The translations under genes and the position numbers were made by a program. A DNA stretch of 53,751 bases from Bacilli bacterium (GTDB lineage Bacteria > Bacillota_I > Bacilli_A > RF39 > UBA660), in NCBI GenBank assembly GCA_051872765.1, contig JBJEED010000030.1:1-53751 (forward strand). The letters are read 5' to 3'. The notes under the pieces are model-generated. The model had not been told where the DNA came from. It made no database searches and saw nothing but the letters and a program-made list of their open reading frames with translations. Below are positions 1 to 53,751 of the stretch, one piece after another. Position 1 is the stretch's first letter. Every line of letters starts with the position of its first letter.

Positions 1-25
1 TATTATATCACTTATTGATTTTTTT

Positions 26-55
26 ATTTCTGTCTACCCAGAGGGGTGCAATTCA
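26..55 (-). mobile_element. Probable terminal inverted repeat of an IS3-family (IS150-group) element extending off the left window edge
   Basis: Minus strand reads TGAATTGCACCCCTCTGGGTAGACAGAAAT: a 5'-TG start, TGCACCCC core and TAGACA, as I recall for IS150/IS861-type ends. It is a GC-rich island in AT-rich DNA just past the glyQS stop. No transposase is visible in the window. Confidence 0.5.
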
Positions 56-78
56 CACAACAAGGAATTTTTTAATTA

Positions 79-1449
79 TTAGAATTTAATTCTCTCCTCT
101 ACAAAATCAACAATTTCTTCTATTTTTAATGTTATTTGTTCCATAGTATCTCTAAATCTAATTGTAACAGTACCATCATTTATAGTATTATCATCAATTG
201 TTATGCAAAATGGAGTACCAATAACATCTGCCCTTCTATATCTTTTACCAATAGATGCTGTTTCATCATAAGAACACATAAAATGCTTTGATAATTCATT
301 ATATATTTTAATTGCAGTTTCACTATGATATTTTTTAACAAGTGGTAATACGTTTACTTTATATGGAGCTAGGTATGGATGTAGTTTTAATACTTCTCTT
401 TCATCATTTTCAAGTTGTTCTTTATGATAGGCATTAAATAATACAGCAAGTACAGTCCTATCAAGACCATAAGTAGACTCTACTATATATGGAATATATT
501 TTTCATTAGTTTCTGGATCCAAATATGTCTGTGATACTCCGCTATACTCTTGATGGCGTGTTAAATCAAAATTAGTTCTATTATGTGTACCATTTATCTC
601 TCCCCATCCAAATGGAAATTTATATTCAATATCACACGCTGCCTTAGCATAATGAGCTAATTTTTCATGATCATGATATCTTAAATCACTTTCAGGAATA
701 CCAAGATCCATAAAGAATTTTTTACCAAACTCTTTAAAATAATTATAAAATTCTTCGTCTTCTCCTTCTTTACAAAAAGTTTGATATTCCATTTGCTCAA
801 ATTCAATTGTTCTAAATGTGAAATTACCTGGTGTTATTTCATTTCTAAATGCTTTTCCAATTTGACCAATACTAAATGGTAGTTTACATCTCATAGTCCT
901 TTGTACATTTAAGAAATTAACATACTCACCTTGAGCATTTTCTGGCCTTAAATAAACTACATTTTTACTATCATTTGTTACCCCTCTATATGTTTGAAAC
1001 ATTAAATTAAACTCACGAATATCTGTAAAATTAGATTTACCACATTTAGGGCAAGGTACTTTATTTTCTCTAATATATTTCATCATCTCTTCTTTGGATA
1101 AACTATCTCCAATTGAAGAATTTGAGAAATCATTTATTAAATTATCTACTCTATGTCTAGTTTTACATTCTTTACAATCAGCAAGTGGATCTGAAAATGA
1201 TGATACATGACCAGATGCTTCCCATACTTTAGGATGCATTAATATATCAGCATCTAACTCATAAGCATTATTTCTTTCTTGAATAAATCTCTTTCTCCAA
1301 GCATCTTTTATATTATTTTTAAGTCTACTTCCAAGAGGTCCATAATCCCAAGTATTAGCAAGGCCACCATATATTTCACTTCCTTGAAATATAAATCCAT
1401 AAGCTTTACAAAAATTTGTAAGTTCTTCCATTGTTATTTCACTTTTCAT
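79..1449 (-). CDS. glyQS: Glycine--tRNA ligase, alpha2 (eukaryote-like class II) type
   Basis: YGGLANTWDYGPLG, LRPENAQG, GKAFRNEITPGNFTFRTIEFEQME, WGEING and IGKRYRRADVIGTPF anticodon-binding domain; SD AAGGAGG; upstream T-box. Confidence 0.97.
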   Translation of the reverse strand: MKSEITMEELTNFCKAYGFIFQGSEIYGGLANTWDYGPLGSRLKNNIKDAWRKRFIQERNNAYELDADILMHPKVWEASGHVSSFSDPLADCKECKTRHRVDNLINDFSNSSIGDSLSKEEMMKYIRENKVPCPKCGKSNFTDIREFNLMFQTYRGVTNDSKNVVYLRPENAQGEYVNFLNVQRTMRCKLPFSIGQIGKAFRNEITPGNFTFRTIEFEQMEYQTFCKEGEDEEFYNYFKEFGKKFFMDLGIPESDLRYHDHEKLAHYAKAACDIEYKFPFGWGEINGTHNRTNFDLTRHQEYSGVSQTYLDPETNEKYIPYIVESTYGLDRTVLAVLFNAYHKEQLENDEREVLKLHPYLAPYKVNVLPLVKKYHSETAIKIYNELSKHFMCSYDETASIGKRYRRADVIGTPFCITIDDNTINDGTVTIRFRDTMEQITLKIEEIVDFVEERIKF

Positions 1450-1469
1450 AAAAATACCTCCTTAAAATA

Positions 1470-1583
1470 AAAAAACTCTAGACTAATATAAGGGTCCATT
1501 AGGACGGTTCCACCTTATTTATTCTAGAAGAATCACTTTAAATTTATAGCCTAAGTGCTTTACCATAACACTATCTTCGCTTT
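1470..1583 (-). promoter_or_regulatory. T-box riboswitch (Gly), compact
   Basis: Antiterminator AUAAGG[UGGAACC]GUCC-UAAU-GGAC-CCUUAU (1518-1488); Stem III AUUCU-UCU-AGAAU; short Stem I AGUGUU-AUGGUAA-AGCACU with a GGU Gly codon in its loop; U7 tract at 1475-1469; lies upstream of glyQS. Confidence 0.85.
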
Positions 1584-1589
1584 AAATAA

Positions 1590-1618
1590 ATACTAACACA
1601 ATTTATTTTTTATATCAA
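1590..1618 (-). promoter_or_regulatory. Sigma-A promoter of the glyQS leader
   Basis: TTGATA (1618-1613), 17 nt, TAGTAT (1595-1590) preceded by TGn. Confidence 0.7.
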
Positions 1619-1637
1619 CACATTTTTGTTAAAAAAA

Positions 1638-2207
1638 TTATTTTAAACTTAAGTTATAACTTTTCGTAGTTTTTACAATAGCCGCATTAATTACATCTTC
1701 ATATAATTTTTTAATCTTTTCAACTAATATCATTCTTTTCATTTCACTTATATTACTTGAATCTAATTCATTTAATCCTCTATTTATACTATATCCTTTT
1801 AAATATTTAGATATTAATTTAATAATATAATCTAATTCTACATCTACTAAAATTACATTATCGCTCTTACTATCACAATATGCATATAAATTTTCTCCAA
1901 ATGTAACAAGTTCTTTACTAAATACTGGTTTTATGATACTAGTATTATTACTAACATATTCATTATATCCGTTTATTACTAATGAGTAACTCTTAATATT
2001 TTCTGGTAGTATAGAATGGAAATCTATACTCTGATTTAATATATCAACTGCCGTATTATCAAATTGTGATAATATTCCTTCATTAGACATATGTGGTCTA
2101 TTGATTATTGGTGTGCAAAAATACTTTCCATTATTATAATTTAATCTTGTAGTATTTCCCTTTTCATCATGACATAATACTTCTAATTTTATAATTCTTT
2201 TTATCAT
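1638..2207 (-). CDS. Hypothetical protein (189 aa)
   Basis: Open frame with a purine-rich SD and its own promoter (TTGCTT-17-TATAAT, 2271-2243); no recognised motif. Confidence 0.75.
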   Translation of the reverse strand: MIKRIIKLEVLCHDEKGNTTRLNYNNGKYFCTPIINRPHMSNEGILSQFDNTAVDILNQSIDFHSILPENIKSYSLVINGYNEYVSNNTSIIKPVFSKELVTFGENLYAYCDSKSDNVILVDVELDYIIKLISKYLKGYSINRGLNELDSSNISEMKRMILVEKIKKLYEDVINAAIVKTTKSYNLSLK

Positions 2208-2289
2208 TTTCTTTTTTCCTTTCTACATAAAAAAACTTGCATATTATAACACAATATATGTAAAAAAGCAAACATTTATTACTAAAATT

Positions 2290-2312
2290 AAAAAAGCACA
2301 TAATTGTGCCTT
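2290..2312 (-). terminator. Intrinsic terminator after the 690-aa phosphoesterase gene
   Basis: GGCACA-AUUA-UGUGCU followed by a U tract. Confidence 0.75.
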
Positions 2313-2328
2313 AAAATACTATTAAAAA

Positions 2329-4401
2329 TTATTTTTTTATTGATAATACTTTATTTCTAATACATTTTTTTGGATTTTCCCAATCATTTTTTCTTACATC
2401 TTCACTACTGAATATCATAGGTTCTGTATTTATGTATTGTATATCACCATTTTCATCATACCAAATAGTTACAAAATAATCTCCCATTAAATTAGGAATC
2501 TCTTGTTTCATCATAAATGATGATTGATCAACATTACATGGACAAAGTAATAAATGCACATTTCTATATAACATATAATATACTTTATGATAATGACCTC
2601 TAAGCGATAAATTAGGTTTTGTTCTAGATGGTATTTGATCTATTCCATTTTGTGGCTTTGTTGATAATATTCTTGATGTTCCACCTCCTGGGTGAAATAA
2701 TTCTATTACACAATTATCATAATATACATATGCTCTATCTTGCCCTAGATATTCAAAATCACTACGCCTTTTAGCTAATTCTTCACCAAATATAAAAGGT
2801 CCATAATTAAATGAGTGACTTTGATCATGACTACCACAAATACCTTTCCACTTCATACCAGGATATTTTGGTAATACTTTAGCAGTATAATCAACTTGAC
2901 CAGTTGCTCCCCATAAAAATACTTCATTTACATGATTAGGTCTTACTTTAGAATAATCTCCATCAGATATATCACCTATATGATACATATCGGTAATACC
3001 TCTATTATATGCTTCATAAGCAAATGTATTTACCATACTAGGTTGACACCATATACTACCATAATGAGTATCTGATACTACTCCAAATTGTTTCATAGTC
3101 AACTCTTCTTTTGGAGGTTTAACTTCATAGTGTCTTCTTCTTTGAAAATTCTTTCTAACTACAAGTTCATTATCAATATCAACAACTTCTATCTGCCTAC
3201 CATAAAGTTGTAACATATCAATAATTCCATATAATTCATTTCCAGATATTCCAAGTCTATTTTTAAGTGATTCAAAACTCTCTTCTTTTTTAATATTTTT
3301 ATATAATTTATCTAAAGTTTTAAATAAATCACTTTGACTCTTACCACTATTTTTAGATAATACTAATTGATAATCATCACTATCTTTTTTTAATTCAAGA
3401 GGCATAACAGTTAAATAGTTTTCTTTACTTGGAGTATAATATGGTGATAATGTTGAATTTAATCTTTTTAATTTACCTGCTTTATTATATTCTATTTCAA
3501 ATTCATAAGCACCCATAGTATTTTGTTGTGATGCAGCTTTCATTTTTGGAGTTCTTTCTACTACAGATGGTATAGCAAACATTCTTGTATCTCTAATTTG
3601 AGGAAATTCTTGAGCAGTTAGCGTTCCACCTAAGAATATTAAATCATAGTCTTCATAACTAGACATGCTTCTACTATATTTTTGAGGAGGATAAGCTATT
3701 GTATAAGATTCTCCAGACTTCTTTAAAGACTCTAATTTGATTGATACATTATTAAATTTAACTGTACAACTCTTAGGACCTAAATAAGTCATATCTTCTC
3801 TATTTTTATCTATATACTCACCAATATTTAAATCTTTAGCCCAACTATGATCAGTATCTCCAGTTATAAATAAAGTTTGTATTCCTTCAACCTTAGGAAA
3901 ATATTCTATTAAATGATCAGCTTGAGTATATCCATCATTACTAATTAAACTTTGACCATAAATATTTTCATCTGATTTTTTATATTTTCCCTCTACTAAG
4001 TTACCAGTAATAATAACATATTTAACTCCATCCCTAGCAAACTTTTTATACATGTCATTAAGCATAGATATTTGTTCATTTTTAGAGCCAAATCTAAGAT
4101 CAGATATAACTCCTATTTTTGTAGTTGAATTTATATCTTCTTCAATATTAAATGTAGACTCTTTAGTATAATCTGGATGATTATTAATTGATATTTCAGT
4201 GTTATTACCTTTATCCATTACTGAAATATTAACACCACTATCCTTTAACTTTTTAATATAGCCAAATAAATTAAAAGGTGAAATATTTAAACTTTCACAT
4301 AAAGTATTAACTGTACATGTTTTTTGTAATTTTTCTTTTAAAATATCAAGAATTTCATCATCACTATATACTATAGTCTCTTTTTGTTCATTTTCTTTCA
4401 T
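2329..4401 (-). CDS. Tandem (wHTH + calcineurin-like metallophosphoesterase) x2 protein; N-terminal module degenerate
   Basis: C-module has D444TH446, G476DISD480, G523SHD526, H570PGGG and G602HYH605. N-module equivalents are D101LR, G133NLVE, G181DTD, S225 and G258GTL. Each module is preceded by an approximately 60-aa wHTH-like segment. Confidence 0.85.
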   Translation of the reverse strand: MKENEQKETIVYSDDEILDILKEKLQKTCTVNTLCESLNISPFNLFGYIKKLKDSGVNISVMDKGNNTEISINNHPDYTKESTFNIEEDINSTTKIGVISDLRFGSKNEQISMLNDMYKKFARDGVKYVIITGNLVEGKYKKSDENIYGQSLISNDGYTQADHLIEYFPKVEGIQTLFITGDTDHSWAKDLNIGEYIDKNREDMTYLGPKSCTVKFNNVSIKLESLKKSGESYTIAYPPQKYSRSMSSYEDYDLIFLGGTLTAQEFPQIRDTRMFAIPSVVERTPKMKAASQQNTMGAYEFEIEYNKAGKLKRLNSTLSPYYTPSKENYLTVMPLELKKDSDDYQLVLSKNSGKSQSDLFKTLDKLYKNIKKEESFESLKNRLGISGNELYGIIDMLQLYGRQIEVVDIDNELVVRKNFQRRRHYEVKPPKEELTMKQFGVVSDTHYGSIWCQPSMVNTFAYEAYNRGITDMYHIGDISDGDYSKVRPNHVNEVFLWGATGQVDYTAKVLPKYPGMKWKGICGSHDQSHSFNYGPFIFGEELAKRRSDFEYLGQDRAYVYYDNCVIELFHPGGGTSRILSTKPQNGIDQIPSRTKPNLSLRGHYHKVYYMLYRNVHLLLCPCNVDQSSFMMKQEIPNLMGDYFVTIWYDENGDIQYINTEPMIFSSEDVRKNDWENPKKCIRNKVLSIKK

Positions 4402-4542
4402 TAAATCCTCCCTGATATAAGATAATAAATTGTTTTATTTTACTATTTTTATCATAACTCTAAATTAATAATATTATAATAAAATTAAAAAATCAACAAA
4501 AAAACATTATTTTTATAAATATATTTTTGTCAATATTTTTTA

Positions 4543-5142
4543 TTACTTTTTTATATATAAATTACAAGGAGTAAAAGTTTTTCTATGTTCTTTTAATAAA
4601 CCATATTTTTTAATAGCCTCTATATGTTTTTTAGTTCCATATCCTTTATTTTTATCAAGATCATATTCTGGATGTATACGAGCAAGTTCTATCATTTGTC
4701 TATCTCTTGTTACTTTAGCAATTATTGATGCTGCTGCAATACTTTGACTCTTGGCATCTCCTTTTATTATTGATGTACTTGGAATATCTAAATCAAGTTT
4801 AACTGCATCTATTAATACATGTTCAGGTTTTATACTACAATTATCTATAGCTTGCATCATTGCTCTTTTAGTAGCCTGTAATATATTTATTTCATCAATA
4901 ACATCTTCACTTGACTCTCCAATTCCAACACTAATAGCATTTTCCATAATGACATCATATAACATTTCCCTTTTTTTCTCAGATAACTTTTTGGAATCTT
5001 TTATCTCTTCATTATAATAATCTTTTGGTAATATTACACAAGCACATACTACATTTCCAATTAAGGGACCTCTTCCTACTTCATCAACACCAGCTATATA
5101 TTTTATTCCTTTATCATATAATTCATTTTCATATTCTTTCAT
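4543..5142 (-). CDS. rnhB: Ribonuclease HII
   Basis: [48 protein letters not shown]. Confidence 0.96.
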
Positions 5143-5181
5143 AATACTTCTCCATGTATTATTTTACCACAAAAAAAGAGT

Positions 5182-6369
5182 TTATTTTAAACTCTTTTGA
5201 TATACATTTTTTATTCTATTTATTTCACCTAAAACACTTTCCAAATTTACTTCAATAATATTTAAATTTATTCTATCATTTAATACGCCAGATAATTTTA
5301 ATTCAATACTAGCAGTTACTATAAAACTAAGTAAGTCTTTAAAATGACTATTTTCTAGCTTACTTTGATCTATATCATTATTTAAAACAAATAATAAATA
5401 TAATTTAGCAAAATCAGACAATATATTAATACCATTTTTAATATCAATCTCATTTTGATAATGTAAAAATATATCACATAAATAATCTATATTATCAAAA
5501 TCTAAATCAGACTTTCCATTTAAAAAATCATCTATTGATTTCTTTAAAACATTATCATCATCGGTAATATTTCTAAATAAGATATCAAATATAAGTTTCT
5601 TTTTAAATGATTTTATTTTAGGAAGACCAATTAATGCATTTGAACCCTCTACATTAAAATTATTAAGCATTTCATCAAAGTATTCTTTTCGTTTATTATA
5701 TAAATCCTCGTTTTTTTCTTTTAAAATAGTTAAGTAATATTCAATATCTGCGATTGTTGATAGTTCTTCACTTATAACTTCTAATTTTTCCTTTTCTTTA
5801 AATTCTCCATCAAAAACATTATTCTTATATAACTTTATCATTTCATCTTTATTTAAGTGTTTTTTTAAATATTTTTCTACAGTATTATAGTCTGCTACTA
5901 TATGATCATCATATACAAATGTTTCAACTTTAAGCATTCCAGGAAATTTAAATACTAAATTAGTGTAATAATTTAGATTAGAATTACGCCAAATACTTTC
6001 GGCTTCCATATATTTTTTATAACCAATTGGAAAAATAAGTCCAGTTGATATTTCTTTTGCATAAACTATACCATCATCTCTAACTATTTCTTCATATACA
6101 ATTTTTACAAACTTGCCCTCATTAACAACTTGTGCGTTTGAAGATATATCTAAAAATCCTCTCATTATTTCATTAAATTCATCTTTTCCCTGTAAATCAA
6201 AGCCATAGTTAAACGTTTCTACTATATTTTTATATCTTACTCGTGTTGAGGTGTCTATTAAACCTAGATAATGTTTTTTATTAACAATGCCTTTAACATC
6301 AGAATCATTTATAGACATACTATTCTGCCCTGATAATGAATATAGTTGTCCAATATAATATATTTTCAT
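5182..6369 (-). CDS. Hypothetical protein (395 aa)
   Basis: Long ORF with SD AAAGGAAG and an upstream -10 TATAAT (6399-6394); no recognised motif. Confidence 0.75.
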   Translation of the reverse strand: MKIYYIGQLYSLSGQNSMSINDSDVKGIVNKKHYLGLIDTSTRVRYKNIVETFNYGFDLQGKDEFNEIMRGFLDISSNAQVVNEGKFVKIVYEEIVRDDGIVYAKEISTGLIFPIGYKKYMEAESIWRNSNLNYYTNLVFKFPGMLKVETFVYDDHIVADYNTVEKYLKKHLNKDEMIKLYKNNVFDGEFKEKEKLEVISEELSTIADIEYYLTILKEKNEDLYNKRKEYFDEMLNNFNVEGSNALIGLPKIKSFKKKLIFDILFRNITDDDNVLKKSIDDFLNGKSDLDFDNIDYLCDIFLHYQNEIDIKNGINILSDFAKLYLLFVLNNDIDQSKLENSHFKDLLSFIVTASIELKLSGVLNDRINLNIIEVNLESVLGEINRIKNVYQKSLK

Positions 6370-6424
6370 AAATATTACTTCCTTTGGTTAGTTATTATAA
6401 CAAAAGTTATATCAAAAGTAAAAT

Positions 6425-6449
6425 AAAAGAGTTCATTAAATGAACCCTT
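6425..6449 (-). terminator. Intrinsic terminator of the cotY/Z-like gene
   Basis: GGGUUCAU-UUA-AUGAACUC-UUUU. Confidence 0.7.
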
Positions 6450-6459
6450 AATTTCTTTA

Positions 6460-6891
6460 CTATACACAATCTACATATGTATCATTTAAGCATCTAATAC
6501 TACATAAACATTTACTATCCATAGTAAATAGAGAATCAGTTGCTACATAAGGATAACTACTTGTTGTATCAGGATTTGGTGCTAATACCCTAAAAGTTGC
6601 ACATCCACAATCTATTTTTTCTACTCTAAATACTGAACTAGTAGTATCTGTTTCACTTCTACTAATTGGCATACTCCAAGGTGTACCATTACCACAACAA
6701 GTATATAACATAATAGGTCTTGTATTACAAATTACACAGTTAGGTCCACCACCAAGTGCAGGTCTATCACAAGATAATAAACAATTATCAGGACAAGCAT
6801 TTGACTGCAATACATTTATTACTTGTAATATCTCTATAATACAATTTTGACTATTATTCCTATCATTATTATTATTACACATATAATCCAC
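6460..6891 (-). CDS. cotZ: CotY/CotZ-family cysteine-rich spore coat (crust) protein
   Basis: CIIEILQVINVLQ, NTRP, FRVEKIDCGCATFRVL and DSKCLCSIRCL match the B. subtilis CotZ/CotY pattern; very Cys-rich; SD AAGGAG. Confidence 0.85.
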   Translation of the reverse strand: MDYMCNNNNDRNNSQNCIIEILQVINVLQSNACPDNCLLSCDRPALGGGPNCVICNTRPIMLYTCCGNGTPWSMPISRSETDTTSSVFRVEKIDCGCATFRVLAPNPDTTSSYPYVATDSLFTMDSKCLCSIRCLNDTYVDCV

Positions 6892-6913
6892 TCCTTTTAT
6901 TTATATTCATTAA

Positions 6914-6959
6914 TAAGTTATGAATTATATTTTATTTTAGTGACATTATTAGCCTATTT
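6914..6959 (-). promoter_or_regulatory. Sigma-K-like promoter with upstream GerE-like box
   Basis: CAC (6942-6940), 17 nt, CATAACTTA (6922-6914) fits AC-N16/17-CATAnnnTA. AAATAGGCTAAT (6959-6948) fits the RWWTRGGY core of the GerE consensus. Confidence 0.6.
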
Positions 6960-7029
6960 TAATTACAACTATATTTTTTTTATAAAAAAAGTAAACTCAT
7001 TAAACAAAGTTTACTTTTCATTAATATAA

Positions 7030-7902
7030 TTATTTAATTTGACTCATTACTTCTTCAGCAAAGTTATCATTTCTTTTTTCCATACCTTCGCCTACTTCAA
7101 ATTTAATAAGATCAACTAATTTACATTTGTTATTTTCTAGATAACCTTTAACACTAAGACTAGAATCTTTAATAAATGCTTGTTCTTCTAAAACAGTTTC
7201 TTCATAGAATTTTCTAATTCTTCCTTCTACTATTTTATCAGCAAATTCAGGCTTTTTACCTTCATTAATTACTTGTTCTTTAATAACACTCTTTTCATGT
7301 TCTAAGTCTTCTTCTGGTACACTTTGAATACTAACATAAAGTGGTCTCATAGCTGCTGCTTGCATTGCTACATCCTTAGCTACTTCTTCATTATCTCCAT
7401 CAACTATTGTTAATGAAGCAATTTTTCCACCCATATGTAAGTATGAACCAAATACTTGGCTATCTTCTTTAGTAACTTTTTCTATTCTTCTAAGACTAAT
7501 TTTTTCACCAATCTTAGCAGTAGCATTAATAATTAAGTCATTAATAGTTTCATTTCCAACTTTAATATTTAATGCATCTTCTAACTTAGTTACATCACTT
7601 GATAATATTGCATTACCAATTGTATTTAATAATTCTTTAAATTCTGAGTTCTTAGCAACAAAATCAGTTTCACTATTAAGTTCAATAACAACTGCATTGT
7701 TACCATCAATATAAATATTAGATAAACCTTCAGCAGCGATTCTCTCAGCTTTTTTAGCAGCTTTAGAAATTCCTTTTTCTCTTAAATAATCGATTGCTTT
7801 ATCCATATCCCCATTTGTTTCAACTAGGGCTTTCTTGCAATCCATCATCCCTGCTCCAGTTCTTTCTCTTAGGTCTTTAACCATACTTGCACTAATATCC
7901 AT
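7030..7902 (-). CDS. tsf: Elongation factor Ts
   Basis: VKDLRERTGAGMMDCKKAL, AAEGL, ELNSETDFVAKN. Confidence 0.98.
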   Translation of the reverse strand: MDISASMVKDLRERTGAGMMDCKKALVETNGDMDKAIDYLREKGISKAAKKAERIAAEGLSNIYIDGNNAVVIELNSETDFVAKNSEFKELLNTIGNAILSSDVTKLEDALNIKVGNETINDLIINATAKIGEKISLRRIEKVTKEDSQVFGSYLHMGGKIASLTIVDGDNEEVAKDVAMQAAAMRPLYVSIQSVPEEDLEHEKSVIKEQVINEGKKPEFADKIVEGRIRKFYEETVLEEQAFIKDSSLSVKGYLENNKCKLVDLIKFEVGEGMEKRNDNFAEEVMSQIK

Positions 7903-7911
7903 AATTTCCTC

Positions 7912-8862
7912 CTAATTTAATGATGAAATTAATTCATCTTTTTTCATTGTAGAATATCCACTAACACCAGCTTCTTTAGCTAATTTTCTAAGTTCTGCAA
8001 CTGTCATTTCAGAATAATCTACATTTTCTTTTGATTCATTATCAGCATTTTCTGATTTTGCAGTTTTATCTTCTTTTACTTCTTCAGTAAAATCATCAAG
8101 TTCTACAACTTTAGTTTCAACTTTGATTTCTTTTCCTGCTTTAGTAGCATTTTCATCTTCAGTAACATAATCCACTAATTCTAATCCATTTGCTTCACAA
8201 ACAGCATTAGCAAGTACACCAAGAACTACTTTAACGCTTCTAACAGCATCATCATTAGCTGGAATTGCATAATCAACATCATCTGGATCACAGTTAGTAT
8301 CAACAATTCCAAATACTGGTATATGTAATCTTCTTGCTTCTTTAATAGCATTTATTTCTACACGAGGATCAACAACTATTATAGCCTTAGGTAATGTTTG
8401 CATATCTCTAATACCTGATAATAATTTGTTTAATCTTTCATATTCTTTTTGGATTTTAGCAACTTCTTTTTTAGGAAGTAATTCAAACTTACCATCACTT
8501 TCCATTTTTTCAATTTCGATTAGTCTTTTAACTCTATCTCTAATTGTTCTAAAATTAGTTAAAGTTCCTCCTAACCATCTTTCAGTTACATAAAAACTCT
8601 TACATCTTGTAGCTTCTTCAATACTAGCATCTTTAGCTTGTTTCTTAGTACCTACAAAAAGAACCTTACCACCATTTTCACATGCTTTAAGAAGTTCAGC
8701 GTAAGCTTCTTCTATTTTATCAACAGTTTTTTGTAAATCAATAATATGAATATCATCTCTTGTAGTAAAGATATATTCTTTCATTTTAGGATTCCATCTT
8801 TTAGCTTGATGACCAAAGTGAACTCCTGCTTCTAATAAATAACTTTTTGCAATTACTGCCAT
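7912..8862 (-). CDS. rpsB: 30S ribosomal protein uS2 with C-terminal acidic linker and Rho_N-like domain
   Basis: [41 protein letters not shown]; C-terminus [30 protein letters not shown]. Confidence 0.98.
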
Positions 8863-8869
8863 ATTTCTT

Positions 8870-8965
8870 CTCTCCTTTCGTTTTTTCTTCTGCCTATCTT
8901 TAAATTAATATTCACTTAAAATATTTTAAGCACTAGAATATTAAATCAATAGACATGTTTTTTTC
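8870..8965 (-). promoter_or_regulatory. rpsB (S2) autoregulatory leader
   Basis: Nested stems GUCUAU/AUAGGC, UUAAUAUUC/GAAUAUUAA and CUUAAAA/UUUUAAG with UGAU, GUGC and AGAAG elements, arranged like Firmicutes rpsB leaders. Confidence 0.6.
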
Positions 8966-9017
8966 TTAAAGCCAACTTATTTTAGCACAAAATTATATAA
9001 AAAAAAAGAGTTTTATG

Positions 9018-9686
9018 CTAATTTATAATAACTTTGATAATTAATATAAAACTACTTAAATCTAATGTTGGCACTTCTGCTGCTTTAAACATCCAAACCA
9101 TATTAATTACTTTACTTGTATCAAAATTACTTAAGTCGAGAGTTGTTACTTTTAATCCACTAAACATACTCTCCATAGTAGTTACATTACTTGTATCAAA
9201 ACTACTTAAGTCTAAGACTGTAGATTGTGAACGAGAGAACATATGCGACATACTTACGATTGGTTTTCCGTTTATACTCGAACATAATTCACTGGTTACT
9301 GGTCTTGCACTTTCTTTATCAGTAAGTATTACTCCCCATACATCAAAACTTGTGTCTTTCCATTCATTTACATATTCATCTGAATACTTACCCTCTTGCA
9401 TGTATCTATATGTATATTGTCCACCTACATATTCTACCCCTTGTTTTAATTCACCATTATATGTACAACTAGGTTTTTCTTCTTTTATTATATCTTCTTC
9501 AATATTATTATTTTCTTCGTCATTTTTTTCATCATCTATATTATTATCTTCATTATCTACTAATGTATTATCATCATTTATATTACTTTTATTATCTTTA
9601 TAATGTTCAATATATCCAATAATACTTAATGTACTAAATATAACAAATAATATTGATAATACTACTATTAATACTTTATGTTTCAT
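9018..9686 (-). CDS. Membrane-anchored BspA/DUF285 leucine-rich-repeat surface protein, probably C-terminally truncated
   Basis: N-terminal TM, acidic linker, then about 25-aa repeats LDLSSFDTSNVTTMESMF and LDLSNFDTSKVINMVWMF; the third repeat breaks off after LDLSSF. Confidence 0.85.
   Translation of the reverse strand: MKHKVLIVVLSILFVIFSTLSIIGYIEHYKDNKSNINDDNTLVDNEDNNIDDEKNDEENNNIEEDIIKEEKPSCTYNGELKQGVEYVGGQYTYRYMQEGKYSDEYVNEWKDTSFDVWGVILTDKESARPVTSELCSSINGKPIVSMSHMFSRSQSTVLDLSSFDTSNVTTMESMFSGLKVTTLDLSNFDTSKVINMVWMFKAAEVPTLDLSSFILIIKVIIN
9541..9686 (-). repeat. Copy 2 of an approximately 145-bp direct repeat encoding a shared membrane anchor
   Basis: 38 of the first 49 aa are identical to those encoded at 10904-11050. 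Confidence 0.9.
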
Positions 9687-9718
9687 ACAAAACTTCTCTT
9701 ATTACACAATAATAATTT

Positions 9719-11050
9719 TTAATCGGTTTCTACATTATAATAATTAAGTGACCAATATATTATACCTATTTCTTTTTTTAATAATTTATTATTTTTATCA
9801 AATTCTAATAAATATCCTGCATATACTTCATAATCATCATATTTTTTTACTAAATCTTTCCATTTTTTAGTATTTCTAACGGTAATATCTGAATATGCTA
9901 TATAAAAATTACCGTTTTCGCCGATATAAGAGAGTTTATAATCATCTTCTTTTAGTTCAATATTAGAATCAACAATTATTTTATCATCATCAAGATTTTT
10001 AATTTTAATCAAATTATCTTTATCTAGATATAATAAGTATGAAGAATTTATTGATAATGCTATTATATCTTTATTTGGATAATCCACTATATTATTATCT
10101 TTATCAATTACATTTAATTTGTTTTCTTCTATGTAATACAATATATTATTTTTTATATAGTAATTCCTACCATATGTGCTAACAGTTGGCCACATTGTAG
10201 TGACATTTTTAAAATTGGATAGAAAAATACTTTCTTGACCATAAGGATGTCCAACTATATAAAAATCTCCTTCTTTATAAAAAGAACTTATAATACCATC
10301 TAAATCTTCATCAAATGAATGTACTATTTTTTCTTTATTTATATCATAAACTACTGTTATATAATAAGGATAGCCATTTTCAATTAAAATATATTTTTCT
10401 AAAGAAGAAAAGTTATAATATGTGCACATACTTTGATAAATCTCATTATCACTATATTCCACTTCGAAAGTATTAATATTTGAACAAAGTTCATCATTAG
10501 CCATGTAATAATTATTATCTAATATTTTATAGGATTTGATATTTATATCTTCTTTCTGATACTTATCATAATATTTATATATTTTTTCTATTTTAGACTC
10601 CTTAAAATCTTCCTTTTTAGTTAAATCTTTATATAAAACTTTATTATTATCATAAATAACAAAAATATCTCCATTTATGAAGTATTCGCATATATAATTT
10701 GTATATTTATAACTATCTATATATTCATAATCAAAATTATTAGAATTATTAGTACTTACTATATATCTATCATTTTTATTATCGAAATATATAAATAATT
10801 CTTTTTCTTCAATATATTCCTTATCGTCATCGTTTATATTATTATCATGATTTGTTTCATCTTCATTACTATTATTTTCATCATTATTTATTTCATTTTT
10901 AATATTACTATCTTCATTATCTACTACTTTATTATCATCATTTGAATTGCTTTTATTATCTTTATTATGTTCTATATATCCAATAACACTTAATGTACTA
11001 AATATAACGAATAAAATAGATGATACTATTACTAATATTTTACGTTTCAT
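9719..11050 (-). CDS. Membrane-anchored hypothetical surface protein (Asn/Asp-rich linker, Tyr-rich extracellular domain)
   Basis: N-terminal TM; start moved to ATG 11050, 8 nt after SD AGGAAG; no recognised catalytic motif. Confidence 0.8.
   Translation of the reverse strand: MKRKILVIVSSILFVIFSTLSVIGYIEHNKDNKSNSNDDNKVVDNEDSNIKNEINNDENNSNEDETNHDNNINDDDKEYIEEKELFIYFDNKNDRYIVSTNNSNNFDYEYIDSYKYTNYICEYFINGDIFVIYDNNKVLYKDLTKKEDFKESKIEKIYKYYDKYQKEDINIKSYKILDNNYYMANDELCSNINTFEVEYSDNEIYQSMCTYYNFSSLEKYILIENGYPYYITVVYDINKEKIVHSFDEDLDGIISSFYKEGDFYIVGHPYGQESIFLSNFKNVTTMWPTVSTYGRNYYIKNNILYYIEENKLNVIDKDNNIVDYPNKDIIALSINSSYLLYLDKDNLIKIKNLDDDKIIVDSNIELKEDDYKLSYIGENGNFYIAYSDITVRNTKKWKDLVKKYDDYEVYAGYLLEFDKNNKLLKKEIGIIYWSLNYYNVETD
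10904..11050 (-). repeat. Copy 1 of the shared membrane-anchor direct repeat
   Basis: MKRKILVIVSSILFVIFSTLSVIGYIEHNKDNKSN versus MKHKVLIVVLSILFVIFSTLSIIGYIEHYKDNKSN. Confidence 0.9.
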
Positions 11051-11148
11051 ATGAACCACTTCCTATTATTAATCATACTTATTGTAGCATGATATTAATA
11101 AAAAGTCATTGCTTTTAAAATATATTAACATTTTGTTATATAGTTTTA

Positions 11149-12240
11149 TTATTTTCTTATTAATCTTTTTTGTTTACTTGCTAAACTCTTATTAGTATAA
11201 TCACTGTTATCACTAACAGTAGAAATTATTTGTATATATTGAGGAATTTTAACGCTTGATGAAGTGTTTATTTCAAGTAAACCATATTCTCCATTATCAT
11301 CAAAGATGTCTAAATTAAAATATTCTTCATCATAAGTGAAGAAATATCTCATTTTGTTTATTTCATTTAGATTATTATCTTTAAACTCTAATAAATTATT
11401 ATATTCTTGTTCACTAATTTTTTTCTCACTTATTATAGATTTTGTTCCATCTTCTAAAGTTTTAAATATGCTATAGTAATAACTAGTTTCACCTTCAAAT
11501 TCTATTTTTCTAAGTCTTTTTTCTATATTTAAATCACTTAATAAATATATTTGCTTAATTCTTTGTACTCTTGAATTATTAATTATATAATTAATATCAC
11601 TATCTTTTAATGAAATTAAATATTTTTCTTGTTTTTTTATTTGTTGTTTTTCTAATAATTCATTTATTATATTTAATACTTCGTTTATTTTATCAAACAT
11701 AGTTGCTTTTGGACCTACTATTCTTATTTTTTTATGTCCCATCCAAGTATTCAATGTTTTATTGCCTAGTTCTAATGCATCATTTACATTTTCACTTCTT
11801 GCTTTATTATTTTCTGTTGTATAAAAATCTATACTACTTTTAAGTACTATTACTGCATCATATCTATTTAATAAATCAGATTTTGTTTTATCATTTAATA
11901 CTCTATCAATTAATATACTACTCTCATCATCATTCATATAAGCAAAATTATCAATAGTTCCTCTATCAAATACAACTATAACATCTTTTCCTAATTTATT
12001 AGCTGCATCAATATAAATATCTTCTTTTAATAATTGAAGTTTCATTACATATTCTTGAAAGTCTATTAAACTAACACAATTATTTCCAAAACATTTAATG
12101 CCACCATTTATTAATTCACTTGCTGTTTCACTAACAAATAATACTTGATATCCTTGGATAGTAAAATGCTTAATTATTCCATCTTTAACACTTGTTTTTC
12201 CAGATCCTGGTCCACCAGTTAATACTATTTTATATACCAT
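11149..12240 (-). CDS. P-loop kinase (AAA_28/NadR-like) fused to a CYTH-like domain
   Basis: TGGPGSGKT Walker A, ETASELI and DRG motifs; C-terminal CYTH-like strands (IKQIYL, KRLRK, KMRYFF, LDIF, LLEI). Confidence 0.8.
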   Translation of the reverse strand: MVYKIVLTGGPGSGKTSVKDGIIKHFTIQGYQVLFVSETASELINGGIKCFGNNCVSLIDFQEYVMKLQLLKEDIYIDAANKLGKDVIVVFDRGTIDNFAYMNDDESSILIDRVLNDKTKSDLLNRYDAVIVLKSSIDFYTTENNKARSENVNDALELGNKTLNTWMGHKKIRIVGPKATMFDKINEVLNIINELLEKQQIKKQEKYLISLKDSDINYIINNSRVQRIKQIYLLSDLNIEKRLRKIEFEGETSYYYSIFKTLEDGTKSIISEKKISEQEYNNLLEFKDNNLNEINKMRYFFTYDEEYFNLDIFDDNGEYGLLEINTSSSVKIPQYIQIISTVSDNSDYTNKSLASKQKRLIRK

Positions 12241-12798
12241 TTATTTTATTCTCCTAATTCTATTTAATGATTTATTAAGTTCATGAACAGAAGCCGTACT
12301 AACATCAAATCGATTTTTATTCATATCAAGTTCTATATTATTAAGTAAATAATAAATCATATTAATAACTCCTCTATGAGTAATAATTAATGTATCATCT
12401 TCTAGATTATATATATATGGTAATAATTCTTTAATCCTATTATATAAGTCTTTTAAAGACTCACCATTTGGATAAACATCTATAGGTGTTGGATTATCAA
12501 AATATGAGGGATACTCTTTTATAGCAGTTTCTTTTAACATACCATTTAAATCTCCTTTAGTTTGTTCTCTTAAAAACATTGTATATTCTAAAGGAGCATC
12601 TAAGTAATTTGATACAATAAATGATGTTTGTTTAGCTCTTGTTATATCACTAGATAATATTCTTTTAATATCAAGATTTTCTTTTAACCACCTAGCAGTG
12701 TTTTCTACTTCCTTTATCCCAATAGGTGTAATATTAACATCACTCCATCCCCCAATATAATTTTCATCATCTTGACCATGTCTCATTAAATAAATCAT
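12241..12798 (-). CDS. Histidine phosphatase (phosphoglycerate mutase-like)
   Basis: MRHGQ, SSDITRAKQT, LREQTKG, GES and THRG motifs. Confidence 0.92.
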   Translation of the reverse strand: MIYLMRHGQDDENYIGGWSDVNITPIGIKEVENTARWLKENLDIKRILSSDITRAKQTSFIVSNYLDAPLEYTMFLREQTKGDLNGMLKETAIKEYPSYFDNPTPIDVYPNGESLKDLYNRIKELLPYIYNLEDDTLIITHRGVINMIYYLLNNIELDMNKNRFDVSTASVHELNKSLNRIRRIK

Positions 12799-12822
12799 AA
12801 ATACCTCCTAAGTTACAATATA

Positions 12823-12851
12823 ATTATATGTGTATTTTATACACTTGTCAA
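12823..12851 (-). promoter_or_regulatory. Perfect sigma-A promoter with an internal palindrome
   Basis: TTGACA (12851-12846), 17 nt, TATAAT (12828-12823); GTGTAT-TTT-ATACAC at 12830-12844 fills the spacer. Confidence 0.85.
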
Positions 12852-12899
12852 TAAAGATTATTAATATTTATATTTAGTCAAATAAAAAAGTAGATTTCT

Positions 12900-13394
12900 C
12901 TACTTTACAAATCCTATTTTATTAAATGGAAATAATCTTAAAGTAACTCTTCCAACAATATCTTCTTTACTAAAATTTCCAAGTATTCTACTATCTTTTG
13001 ATATGTCTCTATTATCACCTAAAACAAAGTATTCATCTTTTCCTGTCTTAACTTCAAAATCATTAGTATATTCAAATTTAATATCAGTAACTAACTCTTT
13101 ACCATTAATATATAATTTATTATCTTCATATTTAATAGTTTCTTCTGGAAGTCCTATTATTCTTTTAATAATTCTATCATTATCTTGTTCATTATTAATT
13201 ACAACAATATCTAGTCTTTCTATGTCACTTAATTTATAAACTAATTTATTAATCATTACAAGTTGACCATCAGCAAGAGTATTATCCATACTATCTCCAT
13301 CGACTATCGCTGGAGTTATTATAAATGTTCTAATTAATAAAACTGCTAATACTATGATAATATAATCTTTTAATTCGAGTAATATTTTTTTCAT
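12900..13394 (-). CDS. lepB: Signal peptidase I
   Basis: One TM, VDGDSMDNTL (Ser), IIKRIIGLP (Lys), GDNRDISKDSR. Confidence 0.95.
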   Translation of the reverse strand: MKKILLELKDYIIIVLAVLLIRTFIITPAIVDGDSMDNTLADGQLVMINKLVYKLSDIERLDIVVINNEQDNDRIIKRIIGLPEETIKYEDNKLYINGKELVTDIKFEYTNDFEVKTGKDEYFVLGDNRDISKDSRILGNFSKEDIVGRVTLRLFPFNKIGFVK

Positions 13395-13432
13395 TCTTTT
13401 GTCCTTTCATAACAAAAAATTAGGCGTTAAAC

Positions 13433-13771
13433 CTAATTTCTTTCTTTAATTTTGAAACTTCCAGTAAGATCTTTTAAGAAGTTAAGTTTTGCTCTTCTTA
13501 CTTTACCTTTCTTAACTACTGTAATTTTATCAATTAGAGGACTATTTACAGGAAAAACTCTATTTATTCCTACATTTCCACTTTTCTTTCTTACAGTAAA
13601 TGTTTCAGAAACACTTCCACCTTTACGAGCAGTAACTACACCTTCAAATGCTTGAATTCTCTCTCTCTTACCTTCTTTAATCTTAACATCAACTCTAACT
13701 GTATCTCCAACTTGAAAAGCAGGTACATTAGGATTGATACTCTTCTTATTAATTTTGTCGATTAAATTCAC
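13433..13771 (-). CDS. rplS: 50S ribosomal protein bL19
   Basis: GDTVRVDVKIKEGKRERIQAFEGVV, GKVRRAKL; start set at GTG 13771 after SD GGGAGG. Confidence 0.97.
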   Translation of the reverse strand: MNLIDKINKKSINPNVPAFQVGDTVRVDVKIKEGKRERIQAFEGVVTARKGGSVSETFTVRKKSGNVGINRVFPVNSPLIDKITVVKKGKVRRAKLNFLKDLTGSFKIKERN

Positions 13772-13784
13772 GATAATACCTCCC

Positions 13785-13828
13785 TTTGTGCTTGATTTAA
13801 TCATACATAAATGTAGCGGATTAAGCGA
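13785..13828 (-). promoter_or_regulatory. L19 leader RNA
   Basis: UUAAU-CCGCU-ACAU-UU-AUGU-AUG-AUUAA: a stem with the conserved CCGCU bulge, located between a TTGATA-17-TATTAT promoter (13861-13833) and rplS. Confidence 0.6.
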
Positions 13829-13867
13829 TATAATAATAGCATAATTTTTAAGTTATATCAAGTATTT

Positions 13868-14875
13868 TTATTTATTAAAAGATAATTTCTTGAAATATTT
13901 TTTAATTCTATTATTATTTTCTCTTTTATATTTTTTTATTAGATATATTATTAGTTCTATTAATATAAACAATATTCCAAATAATATAAATAATGTAGCA
14001 TAATCTTTAAGAATACTTATAATGTTTAGGAATGTTGTTTTTATAAAATCAATTAATATATTTGGTAGTAGTTCTATATTTGATTGCAATTTTATTAATA
14101 ATTTATTTACAACATAAATCATTACACCACTAGATATAAATGTTAATCCTATCCATTTTAAACTTTTAATAAAACTTTTTCTTGTTATTACTATACCCAT
14201 AACATATAAAATAAATAATAATATCAATAAGAAATCAATAATATTTATATAAAATAATTTAATAATATATATAATATTTTTTATATTAATATTGTAATTT
14301 AAATTTAATAAGGAATTTAATCTATCACCTATACTTAGTATCTTTTCTTCTATTTTAGGTAATTTTAATTTAATTTTGTTTAATATTTTTTCTTGATTCT
14401 CTTTAGTTAATTTTTCACTTTTAGGTATATTTTTTTCTTGTAACTCTTCTACTATTAAACTCATATTTAATTCTAAGAAATTATATATAGAATCCTTTGT
14501 AAATACTCTTTCATCTTTACCATTTAGTATATTATCTATTTGTTTATTTAATGATTCTTTAACATAATTATTTATAGGAGTGGATGTAATAAATGCATCA
14601 ATTGTTTCTTCATCTATTCCAGAATCTATAAAATTATCTTTAATAAAATTAATTTCATCAAATTCATTTGTATTAATAAGAATATTCATTATATCTATAT
14701 TATTAATCATATTTTGTAATTCTTTTTCATTTAAAAATCCTTCACTTGCTTTTTTAATAGAAAAAATAACCATAACACTAAATACAACTAACATACATAA
14801 AAATGTAAGAATACCCATTAATAGTTTTTTAATAAATGATATTATTTTGTATATATTCTTTTTATTATCTTTCAT
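13868..14875 (-). CDS. Hypothetical membrane protein (1 N-terminal TM, soluble helical domain, 3 C-terminal TMs)
   Basis: Hydrophobicity pattern; ATGA overlap with the stop of the ftsW-like gene. Confidence 0.8.
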   Translation of the reverse strand: MKDNKKNIYKIISFIKKLLMGILTFLCMLVVFSVMVIFSIKKASEGFLNEKELQNMINNIDIMNILINTNEFDEINFIKDNFIDSGIDEETIDAFITSTPINNYVKESLNKQIDNILNGKDERVFTKDSIYNFLELNMSLIVEELQEKNIPKSEKLTKENQEKILNKIKLKLPKIEEKILSIGDRLNSLLNLNYNINIKNIIYIIKLFYINIIDFLLILLFILYVMGIVITRKSFIKSLKWIGLTFISSGVMIYVVNKLLIKLQSNIELLPNILIDFIKTTFLNIISILKDYATLFILFGILFILIELIIYLIKKYKRENNNRIKKYFKKLSFNK

Positions 14876-16053
14876 TTTACTTCCTTATCTATTCTACTTT
14901 CAATATTTATTCTTTGAACAACCGCCAATGAACAAATAAGCGCAACGCAAAAACTACCACCATAACTTAAGAATGGAAGTGGTACACCTGTAAGTGGAAT
15001 TATTCCAAGTACTCCTCCCAAATTAATAAATACATGTAACATAAAGATAATACCTATTCCATAACATATTATTGAATTTTGTAATTGTGTTGCATTAATA
15101 GCAGCTCTAAATATAAAATAAATCATTAACATATATGCAATTATTATTGCAGTACCACATAAATATCCTAATTCTTCTACTACAATTGGAAATATAAAAT
15201 CTGTATGACTTGCTGGTAAATATAAATATTTTTGTACTGAAGAACCAATACCACTACCTTTAAATCCACCATTGTTAATTGCAATATAACCATTACACAC
15301 CTGATATCCTGAGTTTTCTTCATATCTATCACATGGATTAGTATATATGAATCTATTTAATCTATAATCTTTTTTAAGTATGTCATCATCTATTACTAAA
15401 TATAAAAATTTAAGAGTTAGTACACATAATACTAGTCCACAAGTAGCAATACATTTTAAAACCTTAACTGGTTTATCTTTATTAGGAATACTTATAAACA
15501 CTAAAGCAAATAAAGCAAGCATTAATGCCGCACTACCAAAGTCTCCACCAGCTAAAATTAAAAGAGTACTTATGCCACATAAAAATAATGGCCATAAAAA
15601 ACCCCACTTTAATCTATTTTCTTTATTTATCCAACTATTATAATAAGAACCCATATACATAACTAAAAATACTTTTAAAAATTCTGCTGGTTGTAGATTA
15701 AATCCTAAAATATTTATAGATACTTCATTTACACCAGTTGAAAATAATTTATTTTTAGCATATATAAGTAATGTTGCTCCCATGAATGTAAGTGATAAAA
15801 AAAGTGATATACTTTTATAATATTTTGTTGGTATTTTTATTATAATTATTGAGGCAAATAATGAAACTGCTATAAAAATTAATTGTCTCTTAAAGAAGAA
15901 ATAAGGACTATCATTTCCATATGTTAATACAGATGAGATACTAGATGCATCCAATATTAAAAAAGCACCTCCTATTGCAAGTATAAGTGTAAGTATTAAA
16001 ATAGGCTTATTAATATATTTAAACAAATTTACTTTTTTCTTACCTTTATTCAT
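14872..16053 (-). CDS. ftsW: SEDS-family peptidoglycan polymerase (FtsW/RodA/SpoVE)
   Basis: LQPAEFLKV, GDFGSA, GYQ, AINNGGFKGSG, LPASHTDFIFPIVVEELG, TGVPLPFLSYGGS. The exact SEDS paralogue cannot be resolved. Start moved to ATG 16053. Confidence 0.9.
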   Translation of the reverse strand: MNKGKKKVNLFKYINKPILILTLILAIGGAFLILDASSISSVLTYGNDSPYFFFKRQLIFIAVSLFASIIIIKIPTKYYKSISLFLSLTFMGATLLIYAKNKLFSTGVNEVSINILGFNLQPAEFLKVFLVMYMGSYYNSWINKENRLKWGFLWPLFLCGISTLLILAGGDFGSAALMLALFALVFISIPNKDKPVKVLKCIATCGLVLCVLTLKFLYLVIDDDILKKDYRLNRFIYTNPCDRYEENSGYQVCNGYIAINNGGFKGSGIGSSVQKYLYLPASHTDFIFPIVVEELGYLCGTAIIIAYMLMIYFIFRAAINATQLQNSIICYGIGIIFMLHVFINLGGVLGIIPLTGVPLPFLSYGGSFCVALICSLAVVQRINIESRIDKEVK

Positions 16054-16060
16054 ATGATAT

Positions 16061-16089
16061 ATTATATAAAAAAAACGCATAAATGTAAA
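16061..16089 (-). promoter_or_regulatory. Sigma-A promoter giving a probably leaderless ftsW-like mRNA
   Basis: TTTACA (16089-16084), 17 nt, TATAAT (16066-16061), 7 nt, ATG; no SD. Confidence 0.65.
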
Positions 16090-16154
16090 TATTAGTTGTG
16101 TCATTAAATGCACCAATTGTATAAAATAATATAGATAATAAGGAGGAAAATTCT

Positions 16155-16337
16155 ATGTATTATTATGGATATAATGGTGGATATGCTAATAATGGCTATT
16201 ATGGAAACAATGCTTGTTGCTATGGAAACATGGGATATAATTATGGATATGGTTATGGAGCGGCTATTATATTAGTATTATTCATTTTATTAGTTATTAT
16301 CTTTGGTGCAGGCTTCTGGAATAACAACAATAACTAG
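16155..16337 (+). CDS. YjcZ/SscA-family small sporulation protein
   Basis: Gly/Tyr-rich N-terminus, then GAAIILVLFILLVIIFG; strong SD AGGAGG; own terminator. Confidence 0.85.
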   Translation: MYYYGYNGGYANNGYYGNNACCYGNMGYNYGYGYGAAIILVLFILLVIIFGAGFWNNNNN

Positions 16338-16338
16338 T

Positions 16339-16373
16339 AAAAAGAAGTTTCAAATAATATGAAACTTCTTTTA
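16339..16373. terminator. Bidirectional terminator (yjcZ-like / folA)
   Basis: AAAAGAAGTTTCA-N7-TGAAACTTCTTTT. Confidence 0.8.
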
Positions 16374-16850
16374 TTTTCTTCTATATAACACATGTTTAAA
16401 TTTAATATTATTTTCCTCACTACTTAATAATTCCTCACTTTCCCATAAGTTATTATCAAACTCTGGAAAATATGTATCTGCATCTAAACACTCCTCATCT
16501 ATATGTGTTAAGTACATCTTTCTTGCATATGGTAAAAATAATTTATAAATGGATGCCCCTCCAATAATAAATATTTCTTCATCACTATCTTTAAAATGTT
16601 CATTTAAACTATTAATATCATTGAATACTTCTACATCATTATTATCAATTGTATTTCTTGTTATTACAATATGATGTCTATTTGGTAACATTTTTGGAAG
16701 TGATTCAAAAGTTTTTCTTCCCATTATAATTGTATGACCAGTAGTCTTTTCTTTAAAAAATTTAAGATCTTTTTTTAATGACCAAATTAAATTATTATCA
16801 CGACCTAATTCATTATTTTTACCTATCGCAGCTATTATTGTATAATTCAT
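16371..16850 (-). CDS. folA: Dihydrofolate reductase
   Basis: IAAIGKNNELG, LIWSLKKDLKFFK, IMGRKTFES, LPNRHHIVITR, IIGGASIY, DTYFP. Confidence 0.96.
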   Translation of the reverse strand: MNYTIIAAIGKNNELGRDNNLIWSLKKDLKFFKEKTTGHTIIMGRKTFESLPKMLPNRHHIVITRNTIDNNDVEVFNDINSLNEHFKDSDEEIFIIGGASIYKLFLPYARKMYLTHIDEECLDADTYFPEFDNNLWESEELLSSEENNIKFKHVLYRRK

Positions 16851-16857
16851 ATTTCAC

Positions 16858-17760
16858 CTATTGTGCTATTGGAAATGATATTTTTCCATGATGCTTATAA
16901 TTTAATACTTTAATATCCTTTAAATCACTAGAATTATCAAATTTATAAAAATCTTTTATTTCTGGATTTAACCATAACTTAGGGGCAGGTAAATCTTCTA
17001 ATTCTTTTCCTCTTTTTATTTGTTCTTTTATTCCATCTATTTGATTAACATAAATATGAGCATCTTTAATACTCCAATATAGTTTTCCAGGCTTTAAACC
17101 ACTTACTTGAGCAAGCATACTAAGAAGCACAGCATATTGAGTTACATTAAATGGAAGACCAAGAGGAACATCACAACTTCTTTGATGAACCCAAGCATTT
17201 AATTTACCATCTGTAACATCCCATTCACTAGACCAAACACAAGATGGTAAAACGGCTGTATCCAAGTGAGCATTTTGCCATAAACTAATAATCATTCTTC
17301 TATCTTTAGGATTATTTTTTAACCTATCAAGTAATATATCCATTTGTTTATATTCTTTTACTATCCAACCATAAGCAGTTCCAATTGTATGAGCATACTC
17401 TTTACCAAAATCTTTTTCAACATTTTGTTTTACAAGTTTACCATTTTCATCAGGTAACATTTGAATAGCTCTCCATTTACCATCTTCATCTATTTCCCAC
17501 TCATCCCAAATATGAACATTTCTTTCTTGAAGCCATCTAACATCATTACTTTGTACTTGATATATCCATAGCATTTCAAGAATTGCTTGTCTATAAAATA
17601 GTTGTTTTGTTGTTAAAAATGGAAATTCTTTTTCTAAATCAAATTCAAAATTATAAGCAGGTATTTTAATACTATTAACACCTGTTCTATTTTCAACTTC
17701 TACCCCTTCTTTTAATATTTTTTTACATAGTTTTAAATATTCTTTATCCCACTTTGACAT
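16858..17760 (-). CDS. thyA: Thymidylate synthase
   Basis: ENRTG, FPFLTTK, IWDEW, LPSC (catalytic Cys), QRSCDVPLGLPFN, DAHIY. Confidence 0.97.
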   Translation of the reverse strand: MSKWDKEYLKLCKKILKEGVEVENRTGVNSIKIPAYNFEFDLEKEFPFLTTKQLFYRQAILEMLWIYQVQSNDVRWLQERNVHIWDEWEIDEDGKWRAIQMLPDENGKLVKQNVEKDFGKEYAHTIGTAYGWIVKEYKQMDILLDRLKNNPKDRRMIISLWQNAHLDTAVLPSCVWSSEWDVTDGKLNAWVHQRSCDVPLGLPFNVTQYAVLLSMLAQVSGLKPGKLYWSIKDAHIYVNQIDGIKEQIKRGKELEDLPAPKLWLNPEIKDFYKFDNSSDLKDIKVLNYKHHGKISFPIAQ

Positions 17761-17770
17761 TTTAATCTCC

Positions 17771-18469
17771 TTATATTTCTAATTTGTCTTCTATTATTTT
17801 TACAATTTCATTATTTATTTCATTAATAGTTTTAATACTTTTAATATCCTTGTATTTACCATTCACACAATTTATGTAATTCCAATTATATTTATTGCAA
17901 ACATAAAGATATCCTTTTTCTGCATCTTTTAAATGTTTAGAACTTTTTTCATTATCATCAGTACATTCTCTATCTTTTCTAAGCTCAAATGTTGCTTTAT
18001 AAGGCATATGCAAGAAAATAACCAAATCAGGTCTTGGAAGTTCACATAAATCAAATTCTAATGTTTCTATAAAACTAAGTATCTTATCTTTTTCTTCATT
18101 ACTCTTTGCCTTACACGCCTGATGCCCCATATTAGAAGTAGTGTATCTATCAAGTAATATTATATCATTTTTATATAATTCTTTATTTATATTCTTTAAA
18201 AAATTATACCTTCTATCTGCTGCATAATATAAACTACTAACAAGAGGATCTACATTAACACTTGTCTCTTTAAAAAAAGATTCACAAATATCTGTTTTTC
18301 CTAAATAAGGTCCCCCTACTATTCTTCCTGTAGGTGAATCATATACAGGAAATGAAAACTTTTTAACTTTTATATTTTTATGCTTAAAATATTTCATAAG
18401 CATATTACTTTGTGTTTCTTTACCAGAACCATCTGTTCCTTCTATTACTATTATTTTAGCTCTTTTCAT
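17771..18469 (-). CDS. tmk: Thymidylate kinase-family protein
   Basis: IVIEGTDGSGKETQ, SFPVYDS, LYYAADR, LLDRYTTSN, PDLVIFL; operon with thyA and folA. Confidence 0.85.
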   Translation of the reverse strand: MKRAKIIVIEGTDGSGKETQSNMLMKYFKHKNIKVKKFSFPVYDSPTGRIVGGPYLGKTDICESFFKETSVNVDPLVSSLYYAADRRYNFLKNINKELYKNDIILLDRYTTSNMGHQACKAKSNEEKDKILSFIETLEFDLCELPRPDLVIFLHMPYKATFELRKDRECTDDNEKSSKHLKDAEKGYLYVCNKYNWNYINCVNGKYKDIKSIKTINEINNEIVKIIEDKLEI

Positions 18470-18481
18470 ATTAATCTCCCA

Positions 18482-18529
18482 TTAAAAAATAACATGGGCA
18501 AAACATGTTAAATCTATTCTATCTAACAT
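18482..18529 (-). CDS. Putative 15-aa leader peptide MLDRIDLTCFAHVIF
   Basis: SD AGAGGT (18542-18537), 7 nt, ATG; stop TAA ends 2 nt before the tmk SD; spans a terminator-like hairpin. Confidence 0.4.
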   Translation of the reverse strand: MLDRIDLTCFAHVIF

Positions 18530-18661
18530 TAATATTACCTCTATTAATAGATTACCATACTTTAAAAAAAATTAAAATAACTATTTAAAATATTTTTTAT
18601 AAATCTCTTTACCTTGAAGAAAATCATTTATTTTGCTAGAATGTATGTGGATGTGAAAGTT

Positions 18662-19600
18662 ATGGATAATAAACAAAAAACAATAGTATTTAAAGTTAGT
18701 GATAATATTAAAAAACAATTAATAGATTATTATTATGATATGAGATGTGATAAAACTCCGCCTTATGCAGTATTTCAAGTTAAACAATATGATTGTGTTA
18801 TTACTTTATATGAAAGTGGCAAAGTAATGTTTCAAGGAATAGGTGCCGATATAGAGGCTAACATGTGGAAAGATTTAGAAAATCACACTAATAATAGAAA
18901 TATAGATGATGAGATAAAGGCTAAAGAAAAAAAAGAAGAAGATAAAACTTATTATTACTATGATGCCATTGGTAGTGATGAAGTTGGTACTGGAGATTAT
19001 TTTGGTCCAATAATAGTAACGGCTACACTAGTTGATAAAAATACAAGAAAGTTACTTGAAGATTTAAAAATAATGGACTCTAAAAAAATGACAGATGATA
19101 AGATTAGAAGATGTGCACCTATTATAATGAATAAAATTCCATATGTAACATTTACCCTATCAAATTTAAAATACAATGAACTTTCTAATAAAGGTTTTAA
19201 CATGAATAAAATTAAAGCAATATTGCATAATAAGGTTCTATATGAATTATCTAATAAAAATATACCTTATCATAAAATAATAGTAGATCAGTTTACTACA
19301 CCAAGAAGTTATTTTAGTTATTTAAAACAAGAAAATATTAATGAAAAAGTTACTAAAATAACATTCTTGACTAAAGGAGAAAGTAAACACTTAAGTGTAG
19401 CAGCTGCTAGTGTAATAAGCAGATACTTATTCCTAATAGAAATAGATAAATTAAGTGAAAAATATGGCATAACACTACTTAAAGGTGCTAGTGATAAAGT
19501 TGATGACGTTGCAAAAAAAATAGTTTCAAAATATGGAAAAAATGAATTAAGTAAAATTGCTAAAATAAATTTCAAAAATACAGAAAAAATATTATCATAA
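18662..19600 (+). CDS. rnhC: Ribonuclease HIII
   Basis: N-terminal TBP-like domain (YAVFQ, TLYESGKVMFQG), IGSDEVGTGDYFGP, DSKKM, VDQF, KGESKHLSVAAASVISR. Start is uncertain (ORF track gives TTG 18614). Confidence 0.93.
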   Translation: MDNKQKTIVFKVSDNIKKQLIDYYYDMRCDKTPPYAVFQVKQYDCVITLYESGKVMFQGIGADIEANMWKDLENHTNNRNIDDEIKAKEKKEEDKTYYYYDAIGSDEVGTGDYFGPIIVTATLVDKNTRKLLEDLKIMDSKKMTDDKIRRCAPIIMNKIPYVTFTLSNLKYNELSNKGFNMNKIKAILHNKVLYELSNKNIPYHKIIVDQFTTPRSYFSYLKQENINEKVTKITFLTKGESKHLSVAAASVISRYLFLIEIDKLSEKYGITLLKGASDKVDDVAKKIVSKYGKNELSKIAKINFKNTEKILS

Positions 19601-19630
19601 AAAATAAACAGTTTAAACTGTTTATTTTTT
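19599..19630. terminator. Bidirectional terminator (rnhC / MMPL)
   Basis: AAAAAATAAACAG-TTTAAA-CTGTTTATTTTTT. Confidence 0.8.
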
Positions 19631-19638
19631 AATTTAGA

Positions 19639-21882
19639 TTATTTATGAGTTTTTTTAATAATTATTTTATCAAATAGATATAGTATTGCAGGAAGTACAA
19701 ATATAGTTGCTAGAAGTGAAATTAATGTTCCAATTCCTAAAAACAATCCAATTGAAGAAATGATAGATGAAGATGAGATAAATCCTATTAAAAATCCTGC
19801 TATTAATAAGATTAAACCACTTGTAATTACAGCCGGTAATCTATCTTCTAATGTTTTAATAATGGACTCTTTTTTATCATATTTCTCTCTTAATTGTTCA
19901 TAACGACTGGCAATAACAATTGCATAATCAATAGTTGCACCCATTTGAATTGCGCATACAACGATATAAGACATAAAGAATATATTTTTACCTAATAAAG
20001 ATACAATACCAAAATTAATTAAAATACTGCCTTCTATAGTAAGTATCAATAATAATGACATCCACACAGACTTAAATGTAAATAATAAAATAATGGCTAC
20101 AAATAAAATAGTTATTCCTGTAATAATGATATTATCTGATGTAAATGATTCTTCCAAATTAATAGCATTAATAGTATTTCCAACTAAAGTAACATCATCA
20201 TAATAATTTTTTGAAATATTTCTAATATCGTCAATTAAATCATAAGTTTCTTTTGACTCAATAGGAGCATCTAAATTAAGAATAATTCTTGAATATTTAT
20301 CACTTTCAAGTAAAGATCTAGATTCATTTAAATTAATATAATAATTACTTATCATCATTTTTGCTTCTTGAGTAAGTGGTAGATTATTAATATTATTATT
20401 TATAAAGTAAATAAGTGATATGATTGATATTCTATAATCATCTATCTTTACCAATTTTTCTAATTCATTATTTTGATTGGCATAATACTTATATAAACTT
20501 AAAGTTACTTCTGAATCTAAATTAAATATTTTAGATAGTTCTAAATAATTTACTTCACTACTCAAATAAAGCCCATCATTTAATTCATAACTTCCTAAAC
20601 TTGTTATAGATGTTATTTTATCATTTTCTTTTAGTTTATTAACTAATTGTAATTCTCTTGAATAATCTTTATCCTCATTTCTAAGTAATATAACTAACAT
20701 ATTATTACTTCCAAATTCTTCTTCAATATTATTTAATGCTTTAGTATTATTACTTAATCTAAAAGACGATGCAGAAGAAGTATCATAAACATATATATAA
20801 TTTGGTATTAATATAATAGATATAAATACAAATATGATAAATATTGGTAATAAAAATTTTCTAGATTTTAAAATAAATTCACTTAATTTATTTTCTTTTC
20901 TTATCTTTTCTTTTTTCTTAAATCTTATTATTACATTAGTAAATATAGAAAGTAAACTTGGCATAACTAGTATAACAGTTAATAAACTACATAAAATTCC
21001 TTTTGATAATACAATTCCTATATCTCCACCGATTTTAAGTTGCATAAATACAAGAGCCATAAGCCCAGAAATTGTAGTTAAACTACTAGCAAATATCTCC
21101 AAAATTGCTTTTGATACAGTTTTCTTAATAGCTAGCACTTTATCAGTTGTATCATTAATTTCTTTCATGTATTGATTCATAAATATAATTACATAGTCAA
21201 TAGATAAAGCCAGTTGTAAAATAACTGCAATTGCTTTTGTAATATACGATATTTCTCCAAGCAATAAATTACTTCCCATATTTAAAATAATTGAAATAGC
21301 AAAAATTATAAAAGCAATTATTGGTTCGAAATATGTTTCAGATGTTATCAATAAAATTACAATTATAACTACAATTGCAAGAATTAAAGCTAAATTAATA
21401 CCATCAGTAACATCTTCAAATGCATCTGAATATATATCATACTCTTTTTCAGAAACAACATTTTCAATATCCTTTTTTATATCTTCTATCTCATCATCAT
21501 TTAAATCTTTTATTTGAAGAGTATATAGTGCCTTATTATTTTTATAAGAACTTTGTGTACCATCAAATAATACACTATCAATATTATTAATTTTAGATAA
21601 TTCTTTAGATAAATTATTTGCATCATCTATAGATATATTACTAACCATAAGTTTAATAGTATCAAAACTACCAAACTCCCTTTGCATTATATCTATACCT
21701 TTCTTTGTTTCAGTATTATCAGGTAAATAACTTACAATGCTATCATTTATATCAACATTATTAATATTAATAAAACAGAATATAGTTAGCCCTAAAAATA
21801 ATATTAATAAGTGATATCTAAAATTAGTAATAAAGTCCCCAAGTTTAACTAAAAATCCCTTATTATTATTTTTCTTTGTCAT
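19639..21882 (-). CDS. MMPL/RND-family transporter
   Basis: Two repeats of TM, extracellular domain and 5 TMs with SIDYVI and TIDYAI motifs. Confidence 0.9.
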   Translation of the reverse strand: MTKKNNNKGFLVKLGDFITNFRYHLLILFLGLTIFCFININNVDINDSIVSYLPDNTETKKGIDIMQREFGSFDTIKLMVSNISIDDANNLSKELSKINNIDSVLFDGTQSSYKNNKALYTLQIKDLNDDEIEDIKKDIENVVSEKEYDIYSDAFEDVTDGINLALILAIVVIIVILLITSETYFEPIIAFIIFAISIILNMGSNLLLGEISYITKAIAVILQLALSIDYVIIFMNQYMKEINDTTDKVLAIKKTVSKAILEIFASSLTTISGLMALVFMQLKIGGDIGIVLSKGILCSLLTVILVMPSLLSIFTNVIIRFKKKEKIRKENKLSEFILKSRKFLLPIFIIFVFISIILIPNYIYVYDTSSASSFRLSNNTKALNNIEEEFGSNNMLVILLRNEDKDYSRELQLVNKLKENDKITSITSLGSYELNDGLYLSSEVNYLELSKIFNLDSEVTLSLYKYYANQNNELEKLVKIDDYRISIISLIYFINNNINNLPLTQEAKMMISNYYINLNESRSLLESDKYSRIILNLDAPIESKETYDLIDDIRNISKNYYDDVTLVGNTINAINLEESFTSDNIIITGITILFVAIILLFTFKSVWMSLLLILTIEGSILINFGIVSLLGKNIFFMSYIVVCAIQMGATIDYAIVIASRYEQLREKYDKKESIIKTLEDRLPAVITSGLILLIAGFLIGFISSSSIISSIGLFLGIGTLISLLATIFVLPAILYLFDKIIIKKTHK

Positions 21883-21911
21883 AAACCATCCTTTCTATTA
21901 ATCTTATTATT

Positions 21912-22472
21912 TTATCTTTCAAAAAATTTATCAATTTTCTTAATATTTTTCTTAAATACAATCATCTCACAAATATCAGCTATAGAATATACAATTATTA
22001 TTATTCCAACTACTGATGTAATTATTTCAGAAGATGAAATAGGATTAATAATAAATATTAAACCACATATAATAGATAAGATATTAACAATTATTGCTAA
22101 AATCCATAATCCCTCGTCTTCTTGCTTCAATATTTCAACGAATCTTAACTTAGTTACACTACTTGTAATAAACCAAATTCCAAGACAAATAGGAATCAAT
22201 ACCGCAATAGATTTTGGATGAAATAAAATTATTATTCCTAATAATAACAAAAAAGTACCAAGTAAACTAAAACCAGTTGTAAGAATATTATTTTTATTTT
22301 TTATTTCAAATATAATAAAATAGATTCCTGAAATAATAGCTATTATAGAAATACTATATGTGAATATTCCTAATGTAGTTTTAGGAAAAATCATTACAAT
22401 AACACCTAAAATAATAAATAATATAGATGTTATTATGGATAAATTAATATAATAGTTTATCTTCTTTTTCAA
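21912..22472 (-). CDS. HdeD/DUF308-family membrane protein
   Basis: Six TM segments with GxxxIxxP repeats; TTG start after AGGAGG; promoter TTGAAT-17-TATAAT (22544-22516). Confidence 0.85.
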   Translation of the reverse strand: MKKKINYYINLSIITSILFIILGVIVMIFPKTTLGIFTYSISIIAIISGIYFIIFEIKNKNNILTTGFSLLGTFLLLLGIIILFHPKSIAVLIPICLGIWFITSSVTKLRFVEILKQEDEGLWILAIIVNILSIICGLIFIINPISSSEIITSVVGIIIIVYSIADICEMIVFKKNIKKIDKFFER

Positions 22473-22636
22473 TTAAATCTCCTCCTTTTAAGAAAGTTTA
22501 AACTTTCTTAAAATAATTATAGTTTTATATTTATTAAAATTCAATGGACAATATTAGTCATTTGTCTAACAAATTTATATATAATATTTGTCTTATTTAT
22601 TAGATAGTTGTATAATAAACTAAAAAGAGGTTAAAA

Positions 22637-23224
22637 ATGAACAAATATGAAGAGCAATCACTAAATACAAAAAAGAAAATAGCTAATTCTTTAAAAAAAT
22701 TAATGCTTAAAAAGAAATTTAATCAAATATCAATTAACGATATAGTAACTGATTGTAATTTAAACAGAAATAGTTTTTATTATCATTTTGATGACATATA
22801 TAGTCTACTAAAATGGATCTTTGAAATGGATGCGGGAAAAATATTAAAGGAAATAGAAACATCTAAAGATATGAAAAAAGCTATATCTTTAGTAATGCAA
22901 TATATAGATGATAATAGAGATGTTTGTATATGTGCTTATGATTCGCTTGGAAGAGATGAATTAAAAAAATTTTTTATTAATAATTTTGAAATAATAATTA
23001 TAAAATTAATTGATAATGTAATTGAATGTAATAATTATATAATATCAAATGATTTTAAAAATTATATAATATATTCTCACACTGAATTAATCGCTTCACA
23101 TTTAATTAGTTATTTAAAAGGTGACTTTAAAATATCAAAAGAAAAAATTATTAATTATATATTAGTAAATATTTATGCATCGATAGAAACTAGTTTAAAA
23201 ATTGCTTCTGATAATAAATTATAG
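22637..23224 (+). CDS. TetR/AcrR-family transcriptional regulator
   Basis: TKKKIANSLKKL...ISINDIVTDCNLNRNSFYYHFDDIY HTH; divergent from hdeD-MMPL. Confidence 0.93.
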   Translation: MNKYEEQSLNTKKKIANSLKKLMLKKKFNQISINDIVTDCNLNRNSFYYHFDDIYSLLKWIFEMDAGKILKEIETSKDMKKAISLVMQYIDDNRDVCICAYDSLGRDELKKFFINNFEIIIIKLIDNVIECNNYIISNDFKNYIIYSHTELIASHLISYLKGDFKISKEKIINYILVNIYASIETSLKIASDNKL

Positions 23225-23230
23225 TATATT

Positions 23231-23260
23231 AAAAAAGACTTTATAATCAAAGTCTCTTTT
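23231..23260. terminator. Bidirectional terminator (TetR / mutS)
   Basis: AAAAAAGACTTT-ATAATC-AAAGTCTCTTTT. Confidence 0.75.
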
Positions 23261-25787
23261 ATTTTTCACTTAATTTTTTTAACTTGTCTAATAAATTTAT
23301 TGCTTCAATTGGAGTGACTTCATAAGGATTAATTTCTTTCATAAAATCCCTTAACTCATCTTTCTTTGGAAGCTCAAATACTATACCTAGTTGTTCTATT
23401 TTTCTTTCTGACTTAGAATTTGCATTTTCATACATAGTTAATAATTCATTAGCACGATTTATAACTTCATCTGGCAAATCTGCTAATTTAGCTACATTGA
23501 TACCATAACTTTTATCTACACAACCATCCATAACTTTATGTAAAAATATTACATCTCCATCTTTTTCTAATGCTGATACATGTACATTCTTAACATCACT
23601 TAATTTATTTGATAAATCTGTAAGTTCATGATAATGAGTTGAAAACATAGTTTTACATTTAATGTTATTTGAAATATATTCAATTATTGATCCTGCAAGA
23701 CTCATACCATCATAAGTACTAGTACCTCTTCCTAATTCATCAAATAAAATTAAACTATTCTTAGTAGCATTTTTAAGTGCAATCGCACTCTCTTTCATTT
23801 CTACCATAAAGGTACTCTGTCCACCTACTAAATCATCACTAGCTCCTATTCTAGTAAAGATTTTATCAAAAATTGGTATAACACACTTATTTGCAGGAAC
23901 AAAGCATCCAATTTGATTAAGTACTGCAATTATTCCAAACTGTCTCATATAAGTAGATTTACCACTCATATTAGGACCTGTTATTATAAGTATATTTGTA
24001 TCCTTATTAAAGATTATGTCATTATCAATATACTCTCCTTCAATAACACTTTGTACTACAGGATGTCTTCCACCAATAATATTTACTTCATTATCACTTA
24101 TAATTGGTCTTACAAAATTCTTCTCTTCAGATATAGTGGCAAATGATGCTATTACATCTAAATATGCTATTTTATTAGATACTATTTGAAGTGCATGAAT
24201 ATTTTCTTTAATTGTTTCTTTTATTTGACAAAATATGTCATATTCTAAACTATTTAATTTATCCTCTGCATTGAGTATTAAATTCTCTTTTTCCTTTAAT
24301 AGTGGATTAATATATCTTTCACAATTAGATATAGTTTGTTTTCTATCATAACCAAACTCTTCTTTAACAAGAGATACTTGCCCCTTAGGTACCTCTATAT
24401 AATAGCCAAACACTTTATTATAACCAATCTTAAGTCCTTTAATACCAGTTCTTTCTCTTTCTTCTATTTCAAAATTAGAAAGAAAATCTTTACCATTTGT
24501 TTTAATATTTCTTAGTTCATCAATTTGACTATTAAAACCTTCTTTAATTATTCCACCCTCTTTAATACTAAGTGGAACATCTTCTTTAATAGAACTTTCA
24601 AGTAAATTATATAATTCATCAAAAGTTTCTAATAATGGTAAATTTAGAGACTCTAATACTTTATTTATAGAAGGTAATACTTTAATACTATTTTTAAGTT
24701 GTAAAGCATCTCTTGCATTAAGAGTTGAACAAGCAACTTTACCGGTTAATCTCTCTAAATCATATATTTCGTATAAATATTGACATAATTCACTTTTAAG
24801 TAAAAATTCTTTAATTAGTTTTTCTACTAAATCTTGTCTTCTAATTATTTCATATTTATCCACACTTGGACTAATTAAATAACTTTTTAATAATCTACTT
24901 CCCATTGCGGTTTTAGTCTTATCTAAAAAACCAAGTAAACTATTTTGTCTATCTTTATTTCTTATTGTTTCAACTAATTCTAAATTTTTTATGCATTCTT
25001 TATCGAGTTCTAAGAACAATTTACTATCTACTAATTGTAATTTTTGTATATGGCTTAAATCTTGTTTTAAAGCATTTGTTAAATAATTTAAAACAAGTGA
25101 TGCATTCTTTATAATTTTATCTTCATCTATATTTTCAAATATATAATCATTTTGATAGATTGTATCATTATTATATATTGATACTAAAATATTATATATA
25201 TTTTTAATTTTTTGAATTAAATGAGCATCAAAAGTATCATTAACTACAATCTCTTTTATATTAAGATTTACGATTTGACTTATCAATTTATCTTCATCAT
25301 GACTTATATATGTAGATGAAATTTTACCACTTAACAAATCAGCATAAGTAAGAGCATAAACATAACTATAATCTGTAATACTAGCTATATAATTAAAATC
25401 TTTTTCATTAACTATTTCAGGTGCTGTTATTGTACCAGCACTAACTACTTGTATAACTTCTCTTTTAACAATATCTTTCGTAGTTTTAGGATCTTCCATT
25501 TGTTCACATATCGCTACTTTATATCCTTTTTCGATTAATCTTTCTAAATATGTATTAACTGCATGATGTGGTATTCCACACATTGGGATTCTCTCTTCAA
25601 GACCCGCTTGTTTTCCAGTAAGAGTTAATTCTAATTCATGACTAGCTATTAGCGCATCATCAAAAAACATTTCATAGAAATCTCCTAATCTATAAAATAA
25701 AATTATACCTTCATACTCACTTTTAGTTTTAAGGTATTCTCTCATCATTGGACTAACTTTTTTTAAATCTACATCTTTTCTTTCCAT
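23259..25787 (-). CDS. mutS: DNA mismatch repair protein MutS
   Basis: SPMMREY, FYRLGDFYEMF, PMCGIPHH, GGRHPVV, TGPNMSGKSTYMRQ, STFMVEM, DELGRGTST, STHYHEL, SYGINVA; start moved to ATG 25787. Confidence 0.98.
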   Translation of the reverse strand: MERKDVDLKKVSPMMREYLKTKSEYEGIILFYRLGDFYEMFFDDALIASHELELTLTGKQAGLEERIPMCGIPHHAVNTYLERLIEKGYKVAICEQMEDPKTTKDIVKREVIQVVSAGTITAPEIVNEKDFNYIASITDYSYVYALTYADLLSGKISSTYISHDEDKLISQIVNLNIKEIVVNDTFDAHLIQKIKNIYNILVSIYNNDTIYQNDYIFENIDEDKIIKNASLVLNYLTNALKQDLSHIQKLQLVDSKLFLELDKECIKNLELVETIRNKDRQNSLLGFLDKTKTAMGSRLLKSYLISPSVDKYEIIRRQDLVEKLIKEFLLKSELCQYLYEIYDLERLTGKVACSTLNARDALQLKNSIKVLPSINKVLESLNLPLLETFDELYNLLESSIKEDVPLSIKEGGIIKEGFNSQIDELRNIKTNGKDFLSNFEIEERERTGIKGLKIGYNKVFGYYIEVPKGQVSLVKEEFGYDRKQTISNCERYINPLLKEKENLILNAEDKLNSLEYDIFCQIKETIKENIHALQIVSNKIAYLDVIASFATISEEKNFVRPIISDNEVNIIGGRHPVVQSVIEGEYIDNDIIFNKDTNILIITGPNMSGKSTYMRQFGIIAVLNQIGCFVPANKCVIPIFDKIFTRIGASDDLVGGQSTFMVEMKESAIALKNATKNSLILFDELGRGTSTYDGMSLAGSIIEYISNNIKCKTMFSTHYHELTDLSNKLSDVKNVHVSALEKDGDVIFLHKVMDGCVDKSYGINVAKLADLPDEVINRANELLTMYENANSKSERKIEQLGIVFELPKKDELRDFMKEINPYEVTPIEAINLLDKLKKLSEK

Positions 25788-25794
25788 ATAGTTT

Positions 25795-25823
25795 ATTATA
25801 ATTTTTTTAAAATAAAAATTCAA
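25795..25823 (-). promoter_or_regulatory. Sigma-A promoter giving a probably leaderless mutS mRNA
   Basis: TTGAAT (25823-25818), 17 nt, TATAAT (25800-25795), 7 nt, ATG; no SD. The -35 overlaps a 13-bp-arm inverted repeat (about 25815-25851) that probably terminates the AAA gene. Confidence 0.65.
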
Positions 25824-25861
25824 TTATTTTTAACTCTTATAATTGAATTTTAAAATATTTT

Positions 25862-27409
25862 CTAATATGTTATATCATTTTTAGTTATTGTCTTTAATTT
25901 CTTTTTATTTTTTATATTTTTGGTATTACTTGCATGCTTTATAATACTTCTTTCATATACATTTCTTATAAATCTTGCATTACCAAAATTTTTAGTATTT
26001 CTGTTCTCATTAATTAATTTATCTACTACATCTAAAGCATCGCTTTCAAGTTCAAACCCGGCTTTTAAAACCATACCTTTAAATATTTGTATTAACTCTT
26101 CATTTGTATAATCATCAAATTCTAAAGTATATCCTATTCTTGATACTATACCTGAATTTGAATTTAAAAAGTCTTGCATTTCTTTAGTATAGCCTGCAAA
26201 AATAACTATTAAATTATCTCTATAATCTTCCATAGCTTTTATTAATGTTGCTATACACTCTGCATTATATGAATTTGTATTATCTTTAACTGCTAGTGAG
26301 TATGCCTCATCTATAAATAATATTCCACCAATAGCTTTTTCTATTACACTCATCGTTTTAACTGCAGTTTGACCCACATATTCGGCAACTAAATCTTTTG
26401 AACTAACTTCAATTAATTTATTTTGACTAATATATTTTAAATTATATAAAATAGATGCTATTAATCTAGCAACAGTTGTCTTTCCGGTACCAGGATTACC
26501 AAGAAATACCATATGTAAATTAACAGAATTAATTTTAACCTCACCCTTAGTTTTGTCTTTTAATTTAATTAAATCAACTAAATCATTAAGTGTTTTCTTG
26601 ACTTTTTCTAGTCCTACTAAGTCATTTAACTCTTCAAATACTTCCTCAGTAGTTTTATTAATTTCTAATTGTGGTATATCTTTATTAAATGTTATATAAT
26701 CATATAATTTTTCTACATAACTACTAAAAGACAAGTTAGTTTTAGGATAATTATTAGTGATATAATCAAGTAACTTAATATTCTTTTCATCGCTTAGATT
26801 AATTTTATTACATATATAATTATATACATCATTTACACTTGGTGTAATACTAGATAATTTAAAACAAAAATAATTTTCTAACTCATTATCATTAAATAAA
26901 AATTCTTCTAACTCTTCATGTGTACCACTAAGTATAGTTATACTATTACTATTTAACTGCGATTTAAAATTATAAATAAATTTCTTTTTAAAGTTAGTAT
27001 CATTCATATTAAGTGCATTTAATTGACTAAAACAAACTATTCCATTTTTATAAAATTCACTTACATCTTCTTTAACTACACTATATAATGATACTCTACT
27101 AACCTTATCATTTTTAGTATATTTATATTTTAAAGCACTACTTTTAAGTATACTAATAATATCATTAATAGTATTTTCATCTTTGCTTTCAATTAAAATA
27201 TTAAAATTAATATAATTAGTCTCTTTTTTTATATTATAATTTTTCATATATAGAATTATTTTATTTAATAGTTCTTTAGATTCTTCACTAATAAATAAAC
27301 TATCTATATTTATTTCTTCTGTTGACTCTTCTTGTATATCTTCTTTTAACTTAATATCACTTCCAAAAAAATCTTTATAAACATCTTGTAGTATTTTATA
27401 ATTATCCAT
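25862..27409 (-). CDS. SpoVK/CbbX/EccA-clade AAA+ ATPase with a degenerate N-terminal AAA-like module
   Basis: C-terminal LVGLEKVK, HMVFLGNPGTGKTTVAR, YVGQTA, LFIDEAYSL, SRI, FGNARFIRN; the N-terminal half has no Walker A. Confidence 0.9.
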   Translation of the reverse strand: MDNYKILQDVYKDFFGSDIKLKEDIQEESTEEINIDSLFISEESKELLNKIILYMKNYNIKKETNYINFNILIESKDENTINDIISILKSSALKYKYTKNDKVSRVSLYSVVKEDVSEFYKNGIVCFSQLNALNMNDTNFKKKFIYNFKSQLNSNSITILSGTHEELEEFLFNDNELENYFCFKLSSITPSVNDVYNYICNKINLSDEKNIKLLDYITNNYPKTNLSFSSYVEKLYDYITFNKDIPQLEINKTTEEVFEELNDLVGLEKVKKTLNDLVDLIKLKDKTKGEVKINSVNLHMVFLGNPGTGKTTVARLIASILYNLKYISQNKLIEVSSKDLVAEYVGQTAVKTMSVIEKAIGGILFIDEAYSLAVKDNTNSYNAECIATLIKAMEDYRDNLIVIFAGYTKEMQDFLNSNSGIVSRIGYTLEFDDYTNEELIQIFKGMVLKAGFELESDALDVVDKLINENRNTKNFGNARFIRNVYERSIIKHASNTKNIKNKKKLKTITKNDITY

Positions 27410-27425
27410 TTAAAACCTCTCTTTT

Positions 27426-27458
27426 AAAAAATAAAGCATTAGAAACAATGCTTTATTT
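27426..27458 (-). terminator. Intrinsic terminator between telA and the AAA gene
   Basis: AAATAAAGCATT-N6-AATGCTTTATTT hairpin over the telA stop, followed by U residues; only about 16 nt separate it from the AAA start codon. Confidence 0.7.
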
Positions 27459-28610
27459 AATATTTATTTCTAGTATTTTATCTTTTAATTCTTTCTCAAT
27501 ATTAACAAGTTCTTTTTCTGCTTCTTTTCTCTTAGTTCTACCTTCTTCATGTATCTTAATGATTCCATCTAAAGTATCAATTAAGTTTTTATTAGTAGTT
27601 TTTAATGTTTCAATATCAACAATAGCTCTTTCACTTTCTTTAGCAATATCAAGTGATCCCTGTTTTAATGTTTCACTATTCTTTTGAAGCATATCATTTG
27701 TTAACTTACTAACAGCTTGCTGTTGTTGTAATGATTCTTTAGCATGATTAATACCAAGTGCTAATACAATTTGATTTTTCCACAATGGAATAGTATTAGT
27801 AATTGAACTTTGTATTTTTTCTACAAGCTCTGCATCATTATTTTGTAATAATCTAATTTGAGGTGCCATTTGAATTGAAATAACTCTTGTAGTCTTAAGA
27901 TCATATATTTTCTTTTCAAATCTATTAATTTGAGCTTCTAAATCTTGTACTTTTTGTATATCCATTTGTTCATGAGTTTCTTCTGCTTTTTTCTTAAGCT
28001 CTGGTAATGTTACATTTCTAAGCTCATCTAGTTTTTTATCACCTGCGATTATATATAATGATATTTCTTTGAAAAAATTTAAATTCTTTTCATACATTTC
28101 ATCAAATATACTAATATCCTTTAACAATTGAATTTTACTACTATCTAGCCCTTTTTCTATACTATCAATATTTTTTTCTATTTTATTATATTTAGCAATA
28201 ATTTTATTTATTTTCTTTTTAACTCCACCAAATAATTTTGCAATTCCTTTATCATTAATATCGCCATCAAAATCTTTAATTTCAGATACTAATTCTGCTA
28301 ATAAATCACCTACTTCTCCAGCATTTTTATTTTTAACACCATCTAATATATTATCTGAAAAATCAGATATTTTCTTTTGAGCAGATGCACCATATTGTAA
28401 TACCTGAGTTGCATCAAACACATCAATTTTGGAATTAAACTCATCTACTGCTTGTTGTTCTTCTTTGGTAAGTTCATCATAATTTAATGATTTTTCAATT
28501 TTCTCCTCTGTTATTTTAGTTTCATTAACTAATTCGTTAAGTTTTTCATCATTCTTTAATTCAGTTTTTTTCTCTACTTTTAATTCTAATTCAGCCATTT
28601 TTTCCTCCAT
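27453..28610 (-). CDS. telA: TelA toxic-anion resistance protein
   Basis: VLQYGASAQKKI, AGEVGDLL, RFEKKIYDL, QMAPQIRLLQNND, TIPLWKNQIVLALG. Confidence 0.93.
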   Translation of the reverse strand: MEEKMAELELKVEKKTELKNDEKLNELVNETKITEEKIEKSLNYDELTKEEQQAVDEFNSKIDVFDATQVLQYGASAQKKISDFSDNILDGVKNKNAGEVGDLLAELVSEIKDFDGDINDKGIAKLFGGVKKKINKIIAKYNKIEKNIDSIEKGLDSSKIQLLKDISIFDEMYEKNLNFFKEISLYIIAGDKKLDELRNVTLPELKKKAEETHEQMDIQKVQDLEAQINRFEKKIYDLKTTRVISIQMAPQIRLLQNNDAELVEKIQSSITNTIPLWKNQIVLALGINHAKESLQQQQAVSKLTNDMLQKNSETLKQGSLDIAKESERAIVDIETLKTTNKNLIDTLDGIIKIHEEGRTKRKEAEKELVNIEKELKDKILEINIK

Positions 28611-29806
28611 TATTTTAAATAATCTATTAGTTTATTATAGTAATCCATTTTTAGACTACTTACTGTACTATTAATTGATTTTGGTATTGCTACTCCTATA
28701 TTAGAAACATCATAATTTCCTCCAGTAATACCTGTTCTAAAACCATATTTTTCCCAAGCAATTTGAGCTATTTTTTCATCTTGTAATGCTATATATAACT
28801 TTTTGCCTTCTTCAGTAAAAGCTGCAAAACAATGCGAATTCCAAATGGTTGGTTTTGGATATAAAACAACTATTTGATCTTTTACTTGACTAAAACCTGT
28901 AGGATTTGATGTAGCAAAATCAATTAAACTTTTTTCATAATCAACAATCATAGGTTGACCACCCATACCAGTTTTTAAATATCTTTCAAATAAATCTGCT
29001 GGTGTATTATTCATATAACCTGATTTTTGATAAAATGTTTTTAATTTTGCTAGATTTTTTTCTAAATCTTCATCTTTTATTTGACCTTCTCCTAATATTG
29101 AAAGTAAAAGACCATAATAAGTCGCACCAGGCGAAGATGAGACAGGATCTGTGGATGCAATATTAATATTACCATATAAATCTGTAAGTCCTATATCTTT
29201 CCATGTCTTACCTTGTAATATATAGTTCATTAATTTATTCATATCAGTAATATAATAAACACCATCTATTAATTCAACTATTTTTTCATTTATTAGCTTT
29301 TCTACTACTTCTTTCCAAGAATATATTACTATTGGAGTATTTAATGTAAGTCCGCCATCTAGTACTCTATATCTTGCACTCTCTTTATTCTCCTCATTAG
29401 GTGATAATTTATAATAATCATAAAATCTTTGATCTGATGTAAACAAAGCATCATATTTACTAACACCAGGCGTATTTATTGTAATGTCTTCACCTGATTC
29501 TATTCTATTTATTATTTGTTGATTTCCAAGACCAACACTTTCTCTAATTAATGCTTTTTGTACTGTTTTACCATTGCTCCAAGAATCAAATACAGGATTT
29601 AAACCATATTTTTCTTTTAATATCTTAATTACTTCTTCATCTGCCAAGAAATCCTCTTTTCCACCTCCAGTAGCAACATATACAGTAGTTAAATTTTTAT
29701 AATCATCAACATTATCAATTTTATTATTACTAGTAACTTTAAATATGATAATTCCGATTATCAACACTACAAATATTGAAATTCCTATTATTTGTTTTTT
29801 ATTCAT
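28610..29806 (-). CDS. Membrane-anchored periplasmic-binding-fold (SBP-like) protein
   Basis: N-terminal TM; GGGKEDFL, LNTPIVIYSW, STDPVSSSPG, YEKSLI and PTIWNSH; overlaps both neighbours. Confidence 0.75.
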   Translation of the reverse strand: MNKKQIIGISIFVVLIIGIIIFKVTSNNKIDNVDDYKNLTTVYVATGGGKEDFLADEEVIKILKEKYGLNPVFDSWSNGKTVQKALIRESVGLGNQQIINRIESGEDITINTPGVSKYDALFTSDQRFYDYYKLSPNEENKESARYRVLDGGLTLNTPIVIYSWKEVVEKLINEKIVELIDGVYYITDMNKLMNYILQGKTWKDIGLTDLYGNINIASTDPVSSSPGATYYGLLLSILGEGQIKDEDLEKNLAKLKTFYQKSGYMNNTPADLFERYLKTGMGGQPMIVDYEKSLIDFATSNPTGFSQVKDQIVVLYPKPTIWNSHCFAAFTEEGKKLYIALQDEKIAQIAWEKYGFRTGITGGNYDVSNIGVAIPKSINSTVSSLKMDYYNKLIDYLK

Positions 29807-30422
29807 CTTTATTCACCTCAACATCAATTTCATTTTTGTCAAGACCATCAGCCTTTAACATTTGATTTAGTACTTTAATCTCAACTTTTGTATCCAACAT
29901 ATCCGATTCATATAAATTATTTAGAAATTTTTTAAACACATTGTTAATTTCTTTTATCATATCACCTGTCGATGATAAAAACTTTTTACTCTCTTTAGTA
30001 CTCATATTTTGATTTTCAATTACATCAAATCTATCTACTAATTTAACTGTAACAGGCAAATAATACTCAAAGAAATTATTTAATTTATTTTCTTTCTTTG
30101 GTTCTTTTTCTATTGTACTTATTATTCTTGCCACAATATTATTTATTTCATTTAAATTCTTTTGTATTTCTTCATTTTCTATCATAGGTATCATATCTAA
30201 TATATGATTATTTTGAATTTTAGCATTTTCAAGTTTTTTATATAAACTATTATTAGTTATCTTTAAATTTTGCTTTTTATCTTTTTTAAATACCAAATTT
30301 CCTGCAACATAAGCACATGCTCCAATACCAACAGATGGTACTAAGGGTATTGATAGTGCTAGATATGGTACTGCAAAGAATGACGCGCCTATTACTGCTG
30401 ATACTACTTCTTTGTGTTTCAT
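29799..30422 (-). CDS. xpaC: XpaC-like (5-bromo-4-chloroindolyl phosphate hydrolysis family) membrane protein
   Basis: Two N-terminal TMs, then FFEYYLPVTVKL...Y/F and LDTKVEIKVL; sits beside telA. Start moved to ATG 30422 after SD GGGG. Confidence 0.85.
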   Translation of the reverse strand: MKHKEVVSAVIGASFFAVPYLALSIPLVPSVGIGACAYVAGNLVFKKDKKQNLKITNNSLYKKLENAKIQNNHILDMIPMIENEEIQKNLNEINNIVARIISTIEKEPKKENKLNNFFEYYLPVTVKLVDRFDVIENQNMSTKESKKFLSSTGDMIKEINNVFKKFLNNLYESDMLDTKVEIKVLNQMLKADGLDKNEIDVEVNKDE

Positions 30423-30423
30423 G

Positions 30424-32025
30424 CTAGTTGTATCCCCTAACTTCCTTAAAAGCCTTAAGCAAATCTTTTTTTCCATCAAATACTTTAGCATTTGATAAGT
30501 TTGCAATATTATTTAATTCATCGTATGAAGCATCACCAAATGTAATACTATATATTGGTATATCCGATTGAATATTATTATATTTTTCTCTAAGAGAACC
30601 AATAGTTCCAACATTAACTACTCCATCTGTCATAGCAATAATAGTTTTTGTATATTCATCGCTTTCACCATCTAATATATCAAGACCTGTAATAATTGCA
30701 TCATATAATGCAGTACTTCCACCTACTTCATATTCATCAATATTTTCTATTAATTTAATTGTATCATGACCACTAACACTATTCCATATTCCATATACAT
30801 TAGTACCAAAAGGTATTACTGTTATTTTATCATATTTGGAAAATTGTAAATTATCTTTAGATGCTTGATCGTAATCTAAAATATATTTCATTGCCCCAAC
30901 CAGTTGTTCTTTTCCAGAACCATACATACTTCCAGAATAATCTAGACAAAATACTACATGTGTTGGTTTTCTCAATTCCTCTATATATAAATTAATTGCT
31001 GCAGTTATTACTTTCTTAGAAGGAAATTTCGTTACATTTAAATATTTACTAGTATCGATTCCATATTCAGGATTAAATATATTTTTATCAGCATTGGAAT
31101 TAACTCCTCCATACCATGTTCTATATCCTAAATTTGCTAACATTTTTTGTCCATTCTCGCTAAGTAAATACTTTTGTATATCCAAAAATAATTTTTCTTT
31201 ATTATCTTTACCTATAAAAGCAAATGTAGAATCATTTATAGCAACACCATCGGATGGATATATTAAATATAGTTCTTCTTTGTTTTGCTCTCTTAATTTT
31301 TTATTAATATTTATTAAAGATGCCTCACTTGATATTATTGCCTCATATTCATCGTTATTTAAAAACATTTCTTCAAGATAATCTTCATCACCACTAACTC
31401 TTTGTACACCAGAAAATACATCTTTTAAATTTTGTATTAACTTTTTATCATTAAGCATTTCTTCTGTCAATACTTCTGGATTGCCTGCTAAAGATGATAA
31501 AAATCCTAAATACGCTGTTGCTCCAGTATTAGTAGCTGTTACAGAAGACATAACATATTTAATTTGTTTATTTTTAATTAAATTAACTATCATATTATTA
31601 GTTACATTACTATCCATAAGGCCAAGACTTTTTGCTTTACTTTTCTTTATTCCAAATACAACAGGACTAATGCTTATAGATGCACTATTACTAGTTAAAT
31701 ATGGATTATCAAGCATATATAGCCACATTGAATTAGATATCCAAACTGCATCATAATTTTCTGAATTATGATTTAACTCATCAATTATATCTAAATCCCC
31801 CATGTAATCAACAACTATTTCACTGTTATTATCATTTGCATACTTTATAATATCATCCATAGCTATTTTATTATCATATGAGGATAAAATATGTAAAGTT
31901 CCATTATATAAATATTTTTTATTTTGTTCTGAATTATATATAACTAATGAAAATAATACTATTGCCAAAAAAACAAATGAAAACTTCACAAAATTATTAA
32001 AAACACTATTACCTTTATTCTTCAT
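30424..32025 (-). CDS. Membrane-anchored SBP-like + von Willebrand A domain protein
   Basis: N-terminal TM, SBP-like region (AVWISNSMW, SPVVFG, TNTGATAY), C-terminal vWA with a complete MIDAS (DYSGSM, GSTALYDA, MTDG). Confidence 0.9.
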   Translation of the reverse strand: MKNKGNSVFNNFVKFSFVFLAIVLFSLVIYNSEQNKKYLYNGTLHILSSYDNKIAMDDIIKYANDNNSEIVVDYMGDLDIIDELNHNSENYDAVWISNSMWLYMLDNPYLTSNSASISISPVVFGIKKSKAKSLGLMDSNVTNNMIVNLIKNKQIKYVMSSVTATNTGATAYLGFLSSLAGNPEVLTEEMLNDKKLIQNLKDVFSGVQRVSGDEDYLEEMFLNNDEYEAIISSEASLININKKLREQNKEELYLIYPSDGVAINDSTFAFIGKDNKEKLFLDIQKYLLSENGQKMLANLGYRTWYGGVNSNADKNIFNPEYGIDTSKYLNVTKFPSKKVITAAINLYIEELRKPTHVVFCLDYSGSMYGSGKEQLVGAMKYILDYDQASKDNLQFSKYDKITVIPFGTNVYGIWNSVSGHDTIKLIENIDEYEVGGSTALYDAIITGLDILDGESDEYTKTIIAMTDGVVNVGTIGSLREKYNNIQSDIPIYSITFGDASYDELNNIANLSNAKVFDGKKDLLKAFKEVRGYN

Positions 32026-32153
32026 TTTATCTACCTCTAATTCTCTATTACAATTATATCATAAAATTATAGATTTACTACACTAAATTTCATTAAATAA
32101 TATAAAATAATTTTTAAAGCAATATTTTTCTTACATTTAAAAAAGCATAATAA

Positions 32154-32609
32154 TTATGCCTTCTTAAATAATTCATCGCTATCTAACATAATAGTCACTG
32201 GACCATCATTATATATTTCTACTTTCATATCGGATCCAAATATGCCTGTTTGAGTATTAATAATTTTACTTAATTTACCATTAAATTTATCATAAAGAAT
32301 AGTTGCCTCTTCTGGATTCATAGCACTTGTAAATGATGGCCTTCTTCCTTCTTTACAATTTGCATACAATGTAAATTGACTAATACTCAAAATACTTCCA
32401 TTTATATCTTGAATACTTAAATTCATTTTATTATTTTCATCTTCAAATATTCTTAAATTAATAATTTTTTGTATCATCTTATCTAGTATAATTTCATCAT
32501 CACCTTGAGTAAATCCAACTAATAATACAAATCCTTTATCTATTTTCCCATTAATTTTTCCATTAATAGTAACTTTACTCTCTTTACTTCTTTGTACTAA
32601 TACTCTCAT
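32154..32609 (-). CDS. dtd: D-aminoacyl-tRNA deacylase
   Basis: MRVLVQR, LRIFED, SQFTL, GRRPSF, NDGPVT. Confidence 0.97.
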   Translation of the reverse strand: MRVLVQRSKESKVTINGKINGKIDKGFVLLVGFTQGDDEIILDKMIQKIINLRIFEDENNKMNLSIQDINGSILSISQFTLYANCKEGRRPSFTSAMNPEEATILYDKFNGKLSKIINTQTGIFGSDMKVEIYNDGPVTIMLDSDELFKKA

Positions 32610-34729
32610 TAAATAAATATCCTTTCTACTTTTTTAACACTACTTATTGTTCTTATATCATCTATAAAATTATTTAATGATTCAATATTATTTACTTTAC
32701 AACTAACATCATAAAATAATTCCTTATTTCTATTAATTAAATTTATTGATTCTACTACAATATCATACTTAGTAGATTTAGTAATAATATTTAATAATAT
32801 ATCTCCTACATCCTCTATAAATACTTTTAATTTAGCCGTATATTTATTAGTAAGATTATCTTCCCAAGTTGCATCTATTATACGCTCACTTTCAAGATTA
32901 ATATTAGGACAATTCTTTGAATGAATTTTAACTCCATATCCCTTAGTAATGTAACCAACTATTGCTTCACCATAAACTGGATTACAACAAGATGCTAGTG
33001 AAGATAATATATCTGTACTTCCTGCAATTATAATACCATTATTAACTGATGTTTTATTCTTAGTTAAGGTATTTACTTTCTTTTTTGGCTCATGAACTTC
33101 TAATTTAGCAAGAACAGAAGAAGGTAAATATTTCATTGTTGCAACACTAAAATATATATCATCAAGATTATCTGATTTTAATAACTTACATAATTTTTCT
33201 ATATTTTCATTTGAAAATACTTCATTAAAATCAACATTCTTTTTCTTACATTCACTAACTAGCATTTCTCTTCCAACTGAAATATAGTTTTCCCTATCTT
33301 TTTTATAAAAATATGCTTTTATTCTACTCTTAGCAGATTCAGTCTTAACTATCTTTAACCATCCTTTTGATGGTGCATGACCTTTTTGAGTTATTAATTC
33401 TACTAAGTCCCCGTCTTTAAGTTCATAATCTAATTTAACCATTTTAGAATTAACTAAAGCACCTGTTGTAGTATTACCTACTTCACTATGTATTTTATAT
33501 GCAAAATCAATTGGAGTTGCTCCTTGAGGTAGTTCTATTATATCTCCTTTTGGTGTATAAACATATATTTCACTTCTTTTAAATTCATCTTTAATATTTA
33601 CAAAGAATTCCATATTCTTTTTTATATCATTAACTTCAACCAATACTCTAAATTGTTCTAATATATGGTCTAAATTATTTTTTACTTTACCATCAATTTG
33701 TTCTTTATAGCTCCAGTGAGAAGCAACACCCTTTTCTGCAATTTCATCCATTTCATAAGTTCTTACTTGAATTTCAAATATTTTTTTATCTTCACCAAAA
33801 ACAGTCGTATGAAGGCTTTGATATAAATTTGGTTTTGGATTTGCAATATAATCTTTAAACCTATTTGGTATTGGTGGATATTTAGATTGAACTAATCCTA
33901 TAACTCTATAGCAATCCTCAACATTATCAACTAATACTCTAATACCAAGTAAATCATAAATATCATCCCACTTTTTACCTTTTTTAAGTTTATTATATAT
34001 ACCTCTTACTGACTTAACACGAGATAACATTTCATATTTTATATCATGCTCATCAAGAATTTGCATTATTTCATATTTCATCTTTGCAAGTGACTTTTCT
34101 AACTCAGTCTTAGATGCATTAATTTTTTGAAGAACATTATTATACTCTACTGGGTCTGAGTATTGAAGACATAAATCTTCCATTTCACTCTTAATCTTTT
34201 TCATACCAAGCCTATGCGCAATTGGTATATATATTTTTACTGTTTCATCTATTATATATTTTTGATGCACCTCATCATGTACTCTAAGAGTCCTTAAATT
34301 GTGTAATCTATCTGCAAATTTAATAAATAATGTTGCTGGATTTTCTGATAATCCTACTATAATTCTTCTATACTTTTCTGGATTATCTATTTTAAATGTT
34401 TGCTTTAAATTACTTATTTTAGTAATAGATGCTACTATATTTGCGCTCTCACTTCCAAACATTTCCTCTATTTCTTCATAAGTCATTTTATTTAAAGAAA
34501 TTGCTTCATGAATAAGCGCACATCCTATAGTCACTGGATCCATTTTTAAAGTAGCCAAAATATATGCAACATTTATAGGATGTAAAATATAATCTTCACC
34601 AGTATTCCTTTTCATACCATCATATATTATCTTAGCTTGCTTATAATAATTATTAATAAATGCTAAATACTCTTTATCCATATAACTTTCAAGCACATCA
34701 ATCAAATCATTATAATTATAATTTTTCAA
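32609..34729 (-). CDS. rel: Long RelA/SpoT homologue; synthetase intact, hydrolase motif degenerate
   Basis: HD-fold N-terminus with HEAISL in place of HDxxED; synthetase DLLGIR, RFKDYIA, YQSLHT, EIQVRT; TGS (VYTPKGD, TPIDFAY), ZFD (CCNP) and ACT domains. Confidence 0.96.
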   Translation of the reverse strand: MKNYNYNDLIDVLESYMDKEYLAFINNYYKQAKIIYDGMKRNTGEDYILHPINVAYILATLKMDPVTIGCALIHEAISLNKMTYEEIEEMFGSESANIVASITKISNLKQTFKIDNPEKYRRIIVGLSENPATLFIKFADRLHNLRTLRVHDEVHQKYIIDETVKIYIPIAHRLGMKKIKSEMEDLCLQYSDPVEYNNVLQKINASKTELEKSLAKMKYEIMQILDEHDIKYEMLSRVKSVRGIYNKLKKGKKWDDIYDLLGIRVLVDNVEDCYRVIGLVQSKYPPIPNRFKDYIANPKPNLYQSLHTTVFGEDKKIFEIQVRTYEMDEIAEKGVASHWSYKEQIDGKVKNNLDHILEQFRVLVEVNDIKKNMEFFVNIKDEFKRSEIYVYTPKGDIIELPQGATPIDFAYKIHSEVGNTTTGALVNSKMVKLDYELKDGDLVELITQKGHAPSKGWLKIVKTESAKSRIKAYFYKKDRENYISVGREMLVSECKKKNVDFNEVFSNENIEKLCKLLKSDNLDDIYFSVATMKYLPSSVLAKLEVHEPKKKVNTLTKNKTSVNNGIIIAGSTDILSSLASCCNPVYGEAIVGYITKGYGVKIHSKNCPNINLESERIIDATWEDNLTNKYTAKLKVFIEDVGDILLNIITKSTKYDIVVESINLINRNKELFYDVSCKVNNIESLNNFIDDIRTISSVKKVERIFI

Positions 34730-34861
34730 TATAAATCATCTCCTTTAATCCATATAGCAGTTATATTTATTTTAATATAATCTTTATTATAATACATAAT
34801 CTCTAAATAATTATAAATTTAAATAATTTTAATCACTTCCCTAATATAGCAAAAAGAGAAC

Positions 34862-37084
34862 TTAAGAATTAATTCCTTTAATTTTAAGTTCTTCTATCTC
34901 ATCATCATCTTCTTCTGGTTTTTGCATTGATCTATATTCAAGAATCATCCAAAATCTAGGTCCAATTAATAGTGATGATATAGCACCAGCGATTAATCCT
35001 ATTAATATTGCTATATTGAATGTATATATATCACTTAAACCAACACATAATAATGTAATTATACAAACTATAGTAGTTATACTTGTCCATATACTACGAT
35101 TTATTGTTCCAATTGAAGAAGTATTTACTAAATTCTTAAGTTCTTCTTTAGTAAGTTTCTTTTTATTTCTATAAAGTTTGCTTCTGTTTTCTCTAATTCT
35201 ATCAAATACAACTATCGTATCATTAATAGAATATCCAATTATAGTAAGAAGACTTGCTACTATTATAAAATCAACACTAATACCAAATATTGCAAATATT
35301 GATACTATAATTAATACATCATGAACAAGCATTAGAATACCAGATATTGCATAATTGATATTAAATCTTATTGCAATATAAATAATAATTGCAATTAATG
35401 AATATATTAAAGATTTAATTGCATTTTTGGTAAGATTTTTTGTTACCAAAGTGCTAATAACAGATAATGAAGTTTCTATTCCAAGCGTAGATAATTCATC
35501 TTTTACGCTTAATTCTTCTTTTTCAGATAAAATATCATTTAATTTAATATATCCTTCAGTTTTACTACCCATATAGTAATTATAATCTCTAACATCATAA
35601 TCTTTTACTATTTCCACTACTTTTTTAAAATCAATATCAGTTTCAGATGATAAATTAATATTTGTACCACCTGTAAAATCAACACCAAAATTAAATCCAC
35701 GAACAAGAGCAAATATTACTCCAAATATAATTATTGTTAGTGATATTAATATAGGATATTTTGCTATTTTAACATAATCTACTTGTTTCTTATTTTTTAT
35801 TTTTCCAAATAAGCATATATGTTTATCGTTAAAATACTTTGATTTAACAATAAGACTAAGAATAAATCTATATAAAATGACTGTAGAGAATACTGTAATT
35901 ATAATTGTAATAATTAGCATAGTTGCAAATCCACGTACAGAAGATTCACCAAATATATACATTACTATTCCAGCAATTAATGTTGTAATATTAGCGTCTA
36001 TTATCGCACCTATACTATTTTTATTTCCATCTTTAAATGCTTGTAATAATTTAGAACCTTTAGATAATTCATCTTTAACTCTTTCATTTGAAATTATTAT
36101 TGAATCAACTGCCATTCCGATACCTAGAATTAAAGCAGCAATTCCAGTTAAAGTAAGCACACCATCAACAGCATTAAATATAGCAAATACAAGTAATATA
36201 TATACAAGTAAGCTTATACTTCCAATAAAACCACTAAATCTATACTTAAATATTAGTATAAAAGCAATTATTACAAATGAAATAATACCAGCTAAAGCAG
36301 TTTTTTTAATCACTTCACTACCAAAAGATGCAGATACACTCTTAGGTGTTGCCTCTTCAGTAAGTTTAGTTGGAAGAGAACCACTATTTATAAGTTCCGC
36401 TAATAATTCAGCCTCTTCTCTAGTAAAATTACCATCTATTGTTACTTTAGATGTATTTAATCCTTCACTTACACTAGCTGCTGATATACATCCAGTATTA
36501 GATGATCCACAATTATCTTTTGAATTAACATAGCTATCTTTTTCTTCATTAAAATCAAGCCAAGTTACTATAAGATTATTTCCATCAGTCATAGAACTAA
36601 TTTTTTTTGTTACTTCATAAAATTTTGATGTATCACTAATACTAAGTTCTACATTATATCTAAGTTTTTCCTTATTATAAAATGCACTTGCTCCACCTTT
36701 ACCTAAAACATCACTTGTCATAAGTAAATTATCATTAGTATCTCTAAAACTAAGTACAGCAGTTGTACTAATTCTATCTCTAGCCTCTTGCTCATTTGAT
36801 ACACCAGGTAATTGTACTCTTATTAAATTATTACCTTCAATTGTAATAACTGGTTCACTTACTCCAAGGGTATCTATTCTATTTATTATTGCTTTATATG
36901 TATTTTGTAAATCCTCATCAGTTATTTCATCTCCTTCTTCTAAAGGTTCAACCTTATAAAGAATTTCAAACCCTCCTTGTAAATCAATACCATATGATAT
37001 ATTACTAAATATTGGATTTATACATAAAACACAAATTAATATAATAGTAACAACAACAATTAATGGTTTTACCAATTTTTTCAT
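34862..37084 (-). CDS. secDF: Fused protein translocase subunit SecDF
   Basis: GIDLQGG, RIDTLGVSEP, VSASFG, GMAVDS, IIDANITT, GVDFTGGT, GYSINDTIVVFDRIRE. Confidence 0.96.
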   Translation of the reverse strand: MKKLVKPLIVVVTIILICVLCINPIFSNISYGIDLQGGFEILYKVEPLEEGDEITDEDLQNTYKAIINRIDTLGVSEPVITIEGNNLIRVQLPGVSNEQEARDRISTTAVLSFRDTNDNLLMTSDVLGKGGASAFYNKEKLRYNVELSISDTSKFYEVTKKISSMTDGNNLIVTWLDFNEEKDSYVNSKDNCGSSNTGCISAASVSEGLNTSKVTIDGNFTREEAELLAELINSGSLPTKLTEEATPKSVSASFGSEVIKKTALAGIISFVIIAFILIFKYRFSGFIGSISLLVYILLVFAIFNAVDGVLTLTGIAALILGIGMAVDSIIISNERVKDELSKGSKLLQAFKDGNKNSIGAIIDANITTLIAGIVMYIFGESSVRGFATMLIITIIITVFSTVILYRFILSLIVKSKYFNDKHICLFGKIKNKKQVDYVKIAKYPILISLTIIIFGVIFALVRGFNFGVDFTGGTNINLSSETDIDFKKVVEIVKDYDVRDYNYYMGSKTEGYIKLNDILSEKEELSVKDELSTLGIETSLSVISTLVTKNLTKNAIKSLIYSLIAIIIYIAIRFNINYAISGILMLVHDVLIIVSIFAIFGISVDFIIVASLLTIIGYSINDTIVVFDRIRENRSKLYRNKKKLTKEELKNLVNTSSIGTINRSIWTSITTIVCIITLLCVGLSDIYTFNIAILIGLIAGAISSLLIGPRFWMILEYRSMQKPEEDDDEIEELKIKGINS

Positions 37085-37398
37085 TTTTCTTCCTCCTGTA
37101 TTATATCTTTAAATTCACCCTTTAATTCTTCTTTCTGATTATCCTTCAATTTTTTTATATTTTCCATAACATAATCATACAATCTATAATTATCTACAGA
37201 CAAAATATCACTTATTAAATCAAATAATTCTAAATCATTTCTTTTATTCCATTCATTCTCTGCTAAATAATTCCATACATCTTTTTCTGTTATATATAGT
37301 AGACCTAGTCTTCTTGTTTCTTTTACTTTTGAAAATAATGCTGGCTCAACTTTTTTATACAATTCCTCTTTATCTTTAAATGATATTTCATCACTCAT
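37081..37398 (-). CDS. comN: ComN-like post-transcriptional regulator
   Basis: PALFSKVKE...ITEKDVWNYL...WNK...LFDLISDILS; directly upstream of secDF, as in B. subtilis. Confidence 0.75.
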   Translation of the reverse strand: MSDEISFKDKEELYKKVEPALFSKVKETRRLGLLYITEKDVWNYLAENEWNKRNDLELFDLISDILSVDNYRLYDYVMENIKKLKDNQKEELKGEFKDIIQEEEK

Positions 37399-37484
37399 AT
37401 GCTTCACCTTTTTAATTGTATCATTTTTTTTATAAAATGTCTTAAATATTTAAAAAAGTTTGTATAATAATCTACAAACTTTAA

Positions 37485-39008
37485 TTAATAACCATATTTA
37501 TCATGATATTCTAATAATAATCTTGTTACTCTTTCATATGTAAATTCTTTTAAAACTTTAGAATTACTAATGGTTTTATAATCTCTTTCTATAGGTTCCA
37601 AAAAGAACTTAATAGGTTCATTTTTCTCTTTATCAGAAATTTCATATTCATAATTATTTTGATAAACTGCCATAAATAATGAATCATTACCTATTATATC
37701 TTTTATTTTATTGAATCTCTCTTTATCTATTTTACCAGTAACTATTACTACATCATAACTTTCATTATCAATTAATTTACTTATATCATCAACAGTTAAT
37801 TCTTTTTCTGTTATGGTGCTTATTAATTTATAATCATTATCTTTTAATTTACTTAATGCTTCTAACAATTCTATTTTATTTTCTTTATAATTTTTAAGAG
37901 AATATGTATCTATAAATATTTCATATGACCTAGGTAAATAATAATCACTTTGTCTTATTTTATAATTACATATTTCATAATAGTTTCCACTTTTACATAA
38001 AGAAGTAATTTTATCTTCATATACTAATGCTTTTTCTATATCTATATATTTATAAGATTCTAATGCTCTTGCAAATCCCTCTAGATAAGCTCCATATTTT
38101 GATACATCAGATTCAGAATTGATACCAGCCAAATAAGAACAAAAAACAGTTTCATTCTCTCTAATTAAACTCTTAGAATGACAATATTCATGAGTCATAG
38201 TAGATAATATATTAACACTATCTATTTCAAAATCAACATATATATTATACATATGAGTAAGCCCAATTGTATCATTACCATATATTGATTTTAATATATC
38301 TGTTAAATCATTTGACTTTTTAGGATAGATACCACCTAATAAAGTTAATTTATCTTTAACATTTTTTAAATCATTTACAACTTGTATATTATAATCTCCG
38401 TTAAATACTACTTTATTTTCATCATCTCTTGGTAAAATAGAAGAATAATATTCTATTTTATTAAATGCATAATCTAAATAATTATCTAAATCATCTACTT
38501 CATATGTTTTATTAATAGTATTCTCAAACATTAACTCATCTATTAAAGGTAAACTTAGATTTTCTAAATTTATATAAAGAGGATAAAATATCATTAGGTA
38601 TAATATAATCTGAACTTTTATCATTTTATTATATTTTATATTTAGAGACTTAATACTATCTTTCTTGTTATTTATAATAACTATATTATAAACTAATAAT
38701 GATAACAATAAAATTAATGCTACTATAGTATATATATAAGAAAAATATGGAATATGCGAACTTATATTAAATAATATACCCGTAATACTATTAACAATAT
38801 ACTTAGTATAAAATATAGAAAATGAATTATTATAAAAACTTAATATCAAAAATATAATATTAATTAATGCAAAACCTAACATTATAAATAATTCAATCTT
38901 ACTAGATTTATTTAACTTTTCTATCTTTTTAGTTCTTTCTTTGATTTGTCTTTTTAATTCTTTTTTTTCTTCTATAGATAATTTTTTCTTTTCTTTATTT
39001 TTTTTCAT
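37485..39008 (-). CDS. DUF3810-like membrane-anchored zincin metalloprotease
   Basis: Three N-terminal TMs; THEYCH (HExxH) followed by RENE; start moved to ATG 39008 after SD GGTGA. Confidence 0.75.
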   Translation of the reverse strand: MKKNKEKKKLSIEEKKELKRQIKERTKKIEKLNKSSKIELFIMLGFALINIIFLILSFYNNSFSIFYTKYIVNSITGILFNISSHIPYFSYIYTIVALILLLSLLVYNIVIINNKKDSIKSLNIKYNKMIKVQIILYLMIFYPLYINLENLSLPLIDELMFENTINKTYEVDDLDNYLDYAFNKIEYYSSILPRDDENKVVFNGDYNIQVVNDLKNVKDKLTLLGGIYPKKSNDLTDILKSIYGNDTIGLTHMYNIYVDFEIDSVNILSTMTHEYCHSKSLIRENETVFCSYLAGINSESDVSKYGAYLEGFARALESYKYIDIEKALVYEDKITSLCKSGNYYEICNYKIRQSDYYLPRSYEIFIDTYSLKNYKENKIELLEALSKLKDNDYKLISTITEKELTVDDISKLIDNESYDVVIVTGKIDKERFNKIKDIIGNDSLFMAVYQNNYEYEISDKEKNEPIKFFLEPIERDYKTISNSKVLKEFTYERVTRLLLEYHDKYGY

Positions 39009-39130
39009 ATTATTCACCATTAGTAATATAAAGTTAAATAATATAAAATTCAATATTTATTAATAAACTTTACAATAAAAATAGTATTGAATTATTCAAT
39101 ACTATAAATTATTTAATGTTTTTTTAATAA

Positions 39131-40081
39131 TTAAAATAATCTCTTTAATTCTAAATTATCATTATTAAATTTTTCAATGTCTTCATCTCTAAAGCTTAAT
39201 ATATTATTAAACACTTGCATCCCAAAATCATTTCCAATATTTCCTTTTTTAGTCTCTTCTTTTATTATACTTAATAATGTATCAAATGATAAATCATCAA
39301 GTTGTAATACTAAAGCTCTTACATAGTCTGATTCTAGCATTAATCTTCTTTGATTAGACTTATGTGTAAGAGTAGGTTTATTTAATTCTGATAATTTGAT
39401 AGCATACTCTAAAATTTTAGGAATTGTTGCAACGGAATAAATCATTTTTTTGCTATAATCATCTTCATCTATATATATTTCACTTTCTTCACTTCTTACA
39501 AATGCATAACTATATTTAGCATCAATATACATTCTTCTGATTTCTTCAAAGTCTCTTGCTTCTTCGATATGTGAATCAATAATATCTAAAAATTGTTTAT
39601 CCACTCTTGATTCTAAAGAACTATATGTATCATAAGTATCTAGTTCTTCCTCATTATCTTCACCATAACGCTCCGTAAGTAATTCATGCATACATTTCTT
39701 TTTACTTATTTCTAATAATTTAGTGGTGATTCTCATTGCAACTAAAACTTCATTAGGTAATTTATTTCCGAATATTACACTAATAGGCTCTAATATAGCT
39801 TTTTTATTTGATAAATCAAAATTATTACTTAATTCTCCTATCGCAATACCTGCGATAGTAGATGATAATTCTATTATCTCATCTTTTGTATTAACCCCTG
39901 AAAATAACTTTTCATATAACTTATCTTCTTCTTTTCTTAATCTCACTATTTGAAATAAAGCATTATTATATTCTAAATCACCTTTTCTATTTTCTAACTC
40001 TTTAGTTTTTAAAATATCATAATACATAATTAACTCATTTGCTTTATTTAATAGTAATAAATAATATTCTTTTTCTTTCAT
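39131..40081 (-). CDS. Hypothetical alpha-helical protein (316 aa)
   Basis: Long ORF with SD GGGGAAGAGG; no recognised motif. Confidence 0.75.
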   Translation of the reverse strand: MKEKEYYLLLLNKANELIMYYDILKTKELENRKGDLEYNNALFQIVRLRKEEDKLYEKLFSGVNTKDEIIELSSTIAGIAIGELSNNFDLSNKKAILEPISVIFGNKLPNEVLVAMRITTKLLEISKKKCMHELLTERYGEDNEEELDTYDTYSSLESRVDKQFLDIIDSHIEEARDFEEIRRMYIDAKYSYAFVRSEESEIYIDEDDYSKKMIYSVATIPKILEYAIKLSELNKPTLTHKSNQRRLMLESDYVRALVLQLDDLSFDTLLSIIKEETKKGNIGNDFGMQVFNNILSFRDEDIEKFNNDNLELKRLF

Positions 40082-40181
40082 ACAACAACCTCTTCCCCTT
40101 TTTTATTTAAATTAAATATTGTAAAGTATTGTATCAAAAAAAGTAGCAATTGTCACTACTTTTTTAATGTTATATAGTATT

Positions 40182-42359
40182 TTAATTAGATTTTTTTGAT
40201 TTTTTCTCTTCAGTATCTTTATGCTCAGTCTTTGGTAATAATTCTTTTCTAGAAAGATTTAATTTACCTTTCTTATCATATCCAATTGCTTTAACAACAA
40301 TTTCATCTCCTACTTGTAATATATCTCTTGGATGTTCAACTCTCTTATTATCAAGTTGAGACACATGGACAAGTCCTTCGCAACCAGGCCATAGTTCAAC
40401 AAAAGCACCAAAATCTTCTATTTTAACAACTTTTACTGTATATACTTCACCAATTTCAACTTCTTTAACTATATTTTCAATCATTGATATTGCCTTATCA
40501 AGTACATCCTTATTCATATGATAACATACTACATTACCCTCATCATCAATATCAATTTTAACTGCATCTTTTGCATTAACACTAGTTACATTACTTGATT
40601 CTAATATAATCTTAGTAATAGTGTCTCCACCCTTACCAATTACATCTTTAATTTTTTCTGGTTCAATCTTCATTTTTCTAATTTTTGGTGCATATTCAGA
40701 TAATTCATTTCTTACTGCTGGGATAGTATTTTCTATAACATCAAGAATTTTCATTCTAGCTTTCTTAGCTTTTTCTAATGCTTCTTTTAATACATCACGA
40801 GTAACACCTTTAATTTTAATATCCATTTGAAGTGCAGTTATACCTTTTCTTGTACCAGCAACTTTAAAATCCATATCTCCCATATGATCTTCAAGTCCTT
40901 GAATATCAGTTAAAATAGTATATTTATTACATGTTCCATCTTCAGTAATAAGCCCCATAGCAATACCCGCAACAGGTGCTTTAATTGGTACACCAGCAGC
41001 CATTAATGACATACATCCAGCACAAATACTTGCTTGACTAGATGACCCATTACTTTCAAGTACTTCTGATACTACACGAACTGTATATGGAAATTCCTCT
41101 TGACTTGGCATAACTTGTAATAAAGCGCGCTCTGCAAGTGCTCCATGACCAATCTCACGTCTTCCTGGACTTCCATATCTTCCAGTTTCACCAACACTAA
41201 ATGCTGGAAAATTGTAGTGAAAAATAAACTTTTTTGACTCTTCTAATCCAAGACCATCTAATATTTGTTCTTCGTTTTGAGCACCCAATGTAGTAATAGC
41301 AAGTGCTTGAGTTTGACCTCTTGTAAACAATGCACTACCATGTGTTCTTGGAAGTATGTCAACATCAGCTGACAACTCTCTTATTTCATCCATACCACGA
41401 CCATCTGGTCTAATATGTTCATTAGTAATTAATCTTCTAACTTCATTTCCTTCGATTTCATCAGCAACTTTCTTAACTAATTTTAAATCTTCTTCTAAAG
41501 TCTCTTCACCTTCATGTCTTTCTTTATATTTAGTTAAAGCACTCTCTTTTACTTCATCGATTCTAGCATATTTTTCTAATTTATCTTTAATTTGAATAGC
41601 CTCTACCATATCATCTTTAATATCAGCGATTACTTCATTTCTAAGTTCATCTCTAATATTAGCAAGAACTACTTCAATTTTTTCAAGACCTATCTCACTT
41701 ATAATGTCTTCCTGAATAGCACATAATTCTTTAACTGCTTCATGACCAAACATTAATGCTTCTAACATTTCATCTTCACTAACTTCTTTAGAACCACTCT
41801 CAACCATATTAATTGCTTCTTTAGTACCAGCTACAGTTAGATTAATTGTACTTCTTTCCATCTCTTCACAAGTTGGATTAATTTTAAGTTCTCCATCAAT
41901 CTTACCTACTATTACACCTGATACTGGACCATCAAAAGGTATTGCTGAAATTCCTAAACATAAAGATGTACCAAATAAAGCAGTCATTTCAGGAGTTTTA
42001 TCTGGATCAACACTTAAAACAGTATTAACAACTTGTACTTCGTTTCTAAAATTTTCATCAAACATTGGTCTAATTGGTCTATCTATAACCCTTGCTGTTA
42101 ATGTAGCCGCATCAGTTGGACGACCTTCTCTTTTAATAAACCCACCTGGAATTTTTCCAACAGAATAAAGTTTTTCTTGATATAAAATAGTTAATGGGAA
42201 AAAATCAGCAGTTGATACATTATTACTCATACAACAAGTTGATAATATAACTGTATCATCATATCTTACTAATACGGCCCCTCCAGCTTGTTTAGCAAGT
42301 TCTCCATGTTCGATAACTAATTTTCTACCTAGAAAATCATATTCAAATATTCTCTTCAT
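40182..42359 (-). CDS. pnp: Polyribonucleotide nucleotidyltransferase
   Basis: [62 protein letters not shown]; KH and S1 domains. Confidence 0.98.
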
Positions 42360-42403
42360 CTTTTAACTCCTCTCAAAAATAAAAAGACACTTAAAAATAG
42401 TGC

Positions 42404-42673
42404 CTACTTTCTAATATTTAATTTTTTAATCAAATCACGATATCTTTGGATATCTTCTTTTTTAAGATACTCTAATAAACTTTTTCTCTTACCAACTAAT
42501 TGAAGAAGTCCACGATTAGTATGATAATCATGCTTATGTTCTTTCATATGTTCAGTAAGTCCATTAATTCTTTCAGTTAAAAGAGCAACTTGTACCTCAA
42601 CGCTTCCTGTATCACCTTTGCTTCTTGCAAATTCAGATACAATAGCATTTTTCTTTTCTTTACTTAAAGCCAT
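42404..42673 (-). CDS. rpsO: 30S ribosomal protein uS15
   Basis: GDTGSVEVQVALLT, HKHDYHTNRGLLQLVGKR. Confidence 0.98.
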   Translation of the reverse strand: MALSKEKKNAIVSEFARSKGDTGSVEVQVALLTERINGLTEHMKEHKHDYHTNRGLLQLVGKRKSLLEYLKKEDIQRYRDLIKKLNIRK

Positions 42674-42687
42674 TTTAATATCCTCCT

Positions 42688-42752
42688 TATTTTTAAATCC
42701 GTTTATTCTGAGTAAAGAAGATGAGGACTCATCTAAACCCGGAAAAAACTTC
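42688..42752 (-). promoter_or_regulatory. rpsO (S15) autoregulatory leader
   Basis: UCCG.../...CGGA outer stem enclosing the AGAUGAG-UC-CUCAUCU hairpin and UACUCAG, like Firmicutes S15 leaders; promoter TTGATT-17-TATTAT (42787-42759). Confidence 0.55.
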
Positions 42753-42835
42753 TAATTAATAATACAACAAAATACTATAAAAATCAACTATTTTTTTGAA
42801 GTTTACAGCTTAAAAAATAACTAGCGAATATTTCG

Positions 42836-44440
42836 CTAGTTATTAATATTAGTTATCTCTATTATATCCTTTTGTTTAACATAAGATATTTTTAACTCAT
42901 CACCTTTACTTACAAATGGTAGATAATCACTTACTTTGATAGATACTTTATATTTTTGTTTTTCTGTATCAGTTATATAGTAGTATGTCATAGAATCTAT
43001 AGTTGCTGAATTTATTTTATCTATAACTATAGTTTTTTCTATTAATGTACTACCACTATTTTTTAAATCTACACTTGAAAGATAATTTCTAGCTGCCTCT
43101 TCTACTCCTAATGATGCATCTGTTACAACTACTTTTTGATAATCTTCTACATCAACAAAAGCATACATTTTAACTAAACCTGCTTTATCTTTTAAACTAA
43201 TTAGATATGTAGGTCTATCATTTAAGTTAATCAATAATGGGAATGTAGAATTATAATTCATTTGTTGAACTTGACCTTTAGCAGAATCCATAGCTGAATA
43301 TTCTTCTGCTCCTGGAACATTATAAAATTTAGTTTCTTTAGTTCTTAAATTAGTAATTATAAATCCTATATTTGATTCATCTGAATTAATAGATGTAATA
43401 CCAGTATACAAATATACATCATCATCTTGAATCATATAATTATATCCATCAGTAGTTGTTACTACTCCTTTTTGACCAAATAATGAATTTAAGAAACCAT
43501 TTTTATACATTCCCCAATCATTAACTTGTTCAATAACTAAATTAGCACTATAAACTTGATCTACCCATTTTGGTACTTCATTTGTATCATAATAAGTACT
43601 CTTTGCAGTAATTGGATCAAATATTATAATACCATCTACTTCTTTAAGTAATCCAACCGCACTATATCTAATAGTTGGAACTATCCAATAAGGATTTCCT
43701 TCATTATCTATCTCAAATGATACATTTCCAAATACTTTTGTTGGATATAAAAATCTAAGTTTTCTATATAAGTTCTCATTAAACAATGAACTAGGCATAT
43801 ATTTCATACCTTTATCTAATTTAATAAGTTCACTCTTACCAGTAACAGAATTTACTTTAATATATCCTTTTACTCCATCTTTTCTATTTGTTAACCACTT
43901 TATTCCATTCGCATATTCTAGTGGTGTTACTCTAATAATTTCGTTATTATAATTTATTTGTGTATATAATGATGATACTTCAAATTGACTTACTAACTCA
44001 CTCATCTGTCCCATCACTCTATCTCCTAATTTAGTGCTAGAATCTTTATCAAGTAAAGGAATCATATCAAAATTAACTTCATTAATCTCACTTGTAAAAT
44101 CATTTGATTCATCAATCTCTATTCTATTTGAATATTTTTTACTCATAAAAAGTGGTGAAAATATTATATTAACTAAACATATTAATACAAATACACCTGC
44201 AATTACAAAATAAATTAAATTATCCTTATAAAATTTATTTTTATTATATCCTTCTTTAAATATTCTCTTAACATTAGTTTTTATATTAATTATACCTGTT
44301 ACTTTGAAAACCAAAATTACAAATACCAAATATACATAAAAACCAAAATATTGGAAATTTATTGGAGGTAGTGTTATATAAAATACTAAAAACGCAACCA
44401 CCAAAGTTACTAAAATTCTTAAAACTATATTATTTTTCAT
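42836..44440 (-). CDS. Conserved uncharacterised membrane-anchored protein (3 TMs + large extracellular domain)
   Basis: Motifs RVTPLEY, EIDNEGNPYW, TTDGYNY, YTGITS, GAEEYSAM and PLLIN, which I recognise from a Firmicutes family often labelled CvpA-like; function unknown. Confidence 0.8.
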   Translation of the reverse strand: MKNNIVLRILVTLVVAFLVFYITLPPINFQYFGFYVYLVFVILVFKVTGIINIKTNVKRIFKEGYNKNKFYKDNLIYFVIAGVFVLICLVNIIFSPLFMSKKYSNRIEIDESNDFTSEINEVNFDMIPLLDKDSSTKLGDRVMGQMSELVSQFEVSSLYTQINYNNEIIRVTPLEYANGIKWLTNRKDGVKGYIKVNSVTGKSELIKLDKGMKYMPSSLFNENLYRKLRFLYPTKVFGNVSFEIDNEGNPYWIVPTIRYSAVGLLKEVDGIIIFDPITAKSTYYDTNEVPKWVDQVYSANLVIEQVNDWGMYKNGFLNSLFGQKGVVTTTDGYNYMIQDDDVYLYTGITSINSDESNIGFIITNLRTKETKFYNVPGAEEYSAMDSAKGQVQQMNYNSTFPLLINLNDRPTYLISLKDKAGLVKMYAFVDVEDYQKVVVTDASLGVEEAARNYLSSVDLKNSGSTLIEKTIVIDKINSATIDSMTYYYITDTEKQKYKVSIKVSDYLPFVSKGDELKISYVKQKDIIEITNINN

Positions 44441-44534
44441 ATCTCTCCTTATAACTTATTATTTTTTATAATTATATTAATTGTGCATATAATCACATCC
44501 TTATTGAAATTATATCATATAATTAATAATAATT

Positions 44535-45716
44535 TTAGTATTTTTTAATAAATTTTGTATTATATATTAATATTATAGTTTGAATTATAGTTATAATTGA
44601 TGCATATAAAAATAATATTCTAAGAGATATATTTAAAAATAATCCTGCTAAATAAGCTCCAACACCTTCGCCTAAACATTCTATAAAATATCTTATGTTT
44701 TCAAATAAAAACTTATCTTTATTACTATTTTCTCTTATAAATACACCAGTTACTTTATTATCTAATATTTTAGATGTTATATATGATATACATATACATA
44801 ATATAAAAGAAAGAGAATTATTAAATGAGAAAGCTAATAAATAAAATACTGCTCTTATACCAAATTTTAATAAGATACTTTTTTTAACACTTAATTTATC
44901 ACTTAGCCTATTAAAAAATATACATGCTAAGTTTCCAATCATATTACTAGTAATAATAAATATTGATGCTAATGATAATGAAAAATTTAATTTATTAGTA
45001 AGTATTATCATTATGAAATCAAATACTAAGCCATAAGAGACTCTAACAAAAAAACATGAAAATAAATATATTTTATTACTCTTAAGCGAAAATATATTTT
45101 TAATAGATATTTGTAGTGTATTATTATCTTTTCTTCTTAATATATTTTTATCATTATAATAAACAAAAAAAATTATTGATAAAAGTGAGGATATTAAAGA
45201 TATGATAAGAAAAGAATCATAATCAATGATATAGCTACCAACACTAAAACCAAATAAAATACCACACATAATTATACCAATATCATTAGATAAATATTCT
45301 ATCGTAGTCTTTTTTCTATATCCCTCATCACTATCATCAATAAATGATAATAGTGGATATGATGATAACATATATATAAGTTCACATATAATAGATAATA
45401 ATACACATACAATAAGAGTATATAAATTATTTGTGTATCTAAGAATTAATAATGAAATAACTCTAATGAGTATAATCTCGATTATCAAATTTTTAATCTT
45501 TATTTTAGATGAAACTAAACTTATAATAATTGAAACAATCGCACTACATATAAATGATATTGATAATATTAAACTTATATTATCTAAACTAACATTTCTA
45601 CTTTCTAACCATAAACTTCTATAATTTGTCCATATACCAATCGAAAAAGACATTAATGCATAAGTAATCATTAATATATTTTCATTATAAAATTTATTGT
45701 TATTTTTAATAATCAT
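44535..45716 (-). CDS. MFS-type transporter
   Basis: About 12 hydrophobic segments in two halves with a central polar loop. Confidence 0.8.
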   Translation of the reverse strand: MIIKNNNKFYNENILMITYALMSFSIGIWTNYRSLWLESRNVSLDNISLILSISFICSAIVSIIISLVSSKIKIKNLIIEIILIRVISLLILRYTNNLYTLIVCVLLSIICELIYMLSSYPLLSFIDDSDEGYRKKTTIEYLSNDIGIIMCGILFGFSVGSYIIDYDSFLIISLISSLLSIIFFVYYNDKNILRRKDNNTLQISIKNIFSLKSNKIYLFSCFFVRVSYGLVFDFIMIILTNKLNFSLSLASIFIITSNMIGNLACIFFNRLSDKLSVKKSILLKFGIRAVFYLLAFSFNNSLSFILCICISYITSKILDNKVTGVFIRENSNKDKFLFENIRYFIECLGEGVGAYLAGLFLNISLRILFLYASIITIIQTIILIYNTKFIKKY

Positions 45717-45807
45717 ATTATTAGTATGAATAAATTACATAATTTTATTTAAAATAAAAAAACTATTTATATAACCTTTATAAAATAGTCTTATTTACCA
45801 TAAAAAT

Positions 45808-47073
45808 CTACTTAATAGTTCTAATTATGCTATAATTCTTAAAATCAAGATTATTTATAATATTTTTTGCTACTGAATATTTCATATTTTTAATCATTGA
45901 ATATTCATTAAAATCAACTTTATTTTCTAACATAACAGATGAACTTATATTATACTCAACATCTTCTATATTATCAAAATCTAATATATATGATTTTAAG
46001 AATAATTTTTTCTTTCTTTCAAAACTTATTTCATCTATAGATATATTTAATATATCTTCTTTTATTCTATTAATAAATATATTAGCATCTTTAGTTAAAG
46101 CACTTACCCCTATTATTACATAATCATCAATAATATTAACATTACTTCCCATATTAATAATTATTTCTTCATTTTTATATTGTTCATATAATTTACTAGT
46201 GGCTGAGAAATTATTTGATAAAATTATATTTATATAATATCTAAGCAAATTATCATTTTTGATATTAAATCTTCTTTTATCAATTTTAAAAGCATATTTT
46301 ACCCTATCATTTCTCATATCTTTTTTTATTTCTTCATAATTTATACGTACTGTTTCTTTATCTTTTCTCTTTATTCTTTTAGGTAATTGTTTTTTATTTG
46401 ATTTAATATCTTTCATATATTCTTTAATGTCTTCAAGTATTATATCTTTATCAAAATTACCCGTCACTACTATAAATGTATTATTAGTTCCATAATAATC
46501 TTTATATATTCTATTTAAACTTTTAGCAGTGATTTTCTCTATGTCTTCTCTTTCACCTACCACTGTTTTTTTGATATAAGAATTGTGAAACAAATTTGAT
46601 AATATTTTAGTAGACATATAACTATCAATTTGATCTTTGTACATATCTATTTCTTCGCCAATTATTCCTTTTTCTTCATTAACACATTTTTCATTTATAT
46701 CTATATTATAAAATATATCAAGTAGTAATTTTAAATTTTCTCTTAAGTTTATACTTCCAAATATATTATAATTTGTTCCATAATAACTTGTCCACGCATT
46801 AGCAAGACTACCAAGCTCATTAATTCTTTTTGATATTTCTGGGTTTTCTGATAATGCCATAACTTTATGTTCTAAAAAATGAGCACTTCCAGGAATAATA
46901 TCATATACCTTATTATTTATTTTATACTTATTTATTCTTGCTCCATATTTTACAGAAATCGATAAATAAAAATTCTTAGTTTTATCAGTGGGATATAAAT
47001 ATACTTCTACACCATTTTCAAGTTTTTCATAATAAACATCTTCCCTTACCTTTTCAAATGTTTTTTTAATCAT
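45808..47073 (-). CDS. ymfH: M16 peptidase, catalytic subunit (YmfH-like)
   Basis: PGSAHFLEH (HxxEH), ANAWTS, EKGIIGEEI. Confidence 0.92.
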   Translation of the reverse strand: MIKKTFEKVREDVYYEKLENGVEVYLYPTDKTKNFYLSISVKYGARINKYKINNKVYDIIPGSAHFLEHKVMALSENPEISKRINELGSLANAWTSYYGTNYNIFGSINLRENLKLLLDIFYNIDINEKCVNEEKGIIGEEIDMYKDQIDSYMSTKILSNLFHNSYIKKTVVGEREDIEKITAKSLNRIYKDYYGTNNTFIVVTGNFDKDIILEDIKEYMKDIKSNKKQLPKRIKRKDKETVRINYEEIKKDMRNDRVKYAFKIDKRRFNIKNDNLLRYYINIILSNNFSATSKLYEQYKNEEIIINMGSNVNIIDDYVIIGVSALTKDANIFINRIKEDILNISIDEISFERKKKLFLKSYILDFDNIEDVEYNISSSVMLENKVDFNEYSMIKNMKYSVAKNIINNLDFKNYSIIRTIK

Positions 47074-48331
47074 TATTCATATCCCCTTTCATCAAGTATA
47101 TAGTACTTAAATTTATTTTGTCATTTAAATTAATTACTTCATCAATAGTGACTTTATTAATATTATCTCTATATGTCTCAACATCTTCACTCTCCATAAA
47201 TTGATCATAATAATATTTATTTATTTGAGATGCCATATCATCATAATAACTATTTAAATAAGTATTAATTGTTTTTTTAGCCGGTTCAAATAATCTTTCT
47301 AAAGTATTCTTATCTCTCATTAAATTAACGCATTCTTTAATAAGCTCAACTGCTTTTTCATAATTATCTTTATTTATTCCAGCATAAATAGTTAGTGAAG
47401 GATTATATTTAGAATAAAACGAGCCAATTGAATAACAAAGTGAATTATTCTCTCTTACTATATTGAAAAGTACACTATCATTCATTGTACCAAGTATTGT
47501 ATTATATACTTTAAGTACATGTGACATCTCATGATAATTTAATTCATTTAATCTATAACCAATATAGAGTTTTGATTGATTAAATGGTAATGGTTCAACA
47601 ATTTCTTTTATATTATTTTTATACTTATGATTAACCACTAAATTTAGTAACTCATTTGAACCATTTAAATTTTTAAACTTATTATTTATTTTATCAATAA
47701 TACCATCTTCTACATCACCATATACAATTAAATCTATTCTATATTCACCACTATTTAATTTTTTATAAAACTCATATAAATCAGTTGGATTTATTTTTTC
47801 TACATCTTCTAATTTAGCAATAGTACTATATTCACCAGGTGTTCCTTCATACATATGTTTTGCATAATTAATACTAGCATATAAATTAGGATTATCTTTA
47901 ATTGAATTTATTCCACTAATTACATCATTTTTAATAATATTAAAATAGTCTTCCTTAAAACCATTATTTTCTATATTGGGATTAAATATTATTTCGTATA
48001 AGAAATCTAAAGATTCATCCATATATTTATTATCTGTATATTTTGGATTTAAAAAATCAAGAGATATTACAAATTCTTGTATATTTCCAGTTAAACAATA
48101 AGATATTTCAACTTTAGATCCATATAAATCTTCGCCTTTACTAGCCATTTTATTTTTAGTATTATATTTTTTAGATGAATAAACTAAATTTCTTGATAAT
48201 AAATTTCCATACGCTATATCATCTTTATTAAACTTTTTACTATAAAACAATACTACACTTACCGACTTAAAACGATTAGTATTTATTAAATGGAAAGTAT
48301 AGTTATCATATTCTATTTTCTTGTATTCCAT
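47066..48331 (-). CDS. ymfF: M16 peptidase-like non-catalytic subunit (YmfF-like)
   Basis: TNRFKS, QSKLYIGY, LFNIVRENNSLCYS; no HxxEH; overlaps ymfH. Confidence 0.88.
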   Translation of the reverse strand: MEYKKIEYDNYTFHLINTNRFKSVSVVLFYSKKFNKDDIAYGNLLSRNLVYSSKKYNTKNKMASKGEDLYGSKVEISYCLTGNIQEFVISLDFLNPKYTDNKYMDESLDFLYEIIFNPNIENNGFKEDYFNIIKNDVISGINSIKDNPNLYASINYAKHMYEGTPGEYSTIAKLEDVEKINPTDLYEFYKKLNSGEYRIDLIVYGDVEDGIIDKINNKFKNLNGSNELLNLVVNHKYKNNIKEIVEPLPFNQSKLYIGYRLNELNYHEMSHVLKVYNTILGTMNDSVLFNIVRENNSLCYSIGSFYSKYNPSLTIYAGINKDNYEKAVELIKECVNLMRDKNTLERLFEPAKKTINTYLNSYYDDMASQINKYYYDQFMESEDVETYRDNINKVTIDEVINLNDKINLSTIYLMKGDMNND

Positions 48332-48405
48332 ATTTCACATCCTTATCTCTAATAGAAAATAATAAAGAAGATAAAAATCACCTTCTTTATTATTATTAAC
48401 ACTTT

Positions 48406-49113
48406 TTACATTTTTATAATTGATTCTAGCGCAAGTAAAATCATTTCATCAAGTTTAGTTTCGCGAGCGGACGAATCAATAAGTTCATGTGTTACAAAAC
48501 TATCACTAATCGTGATTAATGCCGTTGCTTTTTTCATAGCTTTTTTAGCGTTATAAAATAATGCATATGCTTCCATTTCAACTGCTTTACATCCCATTTC
48601 TACAAATTTAGAGAAGTCTTTATTATTTGAATAAAATGCTTCAGTAGTATGAAGTCTACCTTGTTTTACTTCTATACCTTTAATAGCTGCAGTATCTAAA
48701 ATTTTAGCATTTAAATCATAAGAAGAATTTATTACATCTAAATTTTCATTACCTGCTTCTTCATCAAAAGAAGTTCTAGAGTAAGCTGAATCAGCAAGTA
48801 ATACATCATATATTTTTAACTCTTCCACATAAGCACCTGCTGTTCCTATTCTAATTATATTTTCTACATCATAATTATTAAATAATTCATAACTATATAT
48901 GCCCATACTGCCTATTCCCATACCACTTGAGAATATTGTAACTGGAACATTTTTATATTTACCAGTAAATGCAAGTTCTCCCCTTACTTGATTAACTAAT
49001 TTTACATCAGTTAAATACTTTTCTGCTATATATTTTGCCCTATTTGGGTCTCCTGGCATAAGCACTCTTGGTGCTATGTCCTCTTTATTTGCTTCAATAT
49101 GTACTGTCGCCAT
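48406..49113 (-). CDS. deoD: Purine nucleoside phosphorylase, DeoD type
   Basis: HIEAN, VLMPGDPNRAKYIA, GMGIGSMGIY, IIRIGTAG, VEMEAYALF, TISDS. Confidence 0.95.
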   Translation of the reverse strand: MATVHIEANKEDIAPRVLMPGDPNRAKYIAEKYLTDVKLVNQVRGELAFTGKYKNVPVTIFSSGMGIGSMGIYSYELFNNYDVENIIRIGTAGAYVEELKIYDVLLADSAYSRTSFDEEAGNENLDVINSSYDLNAKILDTAAIKGIEVKQGRLHTTEAFYSNNKDFSKFVEMGCKAVEMEAYALFYNAKKAMKKATALITISDSFVTHELIDSSARETKLDEMILLALESIIKM

Positions 49114-51323
49114 TATTCCATCTCCTCACTATTTTCTTCTAATTTAACAAGAACATCTCTTGGCTTAGAACCTTTTGCTGGTCCAACAATTCCACGTTCT
49201 TCAAACATATCCATTATACGAGCTGCTCTATTATACCCAATACTATACTTTCTTTGAATAAGAGACGCACTAATTTGTCCCATACGAATTGCATAATTTA
49301 GTACCTCTTCATATAGTACATCTTTTTGATCTGACTTATCAGCCCCTCCATTACTGCTTGAACTACCACTAGAAGATGCGTCCAAATTACTAAACTTTTC
49401 ACTATATTTTGGAGCTGATGAACCATTTTTAATAAAATCTACAACTCTTTTTATTTCATCATCACTTACGAAACTTCCTTGAACTCTTGTAGGTGTATTT
49501 TCATCTTGAGGTTTATATAACATATCTCCTTTACCAAGCAATTTTTCTGCACCAACCATATCAAGTATAGTTCTACTATCTATTGATGATGATACTGCAA
49601 ATGATATACGAGTTGGTATGTTTGCTTTAATAACACCTGTAATTACATTAGTACTAGGTCTTTGAGTCGCTACTATTAAATGTATACCTGCGGCTCTTGC
49701 AAGTTGAGTTATTCTCATAATACTCTCTTCAACATCCTTAGCAGCAACCAACATTAAATCAGCAAGCTCATCTATTATTACTAATATATATGGCATTTTC
49801 TTAAGACCACAATCTGGATCTTTTTTAAGTTTTTTTTCAATATAATCATTATAACCAGTTATATTTTTAGTACCACTATTTTTAAATGTCTCATACCTAT
49901 CATCCATCTCAACAACTATTTTTTGTAGGGCAGCACTAGCTTTTTTTGGATCAGTTACAACTGGTATTAATAAATGAGGCATATTATCATAAACACTAAA
50001 TTCTACTTTTTTAGGATCAACAAGTACCATCTTAACTTCATCAGGAGTAGTTCTCATTATTACTGACATTATTATATTATTAATACAAACACTCTTACCA
50101 CTACCAGTAGAACCAGCTACTAGCATATGTGGAGTTTTATCAATTTCAACGCACTTAACTCTACCCATTATATCTCTACCAAGAGGAGCAGCTAATTTAG
50201 AATCTTTATATTTTTGATTTCTTTCTAAATCTTCCATTATTTCTCTCATTGATACAGGAATTATATTTTGATTAGGTATTTCAATACCAACAGTATTCTT
50301 ACCTGGTATTGGTGCTTCTATTCTAACTTCTTTTGCTGCTAATGCAAGAGCCATTTCACGAGAAATACTAAGAACTTTATTTACTTTAGTTCCCCTATCA
50401 ATTGCCATTTCATATTGAGTAACCGCAGGACCAACATGAACTTCAATTACTTTAGCATGCATATTAAAATCTTCAAAAACTCTTTCTAGTATTTTAGTGT
50501 TATTTGCTATATATTCAGTAGTATTACTCTTATTATTTTTATTCTTATTAGGATTTAATAATTGAATAGATGGTTTAATATAAACATCTTTACCATCCTC
50601 TTTAATAGGAATTTCTGTTTTTTCGTTTACTTCTTCTTGTTTATGAGGCTCTAAATCTTCTACACTCGTAATAACAACTCGTTTATCTTTAACTTCATCA
50701 TCTTCACTATCTTCTTCCTCTTCTTCAACTTCATCTTCATCATCAGATTTAAAGAATAATTTCTTAAAGAATCTTACTATACCTTTAACAATATCAGCAA
50801 TTGTTATATCAAATATCATTATTAATCCAAATATACTTATTATTACTATTACTATAGTTGCTCCCTCTACTGCAAATAATGATACAAGCGCCCAAGAGAA
50901 AAGTGCACCAATTATACCACCACCAGTATTTCTAATTTGACTAACATTATCGAAAGCAACCTCTATATTATTGATTGTTGCACTAAATATTTCTGCTGTT
51001 GGTAAATTATTATTTGTTATATATTTAATATGTGAAAATAATAATATTGCTATTATTATTGAGTATATTCCTATTAATCTTGCTGTAAAATATTTAGGAT
51101 TTCCTCTTGCAATAATCATATATACTCCTATTCCAAGTGCAAAAACTAAGAATAAGAAAAACCATGATCCAAACATAAATATTGCAAATTTTTTAACTAA
51201 ACCACCCACTATACCAAAAGCACCAAGACCTGTTATTGAAAGCAATATCATAACTAAGCCAATAACTTCATTAGTATATGCAAACCCTTCTTTTTCTTCA
51301 CTCTGTTTTTTCTTCTTTGCCAC
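49113..51323 (-). CDS. ftsK: FtsK/SpoIIIE DNA translocase
   Basis: N-terminal TMs, RIEAPIPGK, PHMLVAGSTGSGKS, IDELAD, LARAAGIH, ATQRPS, gamma domain (SASLIQRKYSIGYNRAARIMD); GTG start. Confidence 0.97.
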   Translation of the reverse strand: MAKKKKQSEEKEGFAYTNEVIGLVMILLSITGLGAFGIVGGLVKKFAIFMFGSWFFLFLVFALGIGVYMIIARGNPKYFTARLIGIYSIIIAILLFSHIKYITNNNLPTAEIFSATINNIEVAFDNVSQIRNTGGGIIGALFSWALVSLFAVEGATIVIVIISIFGLIMIFDITIADIVKGIVRFFKKLFFKSDDEDEVEEEEEDSEDDEVKDKRVVITSVEDLEPHKQEEVNEKTEIPIKEDGKDVYIKPSIQLLNPNKNKNNKSNTTEYIANNTKILERVFEDFNMHAKVIEVHVGPAVTQYEMAIDRGTKVNKVLSISREMALALAAKEVRIEAPIPGKNTVGIEIPNQNIIPVSMREIMEDLERNQKYKDSKLAAPLGRDIMGRVKCVEIDKTPHMLVAGSTGSGKSVCINNIIMSVIMRTTPDEVKMVLVDPKKVEFSVYDNMPHLLIPVVTDPKKASAALQKIVVEMDDRYETFKNSGTKNITGYNDYIEKKLKKDPDCGLKKMPYILVIIDELADLMLVAAKDVEESIMRITQLARAAGIHLIVATQRPSTNVITGVIKANIPTRISFAVSSSIDSRTILDMVGAEKLLGKGDMLYKPQDENTPTRVQGSFVSDDEIKRVVDFIKNGSSAPKYSEKFSNLDASSSGSSSSNGGADKSDQKDVLYEEVLNYAIRMGQISASLIQRKYSIGYNRAARIMDMFEERGIVGPAKGSKPRDVLVKLEENSEEME

Positions 51324-51331
51324 TTTCTCAC

Positions 51332-53044
51332 CTAACTTTCCATCTTGTTTAGAAGTTTCTTATGAATACCAGGTTCTACAATATTAAGAGCATTAATAAC
51401 TATTGTTAAAGATTCTTGATAGTTTCCACTATAAAAAGCTTTTTTACTAGCTATTAAACCCTCTTCTACTTCTTTGTTGCTAGATCTATATCTATTACCA
51501 TAAACAATAGCCATTTCAGCCATCGCTGCTGTTTTAGTTGTAGTACTTGCCGTTTGATATAATTTTAATGCTAAATCCCTTGCTGTATCAACCCTTAGAT
51601 TAAGAGTTTTGATAGAAATAGGTTTTTTAGATATCTCTATATTAATATTTTTAACTGCTTCATAGGCTTCTTTTAATTCTACATAAAAAGTATCTGGTAT
51701 TATCGGTAAATCATAATCTTTAATTTTATATTTAGAATTATTAATTATATTTTTAATTTCATATAATTGATCTCTTGCTCTTGCTTCATCTTCTTTTAAA
51801 CTTCCTAAATTTTTAAGTGTATTTTCTAACTTATCTTCTACTTTAGATAGTTTAACCGCAACCATTTCACATTCGCTACTAAGTTTTGAAAAAGGCATAA
51901 CTTTAGATAATGTTCTATCATTTATTAATTTAAAACTATCTTTTACCTCAGTTAATTCACTGTTAATTTCATCAATAATTACAATTTCATCATCATCCAA
52001 ATCATATGTATCCTTCAAATTATCAATTTCAGAATATAGATTTCTAACTATAGAACTAACTTTAGATATTCTCTCACCAATATTAATAATTCCTCTTTCA
52101 TAATCTCTTTTGCCTCTTTTTTCAGCTTCAAAATCACTATATAACCCTTCGTAATAATCAAGTAATGTTTTTAGTTCAAATATGGAATCTTGAAGATTTA
52201 AAACATTTAATCTATCCATTATTTCACCAATTTTTTTATTTGTTTCCTCTATGTTATAATCAATATTCAAATATTCAATATTATATCCATCTCTAGTTAA
52301 TTTAGCACTCATATTTTTAATATCATTCATTTTCTTAGGTAATATCATAGTTGCCATAAGTACTATTGTAGGTGCTTCATCAATAACTATACTAATATTA
52401 TTAATCATATCATCAAGAACTTTAACTATTTTACCAAGCTCAGATAATTCTTTATTCATTATTGCTACTTCAAAAGCACTAAATAACTTATCAATGTTCT
52501 CAAATTGTAATTCTATTCTACTAGATACATCATGATAATCATTTTTATTTTTGTTATATTTAAATACCACTTCTCTATATATACTTTTAAGTTTAGTAAT
52601 AGCATCCCTATTTCTCTCTTCACTCTCTGTTAGTTCTTTTATTTCATTTAATAATTTAATAGATTTTGTCTTAACATGATATAAATCTTTCTCAACTAAC
52701 GCAAGAGACTTATATGCTTCATTATATTCTTTATTCATACAAGTTGTTTCAACATCAACTAAAGCATCCGTTAATCTTGGTATATCATCTTTTTCTATTT
52801 TTTCAAATCTATTTTTCCAACTTTCAACATCCCTTTCCATCTTTTTATTATTTACAAGTTTACCTGCTTTAGAAAGTTCAGTTATTAAGGATGCTGATAT
52901 TATAAGATTCTTTTCAGTAGTTAATTTATCTATTGTGCTAAGTATATTTTTTTTCTTTTTTAATTTAATAATTATGGTTAAAATATATAAAAGAAATATT
53001 AGAAATAAAAACACTATAGTAATAATTGCTGTTATTTTATCCAT
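51332..53044 (-). CDS. ezrA: Septation ring formation regulator EzrA
   Basis: Single N-terminal TM, long spectrin-like helical repeats, C-terminal IVYGNRYRS motif; start moved to ATG 53044 after AGGAGG. Confidence 0.88.
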   Translation of the reverse strand: MDKITAIITIVFLFLIFLLYILTIIIKLKKKKNILSTIDKLTTEKNLIISASLITELSKAGKLVNNKKMERDVESWKNRFEKIEKDDIPRLTDALVDVETTCMNKEYNEAYKSLALVEKDLYHVKTKSIKLLNEIKELTESEERNRDAITKLKSIYREVVFKYNKNKNDYHDVSSRIELQFENIDKLFSAFEVAIMNKELSELGKIVKVLDDMINNISIVIDEAPTIVLMATMILPKKMNDIKNMSAKLTRDGYNIEYLNIDYNIEETNKKIGEIMDRLNVLNLQDSIFELKTLLDYYEGLYSDFEAEKRGKRDYERGIINIGERISKVSSIVRNLYSEIDNLKDTYDLDDDEIVIIDEINSELTEVKDSFKLINDRTLSKVMPFSKLSSECEMVAVKLSKVEDKLENTLKNLGSLKEDEARARDQLYEIKNIINNSKYKIKDYDLPIIPDTFYVELKEAYEAVKNINIEISKKPISIKTLNLRVDTARDLALKLYQTASTTTKTAAMAEMAIVYGNRYRSSNKEVEEGLIASKKAFYSGNYQESLTIVINALNIVEPGIHKKLLNKMES

Positions 53045-53243
53045 AATATCTATCCTCCTAGTACATTTTAACATATTTATATTTTTTTTTATAGTATTTT
53101 TTACTAAAAGGCAAATGATTTTTATAATAAAAATAAGATAATAATAATTATTCTATAATTTATATAGTTAATATTCATTATTATTAAATAATAAAATGAT
53201 AATAATGAAATTACAACTTTTTAAAAAATTTTTATGTTAAGTA

Positions 53244-53272
53244 TTGTCAAAATAAACTAAATATGGTATTAT
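53244..53272 (+). promoter_or_regulatory. Sigma-A promoter of tRNA-Met
   Basis: TTGTCA, 17 nt, TATTAT with TGn. Confidence 0.75.
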
Positions 53273-53293
53273 CAATGTACTTGATTGGTTTAT

Positions 53294-53370
53294 GGCGATG
53301 TAGCTCAGTTGGCTAGAGCATCTGGTTCATACCCAGGAGGTCGTGGGTTCGAATCCCTCCGTCGCTACCA
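53294..53370 (+). tRNA. tRNA-Met (CAU), elongator type
   Basis: Full cloverleaf GGCGATG...CGTCGCTACCA with anticodon loop TTCATAC and encoded CCA. Position 1 pairs with 72 (G-U) and there is no GGG/CCC anticodon stem, so it is not an initiator; it resembles the B. subtilis elongator tRNA-Met. Confidence 0.95.
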
Positions 53371-53381
53371 AAAAGAATTCT

Positions 53382-53407
53382 ACTCGAACTATTATAGTTC
53401 GAGTTTT
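53382..53407 (+). terminator. Terminator after tRNA-Met
   Basis: ACTCGAACTA-TTA-TAGTTCGAGT-TTT. Confidence 0.75.
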
Positions 53408-53534
53408 ATAATACAAAAATTTATGATAAAATATATTGGTAGAAATCAAATTTTTTGTCAATTTGGAAACACACTTGCATATTAATAGTATCAATATGCA
53501 GTATTACATAGAGAATACGAAAGAAGTTGATTTT

Positions 53535-53751
53535 ATGGCAATAGATTCTCATATGCACATTAATCGCATGGTTTTAAAAAATACAAAAAAATATATTGAT
53601 GAGATAAATAGTAATCATAATATCGATAGTGTAATAAATGTTGGGCTTGATATTGATACTTCAAATGAGTCACTTATGATTTCGAACATAAATTCAAAAT
53701 TTTATTCTACTGTTGGAATACATCCATTATATACTGAATTACAAGATATAG
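53535..53751 (+). CDS. tatD: TatD-family hydrolase, 5' part (cut by window end)
   Basis: MAIDSHMH...VINVGLDIDTS...FYSTVGIHP; not in the supplied ORF track. Confidence 0.85.
   Translation, partial: MAIDSHMHINRMVLKNTKKYIDEINSNHNIDSVINVGLDIDTSNESLMISNINSKFYSTVGIHPLYTELQDI

Follow-up and report, generated by a model that had tools for sequence, protein, structure and literature searches.

A putative glycine T-box leader of minimal design, lacking both the elbow-binding platform and Stem II, upstream of glyS in uncultured gut Bacilli

How small can an RNA be and still read the identity and the charge of a tRNA during transcription? In the current model of T-box riboswitches, co-transcriptional T-boxes need a long Stem I whose platform stacks on the tRNA elbow, and those with a truncated Stem I need Stem II (PMC7583486). 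The stretch of DNA analysed here (53,751 nucleotides, hereafter the window; ~25% G+C, from an assembly of 1.44 Mb that is 78% complete) carries a glycine T-box leader of 113 nt (1581-1469, minus strand) 5' of a glycyl-tRNA synthetase gene, and is a natural construct for asking this question. The first-pass annotation of the window had proposed a glycine T-box lacking both auxiliary tRNA-binding modules at this site, a reading supported by the conservation, covariation, synonymous specifier changes and fixed promoter position described below.

The regulated gene, glyS (79-1449, minus strand), encodes a single-chain (glyS-type) glycyl-tRNA synthetase of 456 amino acids. Its ATG start (1449-1447) follows a Shine-Dalgarno (SD) sequence, AAGGAGG (1463-1457), the two together occupying 1447-1463 of the minus strand. 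Because an ORF of 189 codons ends at 1638, only 188 nt of intergenic DNA upstream of glyS are available to the leader. Within them lies a promoter-like site (1590-1618, minus strand) recognizable from its sequence, with a -35 element TTGATA (1618-1613), a 17-nt spacer and a TG-extended -10 element TAGTAT (1595-1590), all placed as in the first-pass annotation; this predicted promoter puts the transcription start at ~1583 and yields a leader of ~134 nt up to the ATG at 1449. A -35/-10 pair is found at most 70 nt upstream in 117 of 128 distinct leaders of this type (with an exact TTGACA in 51), and the end of the predicted -10 element falls 10-12 nt before the Stem I basal helix in 88 of the 128. 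The 5' flank of the leaders is otherwise unconserved in the family alignment.

Stem I is ultrashort (34 nt; 1548-1581, minus strand). In the minimum free energy (MFE) fold, it consists of a basal helix (AGC 1581-1579 with GCU 1550-1548), a GA-motif region (GAAGAU...UAG) and a 6-bp upper helix (AGUGUU 1572-1567 with AGCACU 1559-1554) that closes the 7-nt loop AUGGUAA (1566-1560). The specifier GGU (Gly; 1562-1564, minus strand), flanked by U1565 and A1561, is displayed in this loop, whose N-U-GGN-A-A arrangement has the form of an anticodon loop (Y32-U33-NNN-R37-A38). Across 98 distinct sequences the specifier is GGA in 77, GGU in 12 and GGC in 9, and never a non-glycine codon; it is preceded by U in all 98 and followed by A in 96 and by G in one. 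Family members share a 3-bp base, in which pairs are UA in 62, AU in 30 and GC in 5, an upper helix of 3-6 bp and a loop of 5-9 nt (7 nt in 54/98). The short Stem I with GGU in its terminal loop that had been proposed from the letters alone is thus present in the fold, covaries among relatives and keeps a conserved U-GGN-A. A second glycine triplet suggested at the same time as an alternative specifier (GGC, 1551-1549) belongs to the basal helix, and the sequence there is GAGCA in most relatives, which disqualifies it.

The distal parts of a canonical Stem I (specifier internal loop/S-turn, AG bulge and distal loop) are absent from the leader. Since the hairpin is closed by its own terminal loop, a distal Stem I is impossible wherever transcription starts; a longer Stem I arising from an upstream start was rejected on this ground, and also on the lack of conservation of the upstream flank and the position of the predicted promoter, which abuts Stem I. 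At the base of the stem, the family consensus for a GA/K-turn motif has GAU-GA in the 5' strand and, opposite it, (N)GA in the 3' strand. An extra G sets the window's GAAGAU...UAG-GCU apart from this consensus, and the window's genus has UAG or GAG where the consensus has GA. The K-turn-like base claimed earlier therefore holds for the family, where the sequence consensus makes the motif appear secure, and is uncertain for the window's own copy. We note that T-boxes in this family keep the GA motif although PF01248 (L7Ae/YbxF/YlxQ), the K-turn-binding protein family considered below, was not found in the genomes searched.

Stem I is joined to Stem III by a single-stranded linker of 14 nt (1534-1547, minus strand) that ends in the purine string AAGUG (RRRxG). 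With only ~14 unpaired nucleotides between the two stems, neither the S-turn of Stem II nor the IIA/B pseudoknot is present. Directly after the Stem I basal helix, the linker carries a near-invariant RUAUA (window 1541-1547, minus strand; core U in 97/98 and A in 93/98), for which no pairing partner was found.

The 3' part of the leader has the make-up of an ordinary T-box discriminator. Stem III (AUUCU-UCU-AGAAU; 1521-1533, minus strand) is followed by AA (1520-1519), so that the segment reads AAGUG-AUUCUUCUAGAAU-AA in agreement with the RRRxG-Stem III-AA purine motif defined in PMC7583486. The AA is invariant in the family and the G before Stem III is found in 97/98 sequences; compensated variants of Stem III occur as AUUUCU/AGAAAU in two loci (L180, L181) and AUUUC/GAAAU in a third (L186). 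The antiterminator (1488-1518, minus strand) reads AUAAGG[UGGAACC]GUCC..GGACCCUUAU from 1518 to 1488 and places the UGGNACC bulge characteristic of T-boxes (UGGAACC, 1512-1506) between helices A1 (AUAAGG/CCUUAU) and A2 (GUCC-UAAU-GGAC). Whereas A1 follows R-UARGG/CCYUA-Y in the family, the bulge is invariant in 98/98 sequences. One further short-type leader (L193; G114:C71) was seen to have the bulge UGGGACC, with a G opposite the discriminator base, and a long A2 insertion. The genome of the window carries tRNA-Gly(GCC) and tRNA-Gly(UCC), both of whose genes end in GCUCCA (U73-CCA), complementary to UGGA of the bulge. The base of A2, where a G.U wobble has been described as a steric sensor of the 3'-aminoacyl group, is GU in 73, GC in 23 and AU in 2 of the 98 sequences; the window and its genus have G-C (G1505-C1494; GUCC/GGAC). 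The absence of Stem II and the presence of a normal Stem III and antiterminator, as first read, are confirmed by the sequence, by the alignment of the 3' half to RF00230 and by covariation.

At its gathering threshold the Rfam T-box model RF00230 calls no T-box at the window leader, which scores 29.6 bits against a cut-off of 93. Run in E-value mode, the model returns a sub-threshold match to 1487-1610 (E = 5.7e-5) in which the fit is good for the purines of the linker, for Stem III and for the antiterminator (AAGG[UGGAACC]GUCC..GGACCCUU), and the Stem I block is cut from 89 to 9 positions (80 deleted). None of 17 short leaders from relatives was detected at the gathering threshold, while ordinary T-boxes in the same loci were. 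The window's genome itself carries 11 ordinary-length T-boxes, which shows that T-boxes as such are not scarce in the lineage. The standard covariance model, and the databases built on it, thus overlook a branch of T-boxes in uncultured gut bacteria.

The same layout recurs in one family of small-genome gut Bacilli, where the matches listed by an exact-pattern scan for the Stem III/T-box core come from more than 120 species and yield 128 distinct leaders; all listed pattern matches are from uncultured gut or rumen "Bacilli/Tenericutes/Erysipelotrichaceae" assemblies, and two loci of the window's genus (L032 and L047) have identical leaders. The scan fixed the sequence of Stem III, and unbiased variation is that of 30 model-found loci and of relatives retrieved via glyS. 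When the glyS upstream regions of 30 relatives were inspected, eight species of the window's genus proved to carry this short leader. When a covariance model built from the short leaders was run on 400 genomes of the class, scores above 70 bits were confined to the window's own family (36 of 50 sampled genomes, more than 30 genera); outside it, the model matched just the discriminators of ordinary T-boxes.

In the model-aligned set of 98 sequences, 95.3% of the cells are paired and double changes are found at 18 of 24 pairs. None of 500 shuffles attained any of the observed covariation measures, and slid controls gave 40-51% pairing. Covariation in Stem I involves all four pairs of the upper helix (GC, GU, AU, CG, UA) and two of the three basal pairs; Stem III, A1 and A2 covary as well. 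Elsewhere in the same family (G061, L192) and in a sister family (G042, L020), glyS is preceded by a full-length T-box whose specifier is GGA, so that the short form looks, from sequence comparison, like a canonical Stem I minus everything distal to the specifier loop; compare, for instance, '...AAUUAU GAA GGA A CUUUU GA GCAA' in L020 with 'GGGU GU GGA AA GCCC A GA GCA' in L045.

In each of the 118 relatives with enough flanking sequence, glyS is found downstream of the leader. It is the first gene after the leader in 59 of them, and in the other 59 one ORF intervenes that encodes either a LOG-family protein (~180 aa, PF03641, E = 1.4e-17) or an uncharacterized protein of ~240 aa for which a Pfam search returned no match; loci with an intervening gene include L043, L045, L048 and others, as well as L013 and L029-L040. 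In other species of the window's genus the short leader is located further upstream, ahead of an extra ORF. The 189-aa ORF upstream of the window leader was considered as a counterpart of the ~240-aa intervening ORF of relatives and rejected, the sequences being unrelated. This ORF (1638-2207, minus strand) has no Pfam match. A strong terminator-like hairpin lies at 2312-2293, a 690-aa ORF (2329-4401, minus strand) has only weak, sub-threshold matches to helix-turn-helix and metallophosphoesterase domains, and a tRNA gene (53294-53367, plus strand; 66.8 bits) with CAU in its anticodon loop is found elsewhere in the window.

How such a leader might control glyS is suggested by the sequence that follows the antiterminator. 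The strand AUUAGUCUAGAG (1476-1487, minus strand) pairs with 1528-1519 to form the lower helix of a predicted intrinsic terminator, whose U tract (U7; 1469-1475, minus strand) comes immediately after. The pairing partner of this strand before the U run is CUUCUAGAAUAA, which takes in the AA as well as the loop and 3' half of Stem III. At the apex of the terminator fold, the antiterminator elements A1, bulge and A2 remain intact. A single long hairpin is the MFE structure of the 3' domain in 40 of 40 folds inspected, and the full 3' domain has a mean folding energy of -21.5 +/- 2.5 kcal/mol over 128 leaders (-16.7 kcal/mol in the window). Cut at the end of A1, the RNA adopts the standard discriminator fold (-10.4 +/- 1.4 kcal/mol), and Stem III forms in 108 of the 128 leaders. 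The U run measures 4-10 nt in 128/128 leaders, 126 of which have at least 7 U within a 9-nt window.

The lower helix has its own signature of constraint. In an alignment made without fitting to this helix, pairing reaches 96.7% in the helix core and three of five pairs show double changes, few because the 5' strand of the helix is nearly invariant. In model-found variants, matched changes link Stem III to the distal strand, with CUUUUAGAA found together with UUCUAAAAG in two loci (L167, L170), CUUAAAGAA with UUUUUUAAG in L183 and CUCUAAAGG with CUUUUAGAG in L186; in L182 an inserted U is matched by an inserted A in the distal strand, and L190 shows a similar compensation. In G114 (L193) the distal strand pairs instead with the 5' half of Stem III. 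These compensatory changes, together with the alternative folds, identify Stem III as the competing element: on sequence and predicted folds, the mutually exclusive structures are Stem III and the lower terminator helix, and not A1/A2. The published scheme differs in that the terminator takes its 5' strand from the 3' strands of A1 and A2 (PMC7583486). In the short leader these strands do not form the terminator 5' strand, and a canonical terminator in which they would pair downstream was rejected for want of a downstream complement.

The first-pass annotation had left the output ambiguous between a weak terminator (ACCCUUA/UAGAGU) and pairing of CCUUA with the UAAGG of the SD region. Neither proposal survives the comparison with relatives. 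The A/G variation in UAGRAG breaks the former helix and fits U-A or U.G pairs with Stem III, the latter pairing is unconserved with the SD mostly unpaired in the family folds, and their place is taken by the strong, long hairpin described above, which encloses A1, the bulge and A2 and is in competition with Stem III. An enclosing terminator of this type is not unique to short leaders, as it was also observed in ordinary-length T-boxes of the window's own genome (L003, L004, L006) and of relatives (L192, L195, L196, L201). Other T-boxes (L020, L198, L199) use the canonical arrangement, and in L002 and L007 the distal strand pairs with the T-box bulge itself (GGUACC).

With its anatomy and conservation, the covariation of both alternative structures, the fit of its codon and bulge to tRNA-Gly and its link to glyS as described above, we consider it probable, on sequence and folding models, that the leader works as a minimal glycine T-box that attenuates transcription. 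As to how it binds tRNA, senses the charge and folds step by step, we infer the following. Transcription would start ~3 nt before Stem I, and the loop N-U-GGN-A-A of a short, kinked Stem I would expose its glycine codon for pairing with the tRNA-Gly anticodon (GCC for GGU and GGC, UCC for GGA). The UGGA of the bulge would then pair with the UCCA-3' end of an uncharged tRNA-Gly. Held by both the codon-anticodon contact and the NCCA-bulge helix, this tRNA would lock Stem III and the AA in place, because an antiterminator without Stem III reportedly cannot bind the tRNA 3' end and the NCCA-bulge helix reportedly receives the flanking purines in its minor groove (PMC7583486), and because Stem III and the AA are what the terminator strand has to capture. 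When uncharged tRNA is lacking, the strand preceding the U tract would invade Stem III and extend A1 downward into the long hairpin, leading to termination at the U tract. As the terminator form still displays the bulge, the blocking of the lower helix by tRNA is a presumed step of this scheme.

The main difficulty for such a mechanism is one of affinity. Transcriptional T-boxes reportedly lose readthrough once the elbow-binding platform is disabled, and a truncated Stem I that lacks Stem II was reported to have barely detectable affinity for tRNA (PMC7583486). By analogy, the affinity of the minimal leader may be too low unless something compensates; candidates for replacing the lost elbow or Stem II contact are an extended loop-loop helix (UGGAA with U33-A37 of tRNA-Gly(UCC)) and the RUAUA linker. 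The same literature could alternatively be taken to suggest a relic or re-purposed leader that still attenuates and whose Stem I no longer reads the anticodon, the RNA responding to any uncharged U73 tRNA or to some other factor, or setting a constitutive level of termination. The discriminator alone was reported to be sufficient for sensing aminoacylation (PMC7583486), and the copy in the window's own genus, whose GA motif departs from the consensus and whose A2 has G-C as its basal pair, would be compatible with such a drift. However, the U-GGN-A loop is kept in 98/98 sequences and varies at the wobble base among glycine codons alone, the short helix is maintained by compensatory changes across many genera and the link to glyS is universal, which is the pattern predicted by selection for anticodon reading. 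We therefore regard a loss of anticodon reading as unlikely.

A protein might instead supply the missing tRNA contacts or stabilize the kink, in which case the RNA alone would not be the minimal sensor. The conserved GA/K-turn motif and the L7Ae-family proteins reported on T-box K-turns in Bacillus would point to a K-turn-binding protein. Yet PF01248 was found neither in the window's genome nor in 41 genomes representing 41 genera of the family, while control genomes were positive, and an L7Ae-type protein is consequently unlikely as the compensating partner; for protein partners as a whole, we judge the explanation to be slightly less probable still than a leader that has ceased to read the anticodon. 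Least probable of all, in our estimation, is translational control of the type known from actinobacterial ileS, in which charged tRNA would leave the SD (UAAGG) sequestered by CCUUA, the 3' strand of A1. The two segments are complementary in the window (1493-1489 and 1464-1460), and the known T-boxes with an ultrashort Stem I act on translation. Against this, the SD context of relatives varies (UUAGGAGG, AUUGGAGG, AAGAAAGG) and often lacks UAAGG, MFE folds pair on average just 17% of the bases of the SD, and every leader has, upstream of the SD, a helix that abuts a U run.

Returning to the transcription-attenuating T-box that we favor, it may tentatively be proposed that the short leaders form a distinct class, the smallest natural one among transcriptional T-boxes. 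Members of this class would make two base-paired contacts with the tRNA, one through a U-GGN-A loop mimic forming up to 5 bp with tRNA positions 37-33 and the other through the NCCA-bulge helix, would dispense with an elbow platform, Stem II and an L7Ae-type protein, and would be decided by the competition between Stem III and the enclosing terminator. We found no description of a glycine T-box lacking both the elbow platform and Stem II in the T-box literature searched, including the 2024 survey of glycyl T-boxes and the TBDB paper. Sequence conservation makes it clear that a leader of ~113 nt without either module is under purifying selection before an essential gene in more than 120 species among the matches listed. 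The existence of such leaders raises the questions of what compensates for the lost tRNA contacts and of whether Stem III can act as a switching element, and their small size recommends them for structural studies and for the design of tRNA sensors.

Among known systems, the closest are the glycine T-boxes (glyQS/glyQ/glyS; RF00230) of Bacillus subtilis, Geobacillus kaustophilus and Oceanobacillus iheyensis. Like these, the short leader has a glycine specifier followed by a purine, a single-stranded linker in place of Stem II or IIA/B, the RRRxG-Stem III-AA motif, a UGGNACC bulge matching U73-CCA between A1 and A2, an intrinsic terminator and a GlyRS gene under its control. Unlike them, it is devoid of the S-turn, hinge, AG bulge and distal loop that make up the elbow-binding platform and carries its codon in a terminal loop; the third specifier base in short leaders is mostly A, against the "C rule", and the terminator encloses the antiterminator and has Stem III as its competitor, where the known leaders build theirs from the 3' strands of A1/A2. 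The presentation of the codon also recalls complexes of tRNAs with complementary anticodons and RNA kissing loops, in which complementary triplets meet in two 7-nt loops, each of the form N-U-NNN-R-A; by this analogy alone, UGGAA could in principle pair with UUCCA (tRNA 37-33) over 5 bp.

The other relevant group is that of the ultrashort-Stem-I ileS T-boxes of Actinobacteria (Mycobacterium, Nocardia), for which we rely on the summary of Sherwood et al. 2015 given in PMC7583486. As described there, these T-boxes share with the short leader a naturally truncated Stem I devoid of an elbow platform and a standard discriminator, and have a K-turn at the base of Stem I, where the family of the short leader has its K-turn-like consensus. 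They differ in retaining Stem II, with its S-turn, and the pseudoknot IIA/B, which dock on the codon-anticodon helix, are reportedly indispensable for binding tRNA and are absent here, and in acting on translation through sequestration of the SD, whereas the short leader has a terminator hairpin and U tract, with an SD that lies downstream of the U tract, is mostly unpaired and is not part of an actinobacterial-type sequestrator. The two shortened forms also differ in amino acid and in lineage, the one serving isoleucine in Actinobacteria and the other glycine in small-genome Bacilli.

Follow-up and report, generated by a model that had tools for sequence, protein, structure and literature searches.

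What would a bacterium do with a protein that joins two copies of a winged helix-turn-helix (wHTH) and a calcineurin-like phosphoesterase domain in one chain, when only one copy keeps its catalytic residues? The question is raised by a single open reading frame on the minus strand of the window, by which we mean the whole stretch of 53,751 nucleotides analysed here (contig JBJEED010000030.1 of assembly GCA_051872765.1). The host is a pig-gut bacterium, and the product is 690 aa long, followed by a stop codon. Metagenome runs carrying the sequence come from pig-gut, faecal and digester samples; they are labelled as probable DNA, with three unlabelled. The first-pass annotation, made from the letters alone, had seen in this gene a tandem of pseudo-enzyme and enzyme and a candidate new nuclease or signalling system. 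We find the protein to be a variant, so far uncharacterised, of a known fold. Judging from its sequence and models, we think it somewhat probable that it works as a single-chain pseudo-heterodimer, a metal-dependent nuclease of the DP1/Mre11 type with one active site, in which module 1 would be a scaffold or binding partner.

Table 1. Features of the 690-aa gene and its flanks, in window coordinates
Feature	Position	Strand	Remarks
Whole ORF	2329..4401	-	order: wHTH1, dead phosphoesterase, linker, wHTH2, live phosphoesterase, tail
Shine-Dalgarno GGGAGG	4407..4412	-	5 nt ahead of ATG
Promoter-like TTGACA-16-AATAAT	4506..4533	-	in 141-nt spacer after rnhB; consensus match only
Terminator-like hairpin and T-run	2293..2312	-	17 nt past stop
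Winged helix 1, aa 13-72	4186..4365	-	weak Pfam HTH_Tnp_1 and HTH_11 matches at aa 12-59
Module 1 calcineurin-fold domain, aa 94-322, catalytically dead	3436..4122	-	alignment, motifs, model
Inter-module linker, aa 323-357	3331..3435	-	weakly conserved; division point of split forms
Winged helix 2, aa 358-417	3151..3330	-	aligns with wHTH1 and with wHTH of viral single-module family
Module 2 calcineurin-fold domain, aa 435-665, predicted active	2407..3099	-	Pfam Metallophos_2 at aa 439-615, E=0.003
C-terminal tail, aa 666-690	2332..2406	-

The gene lies directly downstream of rnhB, and its neighbours are rnhB, an ORFan and glyS. Sites matching the promoter region and terminator previously claimed for it are present (Table 1). 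They speak weakly for a transcription unit of its own because they are consensus matches within AT-rich DNA, and shuffled sequence would be expected to hold as many promoter-like sites as the region does.

A dead and an apparently live copy of one module

The two halves of the protein are homologous: residues 18-316 and 372-668 align over 304 columns with 25% identity (BLASTP, E=6e-19), which bears out the internal duplication noticed at first sight. The AlphaFold model (pLDDT 88.1, pTM 0.85) confidently gives both modules one and the same alpha/beta fold of 18 elements, a two-layer beta-sandwich flanked by helices, and pLDDT in module 1 is mostly above 90. Structure prediction, proposed earlier as a check, thus yields a calcineurin-type fold for each module, the dead one included. 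With Foldseek, the fused model had 107 matches in the PDB at E<=0.001, of which the 50 listed are without exception calcineurin-fold proteins. The winged helices are built alike, with helices at residues 14-24, 31-38 and 42-54 and strands at 59-63 and 68-72 in the first, and helices at 358-369, 376-383 and 387-399 and strands at 404-409 and 412-417 in the second. The linker has identities of 0.38, 0.28 and 0.18, and its pLDDT falls below 50 at residues 351-355. Sequence models respond faintly: the Pfam metallophosphoesterase score is under the gathering cut-off (17.9 vs 27 bits), and module 1 has weak matches at aa 85-184 to DNA_pol_E_B (E=0.015) and the PolD small subunit. Precomputed Metallophos matches are present on many homologues.

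All the catalytic motifs named in the first-pass annotation were found where it had placed them. Module 2 carries the five-motif signature of calcineurin-like metallophosphoesterases: DTH (D444/H446), GDISD (GDxxD; D477/D480), GSHD (S524/H525/D526), H570 and GHYH (H603/H605). Module 1 lacks this signature and has DLR, GNLVE, GDTD, S225 and GGTL at the aligned positions. The architecture recurs in 57 full-length homologues, all of which keep D444, H446, D477, H525, H570, H603 and H605 of module 2. With the catalytic His and all but one of the seven metal ligands thus invariant (57/57), catalysis appears to be retained. The seventh ligand, the Asn of GNH, is Ser in 45 of the 57, Thr in six and Asn in another six; the Ser of most fused proteins could mean weaker or altered metal binding. 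Module 2 would be the sole catalytic unit, a two-metal phosphodiesterase (Mn/Fe-type) of the DP1/Mre11 nuclease branch, with H525 as the likely proton donor.

Module 1 is altered in most of the homologues, its motif I His being Arg in 50/57 and its motif II Asp being Asn in 42/57. Erosion that varied among close homologues would have spoken against a retained role, but the dead module is nearly as conserved as the live one: within subfamily A the mean identity of the phosphoesterase domain is 0.67 for module 1 vs 0.75 for module 2, and further comparisons gave 0.53 vs 0.57 and 0.35 vs 0.40. Sequence conservation therefore supports purifying selection on module 1, in line with the earlier suggestion that it was kept for a non-catalytic purpose. 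Having lost metal binding, it may act as a scaffold or nucleic-acid-binding partner that replaces the second subunit of an ancestral dimer. Its phosphoesterase domain is net basic (mean net charge +3.7) and that of module 2 net acidic. The claim that the two HTHs bind DNA fared less well. Both winged helices are net acidic (wHTH1 has a mean net charge of -4.3 across homologues) and their third helices are acidic and hydrophobic, so that DNA binding by them is doubtful.

Relation to DP1, the B-subunits and Mre11/SbcD

The best match by both profile and fold is DP1 of PolD, the archaeal 3'-5' proofreading exonuclease (PDB 5IHE, 8PPT, 6KNB). In Foldseek the fused model found DP1 first, at 4.5e-9, with the next family at 1.7e-6. 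A profile search of PDB sequences matched PolD DP1 only (E from 0.0015), and a single-sequence PDB search returned nothing useful. DP1 and the 690-aa protein have in common SD-x-H-x-GS in motif I, GD-x-x-DG, G-N/S-H-D and GH-x-H, as well as a Q-[ST]-x-F segment after motif V. The resemblance of this C-terminal segment, pointed out in the first-pass annotation, is real: the alignment with DP1 spans profile positions 581-623, and HMMER places the segment on QTEF of DP1. In DP1 this segment bears aromatic residues that grip the single-stranded primer (PMC10721889). F629, the Phe of the QSSF segment, shows conservation of at least 90%, and its counterpart in the alignment is the Phe of QTEF, F586 by our own numbering; with the number so inferred, this is the residue that stacks on the -2 primer base (PMC10721889). 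By analogy, the F629 segment would help to hold terminal bases, and module 2 would most likely cut or trim 3' ends of single-stranded DNA.

The protein is not a true DP1, an identity that we rejected on three grounds. Its DP1 scores lie far under the curated cut-offs (15.1 vs 29.1 bits for PF04042 and 19.7 vs 445 bits for NF003118). DP1 has an OB-fold domain inserted in its phosphodiesterase domain (PMC4996933), whereas here the stretch between the winged helix and the first core strand is only about 20 residues long, no beta-barrel element appears in the model, and a winged helix stands in place of the OB and N-terminal DP1 domains. Finally, the DP2 model PF03833 matches nothing in the window's genome (78% complete) but has matches in three archaeal control genomes; PF04042 (DNA_pol_E_B) has no match in the window's genome either. 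In contrast to archaeal DP1, the family is bacterial and phage-borne, and the 690-aa protein joins a dead copy and a live one in tandem.

Like the B-subunits of eukaryotic Pol alpha, delta and epsilon and like Vps29, module 1 keeps the fold with inactivated catalytic motifs. A scaffold role has been proposed for the inactivated B-subunits (PMC4996933), and by analogy module 1 may have one too. Unlike them, it has a live paralogue as its partner, within one chain or operon, and not a polymerase or the retromer.

Mre11 and SbcD follow DP1 as fold neighbours of a single-module viral relative, whose model (pLDDT 92.6) matched DP1 at about 1e-10, Mre11/SbcD at 1e-8 to 1e-7, and then Vps29 and MJ0936. 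Mre11 and SbcD act as dimers, and the same arrangement is proposed for the 690-aa protein. The two-metal phosphodiesterase chemistry of Mre11/SbcD-type enzymes (PMC4996933) is likewise predicted for it. It differs from them in that no Rad50/SbcC ATPase adjoins the gene, and Pfam finds no capping or SbcD_C domain in the protein. We also considered whether the protein replaces SbcD and saw no such pattern: SbcD_C was undetected in the window's genome and, whether or not they have the 690-aa gene, in 23 of 24 congeners searched.

Split forms, phage-borne relatives and a second tandem lineage

In several species the two modules are separate, adjacent genes, always in the order module 1 then module 2 (five fetched loci, about 8 of 26 positive genomes), and there are at least 15 standalone clusters of the module 1 type. 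The idea of a pseudo-heterodimer, raised in the first-pass annotation, gains strong support from these natural split forms together with the conservation of both modules, as far as sequence comparison can carry it. Single-module relatives are common in uncultured phage contigs and align with module 2 from one end to the other (E=1e-85); the fused form was absent from viral contigs with the patterns used. Probably, a single-module family of this kind was duplicated and the copies became fused in some species.

A second dead-plus-live lineage exists, which includes a Parcubacteria protein, and the tree joins both of its modules (SH-aLRT 99). On a reduced sequence set, a tree with all dead modules in one clade was worse by 40 log-likelihood units (p-AU 0.055, for a clade chosen after viewing the tree). 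Clustered at 50% identity, the whole family comes to at least 1,827 representatives, and Pfam, NCBIfam and PHROG models match it no better than weakly. What was earlier called a candidate new system is a single standalone gene of a large family unnamed in the libraries searched, and not a multi-gene system.

The phage-borne relatives raise the possibility that the chromosomal gene is a domesticated phage factor for replication, recombination or packaging that mainly binds protein or DNA, with catalysis secondary or lost. On many phage contigs the single-module gene sits between late regulators and terminase genes. There is also a precedent, Bxb1 gp47, the recombination directionality factor of a mycobacteriophage, a DP1/Mre11-like phosphoesterase that phage replication requires and whose 3' exonuclease activity is limited and depends on a metal, Mn2+ or Mg2+ (PMC11795197). 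This activity is equally a precedent for the nuclease reading that we prefer. Like the single-module relatives it is a phage-borne standalone calcineurin-fold protein, with Mre11 and DP1 as its nearest folds; as described in that paper it is single-domain, with neither winged helices nor duplication (PMC11795197). The Asn-to-Ser change in the live module and the likeness of the winged helices to protein-binding surfaces would also fit such a factor. The invariance of the catalytic residues of module 2 argues against it. So does the scarcity of cultured relatives, as tblastn of the window protein and the viral relative against 50,697 phage records, presumed to include Bxb1, found BLAST-level similarity in one haloarchaeal virus only. 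No integrase or prophage gene occurs among the annotated ORFs from glyS to window position 13394 or among the annotated neighbour clusters, most neighbours being unannotated. We regard this explanation as very improbable.

A small-molecule phosphodiesterase acting on cyclic or linear nucleotides, Ap4A or alarmones, possibly doubling as a transcription factor in the manner of BirA-type enzyme-repressors, seems fairly unlikely to us. The calcineurin fold does hold many such enzymes, and the SapH Ap4A hydrolase and MJ0936 are among the fold matches; relatives bear the name 'biotin operon repressor/predicted phosphodiesterase' in one source, the second lineage has a wHTH that resembles that of the CasR/Csa3 regulators (E=7e-10), and in 12 of 77 loci the gene directly upstream is 5'(3')-deoxyribonucleotidase-like or a small ORF that reads as HAD-like by motif. 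On the other side, the single-module model places DP1 and then Mre11/SbcD ahead of the small-molecule enzymes among the matches listed (MJ0936, COG0622 protein), and the DP1-like base-stacking Phe segment is conserved. Moreover, the phage copies lie amid DNA-metabolism and packaging genes, such as those for a PD-(D/E)XK exonuclease, helicase, HNH and terminase. The alarmone version, which the first-pass annotation had listed, found no support. Hydrolysis of alarmones in compensation for a dead Rel hydrolase was rejected, as the degenerate Rel hydrolase motif HEAI[ST]L is present in 20/20 congeners checked, with or without the 690-aa gene, and a second RSH paralogue in the window's genome still has HDTLED intact.

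Distribution, neighbourhood and implications

The first-pass annotation had connected the gene with rnhB and ribonucleotide processing. The adjacency to rnhB is local synteny only, because congeners without the gene show an empty site, with rnhB and glyS 600-900 bp apart. It was seen in 11 of 77 loci, those of close relatives, plus one subfamily-B copy in the same slot, and elsewhere the gene lies in other places; an rnhB-linked function was accordingly rejected. Across the loci compared we found no conserved gene partner that would point to a pathway. The gene would then be an optional, standalone chromosomal gene outside the rnhB operon.

Such a distribution would also suit an anti-phage or anti-plasmid defence nuclease, in which the dead module or the winged helices sense the invader and release the activity of module 2. 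The gene is accessory and patchily distributed, occurring in 25 of 200 good genomes of the order and 20 of 99 genera; it is polymorphic for presence at one chromosomal slot, and a subfamily-B copy with 34% identity occupies this same rnhB-glyS slot in another species. Variable ORFans flank it, and its closest single-module relatives are phage-borne. However, PADLOC-DB 2.0 gave only a chance-level Cas11b match for the window protein (E=0.006) and no match for the split forms, the paralogue or the flanking ORFans, so that the defence effector suggested earlier is at least not one of a known family; with second-lineage and viral relatives, the CasR/Csa3/CARF models matched in their wHTH part only. 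The identifiable neighbours in the 77 loci have housekeeping functions, restriction, Abi and CRISPR genes being absent from the annotated clusters, and within subfamily A the gene evolves at about the rate of rnhB, showing no sign of an arms race. On balance we judge a defence role unlikely, and the one-active-site, DP1/Mre11-type nuclease remains our preferred reading.

PolD is archaeal and the sole DNA polymerase with a phosphodiesterase-fold exonuclease, according to the structural papers cited above. That the nearest relative of DP1 by profile and fold is a large bacterial and phage family offers a concrete candidate for the origin of this subunit. The dead-plus-live tandem, fused and split, is a natural experiment in the passage from a homodimeric nuclease to an asymmetric one-site enzyme, and it parallels the inactive B-subunits of eukaryotic polymerases. 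A bolder proposal, which we consider a long shot, is that the wHTH-phosphoesterase family is the non-archaeal sister of the DP1 proofreading domain, a free-standing and largely phage-borne single-strand 3' exonuclease; an enzyme of this kind would have given PolD its small subunit and, via PolD, have led to the B-subunits of eukaryotes, and the tandem would have arisen twice, in gut Bacilli and in the Parcubacteria-containing lineage. If so, the step from live to dead known from the B-subunits would have been taken again in the double origin of the tandem. A YonO/QDE-1-like two-barrel polymerase, of the fold class to which DP2 belongs, is encoded two or three genes away from the family's gene in one group of phage contigs, and under the same proposal this vicinity would make a PolD-like pairing outside archaea conceivable. 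Because Pfam, NCBIfam and PHROG match the family weakly at most, a single biochemical study would give a name to many 'hypothetical proteins' of gut Bacilli, the Parcubacteria-containing lineage and phages.

A duplicated protein with a degenerate and an apparently active module

The gene is a single open reading frame, and it looks monocistronic because it has its own Shine-Dalgarno sequence, promoter-like site and terminator-like hairpin; in this DNA of 25% G+C, though, shuffled sequence yields promoter-like matches just as often. The first-pass annotation had read its 690-aa product as a duplicated pair of winged helix (wHTH) and calcineurin-like phosphoesterase, and this was borne out. The halves of the protein are homologous, residues 18-316 matching 372-668 with 25% identity (E=6e-19), and in each a calcineurin-type phosphoesterase domain comes after a small winged helix. 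The annotation's motif assignments for both modules were all correct by the internal alignment and by that of homologues. In an AlphaFold2 model built on the 57-homologue alignment (pLDDT 88.1, pTM 0.85), disorder is confined to linker residues 351-355 and the termini, and module 1 is predicted to adopt a phosphoesterase fold, with the same 18 helices and strands in identical order as module 2.

Positions of the gene, its signals and other features (window coordinates unless a contig is named)
Feature	Position	Strand	Remark
Two-module gene, 690 aa	2329-4401	-	single ORF
Shine-Dalgarno GGGAGG	5 nt upstream of ATG	-	sequence match
Promoter-like TTGACA-16-AATAAT	inside 141-nt rnhB-to-gene spacer	-	consensus match
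Hairpin + T-run	17 nt past stop	-	terminator-like
ORFan, 189 aa	1638-2207	-	no Pfam or PADLOC match
ORFan, 395 aa	5182-6369	-	no Pfam or PADLOC match
CotZ-like spore-coat gene	6460-6891		in small genome
DUF285 gene	9018-9686		in small genome
Long Rel/RSH protein	34130-34729	-	HEAI[ST]L replaces HDxxED hydrolase motif
Second RSH paralogue, ~490 aa	contig C8 of this genome (G000), 38589-39164		HDTLED intact
Single-module paralogue, 390 aa	contig C13 of this genome (locus L011), 4988-6160	+	adjoins RNase J-like gene

Metal-ligand positions, counted across 57 aligned full-length homologues (translations of fetched loci)
Position	Module 2	Module 1
Motif I Asp	D444, 57/57	D101, 54/57
Motif I His	H446, 57/57	Arg in 50/57
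Motif II Asp	D477, 57/57	Asn in 42/57
Motif III Asn	Ser 45, Thr 6, Asn 6 (n=57)	variable
Motif III His	H525, 57/57	variable
Motif IV His	H570, 57/57	His in 16/57
Motif V (GHxH), first His	H603, 57/57	G259 in 40/57, His in 16/57
Motif V (GHxH), second His	H605, 57/57	lost, Leu in 39/57

D480 and D526 of module 2 are likewise unchanged in 57/57 homologues. Module 1 is predicted to be a conserved pseudoenzyme and not a decaying copy, because its conservation nearly equals that of module 2 despite the ligand losses: mean pairwise identities of the module 1 domain and module 2 are 0.67 vs 0.75 within subfamily A, to which the protein belongs, 0.53 vs 0.57 within subfamily B, and 0.35 vs 0.40 between the two, so that module 1 appears to have been kept and not variably eroded. 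The linker averages just 0.38 (A), 0.28 (B) and 0.18 (A vs B). The predicted activity of module 2 carries a caveat, the change of a metal ligand from Asn to Ser in the live module of most fused proteins, whereas single-module relatives retain GNHD.

Fused, split and single-module forms

An exhaustive HMMER search returned 1,827 cluster representatives at E<=0.001. Among the best 150 of these, scored with separate module 1 and module 2 profiles, there were four forms: (a) two-module fusions that always begin with the dead type, (b) module 1 types on their own (~330 aa, at least 15 clusters), (c) module 2 types on their own (~330 aa), and (d) numerous single-module proteins, 300-420 aa long, whose motifs are intact. 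Together, (b) and (c) make up two-gene operons, found as adjacent ORFs in five fetched loci (L052, L056, L059, L062 and L076), where a dead gene is followed 0-9 nt later by a live one, ~330 aa each. The order-level search found a split pair in ~8/26 positive genomes (G058, G129, G187, G193, G198, G216, G218 and G239), always with the dead gene first and with spacers of 45-135 nt in most. The occurrence of the modules as adjacent separate genes in constant order is the strongest evidence that they would work together as a pseudo-heterodimer, and so supports the idea put forward in the first-pass annotation. In the tree, split forms are scattered among fused ones, implying that fusion or fission has happened more than once. 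Some homologues (in genomes G020, G010, G116, G078 and G044) are broken by one in-frame TAA or TAG and may be pseudogenes, assembly errors or more split forms.

The dead-plus-live architecture recurs beyond the 57 homologues, in a separate lineage of fused proteins just 22-29% identical to ours. They include one protein labelled as Parcubacteria (candidate phyla radiation), the others being unnamed metagenome proteins; their genes again stand alone amid housekeeping genes. A maximum-likelihood tree gave a trichotomy of gut-Bacilli module 1, gut-Bacilli module 2 and single-module/viral clades. The second lineage's two modules group together (SH-aLRT 99), and this suggests a second, independent duplication; an AU test on a reduced set fell just short of rejecting a single origin (delta lnL 40, p=0.055, for a group named after the tree was seen).

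The 390-aa paralogue in the same genome keeps DxH, GD, GNHD and GHSH, and its helical N-terminus is longer. Many congeners, including some without the fused gene, have weakly matching ORFs of 400-430 aa; they are perhaps its orthologues, and the paralogue may be the core family member in the genus.

Contigs of uncultured viruses often carry form (d) (123 matches confirmed, 80 loci fetched), which aligns with module 2 over the full length and across the winged helix too (E=1e-85). Of 50,697 phage genomes deposited, the only carrier was Halorubrum tailed virus BLv36 (ORF43). The viral neighbours are DNA-handling company: ArpU-like late regulators, HNH endonuclease, small and large terminase, PD-(D/E)XK exonuclease and helicase. 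In one phage-contig group (L090-L092, L105, L128, L131, L135, L137, L140, L141, L145 and L146) a ~936-aa protein is encoded a few genes away; it matches PHROG 4291 ('RNA-dependent RNA polymerase', E=0) and weakly Pfam RdRP. Its two ends carry HTH domains, and it is probably a two-barrel polymerase of the YonO/QDE-1 kind. In archaeal DNA polymerase D (PolD), DP1 is paired with DP2, which is likewise a two-barrel polymerase; the closeness of the two phage genes may be mere co-location at a late-gene boundary.

Relation to DP1 and Mre11

No curated family in Pfam, NCBIfam, PHROGs or PADLOC claims the protein. Pfam gave sub-threshold matches only, to Metallophos_2 (module 2) and DNA_pol_E_B (module 1), NCBIfam a sub-threshold PolD small subunit only, PHROGs a weak 'DNA repair exonuclease' match and PADLOC nothing meaningful. 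In a search of all PDB sequences, the 57-homologue profile matched PolD DP1 alone (E 0.0015 to 0.023), over motifs I-III in module 1 and, in module 2, over motif V and the segment after it. In the Foldseek search with the fused model, DP1 came out on top (4.5e-9), ahead of the next family at 1.7e-6. A viral relative with a single module gave a cleaner second model (pLDDT 92.6), whose top ten matches were all DP1 (~1e-10, 18-19% identity over ~280 columns); Mre11/SbcD came next (1e-8 to 1e-7), and then Vps29 and MJ0936. These matches place the family in the nuclease branch of the fold. In the viral structure database BFVD, the top match was A0A8S5P6X8, a Siphoviridae protein of 660 aa; its name refers to a Hint/intein domain, a sign that it may be a family member interrupted by an intein. 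Several other viral neighbours are auto-named 'DNA polymerase II small subunit'. Inteins favour DNA-metabolism enzymes.

A likeness of the C-terminal segment to the Q-T-x-F motif of DP1 had also been pointed out, and HMMER indeed aligns ...PC-x-VD-x-SSF-MMK... of the family with ...ATWQAQTEFQKMV... of DP1. The DP1 Phe of this segment is F586 by our own numbering, anchored on H451. F586 and Y412 sandwich the -2 base of the single-stranded primer (PMC10721889) and belong to the pair of loop insertions (403-423 and 577-597) by which the site is limited to ssDNA (PMC10721889; PMC4996933). The counterpart of the DP1 Phe in the HMMER alignment, F629 of module 2, is at least 90% conserved among homologues, and Y483, in the loop following motif II of module 2 and a candidate counterpart of Y412 or Y415 of DP1, is nearly invariant. 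A true DP1 was ruled out: the protein falls below the family cut-offs and, unlike PolD DP1 with its OB domain and DP2 partner, has no OB domain and no DP2 in its genome.

Genomic slot and possible function

Uncultured gut Bacilli are the source of all 77 related genome loci, among them records named Mycoplasma sp. CAG:472, Clostridium sp. CAG:628, CAG:1000 and CAG:914, which we take to be RF39-type, and the sequence was found in runs from pig-gut, faecal and anaerobic-digester metagenomes. Six contigs with close homologues of this low-G+C Bacilli gene (L017, L018, L022, L036, L043 and L083) are deposited as Bacteroides helcogenes or uncultured Muribaculaceae, probably through mis-binning or mislabelling. 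The gene is accessory, as it occurs in 25/200 high-quality genomes and 20/99 genera of the order and leaves empty rnhB-glyS sites: in congeners without it, rnhB and glyS lie 600-900 bp apart or are parted only by a relative of the 189-aa ORFan. Neither of the two ORFans, which flank the gene and rnhB, is present in L013, a relative with 83% identity, and in L180 the rnhB-glyS site is empty but for an ORF distantly related to the 189-aa one; the slot is a small variable region. No conserved partner gene was found among the 77 loci. The rnhB neighbour recurs only in close relatives and in one 34%-identical subfamily-B copy, both in the order rnhB-gene-glyS, and elsewhere the neighbours differ; with empty sites in congeners, an rnhB-linked function was ruled out. 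Within the window (1-53751), 41/49 ORFs of at least 100 aa lie on the minus strand, most plus-strand ORFs overlapping longer minus-strand ones, and GC skew is negative in all 2-kb bins except 18001-20000 (~zero), as expected for one replichore.

In 12/77 loci, of both subfamilies (L015, L056, L059, L061, L062, L064, L066, L068, L069, L074, L082 and L085), a small ORF lies directly upstream, at a distance of 100-313 nt. One type is 5'(3')-deoxyribonucleotidase-like (Pfam NT5C, E=7e-8) and the other, by its DFDGV motif alone, looks HAD-like; their homologues in our genome sit on other contigs. This weak lead may point to nucleotide catabolism or may be inherited synteny.

The protein is most simply read as a DP1/Mre11-type nuclease that would use two metals and have a single active site, located in module 2; module 1 would serve as structural or substrate-binding partner. 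Mean net charge is +3.7 (basic) for the module 1 domain and -5.3 (acidic) for module 2. DNA binding by the two winged helices, proposed initially, is doubtful in this subfamily, at least in the manner of classical DNA readers, because they are net acidic (-4.3 and -0.5) and their third helices carry a conserved S-x-x-E-L-x-G pattern in place of basic residues. Those of the second lineage resemble the CasR/Csa3 regulator wHTH (E=7e-10). Alarmone hydrolysis, another early suggestion, is disfavoured: HEAI[ST]L is found in the Rel/RSH of this genome and of all 20 congeners checked, whether or not they carry the gene, and the second RSH paralogue, with its HDTLED, is detectable in most of the 20. 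Compensation for SbcD followed no pattern. A role as defence factor is conceivable, given a patchy distribution and phage-borne relatives, but neither PADLOC nor the gene neighbourhoods lent it positive support. Full-text literature searches turned up work on DP1, the B-subunit and the phage DP1/Mre11-like protein Bxb1 gp47, and none on this family or architecture. The protein is a real, well-conserved and uncharacterised variant of a known enzyme fold.
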